The notes beneath the pieces were generated by a model. It searched no databases and was not told the DNA's origin. It saw nothing but the letters and a program-made list of their open reading frames with translations. Both the position numbers and the translations under genes were made by a program. A DNA stretch of 19,625 nucleotides from Azolla caroliniana (taxonomy: Eukaryota; Plantae; Polypodiophyta), in contig JBHGNT010000597.1 in the NCBI GenBank assembly GCA_043228905.1, positions 1 through 19,625 on the forward strand. Direction: 5' to 3'. Within the stretch, counting starts at the first letter, position 1. Each line of letters starts with the position of its first letter. Of this stretch, positions 1-19,625 are shown piece after piece.

Positions 1-61
1 GGTGAAGTGTCTCCGTGACACCTTGTGTTAGGTCTTGTCCGGTCAGCGAATAACACAGTTT

Positions 62-79
62 TGGCGACCACGATGGGAT
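62..79 (+). promoter_or_regulatory. Primer-binding site complementary to the 3' 18 nt of a tRNA-Arg-like tRNA (second copy on the - strand at 99-116)
   Basis: TGGCGACCACGATGGGAT starts with TGG (pairs with CCA) and is the exact complement of 99-116. Confidence 0.9.
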
Positions 80-116
80 CCAAAGGTCGTGGGTTCGAAT
101 CCCATCGTGGTCGCCA
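76..116 (+). pseudogene. 3' half of a mature tRNA (about positions 36-76, Arg(UCG)-like), including CCA
   Basis: GGA-TCCAA-AGGTC-GTGGG-TTCGAAT-CCCAT-CGTGGTC-G-CCA fits the anticodon 3' strand, 5-nt variable loop, T stem-loop, acceptor strand, discriminator and CCA with canonical spacing. The isotype is assigned from remembered similarity to eukaryotic tRNA-Arg(UCG); the anticodon itself is absent. Confidence 0.85.
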
Positions 117-157
117 AAACTGTGTTATTCGCTGACCGGACAAGGCCTAACACAAGG

Positions 158-540
158 TGTCACGGAGACACTTCACCAAAGGGTGATTACGGCATAGGAT
201 TAAGATTCAACGATTACAACGACTTCCATAGGTTACACGATTAGAGTGCTTTAGTTAATTACACGCGTAAGATATAACAGTAATTACAGAACGGAAATCA
301 AGACAGAAGTATAAATATCATAAGCTCTATTAATTATCCGCTGTGATTACAATGGGGTCCGGGCCTTTAAATAGGTTTCCGGCCCGTAGTACAAAACGGT
401 GCCTCTCGCACCTATTCGGGATCCGTCCGGATCTGGAACGGCATACCGTTTCCAGTCCGTCCGTCCACACTATGCTTATTACAACCATACTTAATTAATT
501 CCTTCACTCCGTATTTTGGACTCCTTGCCGGCCGGTAACA
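158..540 (-). mobile_element. 5' LTR (about 383 bp) of a tRNA-Arg-primed LTR retrotransposon, probably Gypsy, inserted into a Gypsy pol
   Basis: On the - strand it starts TGTTACCGG at 540 and ends CCGTGACA at 158 (imperfect inverted termini). A TATTTAAA box lies near 366-373 and a PBS lies downstream. Pol coding sequence starts abruptly at 541. Alternative 3' end at 121-123. Confidence 0.75.
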
Positions 541-1917
541 ACGCTTAATGAATTCGACGAGAGCAAGTACGACTGGGAGTGGCTCTAGATCGGCGGGTTC
601 CTAAACAAAATGACAGCGGACGCAACGTGGACGAAGGAAGAGACCAACCGGATTCGGAAGAAACTGTACCGATTCTTCCTACGGGCCAGGAGCATATGGA
701 AGCACCAGAAGAAGAGAAACGACATCCCGCTCCGAGTGGTGGCGAAGAAAGAGGAACAAGAAGAATTTCTCACGGCATACAACGAGAGTCCCTAGGCCGG
801 ACACCGCGGGACGTGGGCCACATTCGAGAAGCTAAAGGGGAAGTACTGGTGGCCGGGACTATACCGAGACATGCATTGGTTTGTGACGACTTGCGAAAGC
901 TGTTAGGTGCACTCCATAGTTCGACATCGGGACGAGCTTCACCCGACCTACCCTCCGACCGTCCACTTTAAGTGGATGGTGGATCTGGTGACGATGCCGA
1001 TGGGGGTAGGGTAGATGCGGTATCTGGTGCTGGCTCGGGAGGACCTGACGAACCAGGTGGAAGGTCGAGCGTTGCAAAACAAAACGACCACGGCCGTGTG
1101 CCGATTTCTGATCGAAGAAGTGGTATGTCGGTACGGGTGCGTAGGTAAGATCGTGGCCGACCGCGGAGAATTGGATGCGCAAGAGGCGGAAGAGTTGTTT
1201 GACCGGCTAGGGATTAAACTCTTGCTCACCACAACGTACAATCCGGAGGCTAACGGGAAGGTGGAACGCGGACAAGGGCCAATCGTCAAAGCGTTAGTAC
1301 AGGCGTGTGGAGGCCAAGTCAGAAACTGGCCATGGCTCTTACCCTATGCATTGTGGGCGGACCGAACTACGCACAGTTTGGTAACCGGGTTCGTGCCGGC
1401 AGAGCTAATGTACGGGCAGAAGCCGATCATGCCAACGAAGCAGACAATCTCCTCATGGGTCACGGTGGAGTGGAAAGACGAGATGAGCCGGGAGGAGCTG
1501 TTAGCGGCACGGATTCGGCAACTGGAGCGAAGACCAGAGGACGTGGACCGAGCCGCGGAGAAGCTACGGGTGGCGAGGGTAAAGAACAAAGGACGGTTCG
1601 ACCGGACTCACCGACTAAGACCGACGAAGATCGAGGAAGGCGACTGGGTTCTAGTGTATGACAACACCCTCGACAACCAGCATAGGGCAATGCGGAAGTT
1701 TGCAAGAAGGTGGTTCGGGCCTTATGTGGTGACAAGCGCCAACGACAATGGGACCTACCATCTCGCGGAGCTCAACGGGACAAGGATGGCGGTACTGGTG
1801 GCGGGGAATAGGATCAAAGCATTCAAAAAGCGGCACGAGGTTGAACTGGACCCGGAGGACCTGGATAGCGACAACGACCGGCTCGGAACGGATGTCGATT
1901 CGGAAGACGAAGGATAA
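541..1917 (+). pseudogene. pol: Ty3/Gypsy pol 3' fragment: integrase (zinc-binding region, DDE core, GPY motif), no chromodomain
   Basis: One continuous frame with four TAG stops (586, 793, 904, 1012). Motifs: AGHRG...CESC, WMVDLV, VADRGE, NGKVERG, WFGPYVV. Clearly homologous to the integrase at about 18660-19625. Confidence 0.93.
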
Positions 1918-1991
1918 GCGTTGGCCAGTCTTCTCCAACAAGAGTCCAATTTTGGCGCATACCGGTGGATGCGCGGTTAGGTGGGGCCGGA

Positions 1992-2504
1992 TTTCGTGGA
2001 GAAAACCATCCCTAGGCGGAAACCAGGTATAACGTCTGTAAACCGGGCCTTATATGTGGGCACAAGTTTTATTGTATAGTACGTAGATAGGTACAAGTCG
2101 GCCGAGGTGAAATCCTAGGTAGCACGCATTCACTAGGGAGAAAATCAAGGCGTATCCTTGTCCGAAAGGACAAGGAATAAACATGATGTACCGGGTGGTA
2201 ACGGCCGCTCGAGTGCTTCTGGCAGAGTCTCCATCTCACGTTGTGTGTGCGCACGTGTGTGTGTGCAGGCGTCGGAGCCTATCACTCGTCGGTTTTCCGG
2301 TTGTAACTCCTTGATTTATATATACATATACCTTCGTCCTGTCTCCATTTTTCAGAGTTAGTTGCAACTCCTGGGAATCAGTGTGTCTGTGCACGTGTGA
2401 AGTACATCGGTAGTTTCCTTCCCCTCTTCTCATTCGGTTATTTCTCGGTCCAGGGCTCTGATGGTCTCGCCTCATTCTCCACGCACGCGCGTAACAACGC
2501 GACA
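1992..2504 (+). mobile_element. Probable 3' LTR of the Gypsy element at 541-1917
   Basis: Follows the integrase stop and a G-rich PPT-like tract (GGTTAGGTGGGGCCGGA, about 1975-1991). Termini are T(t)TCGTG...CGCGACA, assuming one mutation from TGTCG. TATA-rich tract near 2316-2330. No second copy in the window to confirm the boundaries. Confidence 0.55.
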
Positions 2505-3044
2505 ACAGGTAAGTATACATTGGAGATGATGGAATGCCCGACAACAAGGGGAAGTAGGAAGAGGAAACAAAACATTCGTAACACCTCGACCCTTGATATC
2601 TCAGATGTGGATATCATTGTGTACGACTTCACGCTTACAAAAGCTGGTGTCGTGAAGATTTTCGGCAATGGTGTGAAAATCATATAAGACGTACTAATTG
2701 TAAGTAAGTTTAATATTTTAGTACAAAAAGATTGAGGTCTTCAAGAGTTTTCAAATGTGCTTTACCACATAAAAAATGAACATCTAAGTGACAAGTTATG
2801 TGGGAGTGAAGTATGAGAAGAAAGAAGAGAAAAATAAAACTGTGAGATATCCCACATAGATAGGAAATAAGAATCTCACCATATATAAGGAAGAGCAAAA
2901 GCTATTATCTTTGTGTCTATGTGTGGAGCATAGAGAGTTCAAGGTGACTTGAACTAAGCTATTGGATGAATGGGTGTGGCCTGGCTACGGAACCGAGATC
3001 CGGCGATCGAAAGGTAACCGACATTCGGCATCCACTGGCATCAT

Positions 3045-3076
3045 CCGGCAACCGGCAACCGGCAACCGGCAACCGG
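3045..3076 (+). repeat. (CCGGCAA)x4.5 tandem repeat, followed by a TA-rich microsatellite to about 3125
   Basis: Read directly from the sequence. Confidence 0.95.
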
Positions 3077-3141
3077 ATAGATATATAAATAAATAAATAT
3101 ATATATATATACACATATATATACACAAGGAGGGCAAGTGA

Positions 3142-3195
3142 GGATTCGAACCTTGCACCTCCTAATTAAGGGTCAGTAGGCTTACCAGTGAGCCA
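3142..3195 (-). promoter_or_regulatory. tRNA-derived Pol III type-2 internal promoter (A box + B box)
   Basis: On the - strand: A box TGGCTCACTGG (3195-3185) and B box GGTTCGAATCC (3152-3142), 32 nt apart. Does not fold into a full cloverleaf. Confidence 0.7.
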
Positions 3196-4233
3196 TGGCA
3201 TTTAGTTGAATTTATATTTCTATCATTGTACTTTTACATATAAATTCTCATACATGAGAGCTAAAATGAGTGACATGGTTATCATGCACCACATGTAATA
3301 CATGAGCGCCAAATGGCAAACATGCATTTTATGCATGTCTTGTAGCCTCACATGCATCATATGCATGAGAGCATCTATAAAAGAAAGGATGAAAAAGAAG
3401 AAGGGTTAGGCTCTTTTGGTTATGAAATTAAGAAGAAGAAAATTCGTTATCAAATTGATCGTGTAACTTGTTTCTTAAATCTAAAGATAAAAGTTCAATC
3501 AATCTCTCTCAATCCAAAGTCAAGCGTTTAATCTCAATTTCTCTCTTTCCCAATCTATCTTAAATATTTCCTCACTAAAGCTTGTACCGACTTTGAATCC
3601 TTCCGGTCCAGAATCCCGGCGATTCCGCCTCACGATCCGCGCCTAGTGACGGATCTTCACGACACCGAATGTTTAAGGAAGTCAACAATAGATATAATAA
3701 AAAAAATATTACCAAGTCTAGAAGATGGCTCGGGACGAAGGCAAACAAGATATGCTAAAGTCACACCATTTGGTTTGTGAAGAAGATAATGCATTGATTG
3801 GTACATCCGAGGATGACGAGGAGGAATCCTCATTGTATATTAGCTATAGTAGTGATTCTCTGTAAAGGAATGATCATGGATGTATTTTTGGCTCTCAACT
3901 GTATCTACCTTCCGCTTGTAACAAAATTGAGTAATATAAAAGCATGTGTTTTGAATTCTTTCGAATCCTATTAATATCGTTTCTTATAAAAAACAATGGT
4001 TGTAAAGTTTGTGATATAAATTGAGAATGTAGCTTTTCGAAAATTCACTTGTTTTATTCATTTTTAAATCACGAAAATGGTGGATTTTCTCCCTTTTTCA
4101 TAGTAGATTTGAGAATGTATGATACTAGTATCAATGTGTTTTGTATTATCATTGAAAAAGTACTAAAATTCAATGGAATATTCCTTAACCTTCCATTTAT
4201 GCGCGATCCTTCTACTTGTGAATGTGAACGTGT

Positions 4234-5035
4234 TCACCTTCAACTCGTCAACAAGGTGACAATTTGTAACCCAAGAGTTAGACTGAGTATCAACGAATTC
4301 GATGAAGCTTTCACGGGAAGGCCTATCTACTCAATGAGGGATCGGCAGTCAAGGTATGACCAGTTCCAACTAGTTCTGGAAAGTAGGATGTCATGACTAT
4401 GCGAACCCCTATCCGGCTAGTACGGATGTGTCCCTTTCCATAAGGCAACACGAACTCCGTAGCCCATATGGTGAATGCAATGAACAAGGTACAAAGAGAT
4501 TGCATATTGAACATCATCATGTCATTCCTCGATGACATCCCAATAAATGGGTGCTCAGAAGTAGAAAAGGACGAGATGTTGGACGAGGATGGATGCAAGT
4601 GTATCATGGTAGGTCACATCGCCGATTGTGAGAAGAGTTTACAAAGATTAGAAGATGCGTGATTAACCATCTTGGGAGAAGTTGGAATTCAGATAGTCAG
4701 AGATTCTCATCGTGGGACTCTTGTGTAGGGTGTATGGATGGAAGCCTTCCCTAGCAAAGATGGACGCCATCATAGAAACGAAGATTGAATGTAAATCACA
4801 AATGGAAATGAGGCAATTTCCTGGTACTTGCGCATTCTACCATATTTGGATCCCCCCACTATGCTCACATAGCCGAGCCCTTGTATGGGCTACTCAAGAA
4901 GGGACGGAAGTTCAAATGGGAAAAAGAGCACACTAAGGCAATGAGGAGGTTAAATGAGATGTTGGTAGCAACAACAACTTTACGAAAAGCCATATACAAG
5001 GAAGGGATGCCCATCTATGTGACGGTAGATATGAG
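4234..5035 (+). pseudogene. pol: Degenerate Ty3/Gypsy reverse transcriptase to the start of RNase H
   Basis: Motifs LQLVNKVTI, YDQFQL, MVNAMNKV, SFLDDIP, LLKKGRKFKW, IYVTVDMS. Collinear with the RT at about 17065-17790. Multiple frameshifts and stops. Confidence 0.9.
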
Positions 5036-5222
5036 TGTCCTTGCGGATCACTTCACCAAAGGGGTGGTTACGGGGGTTAATGCTTCCAACACAAATATAG
5101 TTTTATCCGATTGGTTCCGGATTAACAACATGCACGGATTGATTACCCGCGTAGGATATGACAGTAAGAATAGAACGGAAAGTAAGTAGATACACAATAA
5201 TCTTAAAGCCAACTTTACTTAT
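5036..5222 (-). mobile_element. 3' portion of an LTR related to the 158-540 LTR
   Basis: Starts TGTC exactly where RNase H homology stops. 5049-5073 matches 169-192 at 23/25 and 5142-5181 matches 258-297 at 34/40, collinear. Confidence 0.75.
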
Positions 5223-5268
5223 TGTAAAGAATTGATGGCGATTCTTGTGCAGCGGAATAGGTTAGAGA

Positions 5269-5307
<39 letters not shown>

Positions 5308-5620
5308 GGAGAGAAACACAAGATAGATAGAATAGACGATGGAAAAATACTCAAGAAGATGTATGTTACAAAGGAGATTAACCGAGTTATTACAAAGTAA
5401 GAGGAGAGTGCTTTATATAGTCACTCTCTCTCTTCATTAACTACCAAAGCTCATGAGTCATGGGGAATGTGGAAACTCATTAGTTATGTGTAATAGAATA
5501 TGATTCTATGACACATAGTTAATGTGTAAAGAGTAGTGGTGTGACTTTTGACCTTTGAGTGTTCATACACTCTCAAGGGTGTGTTCACGCACTAGGCTAG
5601 GTTGAGCTTGATTCTCAACA
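5223..5620 (-). repeat. 3' LTR (about 398 bp) of the minus-strand Copia
   Basis: Begins TGTTGAG directly after the PPT TTGAGGGGGCA (5631-5621) and ends TCTTTACA at 5223. CTATATAAAG at 5420-5411; (TG)n(AG)n microsatellite at 5269-5304. The 3' boundary is inferred. Confidence 0.7.
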
Positions 5621-6320
5621 TGCCCCCTCAAGCTCAACTTTGGTCGGCTTGTCCGCCTCGACTCGTACCCGATTCGAATGGCATTCGGTTCTCTTTGTTT
5701 GGTGTCCGCTTCGAATGATACCCAGTTCAGACGTACTACCCCTCAAGCTTGGCAAGTCAGGGATCATCAATCCAAGGTCCAACATGAATTGTCGAAGCTT
5801 GTCGGCTCCTAGGGCTTTGGTGAAGATGTCGGTTGTTTGAAGATTCATGCTTATGTGTTGAAGGTCGACATCTCCAGCCTGAATGCGCTCTCGAATGAAG
5901 TGATAGTGCACTTCGATATGCTTCGTACGTGCGTGCAACACCGGCTTCCGAGCCAAATGAATGTTGCTCATGTTGTCGCAGTAAAGTGGAATCGGATCTT
6001 TGATGGGAACATCCAGATCCTTCAATATCCTCTTGAGCCATACGGCTTCACATGCGGCCACCGTCACGCCCCTGTATTCGGCCTCTATGCTCGAAAGAGC
6101 GATGGTTGGTTGCTTCTTGCTATTCCAGGAAATGACTCCACTTCTGACGGAGAAGACAAAACCAGAGGTTGATCGTCGATCAGCTTTGTAGCCGGCCCAG
6201 TCGGCATCAGTGTGTACCCTTCGAGTCGAATTGGAGTGGCTAACTTATAGAGAATGCCATAGTCCATCGTTCCACTCACGTATCTTAGCACTCGCTTAGC
6301 ACAATCTGAATGTATATCTC
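5615..6320 (-). pseudogene. pol: Copia RT C-terminus and RNase H (frameshifted near 6210)
   Basis: Motifs LRYVSGT, AACEAVWL, YCDNMS, RTKHIEVHYHFIRE, DIFTKAL. Confidence 0.92.
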
Positions 6321-6603
6321 TGTCGAATACATGTGTATAATGGACGTATTCACACTATCCTGTTTTGGCCATTTATGTAATTAGCATAAAGGGCAGTTGC
6401 CCTAAGTCGGTCACTATATATAGTGACCTAGTAACCTCTTTGTGGGGTTGGCTATTGTATTGTTGCTTTATGGAATAAAGAGTCTTTTGTGTCTCTCTCT
6501 CTCTCTCTCTCTCTGTCCAACGACCTACAGTCTGTCATACGCAGGTACTCAGAAACCATCGAATGCTTCTTGATCTTCCGCACTGACGACCTATTCTCCA
6601 ACA
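6321..6603 (+). repeat. 5' LTR
   Basis: TGTCGAATAC...CTCCAACA; 282/283 identical to 11387-11669, the difference being at 6491 at the edge of the CT microsatellite. Confidence 0.98.
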
Positions 6604-6605
6604 TC

Positions 6606-6618
6606 TGGTATCAGAGCC
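6606..6618 (+). promoter_or_regulatory. PBS for initiator tRNA-Met
   Basis: TGGTATCAGAGCC, 2 nt after the LTR. Confidence 0.97.
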
Positions 6619-7179
6619 TGCACAGTAGTCGGTCCCTCAATCCGCTGTCGGCCGTCGTCTCTGCATTCGGTTTCCTGCGTCATTCGAAGAAGACAGAAGA
6701 AGAAGAAAAACCAGGTTTGCATCTCATCGCGTTAGATCATCTTTGTTTGGAGTAAGCCAGCAGGTTGTACTCCGTTCCCAGTGATCGTAACCGCTCGAGG
6801 TGAAATCCCCTTGTGCAACTCTGACAACAACCCAAATTCGTGCTTCATCTGGCTGATCGACATTCGAGAGGATCAGTCGGATCCGTCTCTCTCGTCGCTG
6901 CAGTCAACCGAAGCAAAATCGGTCCAGATAATCGGTTTTAATAATCGGTATTCGGCATATATATCCGAAGCGAACCGGGCTCACTCCGACTCGGCAACAT
7001 TCGGGAAGACCAGTCGGTTCTGTCCCTCAAGTTACCGGAGTCAATTCGAGCAAGTTCCGAAGCCGAACCGACTCGGGTTCAAATCCGACTAGAACGATAT
7101 CGGGTGAGCCAACCGGCTGCACTCCAACAAGGCTCGTAGTCAACTCCGAACCGAGCTTCGTCAACCGAAACCCAATTTG

Positions 7180-10100
7180 ATGGCATCAACATCCGGCTCG
7201 TCAGAAATGAGTCTCCGAAAGTTCGATGGATCGAACTTCAACTTCTGGAAGGAGCAAATGCAGGACTATCTCATAGTCAAGGGGCAAATCGATCCCATCG
7301 AAAATGAAGAACCTCCAGAAGGATACAAACCAATTGAGTGGCAGAAGCTGGACAGAATTGTCCGCGCCACGATTCGGATGCACCTATCGGAATCGGTATA
7401 TTTTACGGTGCAATCGTGTACGACAGCATTCGAACTGTGGAAAACACTGTCGGACACTTACGAAAAGAAGGTCGCCGCAACAAAGATGTTTCTGATCCGG
7501 CGCCTCTACAACTTGCGGATGAAAGAGTCCGATTCGGTTCAAGCACACCTCAATGAGTACGAAAGCATAAGCTCCCAAATCTCGTCACAGGGGACGGCAA
7601 TCGAGGATGAGCTCAGAGCAATGATACTCATGAGCAGCCTTCCCTCATCATGGGAAACTTTCGTCACAACCGTGTGCAACGCGTCAACCACGGCTGTTAA
7701 ATACTCCGAAGTCACGAGCGCAATCCTGACCGAAGCAGCTCGGAGAAAGTCTTTCGCCAAAGACTCAACAGACGACGCTTATGTAGTACAAGGTTCGACA
7801 GACCGATCGAACATACGAGGAAGAGATTCCTCACGACCGCCGAACAATCAGCGAAGACGGAGCCAGTCACGGGATAACCGAATCTGCAACTATTGCAAGA
7901 AACCCGGACACATCAAAGCCGACTGCCGCGCACTCAAGAACAAGAACAACAAGAAGAGTGGCCGGCATGAGGAGATCAATTACGTCAGCTTCTCAGCTGA
8001 TGTACTACCGGACGACCCGAATATACTATCAATAGAAAATCCTGTCGGATCAGAAGTTCTGCTCACGACTGAAGAATCGAGCACATGGCTCTTAGATTCG
8101 GGTGCGTCATTTCACGTGACTCCTCATCGATCCCAATTTCGGCAATATACGATCCGTCACTCTGACTCAGTTCGGGTCGGCAACTCGCAACACTGTGACA
8201 TCATTGGAATCGGCACAGTAGAGCTCAACCTTGCAGGTGGCTCTACACTTGTACTTCACAATGTCCGACATGTACCCGAGCTCTCAAGGCCATTGATCTC
8301 GGTCGGACAACTAGATGAAGACGGCATTCGTGCCGGTTTTTCTTCGGGAGGGTGGACACTTCACAGGGGGAACCTCCTGCTTGCTAGAGGACCCAAGATA
8401 CACTCCCTGTATCCGTTACATGTTACGCTCAGAGAGGGTAACCTGTTTTTGGTGGATATTCCTGTGTCATCACTATGGCACCGACGATTAGGACACCTCA
8501 GCAAGGCCGGCATCACGCACCTATCTAGAGCCGGATACATCCCCAAACTCTCCTTCTCCGACCATCAATTCTGCGAGCATTGCCAGTATGGCAAACAAGC
8601 AGCCGCATCACACCCGACATCAGCACCAAGAGAAACGAGACCTCTTGATTTAGTCCATTCGGACGTCTGTGGCCCAATGCCGCATCAGTCTCTAGGCGGT
8701 GCCTCTTACTTCGTCACTTTTATTGACGATTCGACTCGAAAGGTGTGGGCTTATCCAATTCGCACCAAAGATCGTGTCTTCTCGATCTTCACCGATTGGC
8801 TCGCTATGGTGGAAAATCAAACCGACCGAAAGCTGAAATGCTTTCGAACCGACAACGGGGGAGAGTTTAAATCCGAAGAATTCGTCAAATTCTGCCGACA
8901 ACGCGGCATCCGACGTGAACTTACGGCACCACACAGTCCGGAGCAAAACGGGATTGCAGAACGAATGAATCGGACAATCCAATAACGGACAGTTTCCATG
9001 CTCCAACACTCCGGACTGTCGGATGGCTTCTGGGCAGAGGCTCTACTCACGGCAGTACACATAATCAATATGTCGCCAAGTAGACCTCTAGGACTTCAAA
9101 TTCCTCAGGAACTATGGATCGGCAGTAAGCCGAATTACGACAAGCTGAGGATCTTCGGATGCGAGGCGTACGCCCTCATTCCGAAAGATGATCGCCGAAA
9201 ACTTGCACCTCGGTCCAGGAAATGCATTTTCCTTGGATATGGATCCGACGGCGAAATGGGATACCGACTCTGGGACCCCGAACGCAGGCAAATCGTTCGA
9301 AGTTCGGACGTTGTGTTCAACGAGTCGGCTATGAACCCATCCGTCGAAAAACCAATCGAAGTCCGAAGGGTAACATTTTCCGATGTGCCAACCCTTCAAG
9401 AAGGCCCCGCTCTCAACACACGGTCAGCTTCACGGGTAGCTGAACCTTACTCTACCGACTCGGACAACTCCGACTCGGCACAGCAGAACAACTCGCTTTC
9501 GGACCATCCGACCACGATACCCGATGCGACCAGCCCAATCATACCTCGACGATCCGAGAGACTGTCGCAACCTCCGGAGAGGTATTCTCCTGGAATTTTC
9601 TTCACCGACGCCGGAGAACCGACGTCTTACGAAGAAGCATCGACATCTGTCGATTCCGCCACCTGGCATCTGGCGATGGAGTCGGAAATGCACTCCATTC
9701 GGGCAAACAAGACTTGGGATCTAGTCGAATTACCTAGGAACCGACGTGCTCTTCCTTGCAAGTGGGTTTATCGACTAAAAGAGACGTCTGATTCGACCAC
9801 CCCAAAGTACAAGGCCAGATTAGTTGCGAAGGGCTTCCGACAAGAATATGGCGTCGACTTCGACGAGATTTTTTCACCAGTGGTGAAAATGACAACCCTT
9901 CGTTTTCTACTCGGCGTAGTGGCAGCCGACAACTTGGAGCTGATTCAGCTAGATGTCAAAACAGCCTTCCTCCATGGTGATCTCGAGGAGGAAATTTATA
10001 TGGAGCAGCCAAAAGGCTTCGTGGCAACTGGCCAAGAACATCTAGTCTGCCGACTCAGGAAGAGTCTATACGGCCTCAAACAGGCACCCCGACAATGGTA

Positions 10101-11193
10101 CAAGAAGTTCGACGACTTCATCCAATCGATCGGCTTCTCCAAAAGCGATGAGGACCATTGTCTCTTCACCAACACAGCTCAAGATGGATCACCCATCTTC
10201 CTCATCATTTACGTGGACGACATGCTAATTTCTGGACGCCACGCGGGCGAACTTGCCGATCTCGTTCGGCAACTGCGGTTGAAGTTTGCCATGAAGGACC
10301 TCGGTCCGGCACGACACATACTCGGCATGAAGATTAGTCGGCATCGCGATAAACGACATCTTTTTTTGTCTCAGACCGACTACATCGGACGTGTCTTGGA
10401 ACGCTTCAACATGCAATCAGCCAAATCTGCTTCAACCCCGCTCCCCATGAATCTTCGGCTCTCTCAGCGAGACTGCCCGACATCCGGTCCGGAGGGGGAA
10501 GATATGAAGTCGGTACCGTATGCACCGGCAGTCGGCTCCCTTATGTACCTGATGGTCGCGACACGGCCTGATATTTCTCATGCCGTAGGAGTCGTTAGCA
10601 GATTTATGCACAATCCTGGCCGATCGCATTGGAACGCAGTCAAGCATGTGTTCAGATATCTGGCTGGCACAAAAGACCATGGCATTCTTTTCGGTCCGAA
10701 CCGAACCTCAGGCGTAGTCGGTTACACCGACTCGGATTTCGCCGGCTGTATAGACAGTCGGAAATCAACAACCGGATACTACTTCAAATTCGGCAATGGA
10801 GCAATCTCATGGAAGTCGAAACTTCAGGAGTGCACAGCGACCTCAACGACCGAAGCAGAATATGTAGCTGCGTCCGACGCAGCAAAAGAAGCTCTGTGGC
10901 TCGGTCGGCTGGCGCACACGTTTCGACAAGTCGACCATGACTCGGCTCCAGTTGTCTACAGCGACAGTCAAGGTGCTGTTGCCTTGTCGAAAAATCCGGT
11001 TCACCACAACGCCTCCAAACATATCGACGTTCGATATCACTTCGTTCGGGACTGCGTCATCTCAGGGAAAATCGGTCTAGAGAAAATATCCACAACCGAC
11101 AATGTCGCAGATGGAATGACCAAGTGTCTTTCGGCAGACCGCTTTCGGTCTCTTCGGCATCAGATGGGCGTAACGACAAACCAGTCCGGTTAG
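7180..11193 (+). CDS. gag-pol: Copia gag-pol polyprotein (about 1337 codons) with one premature TAA at 8983-8985
   Basis: Gag KFDGSNFNFWK; zinc knuckle CNYCKKPGHIKADC; protease WLLDSGASFH; LWHRRLGH...CEHC; integrase HSDVCGP, RTDNGGEF, NGIAERMNRTI; RT YVDDML; RNase H YTDSDFAG, TEAEY, KHIDVRYHF. The two ORFs in the track (7177-8985, 8998-11193) share one frame. Confidence 0.95.
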
Positions 11194-11377
11194 AGCCGGA
11201 CACAGAGCAGGATGGTTTCCGACAACCGACATCAGTTCCTTAATGATCGGCTTCAACTGTTCCGACCCGACCAGTTCGGTCTTCTGCCTTCGGACCCTGC
11301 CGACTCGAACAAAGCTGATATGTCCGAGAACCTAAGTCTATACCTGTAATCTTAGATAACCCATGTATACGCCCATT

Positions 11378-11386
11378 ACGGGGGAG
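11378..11386 (+). promoter_or_regulatory. Polypurine tract
   Basis: ACGGGGGAG immediately before the TG of the 3' LTR. Confidence 0.9.
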
Positions 11387-11669
11387 TGTCGAATACATGT
11401 GTATAATGGACGTATTCACACTATCCTGTTTTGGCCATTTATGTAATTAGCATAAAGGGCAGTTGCCCTAAGTCGGTCACTATATATAGTGACCTAGTAA
11501 CCTCTTTGTGGGGTTGGCTATTGTATTGTTGCTTTATGGAATAAAGAGTCTTTTGTCTCTCTCTCTCTCTCTCTCTCTCTGTCCAACGACCTACAGTCTG
11601 TCATACGCAGGTACTCAGAAACCATCGAATGCTTCTTGATCTTCCGCACTGACGACCTATTCTCCAACA
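11387..11669 (+). repeat. 3' LTR
   Basis: Direct repeat of 6321-6603, followed by the TSD ATCTC. Confidence 0.98.
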
Positions 11670-14382
11670 ATCTCGTGGAGTTTGCATGAATTGGCTAATG
11701 AGAACAATCGGATAGCTCATGTCGGGTTGAGTGATCGTGAGGTAGATGAGGCTCCTAATCAATTGTCAATACTGAGCCGGCTCACACTCTGTGGTGCCAG
11801 AGTCGGCATCTAGTTTGAGGTTTTGATCGAGAGGGGTTACCACAGATTTGTAGTCGGTCATCCTGAACTTGTATAACAAGTTGAGTATGTAGTGCCGTTG
11901 AGAGATCATTACTCTGGTTGGAGTCCGGATTACCTCAATGCCAAGGAAGTAATGGAGCTCTTTCATGTCCGTCATCTCGAATTTGCTGGAGAGGAGGGAC
12001 TTGACCTTGTTGATGTTGACTAGATGCTCACCTCCAATGACTAGATCATCCACGTATAGGATGATGATAATCGGACTTTCGGAATCGCTTCTTACATAGA
12101 GAGAATTGTCGGATTTTGACATTCGGAAGCCGATTTGATGAAGATATTGTGTTATCTTTGAGTGCCAAGCACGTGGTGCTTGCTTAAGGCCGTAGAGAGG
12201 CTTCTTGAGTCGGTAGACGGCTTTCGGATGAATATTGGATTCGAAGCCGAGTGGTTGTACCATGTACACCTCTTCTAATTCGCCTTGAAGAAAGGCGTTG
12301 TTGACATCCATCTGGTGGAGGTGCCACCGTTTCGCTACAGCAAGTGCTATCACGGTTCGCACGGTTGTCATCTTTGCCACCGTGGCAAAGGTCTCTTCAT
12401 AGTCAACTCCATGCGTTTGTGCGTAGCCTTTTGCTACGAGTCGAGCTTTGTAGCGGTTGACGGAACTATTGGCATTATACTTCACTTTGTATATCCATCA
12501 ACAACCGATTGCCTTCTTGTGAGGTGAGTGAGGGACGAGATCCCATGTCTTGTTTTTGGAGAGTGCTTGCATCTCCTCATTCATCGCTTCGACCCATCAT
12601 AGATCTTTAGCGGCTTCAGCAAAGCTCTCCGGTTCTCGAACTGCTGCCACCTTCATCATAAAGGCATAGTGGTATGCCATATAGTCGTTGTAGCCGAATC
12701 GGCTAACTAGATTCTTCTCTCCGATGGAGTGAAGGAGTTTCTCATTTGCTGATGTGAGAGATTTCTTTACTCTAGGTGACCTCATAAGAGGCATATCAAA
12801 GCCATCAACCTCACTATCGAGTGAGTGAGTCGATTTGTTGCCTTCGAAGTGATTGTCTTCATATTCCGGCATTTTGGCCTTCCCTTTGTCCATCTTTGGA
12901 CTTGGTCGAGATATGCTTTGGTTGCTCGGAGGCTCTTGTGGTCCGCTCAATCTGGTTGAGATCGGACTCTCTTTGAGTATTGAACTTAGTTGATCATCGT
13001 TTTCTGTGTTGTCGAGGTCGTTCATAGATGGTTCGGGAGGAGTCAGCTCGGGTTTGTACCATGATGTTGATTCGTCAAAGACAACATCCCGACTTACACA
13101 AGCCTTCTGAGTAGAGGGGTTGAAGCACTTGTACCCCTTTTGCTCCAATGAGTACCCCACGAGGATGCACTTCTCTGATTTTGCTTCTGTTGCTTCTCAT
13201 CGGGAATGTGCACGTATGCAATGGAGCCGAATATCCTTACATGGGATAGATCTGGCTTCTTCCCATAGTATTTCTCGTGCGGGCTGACCTCGTGTACTCC
13301 AGATGTTGTGCATCGGTTCATGAGGTAGATGGCGGTATTTGCAGCTTCGGCCCAATATGACTTGGGCATATGCTTCTCATTTAGCATGGCCCTTGCTACT
13401 TCGAGAATGTACCGATTCTTGCGTTCGGCTACACCGTTCTGTTGTAATGTGTGTCTACAAGTGAATTCTCGCCGAATTCCTTCTTGTTGAAGGTATGCCG
13501 TGAACGCATCGGAGAAGTATTCCTTTCCTCCATCTGATCGAAGACATCGTATATGGCGGCTGGTTGTTTTTTCGGCTTCGTTTTTGAATTTTTGGAAGTG
13601 TGAAAACACTTCGCTCTTCATCCTCATGGGAAAGATCCATGTGTACCTAGAGAAGTTGTCGATGAAGGTAACATAGTACCGACATCCTCCAACTGTGGCC
13701 GTCTGTGTCGGTCCCCACACATCCGACTGGACTACGTCCAATAGGCATATGCTCACGTTCCTCTCCGTCGGGAACGGGTGCCGATGTTACTTGTCTATTG
13801 GCATGCTTCACATACTCCTTCAATCTCTTTCTCTTTGAAGGTCGGGAGCCCATTGACGACTCCTTTCGATTGCATCGTCTTGAGTTTGTTGAGATTGATA
13901 TGGCTGATTCTTTTATGCCATAGCTCTATGTCGGTGTCAGGTTTGAGGCTCTTTGCAAACATGGCCGATTTTACCTCGTTCACTTCGAGGATAAACATCC
14001 GGCCTTCCCTTCGACCACGAGCAATTAGTTGGCCTTCCTTCTCGATGAAGCAACCACCTTGGTTGAATCGAACTTGCATGCCTTGCTCCACAATTTGGCC
14101 AACTAAGACCAAATTCTTCATTATGGTGGGTACATGTAAGACATTTTTTATGCAAGTTTATTCACCTTCTTTCCCGAATGGGACATTGCCGACATGTTGA
14201 ATCGGATGAGTGGTGTCGTCTCCCGGCTCTCGAAGGTCTTTGAACCATTCTTGATGGGATGTCATATGGTTTGAAGCACCGGAGTTGACGAACCATACAT
14301 CTTCTGGATTGGAGGCATTTGTTGAAGTAGAGGCCGACATAGAATTTGCTCTATGTCTCATTACGAACATTCCGCCATGATC
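11670..14382 (-). pseudogene. pol: Copia protease, integrase and RT (several stops and frameshifts)
   Basis: Motifs WFVNSGASNHMT, LWHKRISH...CEACQ, QSDVWGP, RSDGGKEY, NGVAERKNR, YKARLVAKGY, YGLKQAPRAW, LYVDDL. Confidence 0.93.
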
Positions 14383-17300
14383 TTTGAATGGGTCTTAAAA
14401 GAAGATAAAGGATTATCTGTGGCTGACACAAAAAGGGAGTTTCATAGATTGTATGGACACTTAAAGCTAGAAGAAAGAAACCCTTTGTCTTGGCAAAAGG
14501 TTGCTTTATTTTTGTAGGCAGTTGACAAGAGATATAGAAAGGATTTGGAACTTATGCTTGAGATACCAAATGCCGACGATGGTATAACTGCAGATTGGAA
14601 TGAGGTAACAAATGCTTGTAACAAATTTATGAAAAGAATGCAATGGAATGGTGCAATGCTACAAATACCACATGTGGGAATCACGAATAGGCTTGAGCAA
14701 AACATCGAAGTTCAAAAAATTGGTTGAGAACCATCACACGAAATGGTGCATCAACCACGTGAAATGATCGGAACTAAGAGTGAGTCTTTGCTTGATGATT
14801 TAGTTCAAAGTATGAAAGATTTAACAATTAAAGTGACAAAGCTTGAGAATGGTCAAACTTCGAGGTCAAGGGAACCATTTCGACCTCGATGCATGTGGTG
14901 CAATCGTCTCAAACATCGATTATGTGATTGTGAGGAATATAAAGACATGGAAAATCGAGACTTGGTGTATTGGAAAAATGGTAAGATTTACTTAACTGAA
15001 ACTAGAAGTCCACTTACAAAGAACTTTGGTGATGGTGGTGTCAAGGTTAAGTTTGAAGAAGCTAAAGCAAAGAATGTTTTTGCAATGTACTACTCGACAA
15101 CAACAGGAATGCGTCTCGATGACACGCCATACCGATCGTCATTCTGGGAGAAGGTTGTAAGTTCCACACAAAAGCAAAAGCTGAAGATGGAAAACCTTCG
15201 TGTTGTCGGAGATTTTGTAAGGAAAAACACTGGATGGGATATTCTAGTAAATGCTATGACAGTCTATGCTCAGATGGCAGAACACCAAGAGCATGAGGTG
15301 ATCGTGGAAGAAAAAAGGAATAGGCCGGATGATGAGATTGGCTAAACAAAAAGGCATGAAATAAGAGAAAGCAAAAGAAAAGAGATGGACGCAAAAGTCA
15401 AAAAAGGTAAATCAGGTCCTTTGTTCAAATTAATGTCTGATATTGAAAAGGATACGGATTTAAAGAAAGTTTTAGAAACAAGAATACTAGATAGTTGAGT
15501 AGAATTTACACTAAGAGAAGTGTTAGGTATTGCAAAAAAGGAATTTCATGATGAAATAATTGATATTGTGCGAAGAAAGAAGCAAGTAAATGAGCACGTT
15601 AAAGAGACAAATCCGAAGGTGGCATATGAAGTGGTGAGCAACGAGTCGAACAATATCATTGTTGACTCTCAACATGCATCAACCTCAATGATAAGTTCAA
15701 CAGATACAAGAAGCCACTACTCTCGCAAATGTTGGGCAAGAGCCACTACTGAGCATCATGTGAAGATTTGAAATGTTCCAGACACGATGATGGCACTTAT
15801 TGATCATGGTTCTGAAATAAATATAATGATTGCTGATTTTTGCAGGAAAGGTAGATGGCCAATTGATACTCAACATGGTTGGCGCATAAAAGCAGCCACA
15901 TCAGTCATCGAAGATTTATTTGGTGCATGCCCAAATGTAAAGGTTACTATTGGTGATATAGAGGTAGATCAACATTTCTTTATGCAAGAAGGATCTACCT
16001 ATCCGATAATCTTGGGGCAACCATACATCACATCGGTACGAATGGAGACCAAAGTCCTCGACAATGGTTCTGCTTATGCGAAAAACCGTAGCCAAGATGG
16101 ACGACGAACTATACAGTTTATGACAGTTCACCCAAATCATGAGAGGAACAAGCAAGAGCTTTGTGATCATTAAATACCAAAAGAATGTGATGATTTTGAT
16201 AATCAGGTGTTTTACTAGGACTGTTGCAAATGAGGGTTGCAATAGTCCCATTATTAAAAGACCCTCACGTAGGGCATTACAACATATGAATATGTCATTT
16301 CATGTTTCTGAAAGTGGTGTTATATGCGAGAGGAACTTGAAAAAAAATGCTAATTTGTTTCAACATGCATTGAAGGATAATGGAGTACTTGAAATAGAAG
16401 AGCACATTGAAAGTGTTATGGAAGAAATTTCATTTGCAAATACTATAGAAGAGCTAATGTATTTGAAAGAAGATGATGAGAGTGTTAGAAAGATACATGT
16501 AAACACAATCGATATGTATTATGAGATTGATAGGTATAATTGTAAATATGAAGTAGAAAGTTTATGTAATACAAAATACAAAATACAAAATACAAAACAA
16601 TAGATAAAAACGTCAAACCTGTTGCAGTACCATTACCTATTGACAGTGAAGAGAAGATGGAGGCAGCACCAATCGAGTCTATGCTTCAACCAATAGAGAA
16701 TATCGGATATCACTTCACTTGAGAGACAATAAATAACTTGAGAATCGGAGGGGGTGAATATCTTCTGCAATCAAAGCTCGCGACTTTCAAAGAAATGATC
16801 TTTAGGCATGGGAAAGCGTTCACATTCAAATCTGAGGAGATTGGTTGTGTAGATCCAAAGGTGGTGACACCAATGGTAATATTTACTATCCCTCATATTC
16901 CTTAAAATTTTAAACCTATTGCAATATCGAGAGCTCGATTGGCTCAATTGTTGGAGGTACTAAAGGATAAAGTCAAGATGAAGATTTTGGAGCCTTCCAA
17001 TGCACCATATTCCAACCGATGGTTCACGGTTCCAAAGAAAGATGGTTCTCTAAGATTCATTCAAGATCTACAACTAGTCAACAAAGTCATAATCCGAAAT
17101 GCAGGAATCGAACTGATCGTTGATGAATTTGTAGAAGCTTTTGGTGGGAGAGCAATTTACTCTATATGGGACCTATATTCGGGATATGACCAATTTCAAC
17201 TAGCAATTGATAGTTGCAATATCACAACAATGAAAACACCAATTGGGTTAGTTCAGATGTGCACTCTACCTCAAGGTGCGACAAATTCAGTTGCTCATAT

Positions 17301-19625
17301 GATGAATGCAATGAACAAAGTTCTACATGAGTACATCCCAAAGGTAACTATGCCATTTTTAGATGATATTCCCATGAAGGGATGGCACTTAGAAAGAGAG
17401 AAAGATGAGACTGTGGTTGGAAATGGTTGCAGAAAGTTTGTGATGGATCACATTAATGATTGTGAAAGAATTTTAAATAAGCTTGGGTAGCTACATTTGA
17501 CACTATCAAGAACAAAGTTAAGCTTTGGGTAGAACGAAGTTCTGATAGTTGGTCATATGTGTGGCTAGTATGGGAGGAAGCCGTCACCGATCAAAATTAA
17601 CGCAATACAAAATATGAAGGAGGTTTGCGAATCGGTAACAGAGATCCTCTCTACCAACTTTTAAGAAAAGGGAAGAAGTTTATTGGGATTGATGAACATA
17701 CACAAGTTGTTCAACAATTGAAAGCGCCAGTTCTTCGTCAACCAGACTACAAAGGTGAAAGACCAATTATAGTGATAGTTGATACTAGCCCAATTGGGAT
17801 TGGTTGGGCTATCAACCAAGAAGATGAAGACCAACATTGATATGCTATCATGTTTGGAGCAAAGATATTAAATGAAAGACAAAGAAATTATGCAGAAGTT
17901 AAACGAGAATTGTGGGGTTTGCTTACTGGTTTGCTTACTGCATTAAAAACATATAGAGATTACTTTATTAAAGCAGATGTAGTGTTTGAAACAGATTGTT
18001 TGCCACTCATCATAATGATAGCAAGTTGCACGACACCAGATATTGCAATGCTTCAGGGGTTTGCATACATCAGAACCATGAACACAGAATTACTGTGTCA
18101 TAGTGTATTTCGTACACTACTTGAAGAGCATATAAAGTACCCAATTTAATAAATATGAAGAAAACAAAGAATACATGTTACATGCATCTAGGGCAAGATT
18201 CAAACCTTGTACCTCCATGTTTATAATGTAAAGGCTTACCATTACATTAACACATCGTAAGTGTTAAAAAGTAGATATCCCACATAGAAAGGTAAGGTCA
18301 CGTATATTTTCTAGGAAAATCTACTCATAACTAGATTGCCTCAAATTCTTCCTCCTCCTAGTCCAACGCAACGATCCGGCGCCGAAAGGCACGACAACGA
18401 CATATAAAGGGCAAAGAGAACCCAATTGCAGATATGTTGTCAAGAGCAAGGTTCGTAAATGAAAGGGTGATGCAAGTTGAAGATAAGAATTGGGCAACTA
18501 CAGGCCATCAAGTTGCTCATCAAGTATCTATTAAGCCTCATGATGAGTTTAATGTAAGCATAATGTTTAAAGATATGGAGTATGAAGGTCAATGGTTAGA
18601 CATAAAACAAAATTCTAAAGACTCAAAAAACCAACCCATCATGATCGAAGAAACAATTAAATGAATTTCGAAGACGGGCATTCAAGTTTTTTTTACATGA
18701 AGAGCATTTATGGAGGCGTCCAAAAAGGCCAACCGAAAATCCTCTTTGAGTCATTTGTAAGGATGACAATAAAAGAAAATTAATTATTGAATTCCATGAT
18801 AGTTTGTGGGCAGGGCATAGAGGCATATGCGCGACATTTATGAAGTTGAAAGAAAAGTATTGGTGGCCACAAATGTATAAAGACGTAACGAAATCTGTGG
18901 AAACCTGTGAGGTTTGCTAGAGGTATTCAACTATTTGATATCGAGATGAGCTAAAACCAACATATTCATCATCAATGCATTATAAATGGATGGTCGATCT
19001 AGTGACAATGCCACTTTGGGAAGGTCAAATGCGATATTTAGTACTAGCAAGAGAAGACCTTACAAACCAAGTAGAAGGAAGACCATTGGGACAAAAAACA
19101 ACTAGAGCTGTATGTAAATTTTTATTAGAAGATGTAATATGTCGTTATGGGTGTGTTGGTAAAATAATTGCAGATAGAGGAAAACTTGATTCTGATGAAG
19201 CTAAAGGATTCTTCAACCGGATAGGGGTCAACTTATCACTTACAACTGCTTATAATCTAGAAGCCAATGGAAAGATTGAAAGAGGACATAGCCCAATAGT
19301 TAAGGCGACCGTGAAAAACTACAAAGGTAAAATAAGAGATTGGCCACGCATGCTAACTTATGCACTATGGGCGGATGGAACAACGCATAGTTCGAAAATA
19401 GGATACATGCCAACTGAATTGATACTTGGCCAAAAGCCCATCATGACGGTAGAAGAATCAATTATGTCATGAATATCTATTCCATGGAGAGAAGAGGTGA
19501 GCAGAGAATAATTGCTTGCTTTCCAAATTCAACAATTAGAATGTTGACCTGAAGATATAGAATTAGTAGCCCAACGATTCAAGGAGGCTCAACTGAAGAA
19601 TAAAATTCATTTTGAAAAAACTCAT
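14383..19625 (+). pseudogene. gag-pol: Decayed AT-rich Ty3/Gypsy gag-pol (gag, PR, RT, RH, INT), 5'-truncated and running off the window
   Basis: Zinc knuckle CMWCNRLKHRLCDC; protease ALIDHGSEINIM; RT YSGYDQFQL and PFLDDIP; RNase H VDTSPIGIGW, ETDC, NPIADMLSR; integrase WMVDLV, IADRG, NGKIERG. Gypsy domain order, many stops. Confidence 0.93.
18096..18396. mobile_element. 301-bp TGTC...GACA insertion related to the 2648-3664 element
   Basis: Interrupts RNase H: removing it plus 4 bp restores EL-RHIKGKENPIADMLSR. Flanks are ACTG and ACGA. Shares AGATATCCCACATAGA (18273-18288 = 2845-2860) and a decayed A/B-box segment (18191-18241, similar to 3132-3187). Confidence 0.75.

What the first reader, a model, noticed from the sequence alone, without database searches (positions are those of the whole stretch)
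1..540. Head-to-head LTR fold-back with the reverse-transcribed tRNA primer fossilised at its apex
Seen: on the - strand the order is LTR (540-158), spacer, 18-nt PBS (116-99), then about 20 further nt complementary to the same tRNA (T-loop, variable loop, anticodon 3' strand), then an inverted copy of PBS, spacer and LTR. Arms are 78/79 identical, and the junction sits on a GGAT microhomology (76-79). Known: eukaryotic nuclear tRNA genes do not encode CCA, and plus-strand strong-stop synthesis normally halts at m1A58 after 18 nt. Inference: RT read through A58 (position 98), stalled near tRNA position 37 (position 77, commonly m1G), snapped back onto its own PBS and copied the LTR backwards. 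The product is a palindromic DNA with two U3 ends that integrase could insert. This would be a route from an LTR element to a MITE-like long-hairpin locus and a potential dsRNA/siRNA source against its own family.
Basis: partly seen in the sequence, partly recalled or inferred. Interest (0 to 1): 0.85.

Follow-up and report, generated by a model that had tools for sequence, protein, structure and literature searches.

The report
Retrotransposon hairpin with fossil tRNA primer
A plant jumping gene's end repeat sits here back to back with a mirror copy of itself, joined through a 41-base copy of a host tRNA, likely because the copying enzyme overran its tRNA primer and folded back, leaving a dead hairpin that would make silencing RNA against its own family if transcribed.

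Summary
Arms 1-79 and 99-177 match at 78/79. Bases 76-113 are 38/38 identical to a tRNA-Arg(UCG) gene found in all four public runs laid, followed by a CCA at which those gene contigs stop matching. High-copy family contigs match the tRNA for only 13 nt (104-116), then continue in non-tRNA leader. [quoted passage not shown] Best reading: reverse transcriptase read through A58 to tRNA positions 36-39, then snapped back (0.5); priming on a second strong-stop molecule is the main rival (0.27). Corrections: snap-back alone gives one U3 end, not two; the stop at 37 is not resolved; the U5 end may be 123, not 158. No listed contig spans the apex, and the upstream flank and TSD were unavailable, so two-ended integration is untested and an artefact keeps about 0.1. 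The scan noted similar two-left-end, tRNA-joined inserts in other genomes (unchecked notes); seven literature searches found none described. It is likely a dead-end copying error, not a MITE family.

The parts
1..55 (+). Left arm: inverted copy of the LTR U5 part, cut by the window start; one difference from the right arm at 33
   Evidence: family contigs carry the right-arm state at 145 (loose ends) and no variant is listed at 145
62..79 (+). Left-arm 18-nt complement of the tRNA-Arg(UCG) 3' end (the length of an m1A58 stop product), longer than the 13-nt family PBS
76..79 (.). GGAT microhomology (tRNA 36-39 pairs with 59-62); the junction lies somewhere within it
76..116 (+). 41-nt copy of mature tRNA-Arg(UCG) positions 36-76 including CCA; 80-98 forms the hairpin loop
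   Evidence: 38/38 identity with tRNA gene contigs in 4 of 4 runs, which stop matching at 113; Rfam tRNA match 66-113, E 0.026, below the gathering score
104..116 (-). Family primer-binding site, 13 nt in the high-copy family
   Evidence: depth at 104-107 vs 100-103: X1 11917/29.7, X2 2463/116, X3 2334/186, X4 28013/492; non-tRNA loose ends before 104
123..540 (-). LTR of a high-copy Ty3/Gypsy-type family: U3 end at 540, U5 end at 123 (rival boundary 158)
541..545 (+). Predicted 5-bp target-site duplication; the second copy would lie outside the window
   Evidence: uninterrupted pol diverges before 539; the duplication itself is untested
541..1917 (+). Target: decayed pol (integrase region) of another Gypsy element, with in-frame stops before 1015

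Best explanation
This is an inverted pair of LTR ends joined through an exact 41-base copy of host tRNA-Arg(UCG), likely the inserted remains of one failed reverse-transcription intermediate that folded back on itself. Shown: the tRNA copy, its CCA, the 13-nt family PBS, near-identical arms and the U3 end joined to pol. Inferred steps: (1) plus-strand synthesis copied U3-R-U5 and ran through an unmethylated or bypassed A58 to tRNA position 36-39, stopping at the predicted m1G37 or at the end of a 3' tRNA half; (2) RNase H removed the tRNA, and the 41-nt tail could not complete strand transfer on a 13-nt PBS; (3) the tail paired with its own tRNA 54-62 copy (7-9 bp with two G-T pairs) and RT copied back through the PBS copy and LTR, displacing the minus strand; (4) the resulting hairpin has one U3 end, so a further step (invasion by another plus strand and extension across the loop, or annealing of two hairpins) would give a two-U3-end palindrome for integrase. 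The locus is predicted to be immobile; either LTR promoter would produce a long hairpin RNA.
For: 38/38 match to tRNA gene contigs plus CCA. The family diverges from the tRNA after 13 nt, yet both arms carry 18 nt. The arms are identical over 104-140, whereas all 17 listed family records over 104/105-140 differ from the window by 1-3 letters, which fits one template. A 3'-paired fold-back register exists: -1.5 kcal/mol and P = 0.10 for an end at tRNA 36. Literature passages: stop before m1A58, and failure of transfer after read-through (PMC8599865); minor HIV-1 product ending at position 37, and m1G37 in tRNAs reading most C-starting codons (PMC13191261); tRNA-copying dead-end plus strands accumulate in Ty3 particles (PMC5371799). 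In L006 an 18-nt tRNA copy joins RT coding within about 3 nt of its end, showing that such ends get misjoined in relatives.
Against: For an end at 38 (a true m1G37 stall) the snap-back conformer is unfavourable: +1.8 kcal/mol, P = 0.001, against a competing T-arm hairpin at -3.9. The sequence cannot separate self-priming from priming on a second molecule. Step 4 is pure inference. None of the 32 listed records (of 77 laid) bridges the apex, and depth at the loop in X1, X2 and X4 is fully explained by tRNA-gene contigs. Those runs hold at most 36% of the words of 1-2600, so the locus is unconfirmed independently. The upstream flank is missing.
Confidence: 0.5

Rival explanations
1. Two-molecule priming: a read-through plus strand ending ATCC-3' paired end to end with a second plus strand that had stopped at m1A58 (ending GGAT-3'). 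Both extended, giving a double-stranded palindrome with two U3 ends in one step.
For: The left arm's tRNA complement ends at exactly 18 nt, the m1A58 stop. The 4-bp terminal duplex scores about -4.4 kcal/mol. It needs no extra step for two-ended integration, and dead-end strands accumulate in Ty3 particles.
Against: It needs read-through to position 36; an end at 38 leaves 2 bp, about -1.1. It needs two tRNA-copying strands with the same private variants, whereas family copies differ from the window by 1-3 letters per 37.
Confidence: 0.27
2. A read-through strong-stop DNA was inserted by one end (or patched a break). The fold-back arose later in chromosomal repair, or by opening of a hairpin end, so the left arm has no matching U3 end or TSD.
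For: Relatives show long tRNA copies joined to ectopic sequence: L006 into RT coding, L015 into the last ~430 bp of the element, and L002 beside an unrelated ORF.
Against: A later break would have to fall within the same 4-nt microhomology. The one visible end is a clean TG..CA junction in pol.
Confidence: 0.1
3. Library or assembly fold-back at the edge of the sequence, built on a real one-sided LTR plus tRNA copy.
For: The window begins inside the arm, and no listed contig spans the apex.
Against: A DNA artefact cannot create the CCA-bearing tRNA copy. The arms differ at one site, while sequence quality nearby looks high (Copia LTRs 283/283, ORFs of 625 and 735 aa).
Confidence: 0.1
4. The structure is a normal feature of the family (a long tRNA-like leader, or the tRNA cassette that replaces the PPT).
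For: Relatives L012 and L015 do carry a tRNA-like cassette instead of a PPT, and earlier notes describe dual tRNA sites in this genome.
Against: That cassette lies at the 540-equivalent end and has a different sequence. Family depth falls 13- to 400-fold beyond 13 nt. None of the 4 related loci extends past 18 nt.
Confidence: 0.03

Closest known systems
Dead-end plus-strand strong-stop DNA of yeast Ty1/Ty3 (PMC5371799, passages)
   Same: A first plus strand copies the primer tRNA, is not used for transfer and accumulates; the genomic PBS is not inherited from the tRNA, which fits the 13-nt PBS here.
   Different: There 12 nt are copied and the product is described as a dead end. Here 38-41 nt were copied and the product is joined to an inverted LTR and to chromosomal pol.
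HIV-1 read-through products P3-P5 past m1A58 (PMC13191261 and PMC8599865, passages)
   Same: Minor plus strands run past A58 and stop at 55, 54 or 37; the longest cannot complete transfer.
   Different: These are in vitro or cell-culture products, said to be non-integrable. Here one appears preserved in a plant genome as a hairpin.
Mu killer and other inverted-duplication silencers of maize (PMC3440606 and bioRxiv 10.1101/2020.01.07.897926; search listing and start of abstract only)
   Same: An inverted duplication of a transposon end that could yield hairpin RNA against its family.
   Different: Those derive from DNA transposons and have shown silencing. Here the origin is reverse transcription, and transcription or siRNA is untested.
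Autointegration inversion circles of Arabidopsis SISYPHUS particle DNA (PMC7197481, passages)
   Same: Inverted retrotransposon DNA made inside particles.
   Different: Their junctions are integration sites at an LTR end; here the junction lies inside copied tRNA.
Plant non-chromovirus Ty3/Gypsy elements with tRNA-Arg PBS (PMC6317226, passages)
   Same: TG..CA LTR, tRNA-Arg primer (10% of surveyed elements), mostly 5-bp TSD.
   Different: This insert has inverted rather than direct LTRs and no internal region. The lineage of the parent family was not determined.

Membership tests
LTR retrotransposon (intact element) | Two direct LTRs around an internal region | tested here: not met
   The repeats are inverted and separated by only a 19-nt loop
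LTR retrotransposon (intact element) | tRNA-complementary PBS next to U5 | tested here: met
   tRNA-Arg(UCG) complement 6 nt from TGTT at 123
LTR retrotransposon (intact element) | Target-site duplication | not testable with these tools
   The left end is outside the window and no genome is held
Read-through plus-strand strong-stop DNA | U3-R-U5 followed by a copy of mature tRNA (with CCA) beyond A58 that is absent from the family genome | tested here: met
   38/38 tRNA gene match plus CCA; the family diverges after 13 nt
Read-through plus-strand strong-stop DNA | Stop at a modified base (position 37) | tested here: inconclusive
   The junction is ambiguous across 36-39; C35 is not copied; folding prefers 36
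MITE / foldback DNA transposon | Terminal inverted repeats at both ends with TSD | not testable with these tools
   Only 79 nt of the left arm are visible
MITE / foldback DNA transposon | Many dispersed copies of the same element | tested here: inconclusive
   No apex in 32 listed of 77 records from 4 runs of other material or in 15 of 15 metagenome loci; the source genome was not searchable
TRIM | Short direct LTRs with PBS and PPT around a small internal region | tested here: not met
   Inverted arms and no internal region
Mu killer-type hairpin silencer | Inverted duplication of family sequence | tested here: met
   1-177 folds as one stem at -164 kcal/mol
Mu killer-type hairpin silencer | Hairpin transcript, siRNA and silencing in trans | not testable with these tools
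   Needs stranded RNA and small-RNA data of the source organism

The most novel reading that the evidence does not exclude
In Gypsy families of non-seed plants that have a short 13-nt PBS, overrun plus-strand DNAs are repeatedly folded or joined and integrated as LTR palindromes. Each transposition burst would thus seed convergent-promoter hairpin loci that silence the family, and genomes would keep a readable fossil record of where RT stopped on the primer tRNA (58, 54, 37), i.e. of tRNA modification in the germ line.
Probability: 0.17. Interest if true: 0.8.

Novelty: new variant of a known kind. Interest (0 to 1): 0.5.

Why it matters
Plus strands that overrun m1A58 are known from test-tube and cell-culture work and are described as unable to integrate. 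This locus appears to preserve one in a chromosome, with a base-exact record of how far RT read into its primer. If such junctions are common, genome assemblies could be mined to map RT stops on primer tRNAs in vivo, and to test whether retrotransposons create their own hairpin silencers, as maize DNA transposons do. As a single copy with an unseen left end, it is a well-documented accident rather than a new mobile element.

Tried and rejected
No own genome is held, so the upstream flank, TSD and copy number could not be read. ARAGORN finds no tRNA gene in the window or in 15 of 15 loci. The Rfam miRNA hits on the hairpin are below their gathering scores and reflect only the stem. Four scans of viral and prokaryote collections for family motifs returned 0 loci. 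No RNA holder was listed, which says nothing about expression. No listed contig bridges the apex; X3 is ambiguous because of one unlisted record of depth 6.6. A symmetric dimer of two read-through strands through the GGATCC palindrome scores well (-7.5) but was rejected: it would put 41 nt of tRNA on both arms. Autointegration was rejected because the junction is inside tRNA. Two independent LTR insertions around a tRNA retrocopy were rejected because the arms are closer to each other than to listed family copies. A resemblance between the host element's 3' end and U5 is not significant (59/1000 shuffles) and was dropped. A weak L015-integrase blastx match was treated as chance. Pfam and PDB did not recognise the short L006 peptide; only one homologue, P0121, did. 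Of 15 metagenome loci, 11 share only the PBS-length match and were set aside as unrelated or other families. The scan pattern demanded 16 nt of tRNA complement, so the 4 relatives are biased to long PBS copies. Look-ups of earlier findings near the locus, by sequence and among relatives were empty. No supplements were read.

Full report
Observation. The window opens inside an inverted repeat. Pairing position i with 178-i gives 78 matches in 79 pairs (1-79 against 177-99), the one difference being 33/145; the loop is 80-98. The longest inverted repeat in 30 shuffles of 1-600 was 12 nt. Numbered back from the CCA at 114-116, the stretch 76-116 has canonical tRNA geometry for positions 36-76, with A58 at 98 and G37 at 77.

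Host and setting. The ORF at 1015-1917 is an integrase with best hits of 75-88% identity in metagenome assemblies and 47-65% to Riccia and Ceratopteris proteins among the 120 listed of 291, so the host is likely a non-seed plant (inference). The frame continues back to 541 with in-frame stops. In runs X2 and X4, contigs of uninterrupted pol diverge from the window before 539, so the LTR end at 540 is an insertion junction. No own genome is held.

The tRNA is a host tRNA. Laying four public runs on 44-140 (77 records laid, 32 listed) gave contigs in all four that match 76-113 with no difference and stop at 113, before the CCA. In X1 and X3 the loose 5' letters complete the anticodon stem and give anticodon TCG: tRNA-Arg(UCG). 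The window diverges from the gene at tRNA 35, so copying ended at 36 or later. That nuclear tRNA genes lack CCA is established knowledge and fits the contigs stopping at 113; the template was therefore mature tRNA.

The family does not normally carry it. Depth at 104-107 against 100-103 is 11917 vs 29.7 (X1), 2463 vs 116 (X2), 2334 vs 186 (X3) and 28013 vs 492 (X4). High-depth records run on past 104 with unaligned letters, and X1 and X4 give a non-tRNA leader as loose end. The usual PBS is thus 13 nt. In X1, depth of about 113 at 76-79 is not explained by the tRNA gene, so a minority of about 1% carry longer complements. [quoted passage not shown] Caveat: these runs hold at most 36% of the words of 1-2600 and are probably not the source individual.

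Orientation. One metagenome scan gave 15 loci, of which 4 align to the LTR beyond the PBS (L002, L006, L012, L015). They carry 17-18 nt of complement and no extension, but the pattern selected for long complements. In L006 the 18-nt copy runs into RT coding on the same strand: the one homologue found, P0121, carries PF00078, and similarity starts within about a codon of the end of the copy. In L015 it joins the last ~430 bp of the element, homologous to L012. So the window's minus strand is the element's sense strand, 540 is U3, and the tRNA-Arg site is the ordinary PBS. L012 and L015 have a tRNA-like cassette rather than a purine tract before U3, as earlier notes on this genome claim; that is a different site from the one studied here. 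The U5 end is unresolved. TGTT at 123 is conserved in 4 of 4 relatives and mirrors the U3 end, while a sister fragment at about 5036 starts at the 158-equivalent.

Mechanism. Passages of PMC8599865 and PMC11251516 state that plus-strand synthesis stops one base before m1A58 and that overrun strands fail transfer. PMC13191261 lists a minor HIV-1 product ending at modified position 37, and states that m1G37 marks tRNAs reading C-starting codons other than CAN, which would include this one. Plant TRM5 makes m1G37, though the passages read do not show it for tRNA-Arg (PMC6874348). In Ty3, the tRNA-copying first plus strand is a dead end that accumulates (PMC5371799). Here an overrun tail ending at tRNA 36-39 can pair with its own copy of 54-62. 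Computed: end at 36, -1.5 kcal/mol, P = 0.10; end at 38, +1.8, P = 0.001; competing T-arm hairpin -3.9. A strict m1G37 stall is therefore possible but not favoured; read-through to 36 or run-off from a 3' tRNA half fits as well. The same junction results if the tail primes on a second strand stopped at 18 nt (4 bp, about -4.4; 2 bp, about -1.1). I prefer snap-back because it is unimolecular and explains why the arms are identical over 104-140 while all 17 listed family records over 104/105-140 differ from the window by 1-3 letters. Its weakness is that it yields one open U3 end; a second plus strand invading and extending across the loop, or two hairpins annealing, is needed for a two-ended substrate.

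Is it real? No listed contig spans the apex. In X1 the depth at 84-91 equals the single tRNA-gene contig; in X2 and X4 the depth at 76-83 equals the listed tRNA contigs; X3 is ambiguous. This is expected for a private insertion and is no confirmation. Against an artefact: a DNA library cannot supply the CCA-bearing tRNA copy, and the arms differ by one change not listed among family variants, in a window whose young Copia has 283/283 identical LTRs. I leave 0.1 for an artefact.

Recurrence. In one search, X4 record 27 (84-119, no difference, then an LTR-like TGTTG) and X3 record 19 (84-119, one difference) look like further tRNA copies of at least 33 nt with CCA next to an LTR end. A record laid on 94-126 in X1 and X2, with matching loose ends in all four runs, may reach tRNA 54. 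These are short contigs and were not followed up. Earlier scan notes describe tRNA-joined, two-left-end inserts in other genomes, some recurrent and with TSDs, and a two-right-end Copia in this genome. They are unchecked AI notes and not independent support.

Novelty. Seven literature searches listed no paper whose title or abstract start describes an integrated LTR palindrome with copied primer tRNA; the library omits most subscription and older papers, and I read passages, not whole texts. The ingredients are known: read-through products, dead-end strands, inverted particle DNA (PMC7197481) and hairpin silencers such as Mu killer (listing only). The element works like a potential Mu killer, since 1-177 folds as one stem, but transcription is untested. 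It is not shown to be a MITE, and it is predicted immobile because it has no sense R at the 3' end. Verdict: a real-looking, well-explained copying accident; new variant of a known kind; interest 0.5.

Noticed in passing
window 6321-11669: Young Copia element: LTRs 283/283 identical, 5-bp TSD, gag-pol in one frame split by a single stop at 8983-8985; nested in an older minus-strand Copia.
   Followed up: partly
   Followed up: partly
window 1953-1970: A sense-strand PBS-like motif, preceded by a spacer like the one before the family PBS, lies just after the host integrase stop, where a PPT region would be expected.
   Followed up: no
L006:1599-1748: LTR plus 18-nt tRNA copy joined directly into the middle of RT coding: a likely misdirected second-strand transfer.
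   Followed up: yes
L015:1-1055: LTR, 18-nt tRNA copy, about 430 bp of the element's 3' part, tRNA-like cassette, LTR: a TRIM-sized deletion derivative whose breakpoint sits at the end of the tRNA copy.
   Followed up: partly
L012:1080-1120 (reoriented copy) and the matching part of L015: No purine tract before U3; a tRNA-like stretch ending in CCA sits two bases before the LTR, as earlier notes on this genome report.
   Followed up: partly
runs X3 and X4 laid on window 84-119: Short contigs with at least 33 nt of tRNA-Arg plus CCA next to LTR-like sequence: possible further read-through junctions.
   Followed up: no
window 121-153: Stem-loop next to the PBS whose outer arms are conserved in 4 relatives, a candidate U5 initiation structure.
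   Followed up: partly
window 3130-3175: Minus-strand T-loop-like motif beside TA repeats; ARAGORN calls no tRNA gene there.
   Followed up: no
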